Source: Candidatus Saccharimonadota bacterium (GTDB taxonomy: Bacteria > Patescibacteriota > Saccharimonadia > Saccharimonadales > SLHW01). From it: 64,000 nucleotides of DNA. The notes under the pieces are model-generated. The model was not told the origin of the DNA, searched no databases, and worked only from the letters and a program-made list of their open reading frames with translations. Numbering within the stretch: position 1 is the first letter of the stretch; each line of letters begins with the position of its first letter. Positions 1 through 64,000 of the stretch are shown here, piece after piece. The translations under genes were made by a program, and so were the position numbers. The DNA is taken from contig JAGXIU010000002.1 in assembly GCA_024635455.1 (NCBI GenBank), forward strand, positions 300,309 to 364,308, written 5' to 3'.

Positions 1-2
1 TC

Positions 3-1013
3 ATCGCAGATGATCTATTCGAGTTAAATCATCCCGATAAGATAAATGATGATGAGGCACGCGCTCGGTATAGCCAAGAAGTTATAGAACAAGGACCAGC
101 ATATGGGAGGTGGTTTCTATTTCCTTGGGATAACACATTGGTACAATATCCAGAGCTATCCGATTTACGAGCCCTCAGAACCTCTCGGAATAGACACCTT
201 ATAAGTGATGAAGAACAGTTAAAGTTATATGACTCCCGTGTTGCAATTATCGGCTTGAGCGTCGGCAGTAATGTCCTAAGAGAAGTGCTGCGTTCTGGGA
301 TAGGAGGACACATTGCCATAAGTGACATGGACACACTAGCCCCGTCAAATTTAAACCGAGTTGATGGCTTCTTCGAAGATGTTGGCACAAAGAAACTAGA
401 TTTAGCCGCAGCCAGAATCAGTAAAACTGACCCCTACATAAGCCAAGAGCACTATGGCGAAGGCATAAATAAACAGAATATTTCCGCGCTCGCAGAAGCC
501 GGCAACGTTCCAGACGTACTTGTTGATGAAATTGACGATTTACCCTCAAAGGCGATGCTTCGCTTGTTTGCTCGAGAGCACAACATACCATTAGTAATGG
601 CGACTGACACAGGAGACAAATCATTGCTGGATGTAGAACGGTACGATCTTGGTAAGGCTGAGCCATTTCATGGAAAAATCAAGGATAAAGACCTCGAACG
701 CCTCGCTACTGGTGAGATTTCAGACGAAGAACGCGGAAAATTCATGTTGAAAATAGTAGGCGTAAAAAATGTATCTACTAGATTACTACGATCAGCAAAA
801 GACATAGGGGAAAACCTTGGTGGGCTACCACAGCTCAGCACTTCTGCTGCAGCAAGCGGTGTTCTCGCATCTCTCGCGATGAGAGAAATTATTCTTGGAC
901 GTGAACTCTCTTCAGGCCGTTATGATTTATCACCAAAACATATCATGAAGCTTCAGAATCAAGCGTCCGGCAGTGAGTTTATGCACGCTTTGATTGACTT
1001 TATCCGGAAATAA
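3..1013 (+). CDS. ThiF/E1-like adenylyltransferase-domain protein (Rv1355c/MoeY-like), 5' end outside window
   Basis: The frame is open from the window edge through the TTG at 138, with no stop (IADDLFELNHPDK...GRWFLFPWDNTLVQYPE). Rossmann-type VAIIGLSVGSNV, ThiF-type DMDTLAPSNLNRV and LLDVERYD are present. Confidence 0.75.
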   Translation: MADDLFELNHPDKINDDEARARYSQEVIEQGPAYGRWFLFPWDNTLVQYPELSDLRALRTSRNRHLISDEEQLKLYDSRVAIIGLSVGSNVLREVLRSGIGGHIAISDMDTLAPSNLNRVDGFFEDVGTKKLDLAAARISKTDPYISQEHYGEGINKQNISALAEAGNVPDVLVDEIDDLPSKAMLRLFAREHNIPLVMATDTGDKSLLDVERYDLGKAEPFHGKIKDKDLERLATGEISDEERGKFMLKIVGVKNVSTRLLRSAKDIGENLGGLPQLSTSAAASGVLASLAMREIILGRELSSGRYDLSPKHIMKLQNQASGSEFMHALIDFIRK

Positions 1014-1073
1014 AACATTAGTATCTTAAACTGACCATCGAAAAGCGATTTCTACTTTAAAAGCATAATCATC

Positions 1074-1079
1074 TATAAT
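1074..1079 (+). promoter_or_regulatory. -10 box TATAAT, 8 nt upstream of the kinase ATG (leaderless-type arrangement)
   Basis: Perfect TATAAT at 1074-1079. There is no Shine-Dalgarno sequence between it and the ATG at 1088. Confidence 0.4.
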
Positions 1080-1087
1080 GCAGTGAA

Positions 1088-3286
1088 ATGGTTGAAGAGA
1101 TAGTACTCACAATAGGTGCACTAACGACGTTCATATCTGGCTTGTTTGTGTTCAGTAGGAATCCAAAACATGCAGTAAATCGGCTTTATGGAGGTTTGGC
1201 AATAGTTTTGGGGGTGTATATTACCGCAAATTATTTCTCTCTTCAGACGGATGAACGTTTGTTTTATATCCGATTAGTCATCTCAGCTTCTACACTTGCT
1301 GTTGCGCTTCTTTACTATCTTGCTGTTCGGCTGATCGATGCGACTCGTTCACTTTCAAGTGTTGAAATTGTAGGCGCACTAAGTACACCATTTGTGGTTG
1401 CGCTTAATTTTACTCCACTTGTTTTTTCAGGTTTAGAGCCAAGTCGAAACCCTGCACCAACCCCTGGTCCACTTATTTTTGTCTTTGCGCTACATCTGCT
1501 CGTTTATTTACTGGCATCACTTTTTCTACTAATAAAGCAAATAAAAAATACGGTAGATCGGGAACGATTGCAATATGCTTGGATTTTGGTTGGTATAGCG
1601 CCAATGTTGTTTTTTGCTCCTTTCACAGGCTTTGTTTTACCAGTTCTGTATCAGAACGTTAGCTTAGTGGTCCTAAACCCAATATATAGTATTTTCTTTG
1701 TTTTGGTCGTCGGTTATTTAATAGTTTGGCATAGACTGTTTGACGTTAAGCTTGTTGTTGCACGAACGGTAGGCTACTTGCTTTCTGTGCTGGCTGTTGC
1801 AACTGTCTTTTCATTCACAGCATTTTTATTAATCAATACATTTTCTGATGAAACACTTCGGTTGCCACGTTCACAGCAGGTACTCTTTACGTTAATTGCG
1901 GTTGTACTTGCATTTGTATTTCAGCCGGTAAAAAATTTCTTCGATAAATTATCCAACAGGGTTTTCTATAGAGATGCCTATGACCCACAAGAATTCCTAG
2001 ATCAGCTTAATAAGGTTTTGGTAACAAGAGTCGACATTGACCCGCTACTCGACGACACAGTCGCCGTTATCAAGGCTCATCTTAAGTCTGATTTTTGTGC
2101 CTTCAATATAAGAAAGACGCAGTATATGGAAAATCGTCTTGCTGGTGACAGTAAGGACATAGATGTTGAAGACTTAGAGAAAATCGGAACGTTGGCCTCA
2201 CACATTCATGACCCGATTGTTGTAGCCAGTGACTTAGAGTCTGACAAAGATGAACTTAAATCCCTTCTGAACAGGTATGATATCGAAGTTATAGCGAGGC
2301 TTGTAACCACAGTTGAGTACGACGTTGAGGGTGTTGGCTACCTTATGTTTGGCCCAAAAAAGAGCGGTAGTCCTTATGGTCGGCAAGACATCAAGATGCT
2401 TGAAATTATCGCTAATGAGCTAGTCATTGCAATCCAGAACGCGCTACGTTTCGAGGAGATAGAAGAGTTTAACGTGACCTTGCAACAGAAGGTGGACGAT
2501 GCGACCAAGAAGTTGCGCCAAACCAACGAGAAGCTCAAGCAGATGGATGAGACCAAAGACGAGTTTATTAGTATGGCCTCACACCAGCTGCGAACTCCAC
2601 TTACATCAGTAAAAGGTTACCTAAGTATGGTATTAGAGGGTGACGCGGGTGAGGTGAAGCCAATGCAAGAAAAGTTGCTCAGCCAAGCATTTACCAGTTC
2701 TCAGCGCATGGTTTATTTAATAGCCGATCTGTTAAATGTCTCTCGGTTGCGTACCGGCAAATTTGTTATCGAATCAATAAAAGCTAATTTAGCCGAAATC
2801 GTAGATGGTGAAGTACAGCAGCTGAAAGAGACCGCATCTTCTCGGAAGCTCGACTTAGTTTATGATAAGCCAGATGACTTCCCGGTATTGATGCTGGACG
2901 AGACAAAGTTGCGCCAAGTCGTTATGAACTTTATAGATAATGCCATTTACTACACACCTAGTGGAGGCACGATCACAGTGAAGCTAGAGGACAAGAAAGA
3001 TACTGTTGAGTATACCGTGACAGATACAGGTATGGGTGTTCCAAAAGCAGATCAGCAGCACTTATTTACTAAGTTTTATCGAGCAGGTAACGCGCGTAAG
3101 GCTCGCCCTGACGGTACTGGTCTTGGGCTATTTATGTCTAAGAAAGTGGTAATTGCTCAAGGTGGCGCCATTATATTTAAGAGCGAAGAGGGAGAAGGTA
3201 GTACCTTTGGGTTTACCTTGCCGAAAGAAAAGCTCATACCAAAAGAAATCCAGCCCGCTACAGACGATGACAGCAAAGACAAATAA
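1088..3286 (+). CDS. Membrane sensor histidine kinase (no adjacent response regulator)
   Basis: Long polytopic hydrophobic N-terminus. H-box SHQLRTPLTSVKGY, N-box NFIDNAIYYT, G-boxes DTGMGV and GTGLGLF. Confidence 0.9.
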   Translation: MVEEIVLTIGALTTFISGLFVFSRNPKHAVNRLYGGLAIVLGVYITANYFSLQTDERLFYIRLVISASTLAVALLYYLAVRLIDATRSLSSVEIVGALSTPFVVALNFTPLVFSGLEPSRNPAPTPGPLIFVFALHLLVYLLASLFLLIKQIKNTVDRERLQYAWILVGIAPMLFFAPFTGFVLPVLYQNVSLVVLNPIYSIFFVLVVGYLIVWHRLFDVKLVVARTVGYLLSVLAVATVFSFTAFLLINTFSDETLRLPRSQQVLFTLIAVVLAFVFQPVKNFFDKLSNRVFYRDAYDPQEFLDQLNKVLVTRVDIDPLLDDTVAVIKAHLKSDFCAFNIRKTQYMENRLAGDSKDIDVEDLEKIGTLASHIHDPIVVASDLESDKDELKSLLNRYDIEVIARLVTTVEYDVEGVGYLMFGPKKSGSPYGRQDIKMLEIIANELVIAIQNALRFEEIEEFNVTLQQKVDDATKKLRQTNEKLKQMDETKDEFISMASHQLRTPLTSVKGYLSMVLEGDAGEVKPMQEKLLSQAFTSSQRMVYLIADLLNVSRLRTGKFVIESIKANLAEIVDGEVQQLKETASSRKLDLVYDKPDDFPVLMLDETKLRQVVMNFIDNAIYYTPSGGTITVKLEDKKDTVEYTVTDTGMGVPKADQQHLFTKFYRAGNARKARPDGTGLGLFMSKKVVIAQGGAIIFKSEEGEGSTFGFTLPKEKLIPKEIQPATDDDSKDK

Positions 3287-3396
3287 AAGCACGAAAAACC
3301 CCGTACTAATGCGTTATCACAGGTGTTATATACGACTATCATCACAAGAAAAAAACACAAGAAGTTTGTAATATAACCCAATTTGTGTAAAAACAA

Positions 3397-3425
3397 TTGA
3401 CAATAGCTTATGCTTGTGGTAGAGT
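3397..3425 (+). promoter_or_regulatory. Sigma70-type promoter upstream of 3519 gene
   Basis: TTGACA (3397-3402), a 17-nt spacer, then TAGAGT (3420-3425) preceded by TGG (extended -10). The GGAG Shine-Dalgarno sequence lies before the ATG at 3519. Confidence 0.5.
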
Positions 3426-3518
3426 AGCAACTGTAATCGTATGTTTCCGTAATTTTGAGAGGTTGCGGTCAGAGGACATACAAGGGCATAAGCCTAATTA
3501 AATAGGAGTAAAGAGAAG

Positions 3519-5306
3519 ATGAGTGAGACACTACAAAATCCAGGACTACGAGCTGAAGCATTATCGGAGCAGAAGCTTCGAGATCAATTGGAATCAATAG
3601 AAAAAGATTATGGTGAAATACAAGATCTAATGGTTAGCTTGAAGAGTGCCATGTCACGATTAGACCAACGCATGGAGGCGCTACAAGCACAACTAGATCT
3701 TCCAGCGCAAACAGATCCTGAGGAGACTCCCTTTATACCAGAACAGGCGTCTTCAAATGACGAATCTGAAGCCGCAGAACAATCAGAACGGAAGCGGTTC
3801 TGGACTCCTCTTAAGAAAACAATAGGCGCAGTTGCACTTACTGCAGCCGTAATATTTGGCGTCACTCAGTACGATAGAGATGCCGTTGAAAATAATGACG
3901 ATGGGCTTGCTGCTGCATCTGAAGATGATGGCGAAATAGCAGATCCAATATTTAGCGATAAATCAGAAGATAACGAAATGACCACAGTTTCTTCACGAGA
4001 TGATACAGGCGCAGCAGATGAAGACGCCGAACGTCAAAATCAATTAAACAGAGACCAAGAAGAACTTACGGAAGCTGATTTCGCAGCAGCACAAGATGCG
4101 ATTAACAGCCTAGGCCAGGGCGATAATCTTAGCGTATTTAAGCAAGACTGGAATACTGACATATTTTCAATGAGCCCGGTAGAAGCTGGCGTATATTCGA
4201 TGAACAGTGGAGCAGTTATCGAAGCAGCAGAAGACGGCCATTTTACTATAAATGACAGCATCCATGGTTCAATGGATGTGCTCAATGGTAAGTACGGAGA
4301 AGATCGTGCTGCACATGCCGTAGAAACCATGACTAATATGGGATTCAATGCTAGTCAAATTGAAGAGTTCGCCCAAAACGGTAACATAGAAGGATTTCAG
4401 ACATTTGCAGTTCAAGCCGACAGGGCGGGTACATTCACCAACACCCCTTATGTAACTCAAAACGGTGAGGGCGAAGTGGCAGAAGGCACAAGGCAATTCG
4501 CAGCTGGAGATATTTTCCTTATACACCTAAACGAAGAAACAGGAGAAGTAGTTGTAACACGAGTTGATTGCGGTGCATTCTTGCAGTACGGAGATTTCGT
4601 GTTCCCAGATGAACCACCAGTTGAAGAACCACCAGTAGATGAACCACCAATCGATGAACCACCAATCGATGAACCACCAGTTGAAGAACCACCAGTTGAT
4701 GAACCACCAGTAGATGAACCACCAATCGATGAACCACCAGAGGAGCCAATTATGTTAGAAGTTTGTGACCCAGCCACCGGCGTCATTATAGATGTGACTG
4801 AGGATGAGTTTAATGAAGGTGACTGGTGGATTATAGGTGATCTTCCAGAAGGTATCACCATAGTAGACGGCCGTTGTGTACACGCACCAGCTGATGGTCC
4901 ACCACCAGTTGCTGAGCAAGAGCCACACACGGACACGGCAACACCTACTCCTGGTTATCCAGGTCGTGGACACGCCGAAGATGTTGTCGAAGACCAACAG
5001 GGTGACCCAACCAATCTTGACGACACAGAATTTGGCACAGAAGTACCCGATTCACAAGATGGTGGAGAAGCCCCAGGTGGCGGTGAGGAAAGCGTTGTAG
5101 ACGAGATTCCACACACTGATGACGAAGGTAACGAGATTGATCAGGAAAATCCAGATCACGATGAAGACGTAACTTCTCCAGGAACAGATGAAGGCACCAG
5201 CAATGATGCTGAGAGTGAAGACGCTGACACTGGCGAAGAAGACGAAGAAACCAACACCGATGACCCCCTCGACGGCGGATTCCCCGGTGTAACAGGTAGC
5301 AACTAA
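3519..5306 (+). CDS. Hypothetical acidic, single-pass membrane protein with (D/E)EPP(V/I) tandem repeats
   Basis: 595-aa ORF with a GGAG ribosome-binding site. Coiled-coil-like N-terminus, one TM segment (TIGAVALTAAVIFGV), a large D/E-rich ectodomain and a 9x pentapeptide repeat. Confidence 0.75.
   Translation: MSETLQNPGLRAEALSEQKLRDQLESIEKDYGEIQDLMVSLKSAMSRLDQRMEALQAQLDLPAQTDPEETPFIPEQASSNDESEAAEQSERKRFWTPLKKTIGAVALTAAVIFGVTQYDRDAVENNDDGLAAASEDDGEIADPIFSDKSEDNEMTTVSSRDDTGAADEDAERQNQLNRDQEELTEADFAAAQDAINSLGQGDNLSVFKQDWNTDIFSMSPVEAGVYSMNSGAVIEAAEDGHFTINDSIHGSMDVLNGKYGEDRAAHAVETMTNMGFNASQIEEFAQNGNIEGFQTFAVQADRAGTFTNTPYVTQNGEGEVAEGTRQFAAGDIFLIHLNEETGEVVVTRVDCGAFLQYGDFVFPDEPPVEEPPVDEPPIDEPPIDEPPVEEPPVDEPPVDEPPIDEPPEEPIMLEVCDPATGVIIDVTEDEFNEGDWWIIGDLPEGITIVDGRCVHAPADGPPPVAEQEPHTDTATPTPGYPGRGHAEDVVEDQQGDPTNLDDTEFGTEVPDSQDGGEAPGGGEESVVDEIPHTDDEGNEIDQENPDHDEDVTSPGTDEGTSNDAESEDADTGEEDEETNTDDPLDGGFPGVTGSN
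4608..4742 (+). repeat. In-frame tandem repeat, 9 units of 15 bp (gat/gaa-gaa-cca-cca-gtt/gta/atc)
   Basis: Read directly: units at 4608, 4623, 4638 ... 4728 encode DEPPV/EEPPV/DEPPI. Units 1-4 and 5-8 form a 60-bp higher-order duplication. Confidence 0.95.
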
Positions 5307-5329
5307 GCAGTCAGCTGTAATAAAGGAGC

Positions 5330-6856
5330 ATGAATATGAAACTACTCACACACATTAAAGGTAAAGCGAAGGCAACACTTCTTACACTAGTTGCGATAGC
5401 CTTGCCGCTCGCTGGAATTGTCAACGCACAATCAAGCCAGGTTCTTATGGAAGGTAACACCGAGGCACTAAATGTGACTGCAGGTGAGACCGAATATAGC
5501 GACTCAACCGACGCAATGGTAGATGACGTTGTACAAGTACAGGTATGGCTACACAACCGTGAGATGCCAGAAGCAGCCAATGCAGAGAATACACGCGTTG
5601 CTATCGATGTGCCGAACGATCAAGGCATAACGCAAGTCATCACCGGTACGATTAGTGCCGACAACGCTAACACAGTCGTTGACGACACGACGCTAAACCT
5701 CTCGCTTGAACGAGCCCGCGTTGAATATATGGAAGGTACTGCGAAGTACCGCTACAACGCTGGCGCAGCTGAAGGCCGAGACGAGTGTAAAACTGGCTTG
5801 GAGTATCCAGCTGACGACTGTTACGAAACAATTGAAATATCTGACGACATTGCCTTAAGTGATAGCGGCGTAAACCTTGATGACTATCGAGGTGGCACCC
5901 TAAACGGTTGTAACGCTTATCACGAGACGGTTACCATCCAAGTACGTGTTATTGCAGATGTTGTCAGTGTAAACAAGTTTGTTCGACACGCTGGTGAAGG
6001 TGCAGACGACTGGTCAACAAGTACAGAGGCTGTACCAGGAGATGAGCTAGAATACCTTATTCGTTTCCGTAACGAAGGCAATAGTGAGCTCGAAGACATC
6101 ATGGTTGGTGATAACCTGCCAAAATACCACACTTATATCGATGGTACGACGTGGTTGATCAACAGTAACAACCCAGACGGTCGCAACCTCGATAATGATA
6201 ATATCACCACGGGCGGAATAAATGTTGGCAACTATGGTCCAGGTGCTACTGGATATGTATGGTTCACTTCAGAGCTTGATCCACTTGCTGGATACGAACG
6301 ATGCAACCAGACATATGACTTGCGTAACGTCGGCGTTGTTCGACCTGCGGGCATGAACGAGTTCTATAACACCGCCCAGGCACTTGTATCGGTCGAGTGT
6401 GACGAAGAGGAAGAAGAACCAACTGAGTCTGCTCTCGTTTGTGAGCAACTGAGCGCCAGCAACCAAGGCGATGGAGTATTCCAGTTCACGACATCATTTG
6501 ATACATCAGGTGATGACGCAGACCAAGACCTTTACGTGTACGATTTCGGTGACGGTAAAGATGTCACAACTAACGATAATCCGTATACTCACACTTACGA
6601 CGAGCCAGGTACATACACAGTACGAGTCTCTGTCCGAGGCACAGTTGACGGCGAAACAGTTACAGAAACAAGTGACGCATGTAGCATAACCGTTACTGTA
6701 CCTGACGACGAAGACCACGAGGATCCTGAGAATCCACGTAACCCAGAAGAGCCTACGGAGCTTCCATCTACAGGCCCAGCAAGTATCGCAGGATTGTTCA
6801 CTATAACCACACTGATGAGTGCGGCAGCTCACCGAGTAGTTACTCGACGAAGCTAA
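5330..6856 (+). CDS. LPXTG-anchored surface protein with DUF11-like repeat and PKD domain
   Basis: Signal peptide (LLTLVAIALPLAGIVNAQS). DUF11-like PGDELEYLIRFRNEGNSELEDIMVGDNLP and PKD-like YVYDFGDGKDVTTNDNPYTHTYDEPGTYTVRVSV. C-terminal LPSTG, then a hydrophobic stretch and an RRS tail. Confidence 0.88.
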   Translation: MNMKLLTHIKGKAKATLLTLVAIALPLAGIVNAQSSQVLMEGNTEALNVTAGETEYSDSTDAMVDDVVQVQVWLHNREMPEAANAENTRVAIDVPNDQGITQVITGTISADNANTVVDDTTLNLSLERARVEYMEGTAKYRYNAGAAEGRDECKTGLEYPADDCYETIEISDDIALSDSGVNLDDYRGGTLNGCNAYHETVTIQVRVIADVVSVNKFVRHAGEGADDWSTSTEAVPGDELEYLIRFRNEGNSELEDIMVGDNLPKYHTYIDGTTWLINSNNPDGRNLDNDNITTGGINVGNYGPGATGYVWFTSELDPLAGYERCNQTYDLRNVGVVRPAGMNEFYNTAQALVSVECDEEEEEPTESALVCEQLSASNQGDGVFQFTTSFDTSGDDADQDLYVYDFGDGKDVTTNDNPYTHTYDEPGTYTVRVSVRGTVDGETVTETSDACSITVTVPDDEDHEDPENPRNPEEPTELPSTGPASIAGLFTITTLMSAAAHRVVTRRS

Positions 6857-6893
6857 TACATCCTCGATAAAAACTGACCGCTCTCATGTGCTC

Positions 6894-6925
6894 CGAAATC
6901 CCCGCCTATAATTGCGGGGATTTCG
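6894..6925 (+). terminator. 12-bp perfect hairpin downstream of LPXTG gene
   Basis: cgaaatccccgc - ctataatt - gcggggatttcg. There is no clear U-tract, so it is terminator-like only. Confidence 0.45.
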
Positions 6926-6993
6926 CTAGGCTAACAGATTGTGCTACAATTTTTCGGTTAGTCTGCATCCAGCCTATAGCCACCACATTAGGT

Positions 6994-7023
6994 GGCCTCA
7001 CCACCTAACGGCTAGGGCGCCAG
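6994..7023 (+). pseudogene. tRNA-Glu 5'-half-like fragment (non-functional)
   Basis: 25 of 30 nt are identical to positions 1-30 of the tRNA-Glu at 7111 (ggcctca..ctaacgg.tagg.cgccag). No anticodon arm, T-arm or acceptor 3' strand can be folded downstream. Confidence 0.45.
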
Positions 7024-7110
7024 CTCTACGAGGCTCGCCGAGCAAGTCATCCTAACTCAGGACAAAAACACCTTTACATCTGTTATTATAGTCTAGTAAA
7101 TAGCACTCAT

Positions 7111-7185
7111 GGCCTCATCGTCTAACGGTTAGGACGCCAGGTTTTCATCCTGGTAATCGGGGTTCGATTCCCCGTGAGGTCACCA
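7111..7185 (+). tRNA. tRNA-Glu (anticodon UUC), CCA encoded
   Basis: Acceptor ggcctca/tgaggtc, anticodon arm ccagg-ttTTCat-cctgg, T-arm cgggg-ttcgatt-ccccg, discriminator A followed by CCA. Confidence 0.93.
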
Positions 7186-7221
7186 ATGAAAGCGCCCCAC
7201 CTCGTGTGGGGTGTTTTCATT
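7185..7221 (+). terminator. Hairpin with T-rich 3' side after tRNA-Glu
   Basis: aatgaaa-gcg-ccccac [ctcgt] gtgggg-tgt-tttcatt. Confidence 0.5.
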
Positions 7222-7405
7222 GGTGTGTTCCATGCAGTGGAACAATCGAACACCCAGGTTCGGGCGCCAATGAAGCCACGCGCAGAAGTTTACTTCGAGC
7301 ATGGCTAAGCGGATATAGCCCCGAGCGTAAGCCGGAGCGCTTTCCCCGTGAAGGCGCTCATCTTGCATCGAGTAAGCTCCGCAGGCGCATCGACTGAAAG
7401 GAGAT

Positions 7406-7418
7406 ATTCCCCGTGAGG
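7406..7418 (+). repeat. Copy of tRNA-Glu T-arm/acceptor 3' segment (attccccgtgagg)
   Basis: The 13-nt sequence is identical to 7167-7179 inside the tRNA. A second 10-nt copy (ttccccgtga) lies at 7342-7351. Confidence 0.6.
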
Positions 7419-7423
7419 AATAA

Positions 7424-7457
7424 TTAAACCCGACATACTATAGTGTGTCGGGTTTAA
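7424..7457. terminator. Bidirectional terminator-like hairpin
   Basis: ttaaacccgaca [tactatagtg] tgtcgggtttaa. A/T runs flank both sides, and it lies 18 nt past the stop of the minus-strand gene ending at 7475. Confidence 0.6.
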
Positions 7458-7474
7458 TACGGCTTAAAACAGTT

Positions 7475-8269
7475 CTAGAGCTTTATGAAACACTCTTTAT
7501 CTAGGCTGGCTTGAAGAATCTTTTTGCCTACTGGATGTTTGCTCATGCCACTGGTTTGACTAGCGTGAGCCTCCATAGCCTTGCGTTTTTTGACCTTAAT
7601 GTCTTCTGTCAGCTCAAAGCAGATATCAACATCTGCTTGGTTGTAGAGCTTCGGCTTATCAGTTGCGAAGTAGATATCAAACAGTTCGTCAGCCTCTTTA
7701 CCGACAGCATTATAATTCTCGGTTGTTTCCACGGCGCCGTATACAGAAATGTTGGCGTTGGATTCGAGTGCGGCTTTTCGTGCCCATTTTGATATCAGTT
7801 GATGGTCACGGTGACCGGTAATACCGGTCGGCTCAAAAGTAAGAATCGAATTGGGGGCAAATGCAGATATATGCTGCGTAAGTACCTCGATAATATCGGC
7901 CTCATCAATAGTATCTAATTTGTTGTCAGGGTAATGCAGCAGCACGCCCGACTCAACGCTGATTGCGGCAAGTGCCGCGCCGAATTCGGACTCACGTATA
8001 TTTCGTAAGTCTTTGCGAGACCAGCTAGCTTCATCAGCGGTTTGTCCGTCGTCGCCTTTGGTGGCGCTGAGTACGCAAACTCGTTGCTCATTCTCAATTG
8101 CGGCGGCCATAATACCAGCAGAAGACCACGTCTCATCATCTGGATGAGCCCATATCCCCATAATTGCACCGAGACTTTGTATATCTTTTTGCGTACGTAT
8201 CACGGCTTTAGTATACGCCGGTAGGCTTATGTGAACCACAGCTCTAAATAAATATCCAAAAAAAACCAC
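7475..8269 (-). CDS. PIG-L/LmbE-family N-acetylglucosaminyl deacetylase
   Basis: AHPDDE motif (IWAHPDDETWSSAG) and the HRDH motif (TGHRDHQ). Confidence 0.85.
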   Translation of the reverse strand: MVFFGYLFRAVVHISLPAYTKAVIRTQKDIQSLGAIMGIWAHPDDETWSSAGIMAAAIENEQRVCVLSATKGDDGQTADEASWSRKDLRNIRESEFGAALAAISVESGVLLHYPDNKLDTIDEADIIEVLTQHISAFAPNSILTFEPTGITGHRDHQLISKWARKAALESNANISVYGAVETTENYNAVGKEADELFDIYFATDKPKLYNQADVDICFELTEDIKVKKRKAMEAHASQTSGMSKHPVGKKILQASLDKECFIKL

Positions 8270-8277
8270 AATACCCC

Positions 8278-8305
8278 TTGCTAGATGAACCTATAAGCCT
8301 ATACT
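8278..8305 (+). promoter_or_regulatory. Promoter upstream of pyk
   Basis: TTGCTA (8278-8283), a 16-nt spacer, then TATACT (8300-8305). The ATGs at 8308, 8314 and 8320 follow immediately with no Shine-Dalgarno sequence. Confidence 0.4.
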
Positions 8306-8307
8306 AG

Positions 8308-9744
8308 ATGTATATGAAAATGACGCAAAAGGCACCAAATGTGTCGATTGATCAGTTGAAGCGTACCAAGATAATCGCTACGGTTGGTCCATCATCAAAT
8401 AGCTATAAGACTATCCTTGAGCTTATTAAAGCTGGAGCAAATGGCTTACGACTTAACTTTAGCCACGGTACCGAAGAGGAACGTGAACAGCAGATTAAAT
8501 GGATTCGCAAAGCCTCGAACGAATATTCTAAGCCAGTTGCTATAATCCAGGACTTACAAGGCCCAAAGATTCGCCTCGGTGACTTTGAAGGAGTTTTCAC
8601 GGTGCAAGCTGGGCAGAGTATATCGTTTGCCTACCAAGCTGATTTTGAGCGCAGTGGACACTTGCCGCTACAGTATGATTTGAGCAAAAAAGTAAAGCGG
8701 GGTGAGCGACTTTATTTGTATGACGGGAAGGTTCAAACCAAGATTACTAGTGTACGGGACGGTATCGTACATGTGCGGGCAGAGAACGACGGCATTCTCA
8801 TCAAGCGCAAGGGTATTAATTTGCCAGATACTGACTTCGGCGGAGATATTATTACCAAGAAAGATAAGAAGGACATAACCTTTGGCTCTACGCTCGATAT
8901 TGATTATGTGGCGCTGAGCTTTGTCCAGTCGGCAGACGATATCAACCAGTTACGTAAAATGCTAAAAAACCTCGGCAGCACAGCTAAAATTATCGCCAAG
9001 ATAGAAACCGGTGCAGCTGTCGAGAAGCTCGAGGAAATCGTCAAAGCCAGCGATGCTGTCATGGTGGCACGCGGCGACCTAGCCATAGAGACCTCGCCTG
9101 AATCAGTGCCAATTGTGCAACGACAGATTATTGGGCTTGGCTTGCGCTATAGCAAAGCCACCATAGTAGCGACCCAAATGCTGGCAACCATGACAGAAAC
9201 GCCTGACCCAACCCGCGCGGAAGTGTCTGATGTTGCCACTGCGGTGATTGTTGGCGCAGACTGTGTCATGTTGTCTGATGAGACTGCCAGTGGCCAATAT
9301 CCAGTAGAGTCAGTCGAAGTCATGAAACGCATTATTCTTTATACCCAAGCAAACTCACCAGTTAAGCCACAGTTTGAAATACATGAAGATCACCGTCGTC
9401 AAAATGCAATCTGCGATGCTGTCATTCACCTCGCTGACCAAGTAGAGGCTCGAGCGATTGTCGCCGAGACGAAGTCCGGTGCAACGGCATTACAAATAGC
9501 ATCTCGGCGCCCCTCTCAGGCAGTTCTTGCGGTTACATCCTCCACTCGAGTAGCTCAACAACTTGCAATTATTTATGGCGCAAAAACATATATTCGGCCC
9601 GATGATAAGCACGCAGCAAAAAAACTAACCGACTGGCTGCAACATAAACGAGCGCTCAAAAAAGGCGATATTATCGTAACCGCCTCTGGCCAACATCCAG
9701 GCGTGGTTGGCACCACTGATACCATTAAGGTGCGTGTGCTCTAA
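8308..9744 (+). CDS. pyk: Pyruvate kinase
   Basis: TKIIATVGPSS, LNFSHG, DLQGPKIRLG and MVARGDLAIE motifs. The real start may be ATG 8314 or 8320, given the -10 box at 8300-8305. Confidence 0.95.
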   Translation: MYMKMTQKAPNVSIDQLKRTKIIATVGPSSNSYKTILELIKAGANGLRLNFSHGTEEEREQQIKWIRKASNEYSKPVAIIQDLQGPKIRLGDFEGVFTVQAGQSISFAYQADFERSGHLPLQYDLSKKVKRGERLYLYDGKVQTKITSVRDGIVHVRAENDGILIKRKGINLPDTDFGGDIITKKDKKDITFGSTLDIDYVALSFVQSADDINQLRKMLKNLGSTAKIIAKIETGAAVEKLEEIVKASDAVMVARGDLAIETSPESVPIVQRQIIGLGLRYSKATIVATQMLATMTETPDPTRAEVSDVATAVIVGADCVMLSDETASGQYPVESVEVMKRIILYTQANSPVKPQFEIHEDHRRQNAICDAVIHLADQVEARAIVAETKSGATALQIASRRPSQAVLAVTSSTRVAQQLAIIYGAKTYIRPDDKHAAKKLTDWLQHKRALKKGDIIVTASGQHPGVVGTTDTIKVRVL

Positions 9745-9756
9745 GAAAGATGAAGG

Positions 9757-11058
9757 GTGGGAACCATGGACTTTCATAAACGAACAATCAAAGAATACGA
9801 CTTACACGATAAACGAGTACTGGTTCGAGCTGACTTTAACGTGCCACTTCATGATGATGGTACTATCGCTGACGACTACCGTATAACGCAAGCTATTCCT
9901 ACGCTACAGTATCTACTCGAGCAAGCTTGCTCGATCGTTATCATATCTCATCTTGGCCGGCCAAAAGACGATCAAGACAGTAGTTGCTCATTACGTCAGG
10001 TTGCTGAACGTCTAGCGGAGAAGTTCAACCGAGAGGTACAGTTTGCCGACGATACAATTGGTGATGACGCAAAACAAAAAGTAGCTGAGCTGGAGCCAGG
10101 CGACATCTTGCTACTAGAAAACTTGCGCTACCACAAGGAAGAGGAGGCGAACGATGATGGTTTTGCGCAGCAGCTTGCCGAGCATGGTGAAGTGTTTGTG
10201 CAGGACGGTTTTGGTGTTGTGCACCGTGCCCATGCCTCCACTGACGCAATAACGAAGCATCTTCCAAGTCTAGCTGGATTATTACTTGAACAAGAAGTCG
10301 GCACCATAAACAGCGCCATGGAAAACCCGCAACGACCATTGATGGCAATTGTCGGTGGCGCTAAAGTATCTGACAAGATAGGGGTGTTGCATAAATTTGT
10401 AGAAAAAGCAGATATTATGGCCGTTGGCGGTGCGATGGCCAATGTATTTTTGTATCTAAAAGGCGTTAATATTGGCAAAAGTAAGTTTGATAAAGCAGAC
10501 GTTCCACTAGCCGAAGAACTCCTGGCTGCAGTAGAGAAGAAAGCCAAACAGTCAAACTTTGTTTTTTATCTACCGCAGGATGGGATTGCCGCTTCAGAAA
10601 TTTCCCCGCAAGCTCACACGAGGATTGTCGACTGGAGCTCGCACGTAATCGCAGATGTTGAATCGTATCCAGCTAAACCAACACGGAATCAAACGGAGCT
10701 GGGAGCTGACGACATGCTACTCGACATCGGTCCATACTCAGGTGCATTCATAGCTGGCGCTATACAACTGGCAAATACAGTCGTCTGGAATGGCGCCATG
10801 GGCGTCACAGAAGTAGATGGCCTGCAGGGTCCAGTTGGCCCATTTGCACACGGCACCGAAACCGTCGTAGAGGCTATCAGCGGCCAATATGGCAATAAAC
10901 CGTTTAGCATTGTGGGCGGTGGTGATACCGTCGGCTTTTTGCAAAATAAAGGATTCCTGGGTGCGTTCAACCACGTTTCCACTGGTGGTGGTGCTAGCTT
11001 AGATCTGATGAGCGGCAAGCAATTGCCTGGTGTCGAAGCGCTGTGGGACAAAGAATAG
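9757..11058 (+). CDS. pgk: Phosphoglycerate kinase
   Basis: RADFNVPL, ISHLGRPK and VGGGDTV motifs. Confidence 0.95.
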   Translation: MGTMDFHKRTIKEYDLHDKRVLVRADFNVPLHDDGTIADDYRITQAIPTLQYLLEQACSIVIISHLGRPKDDQDSSCSLRQVAERLAEKFNREVQFADDTIGDDAKQKVAELEPGDILLLENLRYHKEEEANDDGFAQQLAEHGEVFVQDGFGVVHRAHASTDAITKHLPSLAGLLLEQEVGTINSAMENPQRPLMAIVGGAKVSDKIGVLHKFVEKADIMAVGGAMANVFLYLKGVNIGKSKFDKADVPLAEELLAAVEKKAKQSNFVFYLPQDGIAASEISPQAHTRIVDWSSHVIADVESYPAKPTRNQTELGADDMLLDIGPYSGAFIAGAIQLANTVVWNGAMGVTEVDGLQGPVGPFAHGTETVVEAISGQYGNKPFSIVGGGDTVGFLQNKGFLGAFNHVSTGGGASLDLMSGKQLPGVEALWDKE

Positions 11059-11098
11059 TCAGCAATGGTACAATAAGCACAAGGACTATAAAGAAATT

Positions 11099-11884
11099 AT
11101 GAAAAGAACTCTCATCGCCGCAAACTGGAAAATGCACTTAAACGCGAGCCAAGCCAGCTTGCTGTTACATCGTTTGCATGAGCGTATTAAGATTCACCGC
11201 GATATAGAAGTCGTATTGGCGCCGAGCAGTTTAGTGCTGCAGCCAATGAGCATGCAGATTGACCGGAGAAAGTTCAGATTAGCCGCACAAAACGGCTATC
11301 ACAAAGACGAAGGTGCCTTCACTGGAGAAGTTAGTTTTACGATGCTAAAAGACCTGGTTCATTACGCAATTATCGGTCATTCTGAGCGTCGTATGTATTT
11401 TGACGAGAGTCTAGAGGTTGTGCGTGATAAAGTAGCCGCTGCTGTTCGGAACGAAATAACACCGATTTTATGCGTAGGTGAAACTCACCAAGAGCGTACC
11501 GAGGGCGAGACAAAACAAGTACTTCATGACCAAGTTACCACTGCTCTGAGTGATCTAACGTCAGAGGAAGTCAAAGATATCGTTATTGCCTATGAGCCTA
11601 TTTGGGCAATTAGTACATTTGGTGGAGAAATTGCCAAACCCGATGATATTAGAGACGCCATTGCTCACATTCGTAAGCAAGTAGCTGAGCTTTATTCGAA
11701 AAAAGTCGCAGATAAAGTTCGCGTTCTGTATGGCGGTAGTGTTGATGATCATACCGTCGGAGGCTATCTTGCAATAGATGGCTGTGACGGCGTGCTGGTT
11801 GGTGGTGCAAGCCTGAATTACCACAAGTTTTCTGGGATTGTCGACGTGGCGTACAACTTGAAGCACGCTGATGGAGCCTCGTAG
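11099..11884 (+). CDS. tpiA: Triosephosphate isomerase
   Basis: IAANWKMH, IGHSERR and AYEPIWAI motifs. The start is set at the internal ATG 11099 (MKRTLIAANWKMH) with AAGGA upstream. The longer ORF from 11030 overlaps pgk. Confidence 0.92.
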   Translation: MKRTLIAANWKMHLNASQASLLLHRLHERIKIHRDIEVVLAPSSLVLQPMSMQIDRRKFRLAAQNGYHKDEGAFTGEVSFTMLKDLVHYAIIGHSERRMYFDESLEVVRDKVAAAVRNEITPILCVGETHQERTEGETKQVLHDQVTTALSDLTSEEVKDIVIAYEPIWAISTFGGEIAKPDDIRDAIAHIRKQVAELYSKKVADKVRVLYGGSVDDHTVGGYLAIDGCDGVLVGGASLNYHKFSGIVDVAYNLKHADGAS

Positions 11885-11886
11885 AT

Positions 11887-12534
11887 ATGGCTGATAGTGA
11901 GTCAAACAAAAAGCAAGTTTTTGACGTATCACACCCAGGCACTTCTGCCCCTAGCGCAACATCCAAGCCAGTTATTACTGGTAGCGGCACCATGATGAAA
12001 GACCCCATGATGCAAGATAAACCAAGCGATACTGAAAAAGAAAAAACCGATAGCAACGAAAAAGATGGCGAAAGCATCAAGGTTACAAATACGAAAAAAG
12101 GCAAAACCATTCAGCCACTACCTCACGATGATTCAGAGGATACAACTAGTACTAATACAGCTTCAGAGGAAACCAAAAAACCACCAGAGCCAAAATCGAC
12201 TTTCACATCAGATGCACCAGACACGGCTACGGCGGGGGCAGATAAAACACCTGATACGACGGAAGATGAAGAAGCTGATGATGTAGAACCAAAAAACGCC
12301 ATTGTTGATGCGGTCCTAGACCAGACAACAGGCGGTAAGAATTCGACTAAGCAGGTCTCTACGGAAATCGACGGCACCATTCAAGAACACATAGATAACA
12401 AGACATATTTTGTAAAAATATCTCATACGAGCAGTAGTAATTCAATCTCTGTTCTCATAATCCTGACATTGCTTGCAGTTATTGCAGCTGTCTTTTATTT
12501 CGCTGATCAGCGCGGCATTATAAGTATTTTTTAA
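11887..12534 (+). CDS. Hypothetical acidic/T-rich protein with C-terminal TM anchor
   Basis: The ORF starts 3 nt after the tpiA stop. Low-complexity D/E/K/T-rich body with a C-terminal hydrophobic helix ISVLIILTLLAVIAAVFYFA. Confidence 0.6.
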   Translation: MADSESNKKQVFDVSHPGTSAPSATSKPVITGSGTMMKDPMMQDKPSDTEKEKTDSNEKDGESIKVTNTKKGKTIQPLPHDDSEDTTSTNTASEETKKPPEPKSTFTSDAPDTATAGADKTPDTTEDEEADDVEPKNAIVDAVLDQTTGGKNSTKQVSTEIDGTIQEHIDNKTYFVKISHTSSSNSISVLIILTLLAVIAAVFYFADQRGIISIF

Positions 12535-12591
12535 CATACCTCAAAACCGTTCGATTATAGGCATTATTTTGACGCAGGAGCGAGCTATCTT

Positions 12592-12600
12592 TGCTACAAT
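12592..12600 (+). promoter_or_regulatory. Extended -10 box TGCTACAAT upstream of pcrA
   Basis: TGnTAnAAT-type element ending 3 nt before GTG 12604 and 6 nt before GTG 12607. The same 9-mer occurs at 6942-6950. Confidence 0.4.
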
Positions 12601-12603
12601 GAC

Positions 12604-14742
12604 GTGGTGTTAGATAACAAAATTGATGATCTTAATCCAGAACAAAAACGGGCGGTAGAAACAACAGAGGGGCCGTTGTTAATATTGGCTGGAGCGGGTT
12701 CAGGCAAAACAAAAACGTTGACCCACCGCATTGCGCACTTACTTGATACGCGGAAGGCACAGCCAGAAAATATCTTAGCAGTTACGTTTACTAATAAGGC
12801 CGCTGCCGAGATGCGTACTCGTGTGGCTGAGCTTATCTATGGTCAACAGTCAGGTTCACTGCCTGCGTCTCGAGGGTTCATGCCATTCATGGGAACATTC
12901 CACAGTATTTGTGTGCGGATTCTTCGTGAGGACGGCGAGCATATTGGTATTCCAAGTACATTTGTCATATTTGATGAGGCTGATAGGCAAACAGCCATTA
13001 AGCGTGCCTCGAAGCAGCTACACATAGATGAAAAGAGCTTTCCGGCTCGGGCTATTAGTAATCTTATTAGTTCAGCTAAGAACGAGTTGGTCACGCCACA
13101 GGAGTTTATAGGAGCTGGGTCTGGCCCATTGCACGAGGCTGCCAGTAAAGTTTTTCCGCTGTATCAGCAGATGTTAAAAGACGCTCGGGCGCTGGACTTC
13201 GATGACCTGATTGCTCGCACCGTACATCTATACCAACAGCACTCTGAGATTCGTGCCCGCTGGCAAAAGCGTTTCCGCTACATCATGATTGACGAATACC
13301 AGGACACTAATAACGCACAGTACAAACTCATATCTTTGCTGGTAAATAGTGATAAAAACATCGCCGTGGTAGGTGACGACTGGCAGAGTATTTATTCATG
13401 GCGTGGGGCTGATTTTCGTAACATTCTCAACTTTGAGCGAGATTATCCAAAAACTTCTATTATTAAACTCGAGCAAAACTACCGTAGCACTAAGGCAATC
13501 CTTGATGCTGCGCATGCGGTTATCTCACACAACAAGCAGCGATCAAATAAAGAGTTATGGACAGAATCTGGAGCTGGAACACCAGTACAAATTCTACAGA
13601 CGCAAAATGAACGAGCTGAGGCAGAGGCAATTATTCATCGTGTACAATCAGCGGTTGATATGGGCGCGCGCAGGCACAAAGATTTTGCGGTACTGTATCG
13701 GACGAACGCTCAAAGTCGTTCAATTGAAGAGCTGTTCATGCGTTACGGCCTACCATATCGAATGGTTGGTGGCGTACGCTTCTATGACCGCAAAGAGATT
13801 AAGGATATCTTGGCCTACATTCGTTTGCTATACCAGCCAGAAGATCGGGTTAGCCTCGAGCGCATCATAAACGTGCCGACTCGTGGCGTTGGTGGAACCT
13901 CGGTTGGTAAGTTCTTTCAGCTTATCCAACGAGTCGGTGGTATTGAGGCGGCCTTTGCTCAAGTGACAGACGACGATTCAATCACCTCACGTGCCCGAAA
14001 TAGCTTAGTCGAGCTGCATCGTACTTTGCAAACACTCCGCGACCACGTCGATAGTGTGCCGCTGCCAGTGCTTATTGAAAGTTTAGTCAGCAAGATTGGC
14101 TACAAAGATTTTCTATCAGACGGATCAGTACAAGGCGAGGCGAGAGTGGAGAACGTCAATGAGTTGCTTAGCGTGGCGCAGAGCTACGAAGCGCTGGGGC
14201 TAGAAACGTTCCTTGAAGAAATCGCGCTTATAAGCGATATAGATAGCGCTGATTTTGGTTCTGATGCTGTAACACTGATGACATTGCACGCTGCGAAAGG
14301 TTTAGAATTTCCAGTTGTATTTATGGTCGGCATGGAAGAATCAATTTTTCCGCATTCCCGCTCACTCTACGACCAGCAACAGATGGAGGAAGAGCGTCGC
14401 TTGTGTTACGTGGGCATTACGCGCGCAGAAGAAGAGTTGTACCTGCTGCACGCCAACGCGCGTATGCTTTACGGCGGTATGCAACACAATCCACCGAGTC
14501 GTTTTTTGTCTGACATTGATGCCGAAGAACACCCAGCAAAAGCCTACGAATCACTTCCACAACCTAGCATGCCTGAAGAACCTGCTTACGTACCGGAAGT
14601 ATCAGAGGGGCAGGTTATCAAGCACGCCGCATTTGGGGAAGGAACCATCGTTGAGCTTGATGGTGATATCGCGACCATCTACTTTAAGGGCAAAGGGCCA
14701 AAGAAGATTAACATCAGCTTTGCCCCGATTGAAGTAGCATGA
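12604..14742 (+). CDS. pcrA: ATP-dependent DNA helicase PcrA/UvrD family
   Basis: Walker A GAGSGKT, DEYQDTN, VGDDWQSIYSWRGA and TLHAAKGLEF motifs. Confidence 0.93.
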   Translation: MVLDNKIDDLNPEQKRAVETTEGPLLILAGAGSGKTKTLTHRIAHLLDTRKAQPENILAVTFTNKAAAEMRTRVAELIYGQQSGSLPASRGFMPFMGTFHSICVRILREDGEHIGIPSTFVIFDEADRQTAIKRASKQLHIDEKSFPARAISNLISSAKNELVTPQEFIGAGSGPLHEAASKVFPLYQQMLKDARALDFDDLIARTVHLYQQHSEIRARWQKRFRYIMIDEYQDTNNAQYKLISLLVNSDKNIAVVGDDWQSIYSWRGADFRNILNFERDYPKTSIIKLEQNYRSTKAILDAAHAVISHNKQRSNKELWTESGAGTPVQILQTQNERAEAEAIIHRVQSAVDMGARRHKDFAVLYRTNAQSRSIEELFMRYGLPYRMVGGVRFYDRKEIKDILAYIRLLYQPEDRVSLERIINVPTRGVGGTSVGKFFQLIQRVGGIEAAFAQVTDDDSITSRARNSLVELHRTLQTLRDHVDSVPLPVLIESLVSKIGYKDFLSDGSVQGEARVENVNELLSVAQSYEALGLETFLEEIALISDIDSADFGSDAVTLMTLHAAKGLEFPVVFMVGMEESIFPHSRSLYDQQQMEEERRLCYVGITRAEEELYLLHANARMLYGGMQHNPPSRFLSDIDAEEHPAKAYESLPQPSMPEEPAYVPEVSEGQVIKHAAFGEGTIVELDGDIATIYFKGKGPKKINISFAPIEVA

Positions 14743-15215
14743 AATGGGCAGTGTTAATGGTTTGGCTCGGGCTTGGTCAGCTTTTGTTTTGGATCGGTTG
14801 GCCAGTATTATTCCTGACCTTCCGCAATAGCTCACGAGTGCGTGTCATCATACGACATAATGACGAAATTCTATTTGTGCAACCGTGGTACAGCGCTGGG
14901 CAGTGGCAAATTCCTGGAGGGGGCGTCAAGGCGAATGAAAGTCACACCCAAGCTGCTCTGCGTGAGGTAAGAGAAGAAACAGGTATATCTTTGCAGGCCA
15001 ACCAGCTACACCAACTTGGTCGGCCAGTACGGGTCCGAGAAAGGTATATTCCATTTCAGGCTACGCTATATGCAGCTGAACTATCTCATAAGCCGAGGGT
15101 TAAGACGGCCCAATTAGAAATTGTCGGTAGCAAATGGATAAACGGAAAAAATATCCGCACGCTTTCACTGCCCGATAGCAGTTCGCAGGCCCTTGCCAGG
15201 CTAGAAAAACAGTAG
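14739..15215 (+). CDS. NUDIX hydrolase
   Basis: Nudix box GGGVKANESHTQAALREVREETGI. ATGA start/stop overlap with pcrA. Confidence 0.85.
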   Translation: MKWAVLMVWLGLGQLLFWIGWPVLFLTFRNSSRVRVIIRHNDEILFVQPWYSAGQWQIPGGGVKANESHTQAALREVREETGISLQANQLHQLGRPVRVRERYIPFQATLYAAELSHKPRVKTAQLEIVGSKWINGKNIRTLSLPDSSSQALARLEKQ

Positions 15216-15289
15216 TAAGTCTGCTATTATAAGCGCTGGCTTTCTGAGGCGGATATGTGGAGTAATCGTCTCAGAAAGTTCTATACACT

Positions 15290-16513
15290 ATGAGCAATCA
15301 ATCTCTTGCGCTTCGCAAACGTTTCGGCGCTTTATTACAGCGAATACACCAGCATCCACTCGTGCTACCGGTGACGATTTTCTTGGCGCTGTTTTTCGCT
15401 AGCTTAGTGCTGTTTATTACTAGTGGTGCTACAACACTCGGTGCAAGTGATGCTCGCGTGGTGAACTTATCAATTGATGGCGTTAATCAGTCGTTGCCGA
15501 CTCGGGCGAAGACAGTAGCTGAGTTGCTGGAACGACTAGATGTTGAAGTCTCAGAAACTGATGTTATTGAACCTTCCTTGAGCACAGAAATATCTGGCGA
15601 TGATTTTTCGATTAACCTATATAGATCCCGTAACGTGCTTATTGTAGACGGTGACCAGCGAGTATTTGCAGAAACCGCAAATCCTGCACCTCGTGGTGTG
15701 GTCGAGGAAGTTGGTATAGAGGTACACCCAGATGACATTGTAGAAAAAGACACGTCTGAGCCAATTGATGCAGTCGGTGCAATTCGGGAGGGCGTCATAT
15801 CAGAGCGCATTATTATTGAGCGCTCGACACCGCTCTTATTAAATCTTTTTGGAGTAGATTACGAGCTACGTACCCATGCAGACACAGTGGAAGAATTGTT
15901 GTTAGAACGAGGGATTACCTTGGCTGAGGCTGCAGTATTCCCTGAGCCAGATGAGGTACTTGAGCCAGATATGGCAGTATTTGTCACCGACCCAAACAAA
16001 GAAATTGTGATGGAGGAGGAATCAATTGAACAGCCGCAGGAATATGTCGATGATTATGATATTCTGATTGGTAATTCTGAGATTCGTGAAGAGGGTCGTC
16101 CAGGCAAGAGGGTGGTCGTGTATGAAATTTCGGTTGACGGTAGCCGCAGTATCTTAGACGAAGTAATCGTACAGCAGCCTATTACGCAAGTTGTTGCACA
16201 AGGACGAAAACCACCAACTGTCGTCGGCGATAGAGCAGAGGTTATGCGTGCAGCTGGTATTAGCCAGAGCGAATTTTATTACGTTGATATTATTATCCAA
16301 AAAGAATCGAACTGGGGTGTGACTGCACAAAACGTTAGTTCAGGTGCATATGGCCTATGTCAGGCATTGCCAGGCGCAAAGATGGCATCGGCTGGCTCAG
16401 ATTGGCCATCGAATCCCGTTACCCAACTACGATGGTGTGATTCATACGCCAAGCAACGATATGGAAGCTGGTCAAATGCATTCGATTTCTGGCAAAGAAA
16501 TCGTTGGTGGTAA
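15290..16513 (+). CDS. DUF348/G5-domain cell-wall protein with C-terminal hydrolase-like domain (YabE/RpfB-like architecture)
   Basis: N-terminal TM and DUF348-like repeats (VNLSIDGV...TVAELLERLDV). G5-like EIREEGRPGKRVVVYEISVDG...VVAQGRK. C-terminal ESNWGVTAQNVSSGAYGLCQALPGAKMAS. Confidence 0.8.
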   Translation: MSNQSLALRKRFGALLQRIHQHPLVLPVTIFLALFFASLVLFITSGATTLGASDARVVNLSIDGVNQSLPTRAKTVAELLERLDVEVSETDVIEPSLSTEISGDDFSINLYRSRNVLIVDGDQRVFAETANPAPRGVVEEVGIEVHPDDIVEKDTSEPIDAVGAIREGVISERIIIERSTPLLLNLFGVDYELRTHADTVEELLLERGITLAEAAVFPEPDEVLEPDMAVFVTDPNKEIVMEEESIEQPQEYVDDYDILIGNSEIREEGRPGKRVVVYEISVDGSRSILDEVIVQQPITQVVAQGRKPPTVVGDRAEVMRAAGISQSEFYYVDIIIQKESNWGVTAQNVSSGAYGLCQALPGAKMASAGSDWPSNPVTQLRWCDSYAKQRYGSWSNAFDFWQRNRWW

Positions 16514-16531
16514 GTTTGATACACTTATAAT

Positions 16532-16969
16532 ATGACGTATCAATTCGATGGATTTAATTACGTAGTTCGACTTGAGAAAGGCGAGCTTTTAATGCAATCT
16601 TTAACGAAATTAGTAGCAGACAAACAGATAGCAGGTGCATGGATAAGTGGTCTTGGCGCAGCGCTTTGGGCTGAGCTGGGGTATTATGATCTGGAGGCGC
16701 AAGAATACATCTGGAAGCTAATTGACAAGACAGTAGAGATTACTGGATTACATGGTAATGTTGCTTGGTTGGATAATGAGCCAAAATTACATATTCATGG
16801 TTCGTTTTCTGATAGGGATATGCGGGCGCTTGGCGGCCACGTTAAAGAATTAGCAGTTGGTGGCACCGCTGAGATATTCTTGCATTTATTACAAGCAGAA
16901 CAAAAGCTCGAGCGAGCACAGGACAAAAAAATTGGATTGCCGCTTCTACAACTGCAGAAAAACAGCTAG
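16532..16969 (+). CDS. PPC (DUF296) domain protein
   Basis: Pattern typical of PPC/DUF296: VVRLEKGELLMQSL...GLGAALWAELGYYD...EITGLHGNVAW...HIHGSFSD...GGHV. Confidence 0.7.
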   Translation: MTYQFDGFNYVVRLEKGELLMQSLTKLVADKQIAGAWISGLGAALWAELGYYDLEAQEYIWKLIDKTVEITGLHGNVAWLDNEPKLHIHGSFSDRDMRALGGHVKELAVGGTAEIFLHLLQAEQKLERAQDKKIGLPLLQLQKNS

Positions 16970-16990
16970 TACTATACAATAGATCCACAT

Positions 16991-17581
16991 ATGGAGCACA
17001 CACAACAACAACATCAACCATCGCAACGCAATAACGGTGTTTCGATCAAGGTTACAATTATAATTTTTATTATACTGATTGCTGCAGGTTTGGGTGTTGG
17101 TTATTACTTCAATGAGAAACTAGCAGATTTAGAGGACCAAAACGCAACACTGGTTAGCCAATCACAGGTAAACCAAGCGAATGAAGCTGTAGACGGCAGT
17201 AGTGACACGCCATTAAACCAACCAATTGCTGGCACTGAAGATTCGGACACCCGAGCTAATACTCCCGACAGGCAGATTATTACAGGACAAGCTCGACAAG
17301 AATCTCCTGGTGGAGATGTTTTTGTTGAATGCTATGTATTTGGTGATAGTGTTGATGAGGTTTGGTTACGCTACGGCAATACACTTGTGCCGCAAAACCA
17401 AACTTCACGTGATGCAGACGCTATTGGCGAGACAGAAGCAGATGTGTATGCTAGTGCTCTAACGTCAATCCCCGGATCCGAACTCGAGTCTGGTGGAATC
17501 TATACGTATCGTTGCTACGGCACATCAAGCGGCGAAACAGTGCAGGGCGGAATAGCATCGTTTACCGCGTTAGTCCAGTAG
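16991..17581 (+). CDS. Hypothetical N-terminally anchored secreted protein
   Basis: TM/signal anchor VTIIIFIILIAAGLGVGYYF. No recognisable motif. Confidence 0.6.
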   Translation: MEHTQQQHQPSQRNNGVSIKVTIIIFIILIAAGLGVGYYFNEKLADLEDQNATLVSQSQVNQANEAVDGSSDTPLNQPIAGTEDSDTRANTPDRQIITGQARQESPGGDVFVECYVFGDSVDEVWLRYGNTLVPQNQTSRDADAIGETEADVYASALTSIPGSELESGGIYTYRCYGTSSGETVQGGIASFTALVQ

Positions 17582-17608
17582 AAACAGCTAGTAGCACAAC
17601 AATAGACT

Positions 17609-18406
17609 ATGAGCGACAATCAAACACCAAGAAAATCCTTAGGACAACACTGGCTACACGACACCGTTAGCCTTGAGGCAATGTGCGTGGCCGCTGATGT
17701 ACAATCAGGTGACACGGTGCTCGAGGTTGGTCCTGGTACTGGTGCGCTCACTCGAGTATTACTGGATAAAGGTGCTTCAGTAGTTGCTGTTGAACTTGAT
17801 GAACGCTTGGCCGATCAACTGAAGATTGAGTTTGCTTCTGCTGATTTTACACTTCATATGACGAGTATCTTGGCATTTGACCTAACGTCGTTACCGACGG
17901 ACTATAAACTTGTCGCGAATATTCCATACTATTTAACCAGCAAGTTATTACGGATATTGTCAGACTCAACCAACCCGCCGAAAAAAGCCGCCCTTTTACT
18001 GCAAAAAGAAGTTGCGCAACGGGTTACGGCGACTGCAGGTAGCACCTCGCTCCTAAGTATTGCGACGCAATTTTATTGGCATACATCACTTGGCGCGGAG
18101 GTGCCAGCTCGCTTATTCACGCCTCCACCCAAGGTTGACTCGCAGATACTTATTCTCGAGCGTCGCGTGACGCCATTGTTTTCAGTTGATGAAGACGTCT
18201 TTTTCCGTATCGTTAAAGCAGGTTTTTCAGCACGCCGTAAGAAGCTTATCAGTAGCCTTGCGGGGGGATTACGCTGTGATAAAGCTCACACCAAACAGCT
18301 TTTAGATGAGGCAGGGGTAGACGCCAATAAGCGCGCACAGATGCTATCAATTGATGAGTGGTACTCTCTCTACCAGACGTGTATTGCTGCCAACATGGAC
18401 ATATAG
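17609..18406 (+). CDS. rsmA: 16S rRNA (adenine1518/1519-N6)-dimethyltransferase
   Basis: LGQHWL, SAM motif VLEVGPGTGALT and ANIPYYLTS. Confidence 0.92.
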   Translation: MSDNQTPRKSLGQHWLHDTVSLEAMCVAADVQSGDTVLEVGPGTGALTRVLLDKGASVVAVELDERLADQLKIEFASADFTLHMTSILAFDLTSLPTDYKLVANIPYYLTSKLLRILSDSTNPPKKAALLLQKEVAQRVTATAGSTSLLSIATQFYWHTSLGAEVPARLFTPPPKVDSQILILERRVTPLFSVDEDVFFRIVKAGFSARRKKLISSLAGGLRCDKAHTKQLLDEAGVDANKRAQMLSIDEWYSLYQTCIAANMDI

Positions 18407-18442
18407 AGTTATATTCTGTCCCCTGCCCTTGCTTCGTGATAA

Positions 18443-18462
18443 ATACTTGACGTGTTAAGTAT
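18443..18462. promoter_or_regulatory. Near-palindromic 20-bp site ATACTTGACGTGTTAAGTAT overlapping the marR -35 (putative MarR operator)
   Basis: Inverted repeat ATACTT-N8-AAGTAT. The embedded TTGACG (18447-18452) lies 18 nt upstream of TAGCAT (18471-18476). An identical 20-mer occurs at 25721-25740. Confidence 0.5.
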
Positions 18463-18485
18463 CTTTGCGTTAGCATAAGGGGAAT

Positions 18486-18968
18486 ATGCAAAATTCAAAC
18501 GCCCAAAAAGACGTATTTGACACAATTCCCTACTTATTGCAACATATATCTTCTGTACTAGATAGGCAGTTTGCCAATGAGCTCGAAGAGCAGACTGGTA
18601 TAACATTGTCACAGTTACGGGTGGTTGAAGCGCTGATACAGCAGCCCTACTCACTGCAGCGCTCAATCGCTGAATTTCTTGGACAGACCGAGTCAGCAAT
18701 AAGCCGGCAGATTGCGATACTCGAGGAACGAGGCTTCGTTGTGCGCAAGAAAAACCCGAATGACTCACGTCAGCGCATCATTGCCCTACAGCCATCGGCT
18801 AAAAAGATTGCAGTAGTCGCTCAGCAGTTGCGAAAAGTTTGTTATCAGCGTGTACTCCAATCCACACTTAATCAACGTGCTTTAAGCGATCTCAGTGGTC
18901 AACTTAATCTGCTGCACGATAGACTTTGCAGTAGCTCACCGTACGGTTGCACACAACACATTCGTTAA
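18486..18968 (+). CDS. MarR-family transcriptional regulator
   Basis: 160 aa. Winged-helix region ITLSQLRVVEAL...SIAEFLGQTESAISRQIAILEERGFVVRKKNPNDSRQ. Confidence 0.85.
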   Translation: MQNSNAQKDVFDTIPYLLQHISSVLDRQFANELEEQTGITLSQLRVVEALIQQPYSLQRSIAEFLGQTESAISRQIAILEERGFVVRKKNPNDSRQRIIALQPSAKKIAVVAQQLRKVCYQRVLQSTLNQRALSDLSGQLNLLHDRLCSSSPYGCTQHIR

Positions 18969-18974
18969 GGGGCG

Positions 18975-19003
18975 TTGGTTCTTGTGCTTAAAAGTGGTAT
19001 AAT
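18975..19003 (+). promoter_or_regulatory. Promoter of ssrA
   Basis: TTGGTT (18975-18980), a 17-nt spacer, then TGG-TATAAT (18995-19003), about 33 nt upstream of the mature tmRNA 5' end. Confidence 0.5.
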
Positions 19004-19035
19004 AGTGGTGTTGCTCAGAGAGAGCACATCGTCGT

Positions 19036-19431
19036 GGGGCTGAATTTTAAGCTCGACGTTGGACGTTAACGATTAGATCAGCAGGCCGCTTGTCAGCGTC
19101 ATAGGCACCTATATTTTAGATGCAAACGCATTTACTCGCGCAAAGAACGCAGTTGCTAGTGCTTTCGCACTACCTCAGTTTTCTTTCGCAACAGTTCGAG
19201 TCTAAGTACTCGTTCCGTCGCCTTATTGACGCCAGATAGATTCGCGTGACGCCATATTATCTGGATGCCCGCATGTAACTGATCCGTAGCATACGGAAAG
19301 ATTTTCGGATCACCTCTACAACGTTTTTGTTTGTTTTTATCGTAGTAGAGTATATACAAACAAACTAAGCCTGTAGGACAGACTAGTCGAACAACCATCG
19401 GACGCGGGGGCGGTACCCGCCAGCTCCACCA
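19036..19431 (+). ncRNA. ssrA: tmRNA (transfer-messenger RNA)
   Basis: The 5' GGGGCTGAATTTTAAGCTCGACG pairs with the 3' CAGCTCC-A-CCA, giving a G3:U70 acceptor stem. Resume-codon context TTTTAGAT|GCAAAC opens an ORF at 19122-19205, with the TAA stop at 19203. Confidence 0.9.
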
Positions 19432-19438
19432 AATAAAG

Positions 19439-19466
19439 AACCTCATTTATTGATGAGGTTTTTTAT
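19439..19466 (+). terminator. Rho-independent terminator after ssrA
   Basis: aacctcat [ttattg] atgaggtt followed by tttttat. Confidence 0.75.
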
Positions 19467-19517
19467 TTGGAACGACATATAAGGCGGATGCCACTCGGTA
19501 AATTATATGAAGCGCGT

Positions 19518-20510
19518 CTAAGAAATAATCGCTACTGCTAAGAGGAAGTAGATAAGCAGACTGAGAATATCCTGAAGAGCTGTTGCCATTGGGCCACTAC
19601 CGAGGGCTGGATCTTTGCCCATTTTCTTCAGAAGCATCGGTACAGCTGAGGCGAGCGTACAGCCAATTGCATTTGCGGCAAGTAGTGCTAGGCCAACTAC
19701 TGCTGCGACCTCCATAGATTGACTAATTGCGAATGCGCCAATGGCACCAAGCGTTCCAAGTATTACGCCAAGGCTGATACCAACAAGCACCTCCTTTAGG
19801 AGGTAGTGGATGACGTTTATTTTCATGGTTGCTAATGCACGTACGGTGATGATACTTGATTGCGCACCAACCGAACCAGCGATATAAGCAATAACAGGAA
19901 TAAAGAAAGCTAATGCTATTGAAGCCTCCAAAGTTTCTTCAAAAAAGCTGGTGATCAGCCCCAGGCCCATGCTAATAATCAAGCCGATAATCAACCATGG
20001 TGCTCGTGACTTTACGATTAAGCTGGTTCGCTGCGTAGCTAACTTCAGTATGCTCGAGTTCTTGCTGCGTAATCCGGCGGTTAACATAGCGTCTTCAACG
20101 TGCTCTTCGTGCATGATATCGATAATGGTGTGACCGGTGATAGCTCCGTGTAATACACCCTGCTTATCGATAACCGGTATGGCTACAACGTCGTTATGGA
20201 TTGCGATAAATACTGCCTTTTCCTGGTCGACACCGGGGTGCAGGCTTGAGAGTGGTTGCTTCATGACAGCTTCTAACTCGGTGTCCTCAGATATGTCGGC
20301 AGTTTCTGCTATGTCTACGATGCCAAGTAAAACATTTGCATCGTCAACAACGTAAATAACGCGGACGCTATCCCAGTGGTATTTGGTGAGCCCATTCAGT
20401 ACCTGTCGGAATGTGTCATCTTTATGAAAAACCGGCACATTGGTTGACATGCGATTGCCGACAGTTTCTTGAGGGTAGTTTTTTGTAGGAAGTTCTATGT
20501 GGGTTTTCAT
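19518..20510 (-). CDS. mgtE: MgtE-type Mg2+ channel (CBS pair + TM domain, no N-domain)
   Basis: CBS-like region followed by RAPWLIIGL...FFIPVIAYIAGSVGAQSSIITVRALA, typical of the MgtE membrane domain. At 330 aa it is too short to carry the usual N-terminal domain. Confidence 0.82.
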   Translation of the reverse strand: MKTHIELPTKNYPQETVGNRMSTNVPVFHKDDTFRQVLNGLTKYHWDSVRVIYVVDDANVLLGIVDIAETADISEDTELEAVMKQPLSSLHPGVDQEKAVFIAIHNDVVAIPVIDKQGVLHGAITGHTIIDIMHEEHVEDAMLTAGLRSKNSSILKLATQRTSLIVKSRAPWLIIGLIISMGLGLITSFFEETLEASIALAFFIPVIAYIAGSVGAQSSIITVRALATMKINVIHYLLKEVLVGISLGVILGTLGAIGAFAISQSMEVAAVVGLALLAANAIGCTLASAVPMLLKKMGKDPALGSGPMATALQDILSLLIYFLLAVAIIS

Positions 20511-20532
20511 ATGTATAGTGTAATTCAGCTCG

Positions 20533-22593
20533 TTATGGACTCATTATACCTGACTGTGCGTTGGCCGCTTCACGAGCTTTGTATGCATGATGATGCAGCC
20601 GGTGGTGTCGCATCAGCTTAATAGACAGCGCTAACATGCCAGCACCGATAAGAATACCGGCAAAAAACATGATAGGTGATTCGCTTTTATCAAGTCCTTG
20701 GGCGATGTTTTGTTCACTAGCATTGATGTAGCTTTGAGCTAAGCGATGCGCAGGGTACAGCTCAACAACGGTCTCGAACTCAGGTAGTGCATCACGAAAA
20801 CGACTCTGTGAATAATGCTCAAGCCCGTTATTCCACGCTTGCTGCACCGGACTGTTGACGTTCAGTGTGATTGATTGATCGCTCAGAAGGTCTCGTACGT
20901 CGGCAATGTCTCGCACGTAGCTCTTGGCAGCATTTTGGGTCGTGTCATCCTTGAAACGATAGGTGAGCAGCCCAAGTGCTTTTCCCTCTGCGTTTACCGC
21001 TGGGCCGCCGCTATTGCCTTGCGAGGCGTCAGTGTCTGTCTGTAGGAGTTGTCCTTCGCCTCCAGCAGCAGTCCGTACTGAGCTGATAGTGCCGTTCGTA
21101 ATACTGACGGCCATTTCGCTGGTGTCTACTAACTGGTTTTCAGCGTCATTTGGAAAGCCAAGCAGGGAAATTTGTTGCCCTGGTGCAATATCAGCTGGTG
21201 CACCGAGTTGTATAAATGGCGCGTTATCTAAGGACACCTTCAGCAGGGCAACGTCGCTGCTCGTGAAACCCTCTTCGCTACCACTAGCAAGGTTTAGCTG
21301 ATCTTTGCCTGAATAGCTATAGTCAATGAGCTCGGCTTTTTTGATATCACGAGTGTTACGGAATGAGAATAAATCTAGTATGTCTGCCTCGTTCTCTGGC
21401 TGGAGTGGTTGGTCACCGAGCGCTACTAGTATTACTTCTTGCTTGTTGCGGAAGGTTACTGCGTCATCTGGTAGTTCATATATTTTGGCGACGATTGCAG
21501 CTAGTTCTTCTGGCTGTGAACGCAAGCGACTAATCTGAGTTGAATCTAACCCAACCACGCTCGTGAGAAACGAAGACAGTTCGAGTGGATTAGCCAGGAG
21601 CGTATTTACTAATACGTCAGCTGGTTCATAGACAACTACGTGTCCGTTGGTGGCGATATAGCCATCATTAGATATCAAGAAGCCAGACCCAGTTACCGCC
21701 CGACACTGCTGCTCGCTAGCTGATTCGAATTCAAAGGATATACTGGCGCAAACAATGTGATAAATCTTTGTTACAGCAGGTGATACAAGGTCAGACAGGT
21801 ACTGGTTGTTTGACTCGCTTCGCGATACCCAATTGCCAGATAGTTGACGTACAAATTGTAAGCCAAGCGTCTCGCCAAAGCTAAATTCATTGAGCACTTG
21901 TGCATATATAGCAGGAATAGCTGGGTCGCCAATCAGGCCTTGCAGCGATATCGTGTAGGTAAGATTGTTAATGTTCGCTACCCATATGACTCGATACACC
22001 TCAGCGGAAGACGTAATTTCACTTTGGTAGCGGTAGCTAAATTTACGGAACTCATTACCAGCTAGTGTCTCTGTCGTCTCTGCAACCAGTTTGTACGAGC
22101 CAGATTCTGTGGTGTCTAAAATGTTTTGTGCGATTAGCTCAGGGTTTGATTGGTCTGTCTCGGTATAACGTATCTCGAGGCTACTAGCGCGTACGTCAGG
22201 TTCGCTGTTGCCCGGTTTAGGTTCAATGTTGATAAACTGTAACGCGGTTTGTTCGTTCGCATCTTGTTGGTTGGAGATTTCGCGAGGCTCTACATCATCG
22301 AGGCTATCGCGTACTGTTACTGCGAATGTAGCTAAGTCTACTGGCAAAGTGTGGCCAGCATTTGAGCGAAGCTTAACCTGTGAGCCCACTTGTCGCTGTT
22401 CTTGTCTGGTTGTATCTTCTCGCTGTGTTGGTGGTGCTGTTTGTCTCGTAAGGTAGAAAACAGCCAAAAATACCAAGGAAGTAAGGATCAGTAGTATTGC
22501 GAGGCCGGCAAGCGTAACATGATGTGCGCGGTAAGGCTTTTTGTGATGTGAGCGCAAGTGCGCGTGTGGTATTGGTTTGTGTATTTTGGTCAT
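20533..22593 (-). CDS. Membrane-anchored trypsin-like (S1/HtrA-type) serine protease
   Basis: Catalytic-triad contexts TNGHVV, DVALLKV and GNSGGPAV. One N-terminal and one C-terminal TM helix. Confidence 0.82.
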   Translation of the reverse strand: MTKIHKPIPHAHLRSHHKKPYRAHHVTLAGLAILLILTSLVFLAVFYLTRQTAPPTQREDTTRQEQRQVGSQVKLRSNAGHTLPVDLATFAVTVRDSLDDVEPREISNQQDANEQTALQFINIEPKPGNSEPDVRASSLEIRYTETDQSNPELIAQNILDTTESGSYKLVAETTETLAGNEFRKFSYRYQSEITSSAEVYRVIWVANINNLTYTISLQGLIGDPAIPAIYAQVLNEFSFGETLGLQFVRQLSGNWVSRSESNNQYLSDLVSPAVTKIYHIVCASISFEFESASEQQCRAVTGSGFLISNDGYIATNGHVVVYEPADVLVNTLLANPLELSSFLTSVVGLDSTQISRLRSQPEELAAIVAKIYELPDDAVTFRNKQEVILVALGDQPLQPENEADILDLFSFRNTRDIKKAELIDYSYSGKDQLNLASGSEEGFTSSDVALLKVSLDNAPFIQLGAPADIAPGQQISLLGFPNDAENQLVDTSEMAVSITNGTISSVRTAAGGEGQLLQTDTDASQGNSGGPAVNAEGKALGLLTYRFKDDTTQNAAKSYVRDIADVRDLLSDQSITLNVNSPVQQAWNNGLEHYSQSRFRDALPEFETVVELYPAHRLAQSYINASEQNIAQGLDKSESPIMFFAGILIGAGMLALSIKLMRHHRLHHHAYKAREAANAQSGIMSP

Positions 22594-22680
22594 ATCGCTT
22601 AACGAACTTATGATTCATGATATGCTACAAATAGCCATATACGCAAACCCAAGCAGGTTTGTATACCTAATATAAACACG

Positions 22681-22686
22681 TATAGT
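22681..22686 (+). promoter_or_regulatory. -10 box TATAGT 5 nt upstream of trehalase ATG (leaderless-type)
   Basis: TATAGT at 22681-22686 with the ATG at 22692 and no Shine-Dalgarno sequence. Confidence 0.35.
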
Positions 22687-22691
22687 GCACT

Positions 22692-23951
22692 ATGATTGAC
22701 AAAACAAAACACTTATTTACCAGCATCAGAAAGCCGAGCATTATGCTCACCGCTAAGGATGTCTCAGAGGCTCGTATATTTATCGCAAACCGTTGGCAGA
22801 AGTTTGAGCGACATAATACAAAAGACGTCGATGCGCTTATTGGGCTGCCAAACCCCTATATCGTGCCTGCGTACACTGAGGGGAATGAGTTTGACTTTAA
22901 CGAGTTGTATTACTGGGATAGCTACTTTATGGTTCAGGCGCTCCTCGACGAGGAACACAAAGATCTGGTTTGTGGTATTTTAGAAAACCTGGTTTATCTA
23001 TTTGATACATATGGAGTGATACCTAACGCCTCGCGCACCTATCTAATGGGACGCAGTCAGCCGCCGTTACTGACTTCATTTATATGGGATGTATATGACA
23101 CCTATAGGTTGGACGAATCCTGGTTAAAGCGGATGATGAAGGCCGCCGAGGCAGAATACAAAACCGTCTGGATGGGCACCGCGAAGCCTCACTTTCGTCA
23201 GGTACACCAGGGGTTGTCACGCTACTATGATATAAATATGCTGAACGACTTAGCTGAGGCCGAAAGTGGCTGGGACATGACGCCGCGCTTTAAGCGCCGA
23301 GCGCTGGATTATCTACCGGTAGATCTCAATAGCTTGCTATATAAGTACGAGACAGATCTCGCTCGTTTTTACCGAACTATTGGCGATAAGCGCACCGCTG
23401 GTACTTGGGACACCGCTGCACGACACCGCGCTGAGGTTATGAACGACCTAATGTGGAATAACTCCAAGAACTTGTACTACGACTATGACTATAAGAAGGG
23501 CAAGCAAAGCACCGTGTCTTCGTTAGCAGGCTTTTTCCCACTCTGGGCTGGCATGGTTGATGATGATCGAGCAAAAAAACTGGAGAAATCACTACGTAAA
23601 TTTACGCAAAAGGGCGGTTTATCGGCTACCGATACTTACACACTGAACCAGCGAGTTGGTAATGGTGATGTGCCTTTGCAGTGGGCATATCCCAACGGCT
23701 GGGCGCCACTACACTTTATTGTGCTAAAAGGTCTCCGTCGCTACGGATATGAGAAAGAAGCCAAGCGTATTGCGCAGAAGTGGCTCAAAACGAATCTTGA
23801 CTGGTATAACCAAAACGGTGTGTTCTTAGAGAAATACAATGTCGTACAGCCGACACAACCTCCGGTACGAGGCTTGTATCCGACGCAGGTGGGGTTTGGT
23901 TGGACGAACTCAATCTTTGAATGGGTATGCCAAGAATTCATCGATAGCTGA
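22692..23951 (+). CDS. Trehalase (glycoside hydrolase family 37), no signal peptide
   Basis: GH37 signatures ELYYWDSYFM, RSQPPLL, ESGWDMTPRF and LQWAYPNGWAPLH. Confidence 0.88.
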   Translation: MIDKTKHLFTSIRKPSIMLTAKDVSEARIFIANRWQKFERHNTKDVDALIGLPNPYIVPAYTEGNEFDFNELYYWDSYFMVQALLDEEHKDLVCGILENLVYLFDTYGVIPNASRTYLMGRSQPPLLTSFIWDVYDTYRLDESWLKRMMKAAEAEYKTVWMGTAKPHFRQVHQGLSRYYDINMLNDLAEAESGWDMTPRFKRRALDYLPVDLNSLLYKYETDLARFYRTIGDKRTAGTWDTAARHRAEVMNDLMWNNSKNLYYDYDYKKGKQSTVSSLAGFFPLWAGMVDDDRAKKLEKSLRKFTQKGGLSATDTYTLNQRVGNGDVPLQWAYPNGWAPLHFIVLKGLRRYGYEKEAKRIAQKWLKTNLDWYNQNGVFLEKYNVVQPTQPPVRGLYPTQVGFGWTNSIFEWVCQEFIDS

Positions 23952-24282
23952 TCTGACGTTTTGGTCTGTCAGCCGGCAGAGCCGACTGCACTACCAAAAC
24001 TCTCTGCACTATGCTTCGTTGCTGTCTCCGTCACTCCTTCAGCGTATTGCTTATACGCCTCAGTGCGTTACTCGACAGAGCCTCGCCTAGTACTAGAGCA
24101 GACAGCTATCGCACGCAGTCGATTTATATCTTATACGCCCCCTCTACACACTTAAGAAGAAATCCCAGAGTTGTAGTGTGGAGCAACCAGCTAGCGATTA
24201 TTTAGCCTCTAGAGTACACAAATTAATTCCCCATAAGGATGTTTCAATTACTTTTGTTCATTTATATGCCATCTTGAAAAGA

Positions 24283-25278
24283 TTAAGCATTGGTAAGCTC
24301 TAATGGCTCGAGAATCTTATTTGATTTTGCTCTGTTGCATTTCCAGCATAACGCTTGCAGGTTACTCTCTATCGTTATTCCCCCCTTTGAGATGGGCATC
24401 ATATGATCAACTTCGAGTAAAAGGTGACTTTGACTTTCTTTGGATACTCCGCATGCTTTGCAAGTGTATTCGTCTCTATTTAAGATGAATTCTCTCAGGC
24501 TCGATGTCATAAGTTGACGTTGATATTTCGCCGATTTTCTATATTTAATTAAAGAACTTAAATACTCTGCAAAGTCTTGTAGTCTATTATCATCCAGGAC
24601 AATCTTGTTACTGTAGTGTTTTCTATTTGTTGGCGAGTTATATTCGAACGAATACCACAAGTAGTAGTCCCTCACGAATTTCGGTGGCTTTCGTGAGCCT
24701 AATTTTTTCATAGTCAAGCTCTTGAAAACATATGCTCCGCTATACATAGTCTCACGTATGTCTTGCATCAGCTCTTTGTACTCATCTATTAGGATTTTGT
24801 ACGTTTTCTCAAGAGTATCGTATTTTTGTAATATCCCTTCAATCGTTTGCACGGACTCTTCACCTATCTTTGTGTCTTTAAAAAAATATTTAACTATGTA
24901 TTTATATATATCTAGTCTTGAATTCTTATACACAGTAAGTGTACTATGCCTCACATTTCCCTGGGTCAGAAATGACTGTTGTTCACTAATGTAAACTTTT
25001 GTCTCCGCCATAAATTCATCAAACTCATTGTATTCATAAACCTTATCTGACAACTGCTTTTTCAATAACAAAAACTCTTCAGTTTTGTAGTACTTTAGAG
25101 TCTTAATTAGATAGTCAAGGTAGTATATTCCTACAAAAGGCGCCGCAGCCAATGCTATAAGGGTAATTATAACGATAAAAAACCCACCCGTTAAAACAGT
25201 TAGAACAACTAATGAAATTATTGTTATTGTTTTATTTTTTTCTAACTGATCTATCGTATTGGTTAAAAAATCATGCAT
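24283..25278 (-). CDS. Membrane-tethered HNH endonuclease
   Basis: About 40 aa of N-terminal hydrophobic hairpin (ITIISLVVLTVLTGGFFIVIITLIALAAAPFVGIYYL). C-terminal HNH motif CKACG...EVDHMMPISKGGITIESNLQALCWKCNRAKSNK. The gene is visibly AT-rich relative to its neighbours. Confidence 0.85.
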   Translation of the reverse strand: MHDFLTNTIDQLEKNKTITIISLVVLTVLTGGFFIVIITLIALAAAPFVGIYYLDYLIKTLKYYKTEEFLLLKKQLSDKVYEYNEFDEFMAETKVYISEQQSFLTQGNVRHSTLTVYKNSRLDIYKYIVKYFFKDTKIGEESVQTIEGILQKYDTLEKTYKILIDEYKELMQDIRETMYSGAYVFKSLTMKKLGSRKPPKFVRDYYLWYSFEYNSPTNRKHYSNKIVLDDNRLQDFAEYLSSLIKYRKSAKYQRQLMTSSLREFILNRDEYTCKACGVSKESQSHLLLEVDHMMPISKGGITIESNLQALCWKCNRAKSNKILEPLELTNA

Positions 25279-25515
25279 ATCAAAGAGTTCGTTATTTTAC
25301 ATTGTACACCACAGAGGTAGCAGTTGCATTAATACCTTCCCGTATACTTCATTCAATAATCTGTCTTCTGATTTTTTGATTTTCTGCTCTGGGCGACTGC
25401 TTGGTTCACGGATTACCCATCGCGTTACCCACTTGCATACAAGGTTACGGAAAGTCAGCTTTTACGCAATGACAGATTAATCAATGACGTTACGCGTGAA
25501 GCACAACTGGAGTCC

Positions 25516-25728
25516 ATGACTAGGTATCTACAAGAATTCTTGATGCTCAAGTCCGCGTGGGGTTGCCATAGTTTTAAGCCGATTAATGATGATCTTCAGG
25601 ATGATAAAATCGCTTTTGCACACTTTCGGGTAAACGTCCTTGATTATTGTATAAATCAATATTTACATGATGAAACAATTGATTATCGAATGATGGCGTC
25701 AATCCCCGGCGGTGAAATAGATACTTGA
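25516..25728 (+). CDS. Hypothetical 70-aa ORF (weak)
   Basis: ORF only, with no motif or clear ribosome-binding site. It lies in the AT-rich islet, divergent from the HNH gene. Confidence 0.3.
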   Translation: MTRYLQEFLMLKSAWGCHSFKPINDDLQDDKIAFAHFRVNVLDYCINQYLHDETIDYRMMASIPGGEIDT

Positions 25729-25740
25729 CGTGTTAAGTAT
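25721..25740. promoter_or_regulatory. Second copy of ATACTTGACGTGTTAAGTAT site
   Basis: 20 of 20 nt identical to 18443-18462. The flanks also agree, giving 25 of 27 identical over the extended alignment. It sits just upstream of the small ORF 25743/25779-25961. Confidence 0.45.
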
Positions 25741-25778
25741 TTTTGGGTCGTGAGGGCTGGTGGTCGTTTGGTGGTAAG

Positions 25779-25961
25779 ATGATACGCATGAGCGAAAATG
25801 CTGACATATTGCCATGTGCCGATAAGCTCGCTTTTGATACGCGAGACCAAGCGAGCGCTAGTGCGTTAACTGTAGATTGGCAGCATGGCGCAAAGGTGGT
25901 TCCGTATAATTGCACACATTGTGGGCTGTGGCACTTATCTTCGAGGATTGCGTCTGACTAG
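25779..25961 (+). CDS. Small Cys-rich (putative zinc-ribbon) protein
   Basis: ORF track 25743-25961 (TTG), with in-frame ATGs at 25779 and 25788. Contains PC...NCTHCGLWH (C, CxxC, H). TGG-TAAGAT (25773-25780) could serve as an extended -10 box just before ATG 25788. Confidence 0.5.
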   Translation: MIRMSENADILPCADKLAFDTRDQASASALTVDWQHGAKVVPYNCTHCGLWHLSSRIASD

Positions 25962-26004
25962 CGCTGCTATACCTGTTATAATTATCATCTGAAGGAACAT
26001 CATA

Positions 26005-27459
26005 ATGCCGAAGACATATTACGTTACTACATCAATTCCATATGCTAATGCGAATCCGCACATTGGCTTTGCTATGGAGCTGATTCAGGCAGATGTATTG
26101 GCGCGCTATGCCCGTCAGCAAGGGCATGAGGTTATTTTCTCCACTGGTACAGATGAACATGGGTCAAAGATATATGAAAAAGCTCAGGAGAATGGCGTTG
26201 ATCCAAGAGACTTAACGAACGAAATGAGCCAGACTTTTCGTTCTCTGAGTGACATGATTGACATCAGTAACAACCGTTTTATCCGTACTACTGATGAAAA
26301 GCACGAGACTGGCGCACAGAAAATCTGGGAAAAACTCAAAAAAGACATTTACAAGTCTACTTATGAGGGCTTGTATTGTGTCGGTTGTGAAGAGTTTGTA
26401 ACCGCTACTACCGCAAAAGAAAACAATAATATTTGCCCACACCACCAAAAGCCATACCAGTCCCTCAAGGAAGAGAACTATTTCTTCAAGCTCAGTGCAT
26501 ACGCTGAAAAGATTCAAAAAGCGATCGAGGATAATAGCTTCGAGCTGTTACCAGCCTCTCGGCGCAATGAAATATTGCGCATGATAGAGGGCGGACTTGA
26601 GGATATTAGCGTGTCACGACCGAGCAATAAGCTGCCTTGGGGCGTACCAGTGCCGGGTGACGAATCACAGGTCATGTATGTTTGGTTTGAGGCGTTGATG
26701 AATTATATTACTGTGCTTGACTTCCCTGATGGTGCCGATTTTTCTAATTATTGGCCAGCAGACGTGCAGGTAATTGGGAAGGACATTATTCGCTTTCACA
26801 CCACTATATGGCCAGCTATGTTGTTGGCGATTGGCGCAGATTTACCAAAGAAGCTCTACATACACGGTTTTATCAGTATAAAAAACCAAAAGATAAGTAA
26901 GAGTATCGGTAACGTGGTACACCCACAAGAAGTTATCGACATTTTTGGTGTTGATCCGTTGCGCTATTATTTACTGCGCCACATACCATCAAGTAGTGAT
27001 GGTGATTTTACTTGGCAAGCACTCCACAACGCATACACGAACGAGCTAGCGAATGACCTTGGAAATGCTGTCCAGCGTACTGCCGTCATGGTTAATAAAT
27101 ATTTGGACGGTTCAGCCGATAACGATTCACCAACTACGCACGATACAAGCGCCTATCACGAAGCGTTAGAGAGATGTCAGTTTGACAGAGCACTCGAAGA
27201 AGTTTGGAAGCAGGCTCGTGGCCTAAACCAGTACATAGATGAGCAGCAGCCTTGGCAGGTTGCTAAGCAAGATGATCGAGAACATCTCGAGCAAATTCTG
27301 CAGCACCAAGTTGCGAGCATGTTACAAATTGCAGAATTACTAGAACCGCTCTTACCGCACACCGCAAAGCGTATACAGGAAATCTTTACCGCAGATGTTA
27401 TTCGGCCACCAGAGACGACATTATTCCCTCGTGTAGAGACAGATATTTTACCGAGTTAG
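26005..27459 (+). CDS. metG: Methionyl-tRNA synthetase
   Basis: HIGH-type PYANANPHIGF, KMSKS-type KISKSIGN and the zinc knuckle CVGCEEF...CPHH. Confidence 0.95.
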   Translation: MPKTYYVTTSIPYANANPHIGFAMELIQADVLARYARQQGHEVIFSTGTDEHGSKIYEKAQENGVDPRDLTNEMSQTFRSLSDMIDISNNRFIRTTDEKHETGAQKIWEKLKKDIYKSTYEGLYCVGCEEFVTATTAKENNNICPHHQKPYQSLKEENYFFKLSAYAEKIQKAIEDNSFELLPASRRNEILRMIEGGLEDISVSRPSNKLPWGVPVPGDESQVMYVWFEALMNYITVLDFPDGADFSNYWPADVQVIGKDIIRFHTTIWPAMLLAIGADLPKKLYIHGFISIKNQKISKSIGNVVHPQEVIDIFGVDPLRYYLLRHIPSSSDGDFTWQALHNAYTNELANDLGNAVQRTAVMVNKYLDGSADNDSPTTHDTSAYHEALERCQFDRALEEVWKQARGLNQYIDEQQPWQVAKQDDREHLEQILQHQVASMLQIAELLEPLLPHTAKRIQEIFTADVIRPPETTLFPRVETDILPS

Positions 27460-27468
27460 GTTTGCTTC

Positions 27469-28239
27469 ATGGAATTTGTTGATACGCACTGCCATATCCA
27501 GTTTGATGATTATGCTCTCAACGCTGAGCAAGTTTTGCGCGATGGTGTTGCGGCCGGCGTTACACGAGCAATAGCAGTAGGCTGCACACCGAAGGATAGT
27601 CAGCAAGGAGTTACTTTTGCTGAGGCACACGATGGCGTGTTTGCTGCCGTTGGCATTCATCCGCATGAGGCGCATCACTATCAAGACGATACTGTGGCTC
27701 TAAAGAAGCTCAGCGAACTTGCAGGGCAAAAGCCAACGGTTGCCATCGGTGAATGTGGACTTGATTATTACTATAACCACTCGCCCAAGGAAGCTCAGCG
27801 GGTGCTGTTAGAGCGCCAATTGCAGCTCGCAACTGATCATAATTTACCTGTATTGTTCCATGTGCGTGATGCATTTGATGATTTTTTCCCGATATTTGAT
27901 GCCTTTCCAGGAATAACTGGTGTTGTGCATAGCTTTACGGCTGGCAGTAAAGTTTTAGAAAAAGTATTGAAACGTGGATTATATGTCGGGCTTAATGGTA
28001 TAATCACGTTCAGCAAAGACGAAGCACAGCTACGCATGGCCCAGCAAGTCCCGTTAAATCGGATTGTACTGGAAACAGATGCCCCCTTCTTGACACCGAA
28101 GCCTTTCCGTGGTAAGGTATGCGAGTTAAAGCATGTAGTGGAGACTGCGCGGTTTTTGAGTGATTTACGTGGAGAGCCGCTTGATGGATTTGCAAAAGCA
28201 ACTACGGATAATGCACAAGCAGTATTAAAAATTGCATAA
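27469..28239 (+). CDS. TatD-family metal-dependent hydrolase/DNase
   Basis: FVDTHCHI, IGECGLDYYY, LPVLFHVRDA, VVHSF and LETDAPFL. Confidence 0.9.
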   Translation: MEFVDTHCHIQFDDYALNAEQVLRDGVAAGVTRAIAVGCTPKDSQQGVTFAEAHDGVFAAVGIHPHEAHHYQDDTVALKKLSELAGQKPTVAIGECGLDYYYNHSPKEAQRVLLERQLQLATDHNLPVLFHVRDAFDDFFPIFDAFPGITGVVHSFTAGSKVLEKVLKRGLYVGLNGIITFSKDEAQLRMAQQVPLNRIVLETDAPFLTPKPFRGKVCELKHVVETARFLSDLRGEPLDGFAKATTDNAQAVLKIA

Positions 28240-28252
28240 GAGAAATTAGTAC

Positions 28253-28570
28253 ATGAAGATGAATATATTATCACCAGAACAGCATCATGAAAAAATGCCG
28301 GAATTGGCAGAACGTTCAAGGGTTATTAGAGATAGTATTTCTCGAGCTCGACAAGTTATTGAGCGAAATTATCCCGAAGAGATTACAAGAAGAGAACAAT
28401 CTGGATTTCCACAGACTGATGACTCGATCTCGGCTCAGCAGCCAGACAGCCCGCGCATAGAAGGCATCGGCCATAGTGAGATGACAGACGGTAACGTTAC
28501 AGACATACGAGAAGCGATTTCGCGTATGCATCAACAAGAAGGTAACCATGATACTCAACAAGCTGCTTAA
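28253..28570 (+). CDS. Hypothetical protein
   Basis: 105-aa ORF with no motif. Overlaps the next ORF by 23 nt. Confidence 0.5.
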   Translation: MKMNILSPEQHHEKMPELAERSRVIRDSISRARQVIERNYPEEITRREQSGFPQTDDSISAQQPDSPRIEGIGHSEMTDGNVTDIREAISRMHQQEGNHDTQQAA

Positions 28571-28925
28571 TCAGAACGCCGAGCAACGTCGGGAGCAACG
28601 TCGTACGCAACTGCGTGATAAGCTTATTCGTCACGAGGCAAAGATAGGTGGTGCTTTGTTTGGTCCTGTGAATCCTGGTGAACGTCGTGAGTTCTTTTGC
28701 CTTGATGAGCACACTTGGGTTTGGTACGAGGAATGGGTCGAACCAGCAACAGGTTTGCGTAAGTCTCAGACCACACGTTACGACATTCGACCAGACAGTA
28801 TTTTGAAAGTACAACATGGTCAATATCGGCCAGTTGGCAAGGAAGAGGCGCTTCGATTTTACGACGCTATTTTGGCATATGACGCTGAAACCACTCGACA
28901 AATCTATCAACCAGCTTACATGTAA
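28548..28925 (+). CDS. Hypothetical protein
   Basis: 125-aa ORF with a basic N-terminus (QRREQRRTQLRDKLIRHEAK) and a Trp-rich core (EHTWVWYEEWVEP). Confidence 0.55.
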   Translation: MILNKLLNQNAEQRREQRRTQLRDKLIRHEAKIGGALFGPVNPGERREFFCLDEHTWVWYEEWVEPATGLRKSQTTRYDIRPDSILKVQHGQYRPVGKEEALRFYDAILAYDAETTRQIYQPAYM

Positions 28926-28965
28926 CGCGATAAGTCGTAGCCGATTGCTATAGTAGGTACAAGAT

Positions 28966-30117
28966 ATGCAGTATATTTACTTTGATTATGCAGCTGCAAC
29001 GCCGTTGGACGCACATGTACGCCAGGCAATGGAGCCGTATTTTTCTGAAGAATTTTATAACCCATCAGCTACCTATGCGCCAGCCAAGGCAGTACGTGCA
29101 CAGTTGAGTGAGGCTCGTGCTCGCATCGCTCATTATCTCGGTGTTAAGGGTGACGAACTATTGTTTACCGCTGGCGGCACAGAGGCAAATAATATCGCCA
29201 TCAGCGGAGTTATGCAGCAGTATCCTGATAACTCGTGCTTGATAAGTGCACTCGAGCATGAATCAGTTCGCCAAACTGCTAGGCAATACGATCACAAAAC
29301 CTTACCAGTACAAGAAGACGGCAGAGTAGACACCAAAACACTTGATAGTCACATCACTGATAACACGGTCCTTATTACCTGCGCATACGCTGATAGCGAA
29401 CTTGGCGTCATCCAGCCAATGGCTGAAATCGCTCGCCGTATTCGAGAGGTACGGAAGGATCGACGTCAGCGAGGGGTGTCTTTGCCGCTTTATCTACATA
29501 CAGATGCATCACAGGCGGCTAATTACCTAGATATGCACGTCGATAAGCTTGGTGTTGACTTCTTGACACTCAATGGCGGCAAAATATATGGTCCGAAGCA
29601 GTCAGGCGCACTGTATATTCGTCGTCCAATTGTACTCGAACCATTGATTAGAGGTGGCGGTCAAGAGCGGAACATCCGGAGTGGAACTGAGAATGTAGCC
29701 TTTGCGGTTGGTCTTTCGGTCGCACTCGACATTACTCAGCGCCTGCGAACAGATGAGGCAGCACGACTTCATGAACTACAGCAGTATTTGTTTGCTGAGC
29801 TTGAGTTACTGGACGTTGACATTACTATAAACGGATCGCGTGAGCATCGTCTTGTAAATAATATTCACGTGACTATAGCGGGACAGCACAATGAACGGCT
29901 ATTACTCGAGTTGGAGCAGAAAGGCATCCTAGCAGCGGCAGGCTCAGCCTGTAGTGCGAATAAAAAACAAGAAGCATCAACAACACTTCAAGCTATCGGT
30001 AAAACAGTCGAGCAAGCGCAATCTAGTATTCGCATAACTACGGGGCGAAGCACAAACAGGGGTGATATTGACGCATTTTTACATGCGTTGACAGATTTGC
30101 TTTCACGCAAGCAATAG
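28966..30117 (+). CDS. Cysteine desulfurase (class V aminotransferase, NifS/IscS-like)
   Basis: FDYAATTPL-type N-terminus, FTAGGTEANN, PLP-Lys context LNGGKIYGPKQSGALY, SGTENV and the catalytic loop AAGSACS. Confidence 0.87.
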   Translation: MQYIYFDYAAATPLDAHVRQAMEPYFSEEFYNPSATYAPAKAVRAQLSEARARIAHYLGVKGDELLFTAGGTEANNIAISGVMQQYPDNSCLISALEHESVRQTARQYDHKTLPVQEDGRVDTKTLDSHITDNTVLITCAYADSELGVIQPMAEIARRIREVRKDRRQRGVSLPLYLHTDASQAANYLDMHVDKLGVDFLTLNGGKIYGPKQSGALYIRRPIVLEPLIRGGGQERNIRSGTENVAFAVGLSVALDITQRLRTDEAARLHELQQYLFAELELLDVDITINGSREHRLVNNIHVTIAGQHNERLLLELEQKGILAAAGSACSANKKQEASTTLQAIGKTVEQAQSSIRITTGRSTNRGDIDAFLHALTDLLSRKQ

Positions 30118-30124
30118 CGTTATA

Positions 30125-30997
30125 ATGAACTATATTTCAGTTAAGGTACGTACCTCTTTAATGCATACAATTAAGACAAAAACAAAATACTGGCTATCCC
30201 CGCAAAAAGCTACAGCACTTCTAGCGTTAATTGCGCTTGTCACGCTGAGTTTATTTGCACATGTTCGTGCACAGACGTTAGCACAAGGGTTTGGTGCTGA
30301 TAAGTCGTTAGAACGAGGTATTATCGTGGTGCTTGATGAAGAAGACCCGTCCCGAGTCAAGCCAGCTACGCTTGATCGAGTCGAGGATTTGTATGGGGTC
30401 ATCATCAACCAAAACGACGCCTCAGTGACATTATCAGAAGAAGGCAGCGATGTTTTTGTGGCAACCAATGGACCATATCGGGTATTGGTTAGTACGCAAA
30501 ATGGATCAATCGAGCCAGGTGATTTCATCACCGTATCTTCCATAGAGGGAATCGGTATGAAGACAAACAATATTGCACCAGTTGTGATAGGGCGAGCCAT
30601 GACCGGATTTGACGGCAGCAACGCCGCTAGTACAGCACAGGCTGGTGACCGCACTGTTTCGATTGGCCGAATTGACTTGGATGTACTTGCCTCAAATAAC
30701 CCTCTGCAAAAACCAGCAGAGGCAAACCTACCAGATTTTCTACGTAGTGCCGCTGAAGCCATAGCCGGCAAGCCCGTTCCTGCTGCTCGAGTCTATATAT
30801 CCGTATTCGTGATACTTGTCGCTTCAGTTGTGTCTGGGAGCCTAATGTACAGTGGTGTTCGCAGCAGCATTATTTCTATCGGGCGAAACCCGTTATCGAA
30901 AAAGTCAATTATAAAAAGCATGATTCAGGTGATATTGGTTGGGCTGATAATTTTCATTATCGGTGTATTTGGGGTATATTTAATACTAAGAGTCTAA
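30125..30997 (+). CDS. Hypothetical secreted/membrane protein ending in a two-helix RNP-loop hairpin
   Basis: Signal peptide (ALLALIALVTLSLFAHVRAQ), an ectodomain of about 170 aa, then two C-terminal TM helices joined by SIGRNPLSKK. Confidence 0.7.
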   Translation: MNYISVKVRTSLMHTIKTKTKYWLSPQKATALLALIALVTLSLFAHVRAQTLAQGFGADKSLERGIIVVLDEEDPSRVKPATLDRVEDLYGVIINQNDASVTLSEEGSDVFVATNGPYRVLVSTQNGSIEPGDFITVSSIEGIGMKTNNIAPVVIGRAMTGFDGSNAASTAQAGDRTVSIGRIDLDVLASNNPLQKPAEANLPDFLRSAAEAIAGKPVPAARVYISVFVILVASVVSGSLMYSGVRSSIISIGRNPLSKKSIIKSMIQVILVGLIIFIIGVFGVYLILRV

Positions 30998-31023
30998 CAA
31001 GCTAAGAGAGGTGGGGTTAACGC

Positions 31024-31644
31024 GTGGATATATTCGGACTTGCAGCAGTACTTATAGGAATAGTAGCTGCTACGATGGCGTTTATTTGGCTTGCTCTTCG
31101 CGTGAGCGGTGGAGCTCATGCAAGCCGTAATCCGAATGCATCGCACCTGGACCAAGCCGAAAAGGACGTTGAGCACATCTTCAACGATGAGTTCCGTGAG
31201 GAGCTACGTAACAGAGGGCGTTTGCACTTTGAGAAAATAATTGGTGAAAACGCCATGTTCTTGCAGCAGGATTTACGGCTGACAACATCTCAGCTTAATG
31301 AATTCATGAAAACAGAGATTACGAAGAAGCTTCAAGGCGAGTTCTCTAAGTACGAAGAGTCAATTACTGATGCCAAACAAATGGCGATCGAATCAATTAC
31401 CAAAACTCAGGAGGCAATTGAAGAACAGCGTCAGATGATGGGGCAACAGCTTCTCCAGGAAATCGAGAATGAGAAATCGCGTATGGTTAAGCGGTTCGAA
31501 GAAAACCTTGGTGATATTGTTAACCATTACGTGCTAGCTGCTATTGGTAATCAGATTGACCTCAATGACCAACTGGACTACATCATAGCCGACATTGAAG
31601 CTAACAAAGAAGTGATTATTCAGGATCTTAGCGATGGAGCATAA
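31024..31644 (+). CDS. atpF: F-type ATP synthase subunit b (by architecture and position)
   Basis: GTG start, a single N-terminal TM and a long charged helical region. It sits immediately upstream of and overlaps the delta gene. Confidence 0.6.
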   Translation: MDIFGLAAVLIGIVAATMAFIWLALRVSGGAHASRNPNASHLDQAEKDVEHIFNDEFREELRNRGRLHFEKIIGENAMFLQQDLRLTTSQLNEFMKTEITKKLQGEFSKYEESITDAKQMAIESITKTQEAIEEQRQMMGQQLLQEIENEKSRMVKRFEENLGDIVNHYVLAAIGNQIDLNDQLDYIIADIEANKEVIIQDLSDGA

Positions 31645-32152
31645 GCAAACACTTCAACTACCGGTATCGGTTGTGGGAATAACAGATGTAAATCGACTCG
31701 ATCGTGAACTCGTCGCTATTGATGAATTTCTACGGCAGGGTGCGATACGTGAGCCTGGCACTACAATGAAGCTGCCAAAAACCTCTAAGTTGTTTGATGA
31801 AATTGTCTCCATGAATGACCTGAACCTCATACAGGAAGATGACCGTAATCGATTACGTGATTTCTTGCGAGACACACAAGACAGCGCACCACGGTTACAT
31901 ATTAGCTTCAGTACCGACCCTTCACCACTGTTTTTGCAGCGACTTATGAATTATCTACGAGAAAAAATTAACCCACGAGTATTAGTGCAAGTTGGCTTAC
32001 AGCCAAACATAGGAGCGGGTTGCGTCGTTCGTTCTACGAATAAAGTTTTTGACTTGAGCCTGCGTGAGGATTTCCGTAAAAAGCGCCGAGTTTTGATGCA
32101 GTATATCCAAAAACTAGAAGTTCATGACTCAAAGCAAGAGGTCAAAGCATGA
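31634..32152 (+). CDS. atpH: F-type ATP synthase subunit delta (OSCP)
   Basis: OSCP-like C-terminus VQVGLQPNIGAGCVVRSTNKVFDLSLR. Lies between the b and alpha genes. Confidence 0.72.
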   Translation: MEHKQTLQLPVSVVGITDVNRLDRELVAIDEFLRQGAIREPGTTMKLPKTSKLFDEIVSMNDLNLIQEDDRNRLRDFLRDTQDSAPRLHISFSTDPSPLFLQRLMNYLREKINPRVLVQVGLQPNIGAGCVVRSTNKVFDLSLREDFRKKRRVLMQYIQKLEVHDSKQEVKA

Positions 32153-33728
32153 ATTCTGGCAATCAACACTTCGATAAACTAGTAGCAGCCGGTAATCCTG
32201 TAGGAGAAGTTATCGCGGTGAACGAGTTCCTGGTAACGCTGAGCGGGCTGCAGCCGTGCTCTATTAAAGCTTTGATATTGTTTGAAGATGGGAGCAAGGG
32301 TTTTGTAAGCAAGGTCAACGAAGATCAAGTCACCGTACTGCACCTAGGGAATCAGAAGCTACAAATCGGTATGATCGCTGTTGTACAACACCAGGAGTTA
32401 GTCTGTCGTGTTGGCAAGGACTTTGTTGGTCGTGTCATTACTGCCACAGGTGAGCCAATCGATGGTAAGGGGCCAATTGCTGCTGACGGTGTCTGGCCCG
32501 TGTTTAATGAGGCACCACCCCTATACGCAAGGAAACTGCTCAGTGACCAGCTAGAAAGTGGTGTCACTAGCATAGACTCACTTTTCCCGGTTGTGCGCGG
32601 TCAGCGTATGGCGCTCCTCGGAGACAGCAAATCGGGTAAGAGTACACTAGCAACACAGCTCACCATTAACCAGAAAAATACTGATCAGATCGTGGTCTAT
32701 GCGTTAATTGCTAAGCGTCGTAGTGATGTAGATGCACTTCTTTCGAGCTTGCAAGAAAACGGCGGCCTCGAAAAGGCTATCGTCGTGGTCTCTAATATGT
32801 TTGAATCATTAATCATGAGCTATATTGCTCCGTATGTCGCTTGTTCTATGGCGGAATATTTGTGGCAAAAGTGCGATCAAGACACCATCATTATTTACGA
32901 TGACTTGACCAGTCATGCCCACGCACACCGAGAGGTTGCACTGATGTCAGGCGTGAGCCCTGGCAGAGACTCATACCCAGGTGATATGTTCTACGCACAC
33001 TCGAGTTTACTCGAACGAGCCGGCAGACTTGATGCGAACTCAAAGCACTTGACGAGCATCCCAGTTGTTAACGCTGCCGGGGGTGACATTACCGCATACT
33101 TGCCAACTAACATTATGTCGATTACCGACGGTCAGTGGATACTCGATATGAATATTTTTCGCGATGGCGTACGCCCAGCTTTGAGTTCGGGTCTTTCTGT
33201 TACTCGTGCTGGTGGAATCGGCCATAACAAGCGTCAAAAGAAATTCGCAACCCAGACCCTCAAAGTGTTAGCTGATTATCGGGAAGCCCAGGAGTTCTCT
33301 CACTTCGGTTCAGAGTTGGCAATGGAGGCGAGGCGCGCTCTTGAGACAGGTAAGCACTTACTTGATTTTTTCACGCAGTCGCCAGGAGACACCTACTCGT
33401 TAATAGCGCAACAGCTTGGACTTGATATCATCCTCAACGCCGAGGACGGGGAAAACATCGACGTAAATAACTTGAAGCTACATTTAGTTGAGTACGCCAG
33501 TAAGGTCAAAAAAGAAGAAGATTACGAAGGTGTTAAAGCTGAACTCAAGAAAGAATGTGTCGTTCAGCTAAAGGGTGTTCCAACCGAGAAAAAACCAGAG
33601 GATACAGCTAATAAGCAAGCGCCAAAACACGAGGACGACAACAAGAAACAAAGCAAAAAAGATAAGAAAGAACAAAAGAAGCAAGAAAAACAAGAAAAGC
33701 AAGAAAAGCAAGCAGCGGAGCAGAAGGC

Positions 33729-33732
<4 letters not shown>
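32149..33732 (+). CDS. atpA: F-type ATP synthase subunit alpha with K/E/Q-rich C-terminal extension
   Basis: P-loop LLGDSKSGKST, IIYDDLTSHA, PGRDSYPGDMFYAHSSLLERA and ITDGQWIL. Ends in a tail of about 60 aa, KKQSKKDKKEQKKQEKQEKQEKQ. Confidence 0.9.
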
Positions 33733-35911
<2,179 letters not shown>

Positions 35912-35925
35912 AATAGGAATAGAAG

Positions 35926-36231
35926 ATGGCGGAAGCACAATCAGACGAAGATAAGATAGTCCAGTCGGCGAAAGGCCAAAGCAATAGCACTCGTATGCAT
36001 GTCAAAATCCATGCACCGTATAAAACATATTTTGACGGGGAGGCTACTAGTGTGACAGCAGAAAACGACACAGGTGTTTTTGATATATTAGCGCAACACC
36101 ACAACTTTATGACTATACTCCGGCCGTGCGAAATACACGTACGGGCCGATAGTGGGGACCAGAAAATACAAGTGCAACAGGGTGTTATGCACGTGAAGTC
36201 GGACGAAGTGGTCGTGTTTTTAGACGTCTAG
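35926..36231 (+). CDS. atpC: F-type ATP synthase subunit epsilon (short)
   Basis: 101 aa following atpD. Beta-sandwich-type pattern VTAENDTGVFDILAQHHNFMTIL. Confidence 0.72.
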   Translation: MAEAQSDEDKIVQSAKGQSNSTRMHVKIHAPYKTYFDGEATSVTAENDTGVFDILAQHHNFMTILRPCEIHVRADSGDQKIQVQQGVMHVKSDEVVVFLDV

Positions 36232-36311
36232 TGGGCTTCAATAAATTAACACTAAAACGATAATTTAATAAGCTACGAATCAACAGTTGAAAAGTTAATG
36301 CGGGCTCGTTA

Positions 36312-37280
36312 TTAATCTATAGCAATATAGTCGAAAGAAAAGCTACCAGAGCTAAGGCTTTGTGCTGCATGAATAGTAAAACCAGACGTAGTTCGCGTAA
36401 TGTAATAACTCACCGAACGGCCGACTGGAGTGACGACAACATGGGGCGTCTGGTTGAAGCTCTGCGCGAATGAAACTGTTGCTATCGGCCCGTTGCCAGC
36501 ACCACCACCAGGGTTAATCGTCACCGTACCGGCAGAATCAGTACCACTCACAGATGCTGTACCGCCAGAACCAACTGCAGATCCACTAGAAACACTTGGC
36601 GTTGGACCACCTGCGTCTATATGTCGGTTAATTTGTAAGTCACCAGTCAGCTGCAATGAATCAGTCGTAACCAACGGCGTAGATACACCACCACCGAATG
36701 TCCCACCACCACCGACGGTAACTCCGGCATCTAGGGTAAGCTGTCCTTGTATATTCGTATCCCCGGCAATTGATAAGTTGTTTGCTTGGATTTCATCAAA
36801 GTTGCTGGCGCCAGACACAGTAATACCCGGTAAGCTCAAATCACCACCAACCCGAATGGCTCCAGCCACATCTAGGCTATCGCGAACCAAGACCTGCCCA
36901 CTAAAGACAGCATTCGATTCAATGGTGAGAAGTTGTTGAGGGTCACCAATAACTGTATCACTACCACTTAGCTGAGCTAATTCTTCAGCTGTCAACTCTT
37001 GGCTTGATATTTGCTCTTGTTCAGCTCCTTCTTGATCGCGCTGGTAGCCAATGAATACGATCAATCCAGCCACTACAACGATAAGTAGAAAGAAAAGAAA
37101 GTACACATTAATGTGCTTGATGAACGCAATTATGCTGAAGCGTTTCTTCTTTTTTGGTCCTTGCGGTTGACCATTGTCTACCGTGCCACCGTCTGTTTGA
37201 GTACTCGCGCCCGTACCATCTGTGGTTGTCGCTTGTTGTTCGAGTGAATCTGTTTCTCTATTATTGTCTGAGTTGTCCAT
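36312..37280 (-). CDS. Hypothetical single-pass surface protein with Gly-rich beta-helix-like repeats
   Basis: TM NVYFLFFLLIVVVAGLIVFIGY. Repeats of the type DVAGAIRVGGDLSLPGITVSGASNFDEIQANNLSIAGDTNIQGQLTLDAGVTVGG. Divergent from the 37409 cluster. Confidence 0.7.
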   Translation of the reverse strand: MDNSDNNRETDSLEQQATTTDGTGASTQTDGGTVDNGQPQGPKKKKRFSIIAFIKHINVYFLFFLLIVVVAGLIVFIGYQRDQEGAEQEQISSQELTAEELAQLSGSDTVIGDPQQLLTIESNAVFSGQVLVRDSLDVAGAIRVGGDLSLPGITVSGASNFDEIQANNLSIAGDTNIQGQLTLDAGVTVGGGGTFGGGVSTPLVTTDSLQLTGDLQINRHIDAGGPTPSVSSGSAVGSGGTASVSGTDSAGTVTINPGGGAGNGPIATVSFAQSFNQTPHVVVTPVGRSVSYYITRTTSGFTIHAAQSLSSGSFSFDYIAID

Positions 37281-37408
37281 ACGCCACCAATGTAATCATA
37301 CTAATGTTTATCCTATCATACTACGAATAAGCGTAATCAATAAAGTCTTTTTCTTGAGCGTTGAGCTTATGATAATATATAACCGAGTAAACGAAAGACA
37401 AATATACG

Positions 37409-38134
37409 ATGAAGCTCATTATTATAGGTATCAGTATTTTAGCACTTGCTATCATGCCAGCGAGCGTTTTGGCGCAGTCTTCGTCGTCACCGAATTACCG
37501 AGTTGATCAAACAATTTTTGGTACTGGTGGAGAAACTAACCTACAGTCGGCCGGCTTCCGAAGCCGAGCAACTGTTGGCGAGTTGGGCATTGGTGAGTTA
37601 AACAGTGCCAACTTCCGTGCTTTTGCCGGATTTAATACTACGGACGAGCCGTTTATTGAGTTTGTAGTTACAGGTAATAACATTGATTTGGGTTATCTCG
37701 ACACTAGCCAAGTTACGACTGCACAAGGCCAATTTTATGTACGAGCTTGGCAAGCCGGCGGTTATAGCGTGACGACAGACGCAGATCCGCCAACCAATGC
37801 AACAAATGGTCACCAATTTGCCACACCAAGTACTGCTACCGGATCAAGTCCAGGAACCGAACAGTTTGCAATTAACTTGGTTGAGAATACTTCACCAGCA
37901 GTCGGTGAAGGCCTTATCCAGCAGCCTGACGCGTCGTATTCGTTTGGAGAAGTGGCATCAGCCTATAATCAGGCAGATAACTTTCTGTATAATAAGGGTG
38001 ACCAAATAGCATTGTCTACTGAGAGTACAAGCGTAACTCTCTATACAATCTCCTACATCTTTAACATCTCCAATGCAACACCAGCCGGTCAGTATAACTT
38101 TGAGCAAATCCTGGTTGCAACTGGGCGATACTAA
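37409..38134 (+). CDS. Secreted surface protein, paralogue family member 1 (WxL-like, small)
   Basis: Signal peptide MKLIIIGISILALAIMPASVLAQ. The C-terminal module EQFAINLVENTSPAVG...PAGQYNFEQILVATGRY is shared with the next two ORFs. Confidence 0.78.
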   Translation: MKLIIIGISILALAIMPASVLAQSSSSPNYRVDQTIFGTGGETNLQSAGFRSRATVGELGIGELNSANFRAFAGFNTTDEPFIEFVVTGNNIDLGYLDTSQVTTAQGQFYVRAWQAGGYSVTTDADPPTNATNGHQFATPSTATGSSPGTEQFAINLVENTSPAVGEGLIQQPDASYSFGEVASAYNQADNFLYNKGDQIALSTESTSVTLYTISYIFNISNATPAGQYNFEQILVATGRY

Positions 38135-38254
38135 GGTGAACAGTGTTGTGGATAACTTGCTCGGAATCTGTTGCAAGGGTATAACGCTTGTGCTACCGTT
38201 ATAAGTGCTAGTACTAAAATAAAAAACCAATACGAAATAAAAGGAGAAGTATAT

Positions 38255-39517
38255 ATGGTTTTTGTAGAAAAGCTCAGGCGACCTACGGCGTTGGTTGTTG
38301 CTGTGGCGTTTTTGATAGCGAGCATAGTCCCGCTGTTAGCAAACGGATCAGCAAGTGCCTATACGTTACTAGGCGACCGAGAAATTAAACTATCAACATC
38401 CGAAGGTGCTGCAACAGGTGCAACCTATGCAGTCGATTTCGATGTTGCAACCACCAATAACATTGGTGGTGTTGTAATAGCATTCTGTGCGGGCGCCAGC
38501 TCACCTATAATTGGTGACACAGACTGTGTTCATCCAACAGGATTCGATCTAACAAGTGCTGGAGTCGCAAACCTATCAGATGGTACGGCTAATACCGTAG
38601 ACATGACAGGTTTCACCGCAGCATTCACTGATCACGCGAACGCTGCTGGTACAAACACGCTCGAACTAACAAACGCAGTAGCAACAACACCAGCATTAGT
38701 TGGTGATGCAGTGCAGTTTGAGATAACAGGCGTTGTTAACCCAAGTACAATCGGTACATTCTACGCTCGTATCATGACCTATGATACGGAAGCAGAAGCA
38801 CAAGGCTACACGCTTGCTAATGAAGAAGCTGGTGGACCAGTTGTTGAAGCCGGCGGTATCGCGCTCAGTACAGCTGACCTAATTACAGTTGAAGCAAAGG
38901 TGCAGGAGCGTTTGACATTTTGTGTCTACACCTCAGCTGCTACCTATACTGACTGTTCAGGAAACGCAACCAACCCCGTCATCCTTGGTGACGTGAATGG
39001 CGTGCTTAGCTCAACACAACCTTCAATAAGTAAAGACGCAAAATATAACATTACGACTAATGCTGGTAACGGCGCTACAATTCGTCTAAAAGGTGACACA
39101 TTGGCATCTGGAGCATTTAGCGTTGACGCAATCGGTGACGCTGCTGCTGGTGACGGTGTTCCAGCGGTATACGCATCCGGTACAGAAATGTTTGGTCTGT
39201 GTACCTATGAAGACGCTAGTAGTACAGAAGCAGGTATAACACCAACCGCCGAATATGATGGTGGTGCTGGTGCAGAATGTTCAGGTACTACAGATGGACA
39301 AGGCGCAGCCAACGACAATAGCGCTGAGTTTACCTTCTTCCTTGATGGTGATCCAACTGGTACAGCAATTGACAGTACCTACGGTGACTCTATCGCAACG
39401 AAGACAGCAGGAGACTTCTCAACAGGTATCCTCGTGTTCCTCGGTGGCGTTGACAATACAACCGAACCAGGTATTTACACGACAACGCTAGACTTCATCG
39501 CAACAGGTAGATACTAA
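38255..39517 (+). CDS. Secreted surface protein, paralogue family member 2
   Basis: Start set at ATG 38255, with AAGGAG at 38241-38246. Signal peptide ALVVAVAFLIASIVPLLANGSASA. Shares IIGDTDCVHPTGFD, NPSTIGTFYARI, AGGIALST, RLTFC..DCS and ...YTTTLDFIATGRY with member 3. Confidence 0.8.
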   Translation: MVFVEKLRRPTALVVAVAFLIASIVPLLANGSASAYTLLGDREIKLSTSEGAATGATYAVDFDVATTNNIGGVVIAFCAGASSPIIGDTDCVHPTGFDLTSAGVANLSDGTANTVDMTGFTAAFTDHANAAGTNTLELTNAVATTPALVGDAVQFEITGVVNPSTIGTFYARIMTYDTEAEAQGYTLANEEAGGPVVEAGGIALSTADLITVEAKVQERLTFCVYTSAATYTDCSGNATNPVILGDVNGVLSSTQPSISKDAKYNITTNAGNGATIRLKGDTLASGAFSVDAIGDAAAGDGVPAVYASGTEMFGLCTYEDASSTEAGITPTAEYDGGAGAECSGTTDGQGAANDNSAEFTFFLDGDPTGTAIDSTYGDSIATKTAGDFSTGILVFLGGVDNTTEPGIYTTTLDFIATGRY

Positions 39518-39555
39518 CGAAGCTACGGATATAACCGTAACCAAAATGCTACACT

Positions 39556-40626
39556 ATGAATGTGAGGACAAAACATAAGACTGACCGCTCTCGCGAACTA
39601 GGTGTACGCATAGTCATAGCAATGGCGATACTACTTATTACAGTAGTGTCGCCATTTGCTGTTTCGGCTACAGTTGTCGAAAATAGGTTTGTACAACTAG
39701 AGACAGCACGACCAAGTGACAGCGGCATTCATCGTATCGGCTTTACTATTACTGATTTCAGCACAGATATTGGCTCAATATGGTTTGAATACTGCCAGAA
39801 TGACCCTATTATCGGTGCAGCGTGTGTACCGCCTACTGGCTTTGATGCCTCGGCTGTTACGCTTTTGAGCCAATCTGGTGAGACAGGATTTAGCATTCAC
39901 GCAAATTCAGACGCGAATAACATTATCCTTACGCGGACGGCAACAACGCCAACCCAGTCAGATCTAGTGTATGAGCTTGATGACATTATTAATCCATCCT
40001 ACACCGGTACATTTTATACACGAATTCGTACCCACCAGTCGGAAGACGCAACTGGGTCATATATCCAAGCTGGTGGTGTTGCTTTATCAACTGCACCCGA
40101 AATTGATCTTGAGACCGAGGTACCGCCATACCTAACGTTTTGTAGCGGAGTTACGATAACTGGACTTGATTGTTCTACCGCTAATAACTTTTTTATTGAC
40201 CTTGGTGAATTCTCTGAATTTAGCACAACGACGGCTAGCTCACAGATGCTAGCGGCTACTAACGCCGCCAATGGCTACACGATACGTGCTAATGGTACGA
40301 CACTTACCTCCGGTAATAACGTTATTGCTGCATTACCAGTTCAGAATTCTTCACAAATCGGTGTGAGCCAATTTGGGATGAACTTGCGTAATAACACGAG
40401 CCCGGACGTTGGCGCGAATCCAGTTGGTCCAGGAACCGCAAGCCCACGCTCAAACTACAATACGGTTGACCAGTTTCGTTTCGTAAACAATGATGCTGTA
40501 GCAGCCAGCCCCGTTGCAACCGACACACGTAAGTTTACGGCAAGCTACATTACGAATATTAGTAGTGATCAAGCGCCAGGTGTCTACGCTACAACTATTT
40601 CCTATATTGCCTTGGCAAACTTCTAG
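39556..40626 (+). CDS. Secreted surface protein, paralogue family member 3
   Basis: Signal anchor VRIVIAMAILLITVVSPFAVSA. Motifs IIGAACVPPTGFD, NPSYTGTFYTRI, AGGVALST, YLTFC..DCS, SQFGMNLRNNTSPDVG and ...YATTISYIALANF. Confidence 0.8.
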   Translation: MNVRTKHKTDRSRELGVRIVIAMAILLITVVSPFAVSATVVENRFVQLETARPSDSGIHRIGFTITDFSTDIGSIWFEYCQNDPIIGAACVPPTGFDASAVTLLSQSGETGFSIHANSDANNIILTRTATTPTQSDLVYELDDIINPSYTGTFYTRIRTHQSEDATGSYIQAGGVALSTAPEIDLETEVPPYLTFCSGVTITGLDCSTANNFFIDLGEFSEFSTTTASSQMLAATNAANGYTIRANGTTLTSGNNVIAALPVQNSSQIGVSQFGMNLRNNTSPDVGANPVGPGTASPRSNYNTVDQFRFVNNDAVAASPVATDTRKFTASYITNISSDQAPGVYATTISYIALANF

Positions 40627-40686
40627 CTAGCTGGTATTATTTAAAATCATAAGCGATAAATTAAAAAGATATAGTGAGGGATAAAA

Positions 40687-41682
40687 ATGACGCTTGCAAT
40701 AAAACGATCAGCTATAGTTCTGTGCGCGGTACTACTAGTTCTAACTGGGGCGCTTAGTCTTGGGAAAACATTTGCGCAGCCGGCTGGTCAACAATCGGTG
40801 AGCGGTAATGGATTTCGCGTTTCGCCAGTAACCACTGAACTAATTGTGGAGCCAGGCCAGTCAGAAGTGTTTACAATAACTGTGGAGAACCCAACTGAAT
40901 CAGCTACGACCGCTGTACCTATTGTCAATGACTTTGTAGCAGGTGATAACGAAGACGGTGAAGCGCTACCAATACTGGATCAGAACGCTCCAGCACCTCG
41001 TAATAGCTTTAGAAGCTTAGTTTCTGACCTTGACTCATTGGAGCTAGCAGCAGGTGAGACCAAAGAAATTGACGTAATAATAACAGTACCAGCTGACGCC
41101 AACGCTGGAGGTTATTACGGTATCGTCCGTTTTGTACCAGAAAACCTTAATGATCAAGGTAACGTAACACTCTCTGCCAGTGTCGGAAGTATTGCGTTAG
41201 TACGCGTGCCGGGTGACTTAACCGAACGTGTAGATTTAGTCAGTCTATCGGCATCGCAGGATGAAGAGCAAAAATCATTCTTTACTAGTGGTGACGTAAG
41301 TATACTAACTCGTTTACGTAACAGCGGAGATATTCACTTGCAGCCTTTCGGTAAAATCAATATAAGAAATATGTTCGGTGATATTGTCGAGAGCTTTGAG
41401 CTGAACAATACCACGCCTCGAGCCAACATCTTGCCAGATACTACTCGTCGATTTGTAGATGAGCTAGAGAACGATAGCTGGTTCGGCCGTTATACAATAG
41501 AAGCTAACCTTGGCTACCAACAAGGCTCAGGAGAACCAATCACTGCTCAGTCAACGTTCTGGTACATTCCAGTCTGGGCACTTATAGCTGTGTTTGTCGG
41601 CCTTGCCGCGATTGCACTTGGAATCGTAAGTTTTGTAAACCGCCGTGGACTGAAGAAGCGAAACAAAAAGTCCAAAAAATAA
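40687..41682 (+). CDS. DUF916/DUF3324-like (CscA-like) Ig-fold surface protein with C-terminal TM anchor
   Basis: Signal peptide. FRVSPVTTELIVEPGQSEVFTITVENPT, PADANAGGYYGIVRFV and LRNSGDIHLQPFGKINIRN...ILPDTTRRF. C-terminal TM WALIAVFVGLAAIALGIVSFV followed by RRGLKKRNKKSKK. Confidence 0.72.
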   Translation: MTLAIKRSAIVLCAVLLVLTGALSLGKTFAQPAGQQSVSGNGFRVSPVTTELIVEPGQSEVFTITVENPTESATTAVPIVNDFVAGDNEDGEALPILDQNAPAPRNSFRSLVSDLDSLELAAGETKEIDVIITVPADANAGGYYGIVRFVPENLNDQGNVTLSASVGSIALVRVPGDLTERVDLVSLSASQDEEQKSFFTSGDVSILTRLRNSGDIHLQPFGKINIRNMFGDIVESFELNNTTPRANILPDTTRRFVDELENDSWFGRYTIEANLGYQQGSGEPITAQSTFWYIPVWALIAVFVGLAAIALGIVSFVNRRGLKKRNKKSKK

Positions 41683-41703
41683 GCTCTCGCTCAAATATTA
41701 GTC

Positions 41704-41748
41704 AAGTCTGCTGATGCATAACGAAAGCTTCAGCAGACTTGTGTTTTA
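41704..41748 (+). terminator. Rho-independent terminator between the 40687 and 41790 genes
   Basis: aagtctgctga [tgcataacgaaagct] tcagcagactt followed by gtgtttta. Confidence 0.65.
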
Positions 41749-41789
41749 TAAACAGAGGCGCTAGTATATATGTAGTTAGGTACAACACT

Positions 41790-42719
41790 GTGCATTACAT
41801 AAAAACACTACACAAAAAATCATCAAATTACATTGCCCGTATAGGATCTCTATTGGCAGTCATGCTTCTATTGGCGGTACCTTCTATTACCAGTGCGCAA
41901 GGCGCACCACCTCCAGAGAACCCGCAAGATGGAGCTATTGGTATGCAGGGGAGTATTCCTGCTCCACCACCAAGCCAGGCAGCGACTATTACAGTGCCAG
42001 CTAATGGTGCTAGCTTTGGTGCAACGCCAATTACGGTATCTGGGTTATGCCCCAATGATGATTATCTTATAAAGCTATTTAGAAATAATATTTTTTCTGG
42101 TTCGGTACAATGCGAGGACGGCAGCTATAGTCTAGAAACTGACTTGTTCATAGGCGAAAACGAGCTTGTAGCACGAGTATTTGATGCACTTGATCAGGCT
42201 GGGCCTGATTCTAATGTTGTTATAGTTCAGTTTGAGGACGACAGCCCTGGAGTCGTAGACCGGCCTTCACTTAGTAGTAACTTTGCGCGGCGTGGTGCAA
42301 ACCCTGGCAGTACATTGAGCTGGCCGATCAGCCTAACTGGCGGACAGGGTCCATACGCAATAAGTGCTGATTGGGGCGATGGTTCATCGCCAGATCTCTT
42401 TACTCGTGATAACCCCGGCACATTTGATATAGAGCATATTTACGATAGACCTGGTGTCTATAATATCGTCATAAAAGCAACTGATGCTAATGGCAATACA
42501 GCCTTCTTGCAGTTATCTGGTGTTGCAAACGGCCCGTTGAGTCAAACAGATGTTTCTGGTCCTGACGCAGGTCTAGATGCCTCAAGTGGTCAGATTCGCA
42601 TATTGTGGCAGCCGGCGGCTATACTTGTGCCTTTTATTATTTCGACATTTTGGCTTGGCAAGAAGTATGAACTCAAGCGCCTCCGAGATAAGATTGAGCG
42701 TGGCGAGCGCCCATTTTAA
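41790..42719 (+). CDS. PKD-domain surface protein with C-terminal TM anchor
   Basis: The ORF track starts at TTG 41739, which lies inside the terminator hairpin. The in-frame GTG 41790 is preferred. Signal peptide IGSLLAVMLLLAVPSITSAQG, PKD-like ISADWGDGSSPD...HIYDRPGVYNIVIKATDANGN, C-terminal TM ILVPFIISTFWLG. Confidence 0.75.
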   Translation: MHYIKTLHKKSSNYIARIGSLLAVMLLLAVPSITSAQGAPPPENPQDGAIGMQGSIPAPPPSQAATITVPANGASFGATPITVSGLCPNDDYLIKLFRNNIFSGSVQCEDGSYSLETDLFIGENELVARVFDALDQAGPDSNVVIVQFEDDSPGVVDRPSLSSNFARRGANPGSTLSWPISLTGGQGPYAISADWGDGSSPDLFTRDNPGTFDIEHIYDRPGVYNIVIKATDANGNTAFLQLSGVANGPLSQTDVSGPDAGLDASSGQIRILWQPAAILVPFIISTFWLGKKYELKRLRDKIERGERPF

Positions 42720-42747
42720 TCATTTCTTCTGATACACTAACTCTGAT

Positions 42748-43806
42748 ATGAGCAAAAAACAGCGAGTATATGTTGGTATGTCTGGTGGCGTCGATAGTTC
42801 ATTGAGCGCAGCTTTGCTCGTAGAGCAGGGGTATGACGTCACTGGAGTCTATATGAAGAACTGGTCAGAGGACTTGCCTGGCTTTTCTTGTCCGTGGCAA
42901 GAGGACTACGAGGATGCCATGCGAGTAGCAGTACAACTTGGCATCGACTTTAAGATGTATGATTTTCAGGCTGAATATCGTCAAAAAGTAGTTGACTACA
43001 TGATTGACGGCTACAAGCAAGGTGTTACACCGAACCCTGATATTATGTGCAACCAAGAGATTAAGTTTAAGTTGTTTCTTGAATCTGCGCTAGCGGATGG
43101 TGCGGATATCATTGCGACAGGTCATTATGCTCGCACAAAAAACGGGCGCTTATATGCTGGCATTGATACAAACAAAGACCAGAGCTACTTTTTGTACCGG
43201 GTATCTTCTGATGCATTAAAGAAAACTATCTTTCCGCTTGGCGACATGGCTAAGCCGATGGTACGCGTAGAGGCCAAGCAGCGTGGACTTGCTACTGCCG
43301 GAAAGAAAGACAGCCAAGGTATTTGTTTTATCGGTGACGTTGGCATAGAGGACTTTTTGCGTCAGTTTGTGCAAACTGAACCAGGCGAAATAGTAGATGG
43401 CAGCAATAATAACGTATTAGGTGAGCACGATGGGGCGCTTTTCTACACAATTGGTCAACGCCATGGTCTCGGCATCGGAGGCGGTTTACCATATTATGTG
43501 GTCGGCAAAGATATGCAGAAAAATCAAGTCTTTGTCAGTAGTAACATAGACGATGATCGTTTGTGGACTGAGCAGATGCACATAAGCGCACCACACTGGA
43601 TTTCAGATGTGCCGAAAGAGGCCACAGCCTATCAAGTCCGGGTTCGACATCGAGGAGCGTTGAATTCGTGTACTGTTTCACTCCAAGACCCGAATCAGCC
43701 CGTCATTGATCTAGAAGACCCTCTGCGGGCTGTAGCAGCTGGTCAATCCGCGGTGCTGTATGATGGCGAAGAAGTTCTCGGCGGTGGCATCATCTCCTAT
43801 CGATAA
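42748..43806 (+). CDS. mnmA: tRNA 2-thiouridine(34) synthase
   Basis: PP-loop VGMSGGVDSS, ATGHYAR, KDQSYFLY and DSQGICFIG. Confidence 0.93.
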   Translation: MSKKQRVYVGMSGGVDSSLSAALLVEQGYDVTGVYMKNWSEDLPGFSCPWQEDYEDAMRVAVQLGIDFKMYDFQAEYRQKVVDYMIDGYKQGVTPNPDIMCNQEIKFKLFLESALADGADIIATGHYARTKNGRLYAGIDTNKDQSYFLYRVSSDALKKTIFPLGDMAKPMVRVEAKQRGLATAGKKDSQGICFIGDVGIEDFLRQFVQTEPGEIVDGSNNNVLGEHDGALFYTIGQRHGLGIGGGLPYYVVGKDMQKNQVFVSSNIDDDRLWTEQMHISAPHWISDVPKEATAYQVRVRHRGALNSCTVSLQDPNQPVIDLEDPLRAVAAGQSAVLYDGEEVLGGGIISYR

Positions 43807-43855
43807 ATTGAAACCGCCTGTCGACGACCAATAGTTCTGCTACACTAGTATTCGT

Positions 43856-45763
43856 ATGAACGCACAAGACATCCGCAAGAAGTATCTCGAATTCTTTAAC
43901 GAGCGGCAGCACACGGTGATTCCGCGGGCACAGCTTGTTCCACATGATGACCCGACCACACTGTTTACTGGGAGTGGTATGCAGCCACTTATTCCATATC
44001 TGCTTGGTGAAACACACCCCAAGGGTAATCGCTTGGTTGACAGCCAAACATGTTTACGGGCACAAGACATTGATGAGATTGGCGACAATAGTCATACGAC
44101 ATTCTTTGAAATGCTCGGTAACTGGAGCCTGGGAGATTACTTTAAGCGTGATCAGATTCGCTGGTTTTTCGAGTTTTTAACCGAAGATGTTGGGCTCGAT
44201 CCAGAACGTATTTACGTTACGTGTTTTATCGGTGATGAAGCTCGTGGTATTCCGCGTGACGACGAGTCTGCAGATATATGGAAAGAATTATTTACAGGTG
44301 TTGGTATTGAGCCAAAAGTGGTAGAAATCGGCTCACAAGCAGATGGTGATGCGGCTGGCATGCAGGACGGTCGGATATTTTTCTACGATGATAGCGAAAA
44401 CTGGTGGAGCCGAGGCGGTGGACTCGACCTAACACCAGTAGGTGATCCGTGCGGCCCCGATAGCGAGGTATTTTTTGACTTCGGTGAGGAGAATCATGAT
44501 GCGAACTACGGAAAGCCACATCCAGCCAGTGATTCAGGTCGCTTTATGGAGATTGGGAACCAAGTTTTTATGCAATACCGCCGCACGGAAGCTGGCTTTG
44601 AGCCGCTAAAGCAGAAGAACGTTGACTTTGGCGGTGGGTTAGAGCGTATTGCAGCAGCAGCTATCGATAGCCCAGATGTATTTAAGATAAGTTTAGTCTG
44701 GCCAATTATTGAGAAACTAGAGGCTCTCTCGGGTAAAGCGTACCAGCAGAATACCGAGAGCATGCGGGTTATCGCAGATCACTTACGCGCCGCGACGTTT
44801 TTGGCGGTCGATAGCGTAAAGCCAAGCAACAAAGAGCAGGGCTACGTCATGCGTCGACTTATTCGACGTGCTATACGCTTTGCGTTCGAGCTTGGTGTGG
44901 AGCAAAATTTTCTTGAAGAGATCGTTCCAGTTATTGCTGATGTATATCACGATGACTTCCCTGAGGTTGCCCAGCAGAGAAAAGACATTATAGCTACGCT
45001 TGCTCGTGAAGAAAAAGCCTTTCGCCAAACCCTCCGAAAAGCGATTAAGGTGTTCGAAAAAGATATATTAAAAATGCAAGACGAGCAGGGCAACTCCTCA
45101 CCGACGATTACGGGAGGATTTGTATTCTCTATGTACGATACGTATGGGTTTCCTACCGAGCTTACGTTAGAAGAGGCGAATCAACGTAGCATAACTATTT
45201 CCCCTAATTGGAAAAAAGACTTTGAGGCAAAGATGAATGAACAGCGGCAACGTTCACAGACTGCCGCAAAAGGAACATTCAAGGGTGGTTTGGCTGGCGA
45301 CAAAGATATTCACAAGAAATATCACACAGCTACGCATTTGCTCTACAAAGCGCTACGCACCGTACTCGGCGAGCATGTTATTCAGCGTGGAAGCAATATA
45401 ACTGATGATCGTTTGCGTTTTGACTTTTCCTACCCTGAAAAAGTAACGAAAGAACAACAGGAAAAAATAGAAGAGATAGTCAATCAAGCTATAGCTAAAG
45501 ATTATCCTATGAGCTGGCAAGAACAGCCAACTGATGAAGCTATTAAAAAAGGTGCACTCGGTGCATTCGGAGATAAATACGGTGACACAGTAAAGGTGTA
45601 CAGTGCTGGTTTTCCTGGCGAGAAGCCGTTTAGTTTTGAGATTTGCGGTGGTCCGCATGTTGAGCACACTGGGCAATTAGCCGAAGGTAGTAAAACATTT
45701 GTCATTACCAAAGAAGAATCGAGTAGTGCTGGTGTTCGGCGAATCAAGGCAGTCCTGCGCTAA
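43856..45763 (+). CDS. alaS: Alanyl-tRNA synthetase, short form lacking C-Ala domain
   Basis: FTGSGMQPL and WSLGDYFK. Editing-domain HTATHLL and CGGPHV. The protein ends at 635 aa just after SSAGVRRIKAV. Confidence 0.92.
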   Translation: MNAQDIRKKYLEFFNERQHTVIPRAQLVPHDDPTTLFTGSGMQPLIPYLLGETHPKGNRLVDSQTCLRAQDIDEIGDNSHTTFFEMLGNWSLGDYFKRDQIRWFFEFLTEDVGLDPERIYVTCFIGDEARGIPRDDESADIWKELFTGVGIEPKVVEIGSQADGDAAGMQDGRIFFYDDSENWWSRGGGLDLTPVGDPCGPDSEVFFDFGEENHDANYGKPHPASDSGRFMEIGNQVFMQYRRTEAGFEPLKQKNVDFGGGLERIAAAAIDSPDVFKISLVWPIIEKLEALSGKAYQQNTESMRVIADHLRAATFLAVDSVKPSNKEQGYVMRRLIRRAIRFAFELGVEQNFLEEIVPVIADVYHDDFPEVAQQRKDIIATLAREEKAFRQTLRKAIKVFEKDILKMQDEQGNSSPTITGGFVFSMYDTYGFPTELTLEEANQRSITISPNWKKDFEAKMNEQRQRSQTAAKGTFKGGLAGDKDIHKKYHTATHLLYKALRTVLGEHVIQRGSNITDDRLRFDFSYPEKVTKEQQEKIEEIVNQAIAKDYPMSWQEQPTDEAIKKGALGAFGDKYGDTVKVYSAGFPGEKPFSFEICGGPHVEHTGQLAEGSKTFVITKEESSSAGVRRIKAVLR

Positions 45764-45820
45764 ATTGTCGCTATTTTACCGTTTTATCGGAACAGCTGCG
45801 TGATATACTAGAAACTGATT

Positions 45821-47110
45821 ATGCTAGAAAAATTTCAAGGGGTTAAAACCGCGTTTCGCAACAAAAAGCGCCCAAAAGACAATGACCAGTACGTGGTAGG
45901 CCTTGATATTGGTACCGAATTTGTCAAAGCTTTGATCGCTCGAGTTCGCCATGACGAGATTGAGGTGATTGGTGTTGGTAAAGCCCATCAAGAGTTTGCC
46001 GATATGCAAGCAGGAGCAATCGCTGATATCGCTGCTGTAGTGCAGAACTGTGACAAAGCATTATCGCAGGCAGAGCGTCAGGCCGGTGTAAGCGCTCGTG
46101 ACACCGTAATTGGTATAGCCGGAGAATTAGTCAAAGGCACCACTATTACCGTGACGTGCACGCGCCAATCACCTGAAAAGCCACTCGATATAGAAGAAGT
46201 TGAACATATTGTTGGCTTAGTGCAAGAGCGGGCAGAGAAGAAAGCGCGCAAGCAGCTGTTCGTAGATATGGGCGGAAAAGATATCGAGATACGTCTTGTA
46301 AACAGTGCTTTAGTTGGTATAGAAATCGATGGCTACAGTGTTACTAACCCAGTTGGGTTTCAGGGAAAAGACGTGGTAGTACAACTCTATACAGCGTTTG
46401 CGCCAATGATCCATATTGGGGCACTTGAGAAAACTGCCCAAGAGCTCGATCTTGATTTACTCGCCGTTGCCGCTGAGCCATTTGCTGTTGCTCGATCAGT
46501 TATAGGCAATGATCCGAATCAGAACAAAAATGCTGTACTCATGGATGTTGGCGGCGGCACAACTGACATCGCGGTGGTGCAAGAGGGCGGCCTACAAGGA
46601 ACAGAGATGTTTGGCATTGGTGGCCGAGCTTTCACGCGAGCAATTGAGCGTGATAAAGACATCGACTTTACGGCTGCCGAAAAGATTAAACTAGCATTAG
46701 ATAAAGATACACTTCCGGCTCACGAAAAAGCTCGCGCATTGGAGGCGGTCAAAAGTACGCTTGATGTGTGGCTGAGTGGGGTCGAACTCGCACTGAACGA
46801 ATTTGATTCACTCGACTATCTGCCAAACAAGATTTTACTCTGTGGCGGTGGCTCTAGTCTCCGTTCGTTGATGGATCAGCTAAAGGACTCGTCTTGGTAT
46901 AGTGAGCTTCCTTTTACTAAACGACCAAGTATAGAGCACATTGATCCCAAAAATGTTTACAACATCAAAGATGCAACCGGCGATGTAACTGACCATACTT
47001 TCATTACCGCTCTCGGTTTATTACGAGTAGGCTTAGACACATTGCAACAACAGGCCGGATCAGATACTGGCACTATCCGTCAAAAACTTGATAGGATGTT
47101 ACGCATATGA
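45821..47110 (+). CDS. ftsA: Cell division protein FtsA
   Basis: Actin-fold motifs VVGLDIGTEFVKA and DVGGGTTDIAV. FtsA-type IEIDGYSVTNPVGFQGKDV. C-terminal amphipathic IRQKLDRMLRI. Confidence 0.85.
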   Translation: MLEKFQGVKTAFRNKKRPKDNDQYVVGLDIGTEFVKALIARVRHDEIEVIGVGKAHQEFADMQAGAIADIAAVVQNCDKALSQAERQAGVSARDTVIGIAGELVKGTTITVTCTRQSPEKPLDIEEVEHIVGLVQERAEKKARKQLFVDMGGKDIEIRLVNSALVGIEIDGYSVTNPVGFQGKDVVVQLYTAFAPMIHIGALEKTAQELDLDLLAVAAEPFAVARSVIGNDPNQNKNAVLMDVGGGTTDIAVVQEGGLQGTEMFGIGGRAFTRAIERDKDIDFTAAEKIKLALDKDTLPAHEKARALEAVKSTLDVWLSGVELALNEFDSLDYLPNKILLCGGGSSLRSLMDQLKDSSWYSELPFTKRPSIEHIDPKNVYNIKDATGDVTDHTFITALGLLRVGLDTLQQQAGSDTGTIRQKLDRMLRI

Positions 47111-48819
47111 GCGAACCAAAGAAAACAACACTATATGTTGATGCCAATGACGAGATAACTGCTGTTATTACAAAGTTGCAGGATGCTCCAAGCCGTATCG
47201 TGGCGATTATACTACCAAAGCGCGCGCCGGTATTTCAATCAATCATTAACATTAAATTGCTCAAAAAGGCCGCCGATAAATCTAAGAAAAAAGCCGTTCT
47301 TGTTACGTCAGACAAAACCGTATTACCGTTAGCCGGTTCAGCTGGTATGTATGTCGCAAAAACCGCTCAGTCTAAGCCTTACATTCCTCAGACGCCTTCT
47401 CCGGTGCAATCCAGTATCGGTACAACTGCTACTAAGAGTGAGCTTGACGCAAATAAATCAGTCGGAGAGCTTTCTGATTCAGCAGAAAAATCTGAAGAAG
47501 TCATTGATGTAAGTGATTTTCCTAAAATTGAGCTCGATGACGAGAAAAAAGATAAGAAAGACAAAAAGAAGTCAGGCATACGTGTTCCCAACTTTAATAA
47601 GTTCCGCGTTTTACTGATAGTTGGCATAATTTTGCTAATTCTACTCAGTGTCGGTTGGTATTTTGCTGTCTATGTATTGCCGCGAGCTGACGTCACCATT
47701 GAGACAGCTACGCAGAGTACCGCACAGACTATTGAGTTCCGCGCATCCCCAGACCAAGAAAGTGTCGACCAAGAGGCGTTTGTAGCTCCAGCCTACATAG
47801 AGCAGTTTGAGCTAGATGATTCAGCTTCTGTCAGCACAACCGGAGAGAGAAATGATGGTGATAAGGCTACTGGTTTAGTCACGGTAACAAACTGTGAATC
47901 ATCAGAGTCAGGCTCTATAACTATTGAGCAGGGTGCAGCTTTGACAAGTTCTGGAGGGCGCGTTTTCCGCGCCACAGAAACTGTTGATGTTCCAGGTAGT
48001 TCCATCTCTGGCACAATATTTAATCCACAATGTGATGAAAACGGACAAGAAGAAGTGCCTGTGGAGGCCGATGAAGTCGGGACAGATTATAATATAAGCT
48101 CAACAGACTATACTGTCAGTGACTTTTCCGCTAGTAGCGTTTATGGTTCAGGTGCCGCGATGAGCGGTGGCACCGATGACATCGTACAGATTGTTGATGG
48201 AGCCGATATACGAACCGCTCGGCAGCAAATAGAGCAGGGGTCTTCAGCTGAAGCACAGTCAGAGCTTGAGCAGCTACATGCATCTATGTCACGGACACCA
48301 TTGGTTGAAACACTTACCATAGAAAGCACTGATGAATCCTCCGAGCCTGAGGAAGGTGCTGAAGCTGATGAGGTGACAGTGAGCGTGCGCACCACTTATA
48401 GCATGCTTGGCGTTACAGGTGAGGACGTGCGAACACTTATAGAAAAGCACATGGAGGAAGAAATTGACTTTAATACGCAGGCAATCGTTGATGACGGACT
48501 GGAGAATGCTTCTATTCGTGTGACCGAAGAGGGTGAAGATGGCTTTCGCGTCAGCATTCGCACAATCGTCGCAGTTGGTCCAGAGATAAACAATGACGAG
48601 GTAGCGCAAGCTATCGCCGGTTTGGCGCGCAGTGAAACAAAGTCACTCCTGATAGCTCGCGAAGGCGTACGCGACGTACAGATTGACTATTCGCCATTCT
48701 GGGTCTTCTCGACACCAAACGATCCAGAAAAAGTTTTCATTGAAGTTATTCAGCAAGGATCAGAGCCAGAAGAGCCGACAGCCCCCGAGTCACCTGAAGA
48801 GGGGCAAGCGGAGGGGTGA
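47107..48819 (+). CDS. Hypothetical single-pass membrane protein, acidic ectodomain
   Basis: ATGA overlap with ftsA. TM FRVLLIVGIILLILLSVGWYFAVYVL. No catalytic motif. Confidence 0.7.
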   Translation: MSEPKKTTLYVDANDEITAVITKLQDAPSRIVAIILPKRAPVFQSIINIKLLKKAADKSKKKAVLVTSDKTVLPLAGSAGMYVAKTAQSKPYIPQTPSPVQSSIGTTATKSELDANKSVGELSDSAEKSEEVIDVSDFPKIELDDEKKDKKDKKKSGIRVPNFNKFRVLLIVGIILLILLSVGWYFAVYVLPRADVTIETATQSTAQTIEFRASPDQESVDQEAFVAPAYIEQFELDDSASVSTTGERNDGDKATGLVTVTNCESSESGSITIEQGAALTSSGGRVFRATETVDVPGSSISGTIFNPQCDENGQEEVPVEADEVGTDYNISSTDYTVSDFSASSVYGSGAAMSGGTDDIVQIVDGADIRTARQQIEQGSSAEAQSELEQLHASMSRTPLVETLTIESTDESSEPEEGAEADEVTVSVRTTYSMLGVTGEDVRTLIEKHMEEEIDFNTQAIVDDGLENASIRVTEEGEDGFRVSIRTIVAVGPEINNDEVAQAIAGLARSETKSLLIAREGVRDVQIDYSPFWVFSTPNDPEKVFIEVIQQGSEPEEPTAPESPEEGQAEG

Positions 48820-49262
48820 GTGTTTCTAGTGATGCGACCATTTGCGCGCTCGACGTTGGCGATAAGCGTATAGGCATGGCCCAAGCAAACGTAGTCAGCC
48901 TCTTTCCGCAGCCTTGTGCGGTTATTGTGCATGATGATACAGTAATCGAGCGCTTAAAAGAGCTACTGAGCACACATAAAGCAATCGCTTTAGTTGTTGG
49001 GCTTCCGCGTAGCCTGCAAAGCGATGATACAGCACAGACAGAATCCGTTCGCAATTTTGTTGCCCGAGTGCGTTCATCGGTCCCTGCCGTGCCGCTATAT
49101 TTTCAGGATGAAGCCGGGACAACCAAACAGGCAGAGGAAGAACTGCGTCAACGAAAACAATCAGCAAGTAATGATCCGCGATCATCGAAGGACGCACTGG
49201 CTGCCAGCTACATACTCGAAGATTTTATTCAAGAAGGAAAACACCATGAACTACTCGATTAA
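48816..49262 (+). CDS. ruvX: YqgF/RuvX putative pre-16S rRNA nuclease / Holliday junction resolvase-like
   Basis: ALDVGDKRIGMA, LVVGLPRSL and the RNase H-like pattern. GTGA overlap with the upstream gene. Confidence 0.85.
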   Translation: MSVSSDATICALDVGDKRIGMAQANVVSLFPQPCAVIVHDDTVIERLKELLSTHKAIALVVGLPRSLQSDDTAQTESVRNFVARVRSSVPAVPLYFQDEAGTTKQAEEELRQRKQSASNDPRSSKDALAASYILEDFIQEGKHHELLD

Positions 49263-50343
49263 ACAACCAACGTATTCGCTACGCAATAAACTACTTATTG
49301 TCGTAATATCGGTGTTTCTTATTGTTGGAATCGGCGGCTATTTTGGCTTCCGCCACATCTATACCGAGAACTTATTACCACCTGGCGGCTCAAGCAGCAG
49401 CCAGATTATTGAGATTCAGTCAGGTGCGACCACACAGCAGGTAGCAGCAATGCTTGAGGATGAGGGGCTCATTAAGGCATCGTGGGCATTTTCTTGGTAT
49501 ATGCGAACCGCTGGTTTGCGCAGTGAGCTGCAAGCAGGAACCTATGCGCTTAATCCAAGCCAGTCAGCTGAACAAATAGCCAGCGTTATTACGGACTCAT
49601 CACAAGAGGAATTGCGTGAAGTAACTATCTTGCCGGAAAAGCGCCTGGATGAGATTCGGGCTGACTTGATAAACGCAGGATTCTCGCCAGCGGATGTTGA
49701 TACTGCGCTCGATGCATCCCTTTACGTTGATCATCCAGCGCTTGCAGATAAGCCATCCGACGCAACCCTGGAGGGATATCTATATCCAGAGACTTTTCAA
49801 ATAAATCACGCAACTAAGGTTGCAGATGTTGTCGAAGCTTCACTCAATGAAATGGCTACGCGCTTGTCACCACAGGTTCGTCAAGCCATACGAGATAAAG
49901 GTTTAACGGTACACGAGGGAATTATACTAGCCTCAATAGTTGAGCGAGAAGTCGGTGATGCAAATCCAGAAGATAGACCACGTGTCGCGCAGGTATTTTT
50001 ATCTCGTCTTGAGCTCGGTATGAAACTAGAATCGAACGCCACAACCTTTTATGGAGCGGTTGTTCGTGGTGATGAGTCTCGCTACAAAGAACAGAACGCT
50101 GTCACCTATCAAACTCCTTATAACACCTATGAGAATGAGGGTTTGACTCCGTCACCAATAAGTAATGTACTGCAATCAAGTATCGAAGCGGTAGCCAATC
50201 CTGCAGATACTGATTATCTCTATTTTGTATCTGGGGATGGTTGTGTCCCAGAGGTGGATGAGCCATGCGTAAATTATTTCTCTTCTACGTTGCAAGAGCA
50301 CGAACAATTCATTCAGCAACATTGTACGATTCAGTGTCGCTAA
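49246..50343 (+). CDS. mltG: Endolytic murein transglycosylase MltG (YceG-like)
   Basis: Start set at ATG 49246 (MNYSIKQP..., AAGGAAA upstream). N-terminal TM, LEGYLYPETF and ILASIVEREV. The ORF-track start at 48994 overlaps ruvX out of frame. Confidence 0.88.
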   Translation: MNYSIKQPTYSLRNKLLIVVISVFLIVGIGGYFGFRHIYTENLLPPGGSSSSQIIEIQSGATTQQVAAMLEDEGLIKASWAFSWYMRTAGLRSELQAGTYALNPSQSAEQIASVITDSSQEELREVTILPEKRLDEIRADLINAGFSPADVDTALDASLYVDHPALADKPSDATLEGYLYPETFQINHATKVADVVEASLNEMATRLSPQVRQAIRDKGLTVHEGIILASIVEREVGDANPEDRPRVAQVFLSRLELGMKLESNATTFYGAVVRGDESRYKEQNAVTYQTPYNTYENEGLTPSPISNVLQSSIEAVANPADTDYLYFVSGDGCVPEVDEPCVNYFSSTLQEHEQFIQQHCTIQCR

Positions 50344-50709
50344 ATTAGCTAAATCAGCTTGACCTAACAGATAGTAGAAAACCATGAGTGGGATTGCGTC
50401 AAATCATTTTTTATGCTACTATTTCTCCCGTTACGCAAGAAGCGAATCTGCACAATTGTGTCTCTCGTAACCTTGCTAACCAAATAAGACATTGAACGAT
50501 TATTCTATCTATCTATTTCTATAAGCTATAATTTGTATTCGTGCGCATTAGCCTGAATATCAGGCAGGAGAATCACTATTCGTACCCTCACGCAAACGTT
50601 AAAACAGCATCGTGACAGCACCGCCAAGCGGCTGAAGCGATCGTTTCGTAAGCATGCCCGTCGCAACAGGCGAAAGCTTGTTCGTGTATCTCTATTTACT
50701 GTTAACTTT

Positions 50710-51714
50710 ATGCTTCTAGCTGGTGCCATATATTTTGTAACTGGTGCCAGTTCATCAAGTGAGGTTATTACCCCTCAAGTCGCTTTAGTCGCTGATGAAC
50801 AAGCAGCCGATAGCAATGAGCGAATATCAAGTCCGCTTGATCAACTATCATCTACCGAGATTGCCGTTCATGTGTCTCGCATGACACAGCTTGAGTCAGC
50901 TATCGCAGTTACTAATCAGGCTGACAGCGTATCGTCTCGTTCATCAGTAATGTCACACGACGACACTGTGGTGAGTAAGCCACAGATTGTATATACCGAC
51001 ACTGCAACAAAGCACGATATTATTACCTACAACGTAGTCGATGGTGATAGCGTCTCTTCACTTGCTAACAAATTTGGCGTGAGTTCAGATACTATTCGCT
51101 GGTCAAATGACTTGAGCGCGTGGTCAGTATTAAGCACGGGTGACAAGCTAGTTATTCCGCCAATTGACGGTATTGTCTACACCGTAGAAACGGGTGATAC
51201 ACCAGAAGACTTAGCTGATACGTACAGTTCAAGTACGCAAAAGATTACTGCATTTAATGACGCAGAGATAGAAGGTTTGATTCCTGGGGAGCAAATTGTC
51301 ATACCAGGTGGTGAGCAGCCAGTCACAACGCGCCGATCAGCCAGCATCCCTTACTACGGTTTTTCATTCGGCAGTAGCGCGATATATGGTTATAACGGAT
51401 ATGTTCCTGGCTACTGTACGTATTACGTCGCTTCAAAGGTATCTATTCCAACAAATTGGGGGGATGCTCGTAATTGGGCAGCTGGCGCACGTGCAACACC
51501 TGGTTGGTCTGTGGATACTACTCCTCGCCCAGGCTCGATTGCACAAACGACTGCTATGAGCTGGCTTGGCCATGTCGCTTACGTTGAGGACGTTTCTGAG
51601 GACGGCTCACAAATTCGGTACACTGACATGAATGGTTTAGCTGGATACGGTCGGGTTGGAGCGAGTGATTGGGTGTCAGCCAGTACGTTCCAATACTATA
51701 TTAACCGGCAATAG
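50710..51714 (+). CDS. LysM x2 + CHAP-domain peptidoglycan hydrolase (N-terminus probably longer)
   Basis: LysM repeats YNVVDGDSVSSLANKFGVS and YTVETGDTPEDLADTY. CHAP Cys context GYCTYYVASK and His context LGHVAYVEDV. The frame is open upstream to 50557 and encodes a basic region that runs into the TM. Confidence 0.82.
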   Translation: MLLAGAIYFVTGASSSSEVITPQVALVADEQAADSNERISSPLDQLSSTEIAVHVSRMTQLESAIAVTNQADSVSSRSSVMSHDDTVVSKPQIVYTDTATKHDIITYNVVDGDSVSSLANKFGVSSDTIRWSNDLSAWSVLSTGDKLVIPPIDGIVYTVETGDTPEDLADTYSSSTQKITAFNDAEIEGLIPGEQIVIPGGEQPVTTRRSASIPYYGFSFGSSAIYGYNGYVPGYCTYYVASKVSIPTNWGDARNWAAGARATPGWSVDTTPRPGSIAQTTAMSWLGHVAYVEDVSEDGSQIRYTDMNGLAGYGRVGASDWVSASTFQYYINRQ

Positions 51715-51727
51715 TCGCTCACACCTG

Positions 51728-51733
51728 TATAAT
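51728..51733 (+). promoter_or_regulatory. -10 box TATAAT 9 nt upstream of obg ATG
   Basis: TG-TATAAT at 51726-51733 with the ATG at 51743 and no Shine-Dalgarno sequence. Confidence 0.35.
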
Positions 51734-51742
51734 GGTACTCAC

Positions 51743-53029
51743 ATGTTTATAGATAGTGCACAGGTGACAGTTAAAGCTGGCGACGGCGGACCGGGCGTGG
51801 TTAGTTTTCGACATGAAAAATATGTTGATAGAGGTGGTCCAGATGGCGGTGATGGCGGTGACGGCGGTGACGTCTTGTTTCAAGCGACAAATAATCAGCA
51901 TACACTGGCACAATTCCGATTTCAAAAACTACTCAAAGCCAAAGACGGCAGCAGTGGTGGTAAGCGTAAAAAACGCGGCAAAGGTGGAGAAGATTTGATT
52001 GTACCAGTGCCGGTCGGCACAAGTATTATTGCTCAAGCTGATCAGTCGTTGATAGCTGACATGACAGAAGACGGCCAAAAGGTGATTATTGCCCAGGGCG
52101 GCAAGGGTGGCTTTGGTAATGCACACTTTACAACCTCAACTCGACAAGCTCCACGAATTGCAGAAAAAGGCGAGCCTGGTGATGAAGTTACCGCCACACT
52201 CGAATTGAAGATGATAGCTGACGTCGGCCTGATAGGTCTACCAAATGCTGGTAAATCCACTTTGCTTGCCACAATCAGCAACGCCAAACCAGAAGTCGCT
52301 GATTACCCTTTTACAACCATTCAACCGTATCTTGGTGTAGTCGACGTAGCTGGTTCGAGTAGCTTACTGTTTGCGGATATCCCTGGCTTAATTGCAGGTG
52401 CCAGCGAAGGGAAAGGGCTCGGTGATGACTTTTTGCGCCACGTAGAGCGCACTTCGGTATTACTTCACCTCATAGATGCTTATCAGGATGATGTGACAAC
52501 GGCATATCAGACGATAGTGCAGGAGCTTCGCTCATATCGTGTAGACCTTACTCAAAAACCACAAGTTGTCGCACTTACTAAAGTAGAAAACCTCGATGAT
52601 GATATGCTCGACGACACCATCAAACAACTAAAAAAAGTCGCCGGCAAAGGCGTAGATATATACGCGATTTCTGCTCACAGTAAACAGGGTGTACCCAAGC
52701 TCCTCCACGACATTAGTCAGCGTGTCCAGCAGCACAAAGCAAAAGATGCCGAGGAGGCATCAGAGAGTATTGATGAAGCTAAGCCGATTATCACACTTCC
52801 AGTTGAGGACAGTGATTGGCATATCGAGAAATCTGATAAGGCGTATATCGTGCACGGTAAGAAGCTGGTGCGGTTTGCGCATCGTACTGACTTTGAGAGT
52901 GACCAGGCCGTTGCTCGCTTTCGAGATATATTACGAAAAAATGGCGTCATGCATGAACTCGTACGGCAAGGTATAGAACCTGGAGATATTATCAAGATTG
53001 CAGATACTGACTCTAAGTTAGAATACTAG
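51743..53029 (+). CDS. obg: GTPase Obg/CgtA
   Basis: Start at ATG 51743 (MFIDSAQVTVKAGDGGPGVVSFRHEKY). Gly-rich GGPDGGDGGDGGDV. G1 GLPNAGKST, G3 DIPGLI. Confidence 0.93.
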   Translation: MFIDSAQVTVKAGDGGPGVVSFRHEKYVDRGGPDGGDGGDGGDVLFQATNNQHTLAQFRFQKLLKAKDGSSGGKRKKRGKGGEDLIVPVPVGTSIIAQADQSLIADMTEDGQKVIIAQGGKGGFGNAHFTTSTRQAPRIAEKGEPGDEVTATLELKMIADVGLIGLPNAGKSTLLATISNAKPEVADYPFTTIQPYLGVVDVAGSSSLLFADIPGLIAGASEGKGLGDDFLRHVERTSVLLHLIDAYQDDVTTAYQTIVQELRSYRVDLTQKPQVVALTKVENLDDDMLDDTIKQLKKVAGKGVDIYAISAHSKQGVPKLLHDISQRVQQHKAKDAEEASESIDEAKPIITLPVEDSDWHIEKSDKAYIVHGKKLVRFAHRTDFESDQAVARFRDILRKNGVMHELVRQGIEPGDIIKIADTDSKLEY

Positions 53030-53031
53030 AT

Positions 53032-53607
53032 ATGCACGCCCACGACCGCCTTTATCTTCAATATCGACCTGATAAATCAGCGCTCGAGCAACTGCTTGAC
53101 TGGCAATCGAGCGCTATCGAGGTAAACCCGCAGGGCCGCCCTGTTCAACCTGATCGTATTCACCTAACTGTGCTTCACTTCGGAATCTTAGCCGATGTCT
53201 TCCGTGAACTTAAAGAGCAGAACGATAATCTAACAAAAGATATGTTCATGACAGCAGTCGAGAAGTTTGCTCGCAATACACAAGATGTATTGCCGTCCGT
53301 TACAGCAGTGCAACCGGAGAGATTCGAGTTATTTGGTAGTGGTTCATCAGTGTTAGCTTTACGCGTTCGTACATCGCCTGAGCTCGAGCAGGCGCACAAG
53401 CGTGCACTCGACATGTTAGTAGCGTGTATTGCCTCGTGCGGGATTTCTTACCCAGAAATGTTTATACCCGGAAGCCGCAACTTTCGCTTTGCTCGTCAGC
53501 TACAGCCACACATATCTCTTATGAAAACTGCTCGAAACAAGCCCACGGTAGACGTATCTGATGCACCACCGCTAAATCTTGAAGTTATGCAAATCCACTA
53601 CCAGTAG
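53032..53607 (+). CDS. 2H phosphoesterase superfamily protein (LigT-like)
   Basis: Two HxT/S motifs at the expected spacing: RIHLTVLHFG and QPHISLMK. Confidence 0.65.
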   Translation: MHAHDRLYLQYRPDKSALEQLLDWQSSAIEVNPQGRPVQPDRIHLTVLHFGILADVFRELKEQNDNLTKDMFMTAVEKFARNTQDVLPSVTAVQPERFELFGSGSSVLALRVRTSPELEQAHKRALDMLVACIASCGISYPEMFIPGSRNFRFARQLQPHISLMKTARNKPTVDVSDAPPLNLEVMQIHYQ

Positions 53608-53613
53608 TGAAAT

Positions 53614-54990
53614 ATGTCACAGCTAAACACCACCATCCAATCAAGAATCATACAGCTATCGAATAACGCTACTGAGGGGAGTGGTAATTGCGTACTGTAC
53701 GTAATGAGTCGTGATCAGCGAGTAAATGATAACGATGCACTCCGCGCAGCTCAGCTACATGCACAAAAAACATCTCTACCGTTGGTGGTAGGCTTTGTTC
53801 TTTTCCCTGGTTCGAGCACTCGCGCACGCGAGCACGTTGCATTTATGATGGCTGGCTTGTACGACGTTATAACGACTCTAGCATCCAAAAACATTCCACT
53901 CCTCTATAAGATAGCTGGCGCAACAAAGGGGGTTAAACAGCTAATAGCTGAGCTGGCTCCCGCCGCGGTATATTTTGACTTTAGTCCATTACGAGAGCCA
54001 CGGAACTGTCAGGAATCAGTGGCTAAATCAACAGGCTGTCCAGTCTATGTGGTTGACGCACACAACATCGTGCCAGTTTGGTGCGCCAGCAATAAGCAAG
54101 AATACGCCGCTCGCACTATTCGACCGAAGATACTCGATCAGCTTGATAAGTATATGAGCGAGACTGTAGAGGTAGCTTCTCAAGACGAGAGCTCAATAAG
54201 AGGTGTGACGGCAGATGATTTTATCGCTGAATTAGCGAAGCTTACCTACCGTAAAGCTGGCATTTCCCTGCAATTTTTAGCAGGAGAGTCAGCTGCACGC
54301 AACGTGCTCACAGATTTTATCGATCACCGCTTGAGTGGTTATGCAAAGCAACGCAATAACCCAAGTATTAACGGCTTAAGTAATCTCAGTCCATATCTTC
54401 ACTTCGGGCAACTTAGTAGCCGGAGTGCTGTTCATGCGGTACTGAACGCTGTAGCGGCTCGTCCTGACCTACAAAATGACGCCGATGCATTTATAGAAGA
54501 AGTGGTTGTCCGTAAAGAACTCTCAGATAATTATTGTTATTATAATTTGGCCTACGATTCACTATTGGGTGCACCGGCTTGGGCTAAAAAAACACTAGCA
54601 AAACATGCAAAAGACCCACGTGAGCATGTATATGCTCGGGACCAGTTCGAGCAAGCCCAAACTCACGATACAGCTTGGAACGCAGCACAAATTGAGCTGA
54701 CCACCACCGGTAAAATACATGGCTATATGCGCATGTATTGGGCGAAAAAAATATTAGAATGGTCAGGGTCACCAGATGATGCATTGCAGACACTAATTTT
54801 CCTAAATGACTTCTACTCACTGGATGGTGGAGACCCAAATGGGCATACGGGAATCATGTGGTCGGTTGCAGGAGTTCATGATAGACCATGGCAGGAGCGT
54901 CCAATCTATGGGACTATACGGAGCATGGTCTATAGTGGACTGAAGCGAAAGTTTAATCTGCAGCAGTATATTGACAAATATACAAAATAG
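53614..54990 (+). CDS. phr: Deoxyribodipyrimidine photolyase (class II-like)
   Basis: N-terminal alpha/beta domain (VLYVMSRDQRVNDNDAL). FAD-binding region LSPYLHFGQLS and HGYMRMYWAKKILEWS. Confidence 0.85.
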   Translation: MSQLNTTIQSRIIQLSNNATEGSGNCVLYVMSRDQRVNDNDALRAAQLHAQKTSLPLVVGFVLFPGSSTRAREHVAFMMAGLYDVITTLASKNIPLLYKIAGATKGVKQLIAELAPAAVYFDFSPLREPRNCQESVAKSTGCPVYVVDAHNIVPVWCASNKQEYAARTIRPKILDQLDKYMSETVEVASQDESSIRGVTADDFIAELAKLTYRKAGISLQFLAGESAARNVLTDFIDHRLSGYAKQRNNPSINGLSNLSPYLHFGQLSSRSAVHAVLNAVAARPDLQNDADAFIEEVVVRKELSDNYCYYNLAYDSLLGAPAWAKKTLAKHAKDPREHVYARDQFEQAQTHDTAWNAAQIELTTTGKIHGYMRMYWAKKILEWSGSPDDALQTLIFLNDFYSLDGGDPNGHTGIMWSVAGVHDRPWQERPIYGTIRSMVYSGLKRKFNLQQYIDKYTK

Positions 54991-55049
54991 TGCTAATATG
55001 TTATTATTGCCGCAGTAGGCATTTTTTATTGTAAAGAAGGAAAAAACAG

Positions 55050-55589
55050 GTGCCAGCAGAATTACCCCAAGAATTAGAAGCAGCTTTCATCATGGAAAGG
55101 CAGGCAAATAGTGCTAGTCCCACCTGGGAAGAGCGGTTACGCAGAGGCCACTCGCTTATGCCGGATTCAGATGCAGCCGAGGCTTTATATGGGCATCAGG
55201 ATATGCTTAAACTTGGAGATGCTGAAGTGTCGTTTTTGGTCCATCCACGTTTTATGCCTCGCCGACGAGAAGTCATCAAAGGTATAATCGAGGAGGAGAC
55301 AGACTTGGGATACGTTAATCCAGTCATTGCAAACATCACGATACACCGAAAGCCTTTTTTGTTACGTGCCGCTGAACGTGCACTGGGCGATACGCCAAAT
55401 GCGCAGTATCTAGTGACGCGTGAGAACCCTCAAGACGATCAACAAGTCATAGATATCGTAAACACATCTATTGATCAGGCTATAAAGAGGCTTCGTGATA
55501 TCCCACATGTTGGAGAGGCATTTACAGCAAGGCATCAAGCTATTCTCGGGCAGCGCGAGGAAGCTCTTGAGCGTTGGGATATAAGCTAA
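55050..55589 (+). CDS. Hypothetical protein
   Basis: 179-aa ORF with a GTG start and AAGGAAAAAA upstream. No motif recognised. Confidence 0.55.
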   Translation: MPAELPQELEAAFIMERQANSASPTWEERLRRGHSLMPDSDAAEALYGHQDMLKLGDAEVSFLVHPRFMPRRREVIKGIIEEETDLGYVNPVIANITIHRKPFLLRAAERALGDTPNAQYLVTRENPQDDQQVIDIVNTSIDQAIKRLRDIPHVGEAFTARHQAILGQREEALERWDIS

Positions 55590-55633
55590 AATAGACTGCG
55601 CGCAGATGGTACAGATGGTACACTGACTGTTAT

Positions 55634-57070
55634 ATGGCAGTCAGTTTTTTATTTTATGATCTTGAAACATCCGGCGTAAACCCGAGAGAAGACCGTGTCA
55701 TGCAGTTTGCTGCTCAGCGAACAGACGATCAGCTGAAGCCGATTGGTGAACCGTATAATTACTACATTAAGCTAACACCAGATATTTTACCTGATCCACA
55801 AGCTATTTTAATAACAGGTATTACTCCTCAGAAAACTCGGTCTGAGGGCTACACAGAGGCAGAGTTTCTCGACTTGTTTCATAAAGAGATAGCAACACCC
55901 GGCACAATATTTACTGGTTTTAATTCAGTACGTTTTGATGATGAGTTTATGCGCTATATGCAATATCGTAATTTCCGCGACCCATATGAATGGTCCTGGA
56001 AGGACAACCGCTCACGCTGGGACTTGCTTGATGTCGTGCGTATGACGCGAGCCCTGCGGCCTGATGGTATACAGTGGCCGTTTGCAAGCGATGGCGCACC
56101 AACCAACCGATTGGAGTTATTAAGTGAGTTAAATCAGCTTGAGCACCTTAATGCGCATGATGCATTGAGTGACGTACAGGCAACTATTGCTCTCGCTCAA
56201 CTCATAAGAGAGAAACAGCCCAAATTATTCGACTTTTTGCTTGATATGCGTAACAAACGGGCGGTAGCTGAGTTGGTAGAATCTGGCTCACCATTTCTGT
56301 ATTCATCTGGCCGATATGCTAATGAGTATCAGAAAACAGCAGTCGCATTTTATTTAGGTAAAACTGATCAAGCCCAAGCTGCATTGGTGTATGATTTACG
56401 ATATGACCCCGAAGCGTACCAGGATATAACGCTCGATCAACTGGTTGAGGCTATGCAGATGCCAATGGATGAGCGGCCATTTCCAATACCAATTAAGCAA
56501 CTCAAATATAACAGGTGTCCTGCCGTTGCACCTCTAGGTGTATTAGACAAGGCAAGCCAAGAGCGCCTTGATATTGACCTCGATACGATCAAGAAGCACA
56601 CAGCCAAACTTAAGAAGATCAAGCCTCAACTTGCTGACACATTCCGTCAAGCGCTGGCTCGCTTAACGGAGGCACGTCAACAAACATTGGTTCAAGACGA
56701 TGTCGAGGTAGACTCACAATTGTACGAGGGCTTTATTCCTGATGCAGATAAGCCAATTATGCACAAGGTAACTAAGGCGCAGCCAGCCGATATATCGCCA
56801 GCCAATTTTGCATTTACTGACGAGCGCTTACAGCAACTATTACCGCTATATAAGGCCCGGAATTACCCGGAAGCCTTGTCGGTTGAAGAGCATGCCGACT
56901 GGGAGGCTTTCCGCTATCGTCGTATTGTTGACGGCGCTGAGCAGAGTCGATTGCACGTTTTTGCCCGAAAACTCCAGGAGTATGCGGCAGACTCGAAGCT
57001 CTCTGATGAAAAACGCTTTCTGCTAGAAGAGCTACAACTCTATGCCGAGAGTATTGCCCCGATCGAGTAG
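55634..57070 (+). CDS. sbcB: Exodeoxyribonuclease I
   Basis: DEDDh exonuclease motifs FLFYDLETSG, FNSVRFDDEF and HDALSDV. The length (478 aa) and C-terminal domains are typical of SbcB. Confidence 0.9.
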   Translation: MAVSFLFYDLETSGVNPREDRVMQFAAQRTDDQLKPIGEPYNYYIKLTPDILPDPQAILITGITPQKTRSEGYTEAEFLDLFHKEIATPGTIFTGFNSVRFDDEFMRYMQYRNFRDPYEWSWKDNRSRWDLLDVVRMTRALRPDGIQWPFASDGAPTNRLELLSELNQLEHLNAHDALSDVQATIALAQLIREKQPKLFDFLLDMRNKRAVAELVESGSPFLYSSGRYANEYQKTAVAFYLGKTDQAQAALVYDLRYDPEAYQDITLDQLVEAMQMPMDERPFPIPIKQLKYNRCPAVAPLGVLDKASQERLDIDLDTIKKHTAKLKKIKPQLADTFRQALARLTEARQQTLVQDDVEVDSQLYEGFIPDADKPIMHKVTKAQPADISPANFAFTDERLQQLLPLYKARNYPEALSVEEHADWEAFRYRRIVDGAEQSRLHVFARKLQEYAADSKLSDEKRFLLEELQLYAESIAPIE

Positions 57071-57074
57071 AGGC

Positions 57075-57221
57075 TTAGTCCTGTTCGTTGTGCGACGTAC
57101 TTTTGATGCTGTAGCGGATAAGATATAACACAAACACAATCCATGCCAACGTAGTGACGTGAGCTAATGTAATTTGAACTGATGTACCCGGCACGATGCC
57201 AAGGACTATAAACTCCACCAT
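57075..57221 (-). CDS. Unlisted 48-aa hydrophobic micro-protein
   Basis: Translated by hand: MVEFIVLGIVPGTSVQITLAHVTTLAWIVFVLYLIRYSIKSTSHNEQD*. GAGGAG sits about 8 nt upstream of the ATG. Below the 60-aa cutoff of the ORF track. Confidence 0.5.
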   Translation of the reverse strand: MVEFIVLGIVPGTSVQITLAHVTTLAWIVFVLYLIRYSIKSTSHNEQD

Positions 57222-57410
57222 ATATGCTCTCCTCAAAAACTTATAACTCTTTGATAGTATAATAATACATAATTAAAAAATAGTCAAACATGTGGCTTAA
57301 TAAATGAAGGCAGAGTAGAAGTTGCTGTAAGTTTTAAGTAGTGATATGGTTTAAGTAAGCTTGAGAGGGCGAAACAAAGATTACGGTGGGTTGAAAGTAT
57401 AGAGGAGGCT

Positions 57411-58025
57411 ATGAGTAGTCCAGGACATAATCCAGGCTTGCCGCGTTCGCAAGTCCAGAAGAGAAAAACGGCTGTTGGTGAGTCCTTTACCATGTATCGT
57501 CCGTTGGAACTAGAATCAGCACAGAAACTACACGATGATCTGAGCGAGGTACAACGTGAAGGACTTCTTCCTGATCATGCTGAGATTCGACCTCCAGGAG
57601 ATATGCGAGTTACCTACGTTGAACGTAGTAAGCTGACAAAGAACCTCAAAGGATTCACTGCAGGCTTTAGCGCCGCGGAGGCAATCAGTCGAATAAACAA
57701 TGAGTGTGATAGCTGGGACAATAGACTTATCGTGTCCTTAGGCCGAGTTACTATGATGGACCAACGAGATGAGTCGGCCGTTGCCCGACTTGATCATAGT
57801 CAGATTATTGCCGAAGAATTCAAACTAATTGCCAATATTTTAACCATGCTGAATGTAAAGGGTATGCATCGCCACCCGTTCCGTCCACACGTAAGCCTCG
57901 TAAAGGTTGCCGCAGCCACAGTGGACGAGAAAAAGTTTTTGTCTCGTGAGCTGCCGTACGTTATTCCGGAAGAAGTGTCTCTTCAGCCACTTACAACGTG
58001 GCCAAAGAAGCCAACCCGTAGATAA
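57411..58025 (+). CDS. 2H-phosphoesterase-like paralogue with degenerate first motif
   Basis: Aligns with the 53032 protein (YRP..., then MRVTYV in place of IHLTVL, then RPHVSLVK versus QPHISLMK). The start is uncertain: ATG 57411, or ATG 57492 giving MYRPLE. Confidence 0.6.
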   Translation: MSSPGHNPGLPRSQVQKRKTAVGESFTMYRPLELESAQKLHDDLSEVQREGLLPDHAEIRPPGDMRVTYVERSKLTKNLKGFTAGFSAAEAISRINNECDSWDNRLIVSLGRVTMMDQRDESAVARLDHSQIIAEEFKLIANILTMLNVKGMHRHPFRPHVSLVKVAAATVDEKKFLSRELPYVIPEEVSLQPLTTWPKKPTRR

Positions 58026-58114
58026 GGTAACTGTACAGGTAGCCACTGGTATAAGTCGCATTTTTCCGCTATAATAAATCGACTTGGATTAAATTTGGCA
58101 GGTGTTTTTTTAGT

Positions 58115-60934
58115 ATGAATGATGTTATTCGTGTACAGGGAGCTCGTGAGCACAACTTACAAAATGTTGATGTTGAGCTGCCGCGCAATAAATTAGTAGT
58201 CGTGACAGGCTTAAGTGGGTCTGGTAAGAGTAGTCTGGCATTCGATACTATCTATGCAGAAGGCCAGCGACGTTATGTGGAGAGTTTAAGTAGCTACGCA
58301 CGACAATTCCTTGGTTTGATGGAAAAGCCAGACGTTGATCAAATAGATGGTCTAAGTCCAGCAATTTCTATTGACCAAAAATCAACCAGCCGCAACCCAC
58401 GTAGTACGGTTGCAACAGTTACCGAAATTTATGATTATCTGCGTTTACTATATGCGCGCATCGGCATACCACATTGTCCAGTATGTGGGAAGCCAGTTGA
58501 GCGTCAGACCAATGCTGCCATCGTTGATAAAGTGAGCGTTATAGCCAAAGGGTCACGATTGGTAATACTAGCGCCAATTGTGCTGGATAAAAAAGGTGCC
58601 TTTGAGCACATACCAGAACAATACATGCGTGCAGGTTTTGCCCGCGTACGCGTAGACGGCGTTATTTATGCATTGGATGAGTTCCCAGAGTTGGATAAAA
58701 ACTACAAACACACCATAGACGTTGTTGTAGATCGATTAGTGAATGATGAGCAGAGCCGCGGCCGACTCGTACAAAGTGTCGAACAAGCGTTGGATTTGGC
58801 AGACGGTAAGCTCAATGTACTTGATGTTGACGCTGATGAAATGCATACATATACCCTTCGTTATGCATGTGTCGATCACCCAGACGTCGCAATACCTGAA
58901 CTAGAGCCAAGGACCTTCAGTTTCAATAGTCCGCATGGCGCCTGTCCTGTTTGCACAGGGCTTGGTTCACGGCTCGAGGTTGATCCAGAGCTGGCGGTCC
59001 CTAATGGTCGCCTAACTATCGCCGAGGGTGCAATCCGACCCTACAATCGAGTCAGTGCTGACGCTTGGTACATGAAAAAGCTACAAGCGGTCGCAGAAGC
59101 CTATGACTTTTCCCTACAGGTACCAACCGGCGAATTGCCTGACCATATCATGCATAAGATTATGTACGGAACTGGTGACCAAACCTACCGAGTAAAGCTT
59201 GGCACTGGCCGTTATTTTGACACCACCTACGAGGGTGTTGTGCCTAATCTAGAACGTAGGCACAAAGAAACCGATAGTGAGTTTATGCGTAAGGATATCG
59301 AGCGGTTCATGCGCGAACGACCATGTCATGAATGTGGTGGGCGTCGGCTTCGCAAAGAAGTTTTGGCTGTTACGATTAACTCATCTTCTATTACCGATAT
59401 TTGCGAGCTATCAATTGATGACGCAATCTCGTTTATGAGTTCTTTGAAGTTAAACCAAAAAGAATCACAGATTGCTGTGCAAATACTTAAAGAAATCGAT
59501 GCTCGACTCCAGTTCATGCAGAATGTCGGTTTGCATTATCTGAGTTTGTCTCGTAGCGCAGTCACGCTCTCCGGAGGTGAAGCGCAGCGTATACGACTTG
59601 CCACGCAAATTGGATCTGGCTTACAAGGGGTACTGTATGTACTCGATGAACCAAGCATTGGCTTGCACCAGCGAGATAACGAACGACTGATCGCCACCCT
59701 CATGCGATTACGGGATCTCGGCAACACTGTCCTAGTTGTGGAGCATGACGAGGACACAATTCGTTCTGCTGATCATGTACTTGATGTTGGGCCGGGTGCT
59801 GGTGTGGCAGGGGGCAAGATAGTCGCCAATGGTACTCCAGAGCATGTCGCCAAACACAAGACGAGTATTACAGGTAAATATTTGCGTGGTGATGAGCGAA
59901 TTGAGGTGCCAAAAAAACGTCGGCAAGGATCCGGGAAGTCATTGAAAGTATCAGGTGCTCGTGAGAACAACCTACAAAATATTGATGTTGAAATACCACT
60001 CGGAAAGCTTGTCGTTGTGAGTGGCGTGTCTGGCTCGGGTAAGTCCAGCTTGATAAATGACATTGTCTCAAAAGAGTTGAGCGCGCGGTTAATGCGTTCC
60101 AACGAGGCTGCTGGACGACACGATAATTTTGAAGGTATAAAAAATCTCGACAAGGTCATCACGATCGACCAGTCACCAATTGGGCGAACGCCACGCTCTA
60201 ACCCAGCCACCTACACAGGCTTGTTTACTCCAATCCGTGAGCTATTCGCGGCTACGCCAGAGTCAAAACTGCGTGGCTACAAAGCGGGACGGTTCAGCTT
60301 TAACGTTAAGGGTGGGCGTTGCGAGAACTGCCGAGGCGACGGCATTATCAAGATCGAGATGCATTTCTTGCCAGACGTCTATGTGACATGTGAGGAATGT
60401 AAGGGAAGACGTTACAACAATGAAGCACTTGAAGTGCACTACAAAGGTAAGACGATTAGCGACGTGTTATCTATGACGTGTGATAGTGCCTTAGTATTTT
60501 TCGAGAATATGCCGGCGATTTCTCGAAAGCTTCAGACCATGGTCGACGTCGGTCTCGGCTATATTAAGCTTGGCCAACCAGCTACAACGTTATCTGGTGG
60601 CGAGGCACAGCGCGTTAAGTTGGCAACCGAGCTCTCACGACGAGCCACCGGCAGAACCCTATATATCCTTGACGAGCCGACTACGGGTCTACACATGGAC
60701 GACGTCAAAAAGCTATTGGGTGTACTGCACGCTTTGGTTGACACCGGCAACAGCATGATTGTTATCGAGCACAATCTTGATGTTATTAAGAATGCTGATC
60801 ACATAATTGATATGGGGCCAGAGGGTGGTGCTGGCGGTGGAACAATCGTTGCTCAAGGGACCCCAGAAGCAATCGCTCAAAAGAAATCGTCATATACCGG
60901 AACGTATTTACGGGAGATGTTGTCACGAAAATAA
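58115..60934 (+). CDS. uvrA: Excinuclease ABC subunit A
   Basis: Two ABC modules ([26 protein letters not shown] twice) and zinc-finger CxxC pairs. 939 aa. Confidence 0.96.
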
Positions 60935-61020
60935 TCACCTCTGGTAAATATAAATTCCATCTGTTATAATAATCGGTCGAACCATATATCAACCACACAA
61001 ATGGGAGCGAGAAAGAACTT

Positions 61021-61746
61021 ATGTCCTCAGATACAATAACCGTAGAGCTAAAAAAACGAGATATTCTTCGCAAGAAGCTGGCTTCTTTACGCCAAACGGG
61101 CGAAGTGCCGGTTGTTGTGCACGATCACGGCAAGCCATCTATCCACGCTTCAGTACAAGCGCTACCTCTAGAGAAGACAATAGCTACTGCCGGGAGGCAC
61201 CACCCGATCGAAGCAAAAATAGGTAGCGAATCCCGCCTCGTACTTATTCGAGACGTCGACTACGACCCACGCCGACATCAAATCCGACACGTTGTTTTTC
61301 AGTCAATTCACCGCAATCAGAAGGCACATGCTGAGATTCCAATAGAATTTGACGGAGATATTCCAGCAGAACGAGCCAGCCTTATGGTAATTTATCAATT
61401 AGATGAAATCGAAGTCGAGGCATTGCCAAATGATTTGCCTGATAACATTTTAGTCGATCCATCGAGCCTCAAAGAAGTCGGTGACACTATTTATGTACGA
61501 GACATACCAGTGCCAAAAGGCGTCACTATCCTAACTGAGGGAAATTACCCAATCGCAACTGTAGAAATGCCAAAAGACCAGTTGGCTGAAGCCGATGCGT
61601 CTGCAGAATCTCTAGCTGAGGATGCAGAAATGAGCGGAATCCCAGAAGAAGATGAGGCAGATACAGCAGCCGGCGATGATGATAAAGACTCAGCTGAAGA
61701 CGACAACAGTGCTGATGAGTCTGAAGAGCAATCAAAAGAAAGCTAG
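61021..61746 (+). CDS. rplY: 50S ribosomal protein L25/Ctc with acidic C-terminal tail
   Basis: N-terminal LRKKLASLRQTGEVPVVVHDHGK, a two-domain Ctc-length body and a D/E-rich tail. Confidence 0.85.
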   Translation: MSSDTITVELKKRDILRKKLASLRQTGEVPVVVHDHGKPSIHASVQALPLEKTIATAGRHHPIEAKIGSESRLVLIRDVDYDPRRHQIRHVVFQSIHRNQKAHAEIPIEFDGDIPAERASLMVIYQLDEIEVEALPNDLPDNILVDPSSLKEVGDTIYVRDIPVPKGVTILTEGNYPIATVEMPKDQLAEADASAESLAEDAEMSGIPEEDEADTAAGDDDKDSAEDDNSADESEEQSKES

Positions 61747-61802
61747 TAAGGGAGTGCTCGTCTACCAAAGGCGAGCACAGCACGCATTAAGGGTGAAAAC
61801 TC

Positions 61803-63779
61803 GTGTCAGAACGTAACTACAACTCAGCATTCAATCCTAGCGAAGCTTATAGCCAGGATTCAGAGGCTGACGCTGAGAAGACTAAAAAAGAAAAAGAAGA
61901 GGCCGAGAAAAAACGAAAAAAACAAAGAAAACAGGCAGACAAAGAGCACCAAAAAAACGATTCGTTTTTTGATAAAAAGTCAGAGCAGGAAAAACCGGAT
62001 GCAAAGAGAGCATCTGTATTTGATAAGCTTCTTGGAGTTGACAAGAAAGAATCAGAGCCAAACAAAAAAAAGCTACAGCATAAGGGGAAAGACGACACAG
62101 CGAAGTCTGAAACTGCGACGACTTCACCTGAGCGTACTGCTCATACAGCTGGGAGGAGCGCTGAGCAGACGACAGCTAAACCTGAGCAGCTTGATGACGC
62201 TGAAGCGATAGAAGCAACGCAGACTTACATCGCCGCACGTTCGGCGCAATTGGAGGCGGAAGCGAACCAAGATTCTTCAGCAGCGACCAATCCTGAGGAT
62301 CAATCACCAGAAGAAAAGCTACGACAATCTCATGCCAATCTGGGCTTTCTTCAGGCGTTAAAGCGCAGTCTAACGAGAGAAAAAACTGCGCCGAATGAAG
62401 AAATGCTCGAGGCGTCACTCCAAGAAGCAACAGGGGGCCAGGTAGCAGCTGAAGATGACGCGAGCGAGCGGGTAGAAGCAACAGTCCCCGACAATGAAGC
62501 GCCAGCCGAAGATACTGCAGAAGTAGCTTCAGCAACAGAAGCAACCCCACTTACTACTCCGTCTCATCCAGCCAGTGGTGAGCTTCAATCTGATGGGGTA
62601 GTTCACTTATCAGCAATAGAGCCTGACCCTAGCGCGCCAGAACGCCCTGATAATGTAGGTCCTGTAGTGATGGATCATGATCAGTTTGGTGGTAATTCAG
62701 CTGCATCAGCTCAAGAATTTTCAAATGCATCAACATTCAAGCCATCGATTGAGCGAACACAACCGCGCACTGGAGCAGGAGAGTTCTTGCTTGGTGGATT
62801 TGTCGGGTATTTACTTGGAAAGCGGAGAGGTCGCATAAAAACAGAGAAAGAGTTGGAACCCGTTCGTACCTCACTTGAAGGCCAGGTCACACAACTTGAG
62901 CAAACTATCCGAGCCTATGAGGCACGCGCTCGTGCTTCTGTTTCCGAACAACGAGCTACCCCAGCATCAGCAAAACCTGCAAGCGAGCAAGCGAACGCTA
63001 CCGAAACTGCATATGGTTCGCGACAAAAACCGGCGCCTGCAGAAGTTAGCGCTTCCGCCGATGAAACAGAGCAAAAACCCGAGATTTCGTCAGTAAAAGA
63101 CGAACCTGATGAGTCAGAGGACTCATTTAAGCGTGCTGCCCTGGAGCATTCGGAATCACTCGCTCGCTCACAAGAGACTACTGCTGAGCAAATATCTCGC
63201 CTTGGTATATCTCGCGAGGGAATGACGCAACAATCAGATTCGTCCGAAGGTGAACCAGACGCGTATAGGAGCGCACGCAGAGATGTTCTCACACCTGAGC
63301 GAGTCGATACGACTGCAACAGCTGCTTTGCTTAATCGTGCAGAATCTATTCGGTACAACAACCAAAGCTTACGTACGTTATATGAGCGAGGTGAGGTGAG
63401 CGATCGGGTGCTGCGCGGAGCGTTGAAAGAACACTTGCGTGGCAATCGTATTGATATGTATCTCGATAAAGAATTAGAGAAAACTCAAGCGAGTACAGAG
63501 GCCTATAACCCAGAAACAGCTCCCGGAAATTCATCGGCGAGGCAGTTCAGTGATAATAATGCTATCAACACTGATACCAAGAGTTCAGCAGCGCTCGAGC
63601 TACCCCCTGTTTCGTTTGACTCGCAGCAGCACGACGTTGGTGATTCTGGGCAACCTAAAAATGTTATAACTGGTCAAAGTCAGTCGCAAAAAATGAAACA
63701 AGCCGGCCTTGGCGCAGTGCTCGGCCTTATTTTAGTGCTCGTTCTGTGGTTTTTACTAAGTGGCAGTAGCTTGATTTAA
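61803..63779 (+). CDS. Hypothetical K/E-rich low-complexity membrane protein
   Basis: GTG start with GGGTGA upstream. Internal TM GEFLLGGFVGYLLG and C-terminal TM AGLGAVLGLILVLVLWFLLSG. Confidence 0.65.
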   Translation: MSERNYNSAFNPSEAYSQDSEADAEKTKKEKEEAEKKRKKQRKQADKEHQKNDSFFDKKSEQEKPDAKRASVFDKLLGVDKKESEPNKKKLQHKGKDDTAKSETATTSPERTAHTAGRSAEQTTAKPEQLDDAEAIEATQTYIAARSAQLEAEANQDSSAATNPEDQSPEEKLRQSHANLGFLQALKRSLTREKTAPNEEMLEASLQEATGGQVAAEDDASERVEATVPDNEAPAEDTAEVASATEATPLTTPSHPASGELQSDGVVHLSAIEPDPSAPERPDNVGPVVMDHDQFGGNSAASAQEFSNASTFKPSIERTQPRTGAGEFLLGGFVGYLLGKRRGRIKTEKELEPVRTSLEGQVTQLEQTIRAYEARARASVSEQRATPASAKPASEQANATETAYGSRQKPAPAEVSASADETEQKPEISSVKDEPDESEDSFKRAALEHSESLARSQETTAEQISRLGISREGMTQQSDSSEGEPDAYRSARRDVLTPERVDTTATAALLNRAESIRYNNQSLRTLYERGEVSDRVLRGALKEHLRGNRIDMYLDKELEKTQASTEAYNPETAPGNSSARQFSDNNAINTDTKSSAALELPPVSFDSQQHDVGDSGQPKNVITGQSQSQKMKQAGLGAVLGLILVLVLWFLLSGSSLI

Positions 63780-63841
63780 CTAGACGAGATGGAGTAAGCT
63801 TAAGCGTAGAAAGGCTAACGTAAAGGAGCTAATCTTACACC

Positions 63842-64000
63842 ATGAAACAAACGATACCAGCATTATTATTTACCGCGGTTTTTGTGCTTTCGGCAGCTGT
63901 CTTACCGGCCTCTGTTATTGCGCACGGCCAAGCAACCGCTCAGCGCGGCAACGGACGCAGTGAGCAGGCGCAAGTGACCGCAGAAGAAAGACGTGAGCAA
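63842..64000 (+). CDS. Secreted hypothetical protein, 3' end outside window
   Basis: AAAGGAG ribosome-binding site. MKQTIPALLFTAVFVLSAAVLPASVIAHG signal peptide. Open to the window edge. Confidence 0.6.
   Translation, partial: MKQTIPALLFTAVFVLSAAVLPASVIAHGQATAQRGNGRSEQAQVTAEERREQ

Follow-up and report, generated by a model that had tools for sequence, protein, structure and literature searches.

A solitary gene in a stretch of 64,000 nt of Candidatus Saccharimonadota DNA (hereafter, the window) encodes a 331-residue protein with a predicted N-terminal membrane anchor and a C-terminal HNH nuclease domain (24283..25278, minus strand). Our preferred reading, to which we assign a probability of approximately 0.45, is that this protein may be a prophage-derived, single-gene antiviral nuclease that acts at the membrane by cutting incoming DNA, as judged by analogy with a known system. 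With moderate confidence, we infer that it protects the cell, or the host of a prophage, from incoming foreign DNA, chiefly that of superinfecting phages. The original prediction, which described an AT-rich islet encoding a membrane-tethered HNH nuclease and a candidate single-gene defense or abortive-infection module, is supported as a whole by comparative evidence.

The ORF is intact and begins with ATG, its stop codon occupies 24283-24285, and the ORF listing contains no in-frame start upstream that would give a longer version. The public record holds an identical protein with the same neighbors. The gene lies on the opposite strand to most of its surroundings, as had been claimed, being one of only five minus-strand ORFs among the 51 of the window. 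Pfam confirmed the two housekeeping genes that had been named as flanking it, namely a trehalase (GH37) gene (22692..23951, plus strand; Trehalase, E 7e-93), which is syntenic in most of 80 related genomes, and the methionyl-tRNA synthetase gene metG (26005..27459, plus strand; tRNA-synt_1g on the identical gene). The stops of the convergent trehalase and HNH genes are separated by a noncoding spacer of 331 nt, according to the sequence and the ORF list (23952..24282), and an inverted repeat in this spacer (I4, 23958-24000) is probably the trehalase terminator. On the 5' side of the HNH gene, a doubtful ORF of 70 codons lies 237 nt away, a conserved small ORF 464 nt away, and metG 726 nt away. 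The predicted noncoding flanks of approximately 330 and 240 nt were thus recovered, the latter as the distance to the doubtful ORF. That ORF (25516-25728) has no Pfam match and is not called by the gene callers or in the public record. It lies in a window-specific segment (25333..25807) that appears as a gap in the alignment with a sister contig (L096), where only approximately 83 nt correspond to it, and that is probably outside the inserted islet. No methylase or other restriction component adjoining the HNH gene was found in the window, in agreement with the earlier claim, and no other defense or phage gene was found near it; the gene stands alone among housekeeping genes.

The 54 nt preceding the start codon (25279..25332, minus strand) form a 5' leader conserved in the sister copy, in which the blastn block extends to 25332. 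Direct reading of the sequence revealed a TACAAT approximately 23 nt before the ATG, and we infer a promoter role for this leader. A consensus promoter scan did not flag 25279..25332, and the consensus promoter and terminator scan gave no more sites than were obtained in shuffled sequence.

The claim that the gene is more AT-rich than its neighbors was correct, but its use as a sign of foreign origin needs amendment. The gene has a GC content of 0.346, by far the lowest among the 51 window ORFs (mean 0.461, sd 0.023; z = -5.05), whereas its GC3 of 0.375 is not deviant (z = -0.97 against the window ORFs). The deficit sits at codon positions 1 (0.381) and 2 (0.287). The low GC content therefore reflects a protein composition rich in K, Y, I, N, E, and F rather than foreign synonymous codon usage, and AT-richness alone is weak evidence of foreignness.

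Stronger evidence of acquisition was obtained from synteny. We fetched 80 syntenic loci by using metG as the query, and the order trehalase-metG-tatD-nifS was kept in all 80 Saccharimonadales species compared, whereas none of the 80 carried an HNH homologue in the fetched locus. The gene is present at the same site in one close sister only (contig L096), in which it is 88% identical, and its relatives at 60-65% identity occupy unrelated sites with no flanking DNA in common. By synteny, and not by composition, the HNH gene is a single-gene insertion between trehalase and metG. The suggested horizontal acquisition was thus borne out, and the comparison of this interval in sister genomes that had been proposed showed the islet to be absent from 80 of 80 loci and shared with a single close sister.

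The islet extends over approximately 24111..25332, comprising the gene, a non-alignable 3' tail, and the conserved 5' leader. This extent is based on the low GC content, which runs at 0.31-0.37 across 24111..25332 against approximately 0.46 in the flanks, and on the alignment with L096, in which one block covers 24303-25332 (85% identity) and two flanking blocks cover 22397-24073 and 25808-28227 (81% identity). Convincing direct repeats are lacking on either side of the gene, neither a tRNA nor an Rfam element was found within 4.8 kb of it or in the 23952..24282 spacer, and no noncoding sequence is shared among copies at different sites; consequently, no att sites or terminal repeats can be named. 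In other Saccharimonadales species, the trehalase-metG gap can be as short as 35 bp or as long as 6.4 kb. We rejected the idea that this gap is a hotspot for mobile elements, because the gap genes elsewhere are mostly on the same strand and of native GC content, and the variation looks like ordinary differences in gene content rather than a defense island.

The comparison of the window gene with the sister copy revealed a dN/dS of 0.089, and synonymous sites in the flanks are saturated at the divergence between the two. We conclude with high confidence, from these sequence comparisons, that the inserted copy has been retained under strong purifying selection in this Saccharibacteria lineage. 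Some Saccharibacteria-type copies end before the HNH domain, which indicates that the gene is dispensable.

The protein begins with a stub of 14 residues (25237-25278, minus strand), followed by the membrane anchor at residues 15-54 (25117..25236, minus strand). A Kyte-Doolittle scan identified this 40-residue segment as the sole hydrophobic segment of the protein, and an equivalent hydrophobic anchor is found at the N-terminus of 82 of 83 homologues. The two-helix hairpin that had been described here stood in part: the hydrophobic anchor is real and is long enough for a hairpin, which is plausible, but AlphaFold models it as a single helix. In the homologues, an average of 3.55 lysine and arginine residues directly follow the anchor and 1.01 precede it, a positive-inside pattern. 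Together with the fusion of some relatives to domains that handle DNA in the cytoplasm (RNase_T, BRCT, Lsr2, and FtsK-gamma), this pattern supports the predicted location of the HNH domain on the cytoplasmic side, consistent with the tether and the cytoplasmic nuclease originally proposed.

Residues 55-205 (24664..25116, minus strand) form a family-specific middle region, modeled by AlphaFold as a long antiparallel helical hairpin with a small helical subdomain (pLDDT 91-92), in which Y63, F69, Y127, and F132 are invariant. A pre-HNH module follows at residues 206-268 (24475..24663, minus strand). The alignment invariants, secondary structure, charge, and conservation define it as a conserved beta-hairpin (F211, Y213, and S215) with basic helices, a pI of 9.7, and further conserved residues (Q253, R254, M257, T258, and R262). 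The helical middle had been described as lacking any recognizable motif, and residues 55-250 indeed have no sequence match in Pfam, PHROGs, PADLOC, NCBIfam, or PDB. The model of the middle region has no fold match at E <= 0.001, and no match to a known housekeeping function was found. More generally, the searches of Pfam, PHROGs, NCBIfam, PADLOC, and PDB sequences returned nothing beyond HNH for the query or its 83 relatives.

The complete HNH motif with an upstream CxxC that had been read from the sequence was recovered by profile searches. The domain spans residues 269-331 (24286..24474, minus strand). Pfam HNH (PF01844) matches residues 273-321 (E 2.2e-11; 44.2 bits against a cut-off of 21.4), HNH_5 (PF14279) also matches (E 2.3e-8; 34.3 bits against a cut-off of 27.5), and all 83 homologues match HNH. 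The catalytic residues D291, H292, N306, and N315 and the zinc ligands C273, C276, C311, and C314 are all invariant in the 83 homologues, and the catalytic residues align with the catalytic positions of McrA. The AlphaFold model contains a beta-beta-alpha-metal fold (strands 288-292 and 307-311; helix 312-318), which Foldseek matched to the HNH domains of Gme-HNH, McrA, ScoMcrA, Cap5, and Cas9 with probabilities of 0.84-1.00 and weak E-values of 0.04-0.6. The best PDB sequence match is EcoKMcrA, and PDB similarity is confined to query residues 261-317. By these matches, the C-terminal domain is a complete, zinc-bound HNH nuclease domain, and the protein is a predicted nuclease.

A profile of residues 55-250 retrieved only 407 clusters (50% identity) among 1.84 billion representatives. 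We are highly confident that these proteins constitute a compact family, not described before, in which an N-terminal anchor is followed by a helical middle module that includes a beta-hairpin and by an HNH domain at the C-terminus, predicted to be cytoplasmic. Our literature search found no paper describing this family and no experiment on any member. With similarly high confidence, we conclude that temperate phages of Firmicutes are the main habitat of the family and that its genes lie there in the lysogeny module, which is expressed by the dormant prophage. The order repressor-ImmA-gene-integrase on a single strand was found in S. suis, Companilactobacillus, and Enterococcus, and in S. suis at least three different prophages and integration sites carry a family member. 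The family is carried by 65 viral contigs in IMG/VR; in at least 45 of the 65, a repressor and/or integrase lies beside the gene, and on the same strand as it in all but one of these loci. One prophage of M. abscessus also carries a copy. This placement holds for the family, whereas the window copy is a solitary chromosomal insert. A phage HNH of the terminase-associated kind, which serves cos packaging and is encoded beside the terminase as a protein of approximately 100-130 residues, was rejected because the present protein has 331 residues and family members in phages are encoded in the lysogeny module or after the lysin rather than next to the terminase; prophiGD13-2 has a separate small HNH (gp33) near its terminase.

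The family is also linked to Ltp, a phage protein with PF07553 repeats. The Paraclostridium copy directly adjoins an Ltp gene, and at least 32 clusters, including those of Psychrobacter isolates, join the whole architecture to three to six Ltp repeats (PF07553 is present in relatives P0124 and P0127 and in at least 30 further clusters). A second transmembrane segment is absent from these fusions, and the Ltp repeats in them are therefore predicted to be cytoplasmic. Some other relatives are fused to TM2 or zinc-ribbon modules.

The candidacy for defense is strengthened because the main habitat of the family is the prophage lysogeny module, in the slot of Ltp, and because members adjoin or are fused to Ltp. 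Of the two functions originally proposed, defense has thus gained support, but nothing favors abortive infection over direct defense, and the placement in the lysogeny module is compatible with roles besides defense against phages. For the mechanism we have lower confidence and take SNIPE as the model, in which a transmembrane anchor, a middle domain that binds DNA and the tape-measure protein, and a C-terminal nuclease are combined to cleave phage DNA during injection (PMC13190303), affording direct defense rather than abortive infection (PMC13190303). By this analogy, the anchor would fasten the nuclease to the cytoplasmic face of the membrane, apart from the chromosome; the middle module would recognize either the incoming DNA or a part of the injection apparatus such as the tape-measure protein, possibly aided in some relatives by the fused Ltp, TM2, or zinc-ribbon modules; and the HNH domain would cleave the DNA during entry, so that the cell survives. 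This would be the logic of SNIPE realized with unrelated components. For the middle module, no similarity could be detected to DUF4041 or to any domain that binds DNA or the tape-measure protein. A simple transfer of the function of Ltp is weakened by the predicted cytoplasmic position of the repeats in the fusions, since Ltp itself is a surface lipoprotein.

A function that does not involve the injection apparatus is suggested by the nuclease domain, the best PDB sequence and fold matches of which are the type IV enzymes EcoKMcrA, TagI, and ScoMcrA and the best PADLOC matches of which are the REase_II and mREase_IV models. McrA, moreover, is carried by a prophage (e14). The protein could accordingly be pictured as a membrane-parked, McrA-like restriction nuclease, modification-dependent or nonspecific, that attacks any incoming DNA, whether from a phage, a plasmid, or transformation, without recognizing the injection machinery, the anchor serving only to limit self-damage. 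We consider this unlikely, because the matches span the approximately 65-residue HNH core alone, a modified-DNA reader domain is not detectable by profile or fold searches, and the Ltp fusions and adjacency point to the injection apparatus and not to DNA chemistry. It is quite unlikely that the protein is an abortive-infection effector that is inactive while bound to the membrane and, once membrane perturbation at infection releases or activates it, degrades host and phage DNA and kills the cell. Such an effector would fit a single-gene system with a potentially toxic, nonspecific nuclease; HNH effectors such as Cap5, which is among the fold matches, act in this manner, and membrane-anchored single-protein Abi systems are known, such as the lactococcal AbiP (PMC13064643). 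However, the homologous loci contain no conserved sensor or partner gene, the closest architectural analogue, SNIPE, acts by direct defense, and exclusion is the classical function of prophage genes in the Ltp slot.

Streptococcal prophages conflict with transformation, and their lysogeny modules hold assorted membrane proteins such as ThaL, a transmembrane HIRAN-domain protein (PMC12637031). With family members frequent in prophages of streptococci and enterococci, the nuclease might cut DNA imported by competence and prevent the deletion of the prophage by homologous recombination ("chromosomal curing"); in Saccharibacteria that are naturally competent, it would similarly restrict the uptake of DNA. 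This explanation is improbable: transforming DNA enters as a single strand, the family also occurs in hosts and phages unlinked to competence (Paraclostridium, Psychrobacter, and M. abscessus), the association with Ltp is phage-specific, and the window has no prophage to protect. The least credible explanations, both of which we rejected, dispense with defense altogether. HNH is the classic fold of homing endonucleases, many PHROG matches are phage HNH endonucleases, and the gene is a lone insert at differing chromosomal sites, as would be expected of a selfish, free-standing homing-type endonuclease that spreads by cutting empty sites and brings the host no benefit. A conserved membrane anchor is nevertheless difficult to square with a search for targets on the chromosome, Pfam searches of the query and 83 members found no sequence-specific DNA-binding modules, the location is neither an intron nor an intein, dN/dS is 0.09 despite saturated synonymous sites in the flanks, and the stereotyped position in lysogeny modules is not a homing pattern. 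Saccharibacteria rely on scavenged nucleotides, membrane-bound uptake nucleases exist, and the gene is under purifying selection, all of which could be accommodated by a housekeeping nuclease acting at the membrane, for example in DNA uptake or in the scavenging of nucleotides, similar to EndA or NucA of competent Gram-positive bacteria. A gene that is missing at the conserved locus from all 80 related species compared, occupies variable sites where present, occurs in truncated copies, and belongs to a family centered on Firmicute prophages does not behave as a housekeeping gene, and its nuclease is predicted to face the cytoplasm.

Discrimination of self from non-self by location, with DNA cut only where and when it crosses the membrane, is represented so far by one system, SNIPE, described in 2026. 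If the preferred reading of a prophage-derived defense nuclease is true, a second family from unrelated parts, with HNH in place of GIY-YIG and a new middle domain, would make this a convergent principle and not a one-off, and the Ltp fusions would provide a concrete hypothesis for the target recognized. A more far-reaching version is possible but doubtful: anchor, helical sensor, and HNH domain might form a second, evolutionarily independent class of injection-site nucleases, used by temperate phages of several phyla for superinfection exclusion by cutting entering rival genomes and captured by Saccharibacteria, which are ultra-small epibionts, as a stand-alone chromosomal immune gene, the Ltp fusions marking the tape-measure protein as the signal. 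Genes of this family are common in prophages of streptococci, enterococci, and lactobacilli, within the lysogeny module, where they are labeled merely "HNH endonuclease" and are relevant to phage therapy and dairy fermentation. To our knowledge, few defense systems have been recognized in Saccharibacteria, and a retained, strongly selected single-gene nuclease offers a rare handle on phage resistance in these epibionts, whose genomes are smaller than 1 Mb.

Among known systems, EcoKMcrA and related type IV HNH enzymes (PDB 6GHC, 6GHS, and 5ZMM) have the closest solved HNH domains by sequence and fold, and their catalytic and CxxC zinc sites are arranged as in the present protein. Enzymes of the McrA type are soluble and read modified DNA through N-terminal domains, whereas the N-terminal 250 residues here consist of an anchor and an unrelated helical module. 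The HNH domain also resembles those of Septu PtuB and type II Zorya ZorE in PADLOC (E 4e-6 to 2e-4), and in Zorya the action of the nuclease is coupled to a membrane-embedded sensor. Those systems, however, comprise several genes and require PtuA or ZorABC, the matches cover the HNH core alone, and no ATPase (PtuA) or MotAB-like (ZorA/ZorB) neighbor was found in the window or the homologous loci. We therefore rejected a Septu or Zorya component, the neighbors in the window being trehalase, a small ORF, and metG. Shield ShdA of Pseudomonas combines a transmembrane segment with an RmuC nuclease of the PD-(D/E)xK type. Like ShdA, and like AbiP of Lactococcus, a single protein with an N-terminal transmembrane segment and nucleic-acid binding (PMC13064643), the present protein would unite an N-terminal anchor and a nucleic-acid-binding or nuclease domain in one defense protein; the domains differ, no sequence similarity was detected, and AbiP is not a known nuclease.

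The Ltp protein of the S. thermophilus phage TP-J34 is encoded in the slot int / ltp / metalloprotease motif / cI, and the tape-measure protein is cited as its target (PMC3952083). Members of the present family occupy this same slot, from the integrase to ImmA-like or cI genes, in temperate phages of Firmicutes, in addition to the adjacency and fusions described above. Unlike the family, Ltp is a small, surface-exposed lipoprotein that lacks an enzymatic domain and acts by blocking the injection of DNA. In the window protein, neither an Ltp repeat (PF07553) nor a lipobox was found, and the bulk of the protein is predicted to be cytoplasmic.

The closest parallel is that with SNIPE. Both are encoded by a single gene, with an N-terminal transmembrane anchor and the remainder in the cytoplasm (a prediction for the present protein), an elongated helical region, a middle domain, and a C-terminal nuclease, and both have homologues with one or two transmembrane segments. 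Conservation in the present family decreases from the nuclease through the middle region to the anchor, its least conserved part, and the same gradient has been reported among SNIPE homologues, in which the nuclease is the most conserved and the variable N-terminal region the least (PMC13190303). In contrast, the nuclease is HNH here and GIY-YIG in SNIPE, and the DUF4041 middle domain was found in none of the 83 members, the query having no DUF4041 match at E <= 1. The PD-lambda-1 model is absent from the 13 PADLOC matches of the query at E <= 1 and, for the 83 members, from the 25 PADLOC families listed of the 33 matched (E <= 0.01). The family is typically encoded by prophages of Gram-positive bacteria, whereas SNIPE is a chromosomal system of E. 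coli. The best reading of these similarities and differences is that the anchored HNH family is analogous, not homologous, to SNIPE with its transmembrane, DUF4041, and GIY-YIG parts.

The candidate HNH gene (window 24283-25278, minus strand) is an intact ORF of 331 codons beginning at the most upstream start possible, and an identical protein is recorded on public contigs alongside the same neighbouring genes. As originally predicted, the gene lies on the opposite strand: the plus strand carries 46 of the 51 long ORFs of the window, and the HNH gene is one of five exceptions. The identities of the neighbouring trehalase and MetRS were confirmed. The proposed non-coding flanks of approximately 330 and 240 nt were also recovered, with 331 nt separating the gene from the convergent trehalase gene downstream and 237 nt from a doubtful 70-codon ORF on its 5' side, where a conserved small ORF follows at 464 nt and metG at 726 nt. 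The GC content of the gene is 0.346, by far the lowest among the 51 long ORFs (mean 0.461, sd 0.023; z = -5.05). Analysis of codon positions revealed that the deficit sits in positions 1 (0.381) and 2 (0.287), whereas GC3 is 0.375 (z = -0.97); what makes the gene AT-rich is therefore a protein abundant in K, Y, I, N, E, and F rather than foreign synonymous codon usage. Thus, the compositional deviation claimed in the original prediction is real, but with a normal GC3 it is, alone, weaker evidence of horizontal acquisition than was assumed.

Stronger evidence came from synteny. Using MetRS as a probe, we fetched 80 loci from different Saccharimonadales species (L016-L095), among which the order trehalase, (small ORF), metG, tatD, 125-aa ORF, and nifS is broadly conserved. 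No homologue of the HNH protein was detected in any of the 80 loci (tblastn, E < 1e-5). Among these species, the distance between trehalase and metG varies between 35 bp and 6.4 kb, and the long gaps contain as many as nine ORFs, most of them same-strand and of native GC. The exact insertion site is shared by a metagenomic sister contig (L096), whose copy is 88% identical. Comparison of the two copies (window 24283-25278 and L096:2517-3539) yielded a dN/dS of 0.089, indicative of strong purifying selection. At the nucleotide level, the gene and 54 nt upstream are 85% identical versus 81% for the flanking genes, and the dS of the gene (0.74) is less than half that of trehalase and metG (about 1.76, saturated). 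This lower dS possibly reflects a later exchange of the low-GC islet between the two lineages or a compositional constraint.

Relatives at 60-65% identity occupy unrelated chromosomal sites. These sites adjoin SocA/Panacea, Bro-N, Schlafen-AlbA_2, and M78-peptidase genes, adjoin a glycoside hydrolase gene, or lie between Band_7 and hypothetical genes or between SAM synthetase and CorA. Every copy at unrelated sites is more AT-rich than its own locus. Because copies at different sites have no flanking non-coding sequence in common, and no att-like repeats, tRNA, or Rfam element marks the insertion in the window, the mobile unit is essentially the gene itself. Absence from all 80 syntenic loci and the scattered sites of other relatives establish the gene as an insertion between trehalase and metG, so the acquisition originally proposed on composition holds on these other grounds.

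Several features of the surrounding region were recorded. Segment 25333-25807, which is shrunk to approximately 83 nt in the sister contig, holds the uncalled 70-codon ORF (25516-25728), and a 16-nt repeat within it (25603-25618) is similar to positions 25821-25836 of the small conserved ORF; the segment may be a decayed partial duplication. That small ORF (25743-25961, plus strand; listed with 72 codons, publicly called as 61 aa) lies directly upstream of metG, ends in a C-x2-C motif, lacks a Pfam match, and is kept in about half of the 80 loci, mostly between trehalase and metG. A 686-aa trypsin-like serine protease (20533-22593, minus strand) has N-terminal and C-terminal hydrophobic segments and a His-rich tail; its homologue was observed beside trehalase in one of the 80 loci (L017), a view often limited by flank length. 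Detected RNA genes were limited to a tmRNA (19036-19431, plus strand; Rfam 74.8 bits) and tRNA-Glu(TTC) (7111-7185, plus strand), neither of which lies near the islet. Two relatives of a 409-aa Saccharibacteria-type variant (P0055 and P0056) are truncated or frameshifted, with the anchor and middle region kept and the HNH domain lost, suggesting that the gene decays in some lineages.

Pfam HNH and HNH_5 matched residues 273-326 above threshold. An alignment of 83 homologues bore out the predicted complete HNH motif with its CxxC, since the four catalytic residues (D291, H292, N306, and N315) and the four zinc ligands (C273, C276, C311, and C314) are all invariant. The AlphaFold2 model (pLDDT 91.2) comprises an anchor drawn as one long helix throughout, two antiparallel middle helices of about 38 residues each (67-104 and 140-177) separated by a small helical insert, a beta-hairpin that is conserved (207-228; F211, Y213, and S215 invariant), basic helices (230-268), and a beta-beta-alpha HNH core. 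Foldseek matches in PDB and BFVD were confined to this core (Gme-HNH, EcoKMcrA, TagI, ScoMcrA, Cap5, and Cas9-HNH), with high probabilities and weak E-values (>= 0.04). A separate model of residues 55-250 (pLDDT 92.1) matched no PDB fold at E <= 0.001, the best hits being generic coiled coils with TM-scores <= 0.33, and a profile of these residues found nothing among PDB sequences. Consistent with the earlier failure to recognize a motif there, the middle region of the query and of all 83 relatives had no counterpart in Pfam, PHROGs, NCBIfam, or PADLOC. Conservation declines from the HNH domain (0.73) through the pre-HNH (0.60) and middle (0.48) regions to the anchor (0.35).

An N-terminal hydrophobic anchor is present in 82 of the 83 members; it has the length of a single TM in 26, where it starts at residue 1, spans 27-50 aa in 53, and is longer in 3. 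The 15 residues following the anchor contain on average 3.55 K+R versus 1.01 before it, so the bulk of the protein is predicted by the positive-inside rule to be cytoplasmic, in line with the suggestion that the nuclease faces the cytoplasm. The four-cysteine zinc site and the cytoplasmic DNA-handling domains fused to some members agree with this placement. The two-helix hairpin proposed for the query is less settled: its sole hydrophobic stretch (residues 15-54, 40 aa) has a central T-G-G and fits an N-in, C-in hairpin, whereas AlphaFold2 draws a single helix, and the hairpin stays a prediction.

We found no description of the anchor-middle-HNH family in the literature searched; public annotation is limited to 'HNH endonuclease', or 'Ltp family lipoprotein' for fusions. 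Firmicutes (S. suis, Enterococcus, Companilactobacillus, and Paraclostridium) encode full-length homologues at approximately 35% identity, and the family extends to Actinobacteria, Psychrobacter, and other Saccharibacteria. On clustering, the Saccharibacteria-type members, averaging 60% identity to the query, formed one group and the Firmicute-type members (average 36%) two. Searching 1.84 billion representatives with a profile built without the HNH domain retrieved only 407 clusters (50% identity), of which 115 reached E <= 1e-30; the module is specific and the family compact.

The family gene recurs in phages. In S. suis, Companilactobacillus, and Enterococcus, a cI-like HTH repressor, an ImmA/M78 peptidase, the family gene, and an integrase share one strand at a prophage edge, and the S. 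suis copies come from no fewer than three distinct prophages and integration sites. Among 65 IMG/VR viral contigs carrying the family, many of them mutually similar, a repressor and/or integrase flanks the gene in at least 45, a lower bound obtained with BLAST probes only, and shares its orientation in all but one contig. In Paraclostridium the gene is located after the lysin of the prophage and immediately before a gene for an Ltp-family lipoprotein; in another phage it lies between HSDR_N-like and zinc-ribbon/TM2 genes, with antirepressors nearby. Cultured phages (50,697 records) yielded a single full-length copy, gene 29 of M. abscessus prophage prophiGD13-2 (L015), on the strand opposite its neighbours. 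It shares 47% identity with the S. suis protein even though the phyla differ, pointing to extensive horizontal transfer among phages. A small zinc-ribbon gene recurs directly downstream of the HNH gene in other loci (L011-L014; L001-L003:9255-9587) and is absent from the window. In phage loci its product also has a TM2 domain. TM2 or zinc-ribbon modules also occur as fusions in several family members, and the small protein is a possible facultative partner.

The gene order of S. thermophilus phage TP-J34 is int, ltp, a metalloprotease-motif gene, and cI; Ltp is the prototype surface lipoprotein of superinfection exclusion, by which a prophage blocks DNA injection by other phages (PMC3952083), and its target is the tape-measure protein according to Bebeacua et al. 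2013, as cited there. Because the prophage gene order matches, the HNH family occupies the Ltp slot of the lysogeny module. Natural fusions are more telling: in at least 32 distinct clusters (90% identity), which include proteins of cultured Psychrobacter strains and diverge down to 45% identity, the full anchor-middle-HNH protein is joined to three to six C-terminal Ltp repeats. The linker is only Pro/Ser/Lys-rich, without a second TM, so the repeats should lie on the cytoplasmic side, in contrast to the surface-exposed canonical Ltp. Other additions include TM2 domains, SHOCT or zinc ribbons, an FtsK-gamma DNA-binding domain, and a C-terminal multi-TM block. In one much larger multi-nuclease architecture (P0172, 896 aa), the core is joined by RNase_T exonuclease, TerB, BRCT, and Lsr2 DNA-binding domains; the Lsr2 domain makes this protein probably actinobacterial.

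We rate the family as belonging to a known kind, namely membrane-bound defence nucleases or prophage exclusion functions. Our tentative preference (probability about 0.45) is for a prophage-derived, single-gene defence nuclease: the anchor would hold the HNH domain at the membrane, where it would cut DNA on entry. Domain content, insertion, selection, the habitat of the family, and the fusions are shown by the data, whereas we infer that the protein acts in defence, what it targets, and when it cleaves. The EcoKMcrA and ScoMcrA matches, confined to the core, bring to mind a McrA-like restriction enzyme parked at the membrane, which we consider unlikely; an abortive-infection effector, as the original prediction had entertained, seems somewhat less likely still. 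The position in lysogeny modules may suit an anti-transformation function that protects the prophage (compare PMC12637031), an improbable reading. A selfish homing-type gene, for which the mobile unit is the gene itself, is very improbable, and equally so is a housekeeping nuclease of Saccharibacteria. Neither outcome named as refuting the original prediction was observed: instead of universal syntenic conservation we found the gene in none of the 80 related loci, and no library match assigns the middle region to a housekeeping function.

The defence nuclease reading has its closest known parallel in SNIPE (PD-lambda-1), shown in 2026 to be anchored in the inner membrane; its N-terminal TM is followed by a DUF4041 domain in the cytoplasm, binding both DNA and the tape-measure protein, and by a nuclease of the GIY-YIG type at the C-terminus (PMC13190303). 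SNIPE cleaves the DNA of the phage while it is being injected, providing direct, non-abortive defence, and is toxic without its TM; conservation across its homologues is highest in the nuclease and lowest in the N-terminal region (PMC13190303). We rejected membership of the HNH family in SNIPE because the parts are unrelated: the nuclease is HNH rather than GIY-YIG, DUF4041 is lacking, and PD-lambda-1 is not among the PADLOC matches listed. Nevertheless, the layout (TM anchor, middle region, C-terminal nuclease) and the conservation gradient (nuclease > middle > anchor) are the same, and by this analogy the family plausibly works like SNIPE. If cleavage at the injection site is true, the gene would offer a tractable immune gene for Saccharibacteria, and its likeness to SNIPE would represent convergent evolution of location-based self/non-self discrimination.
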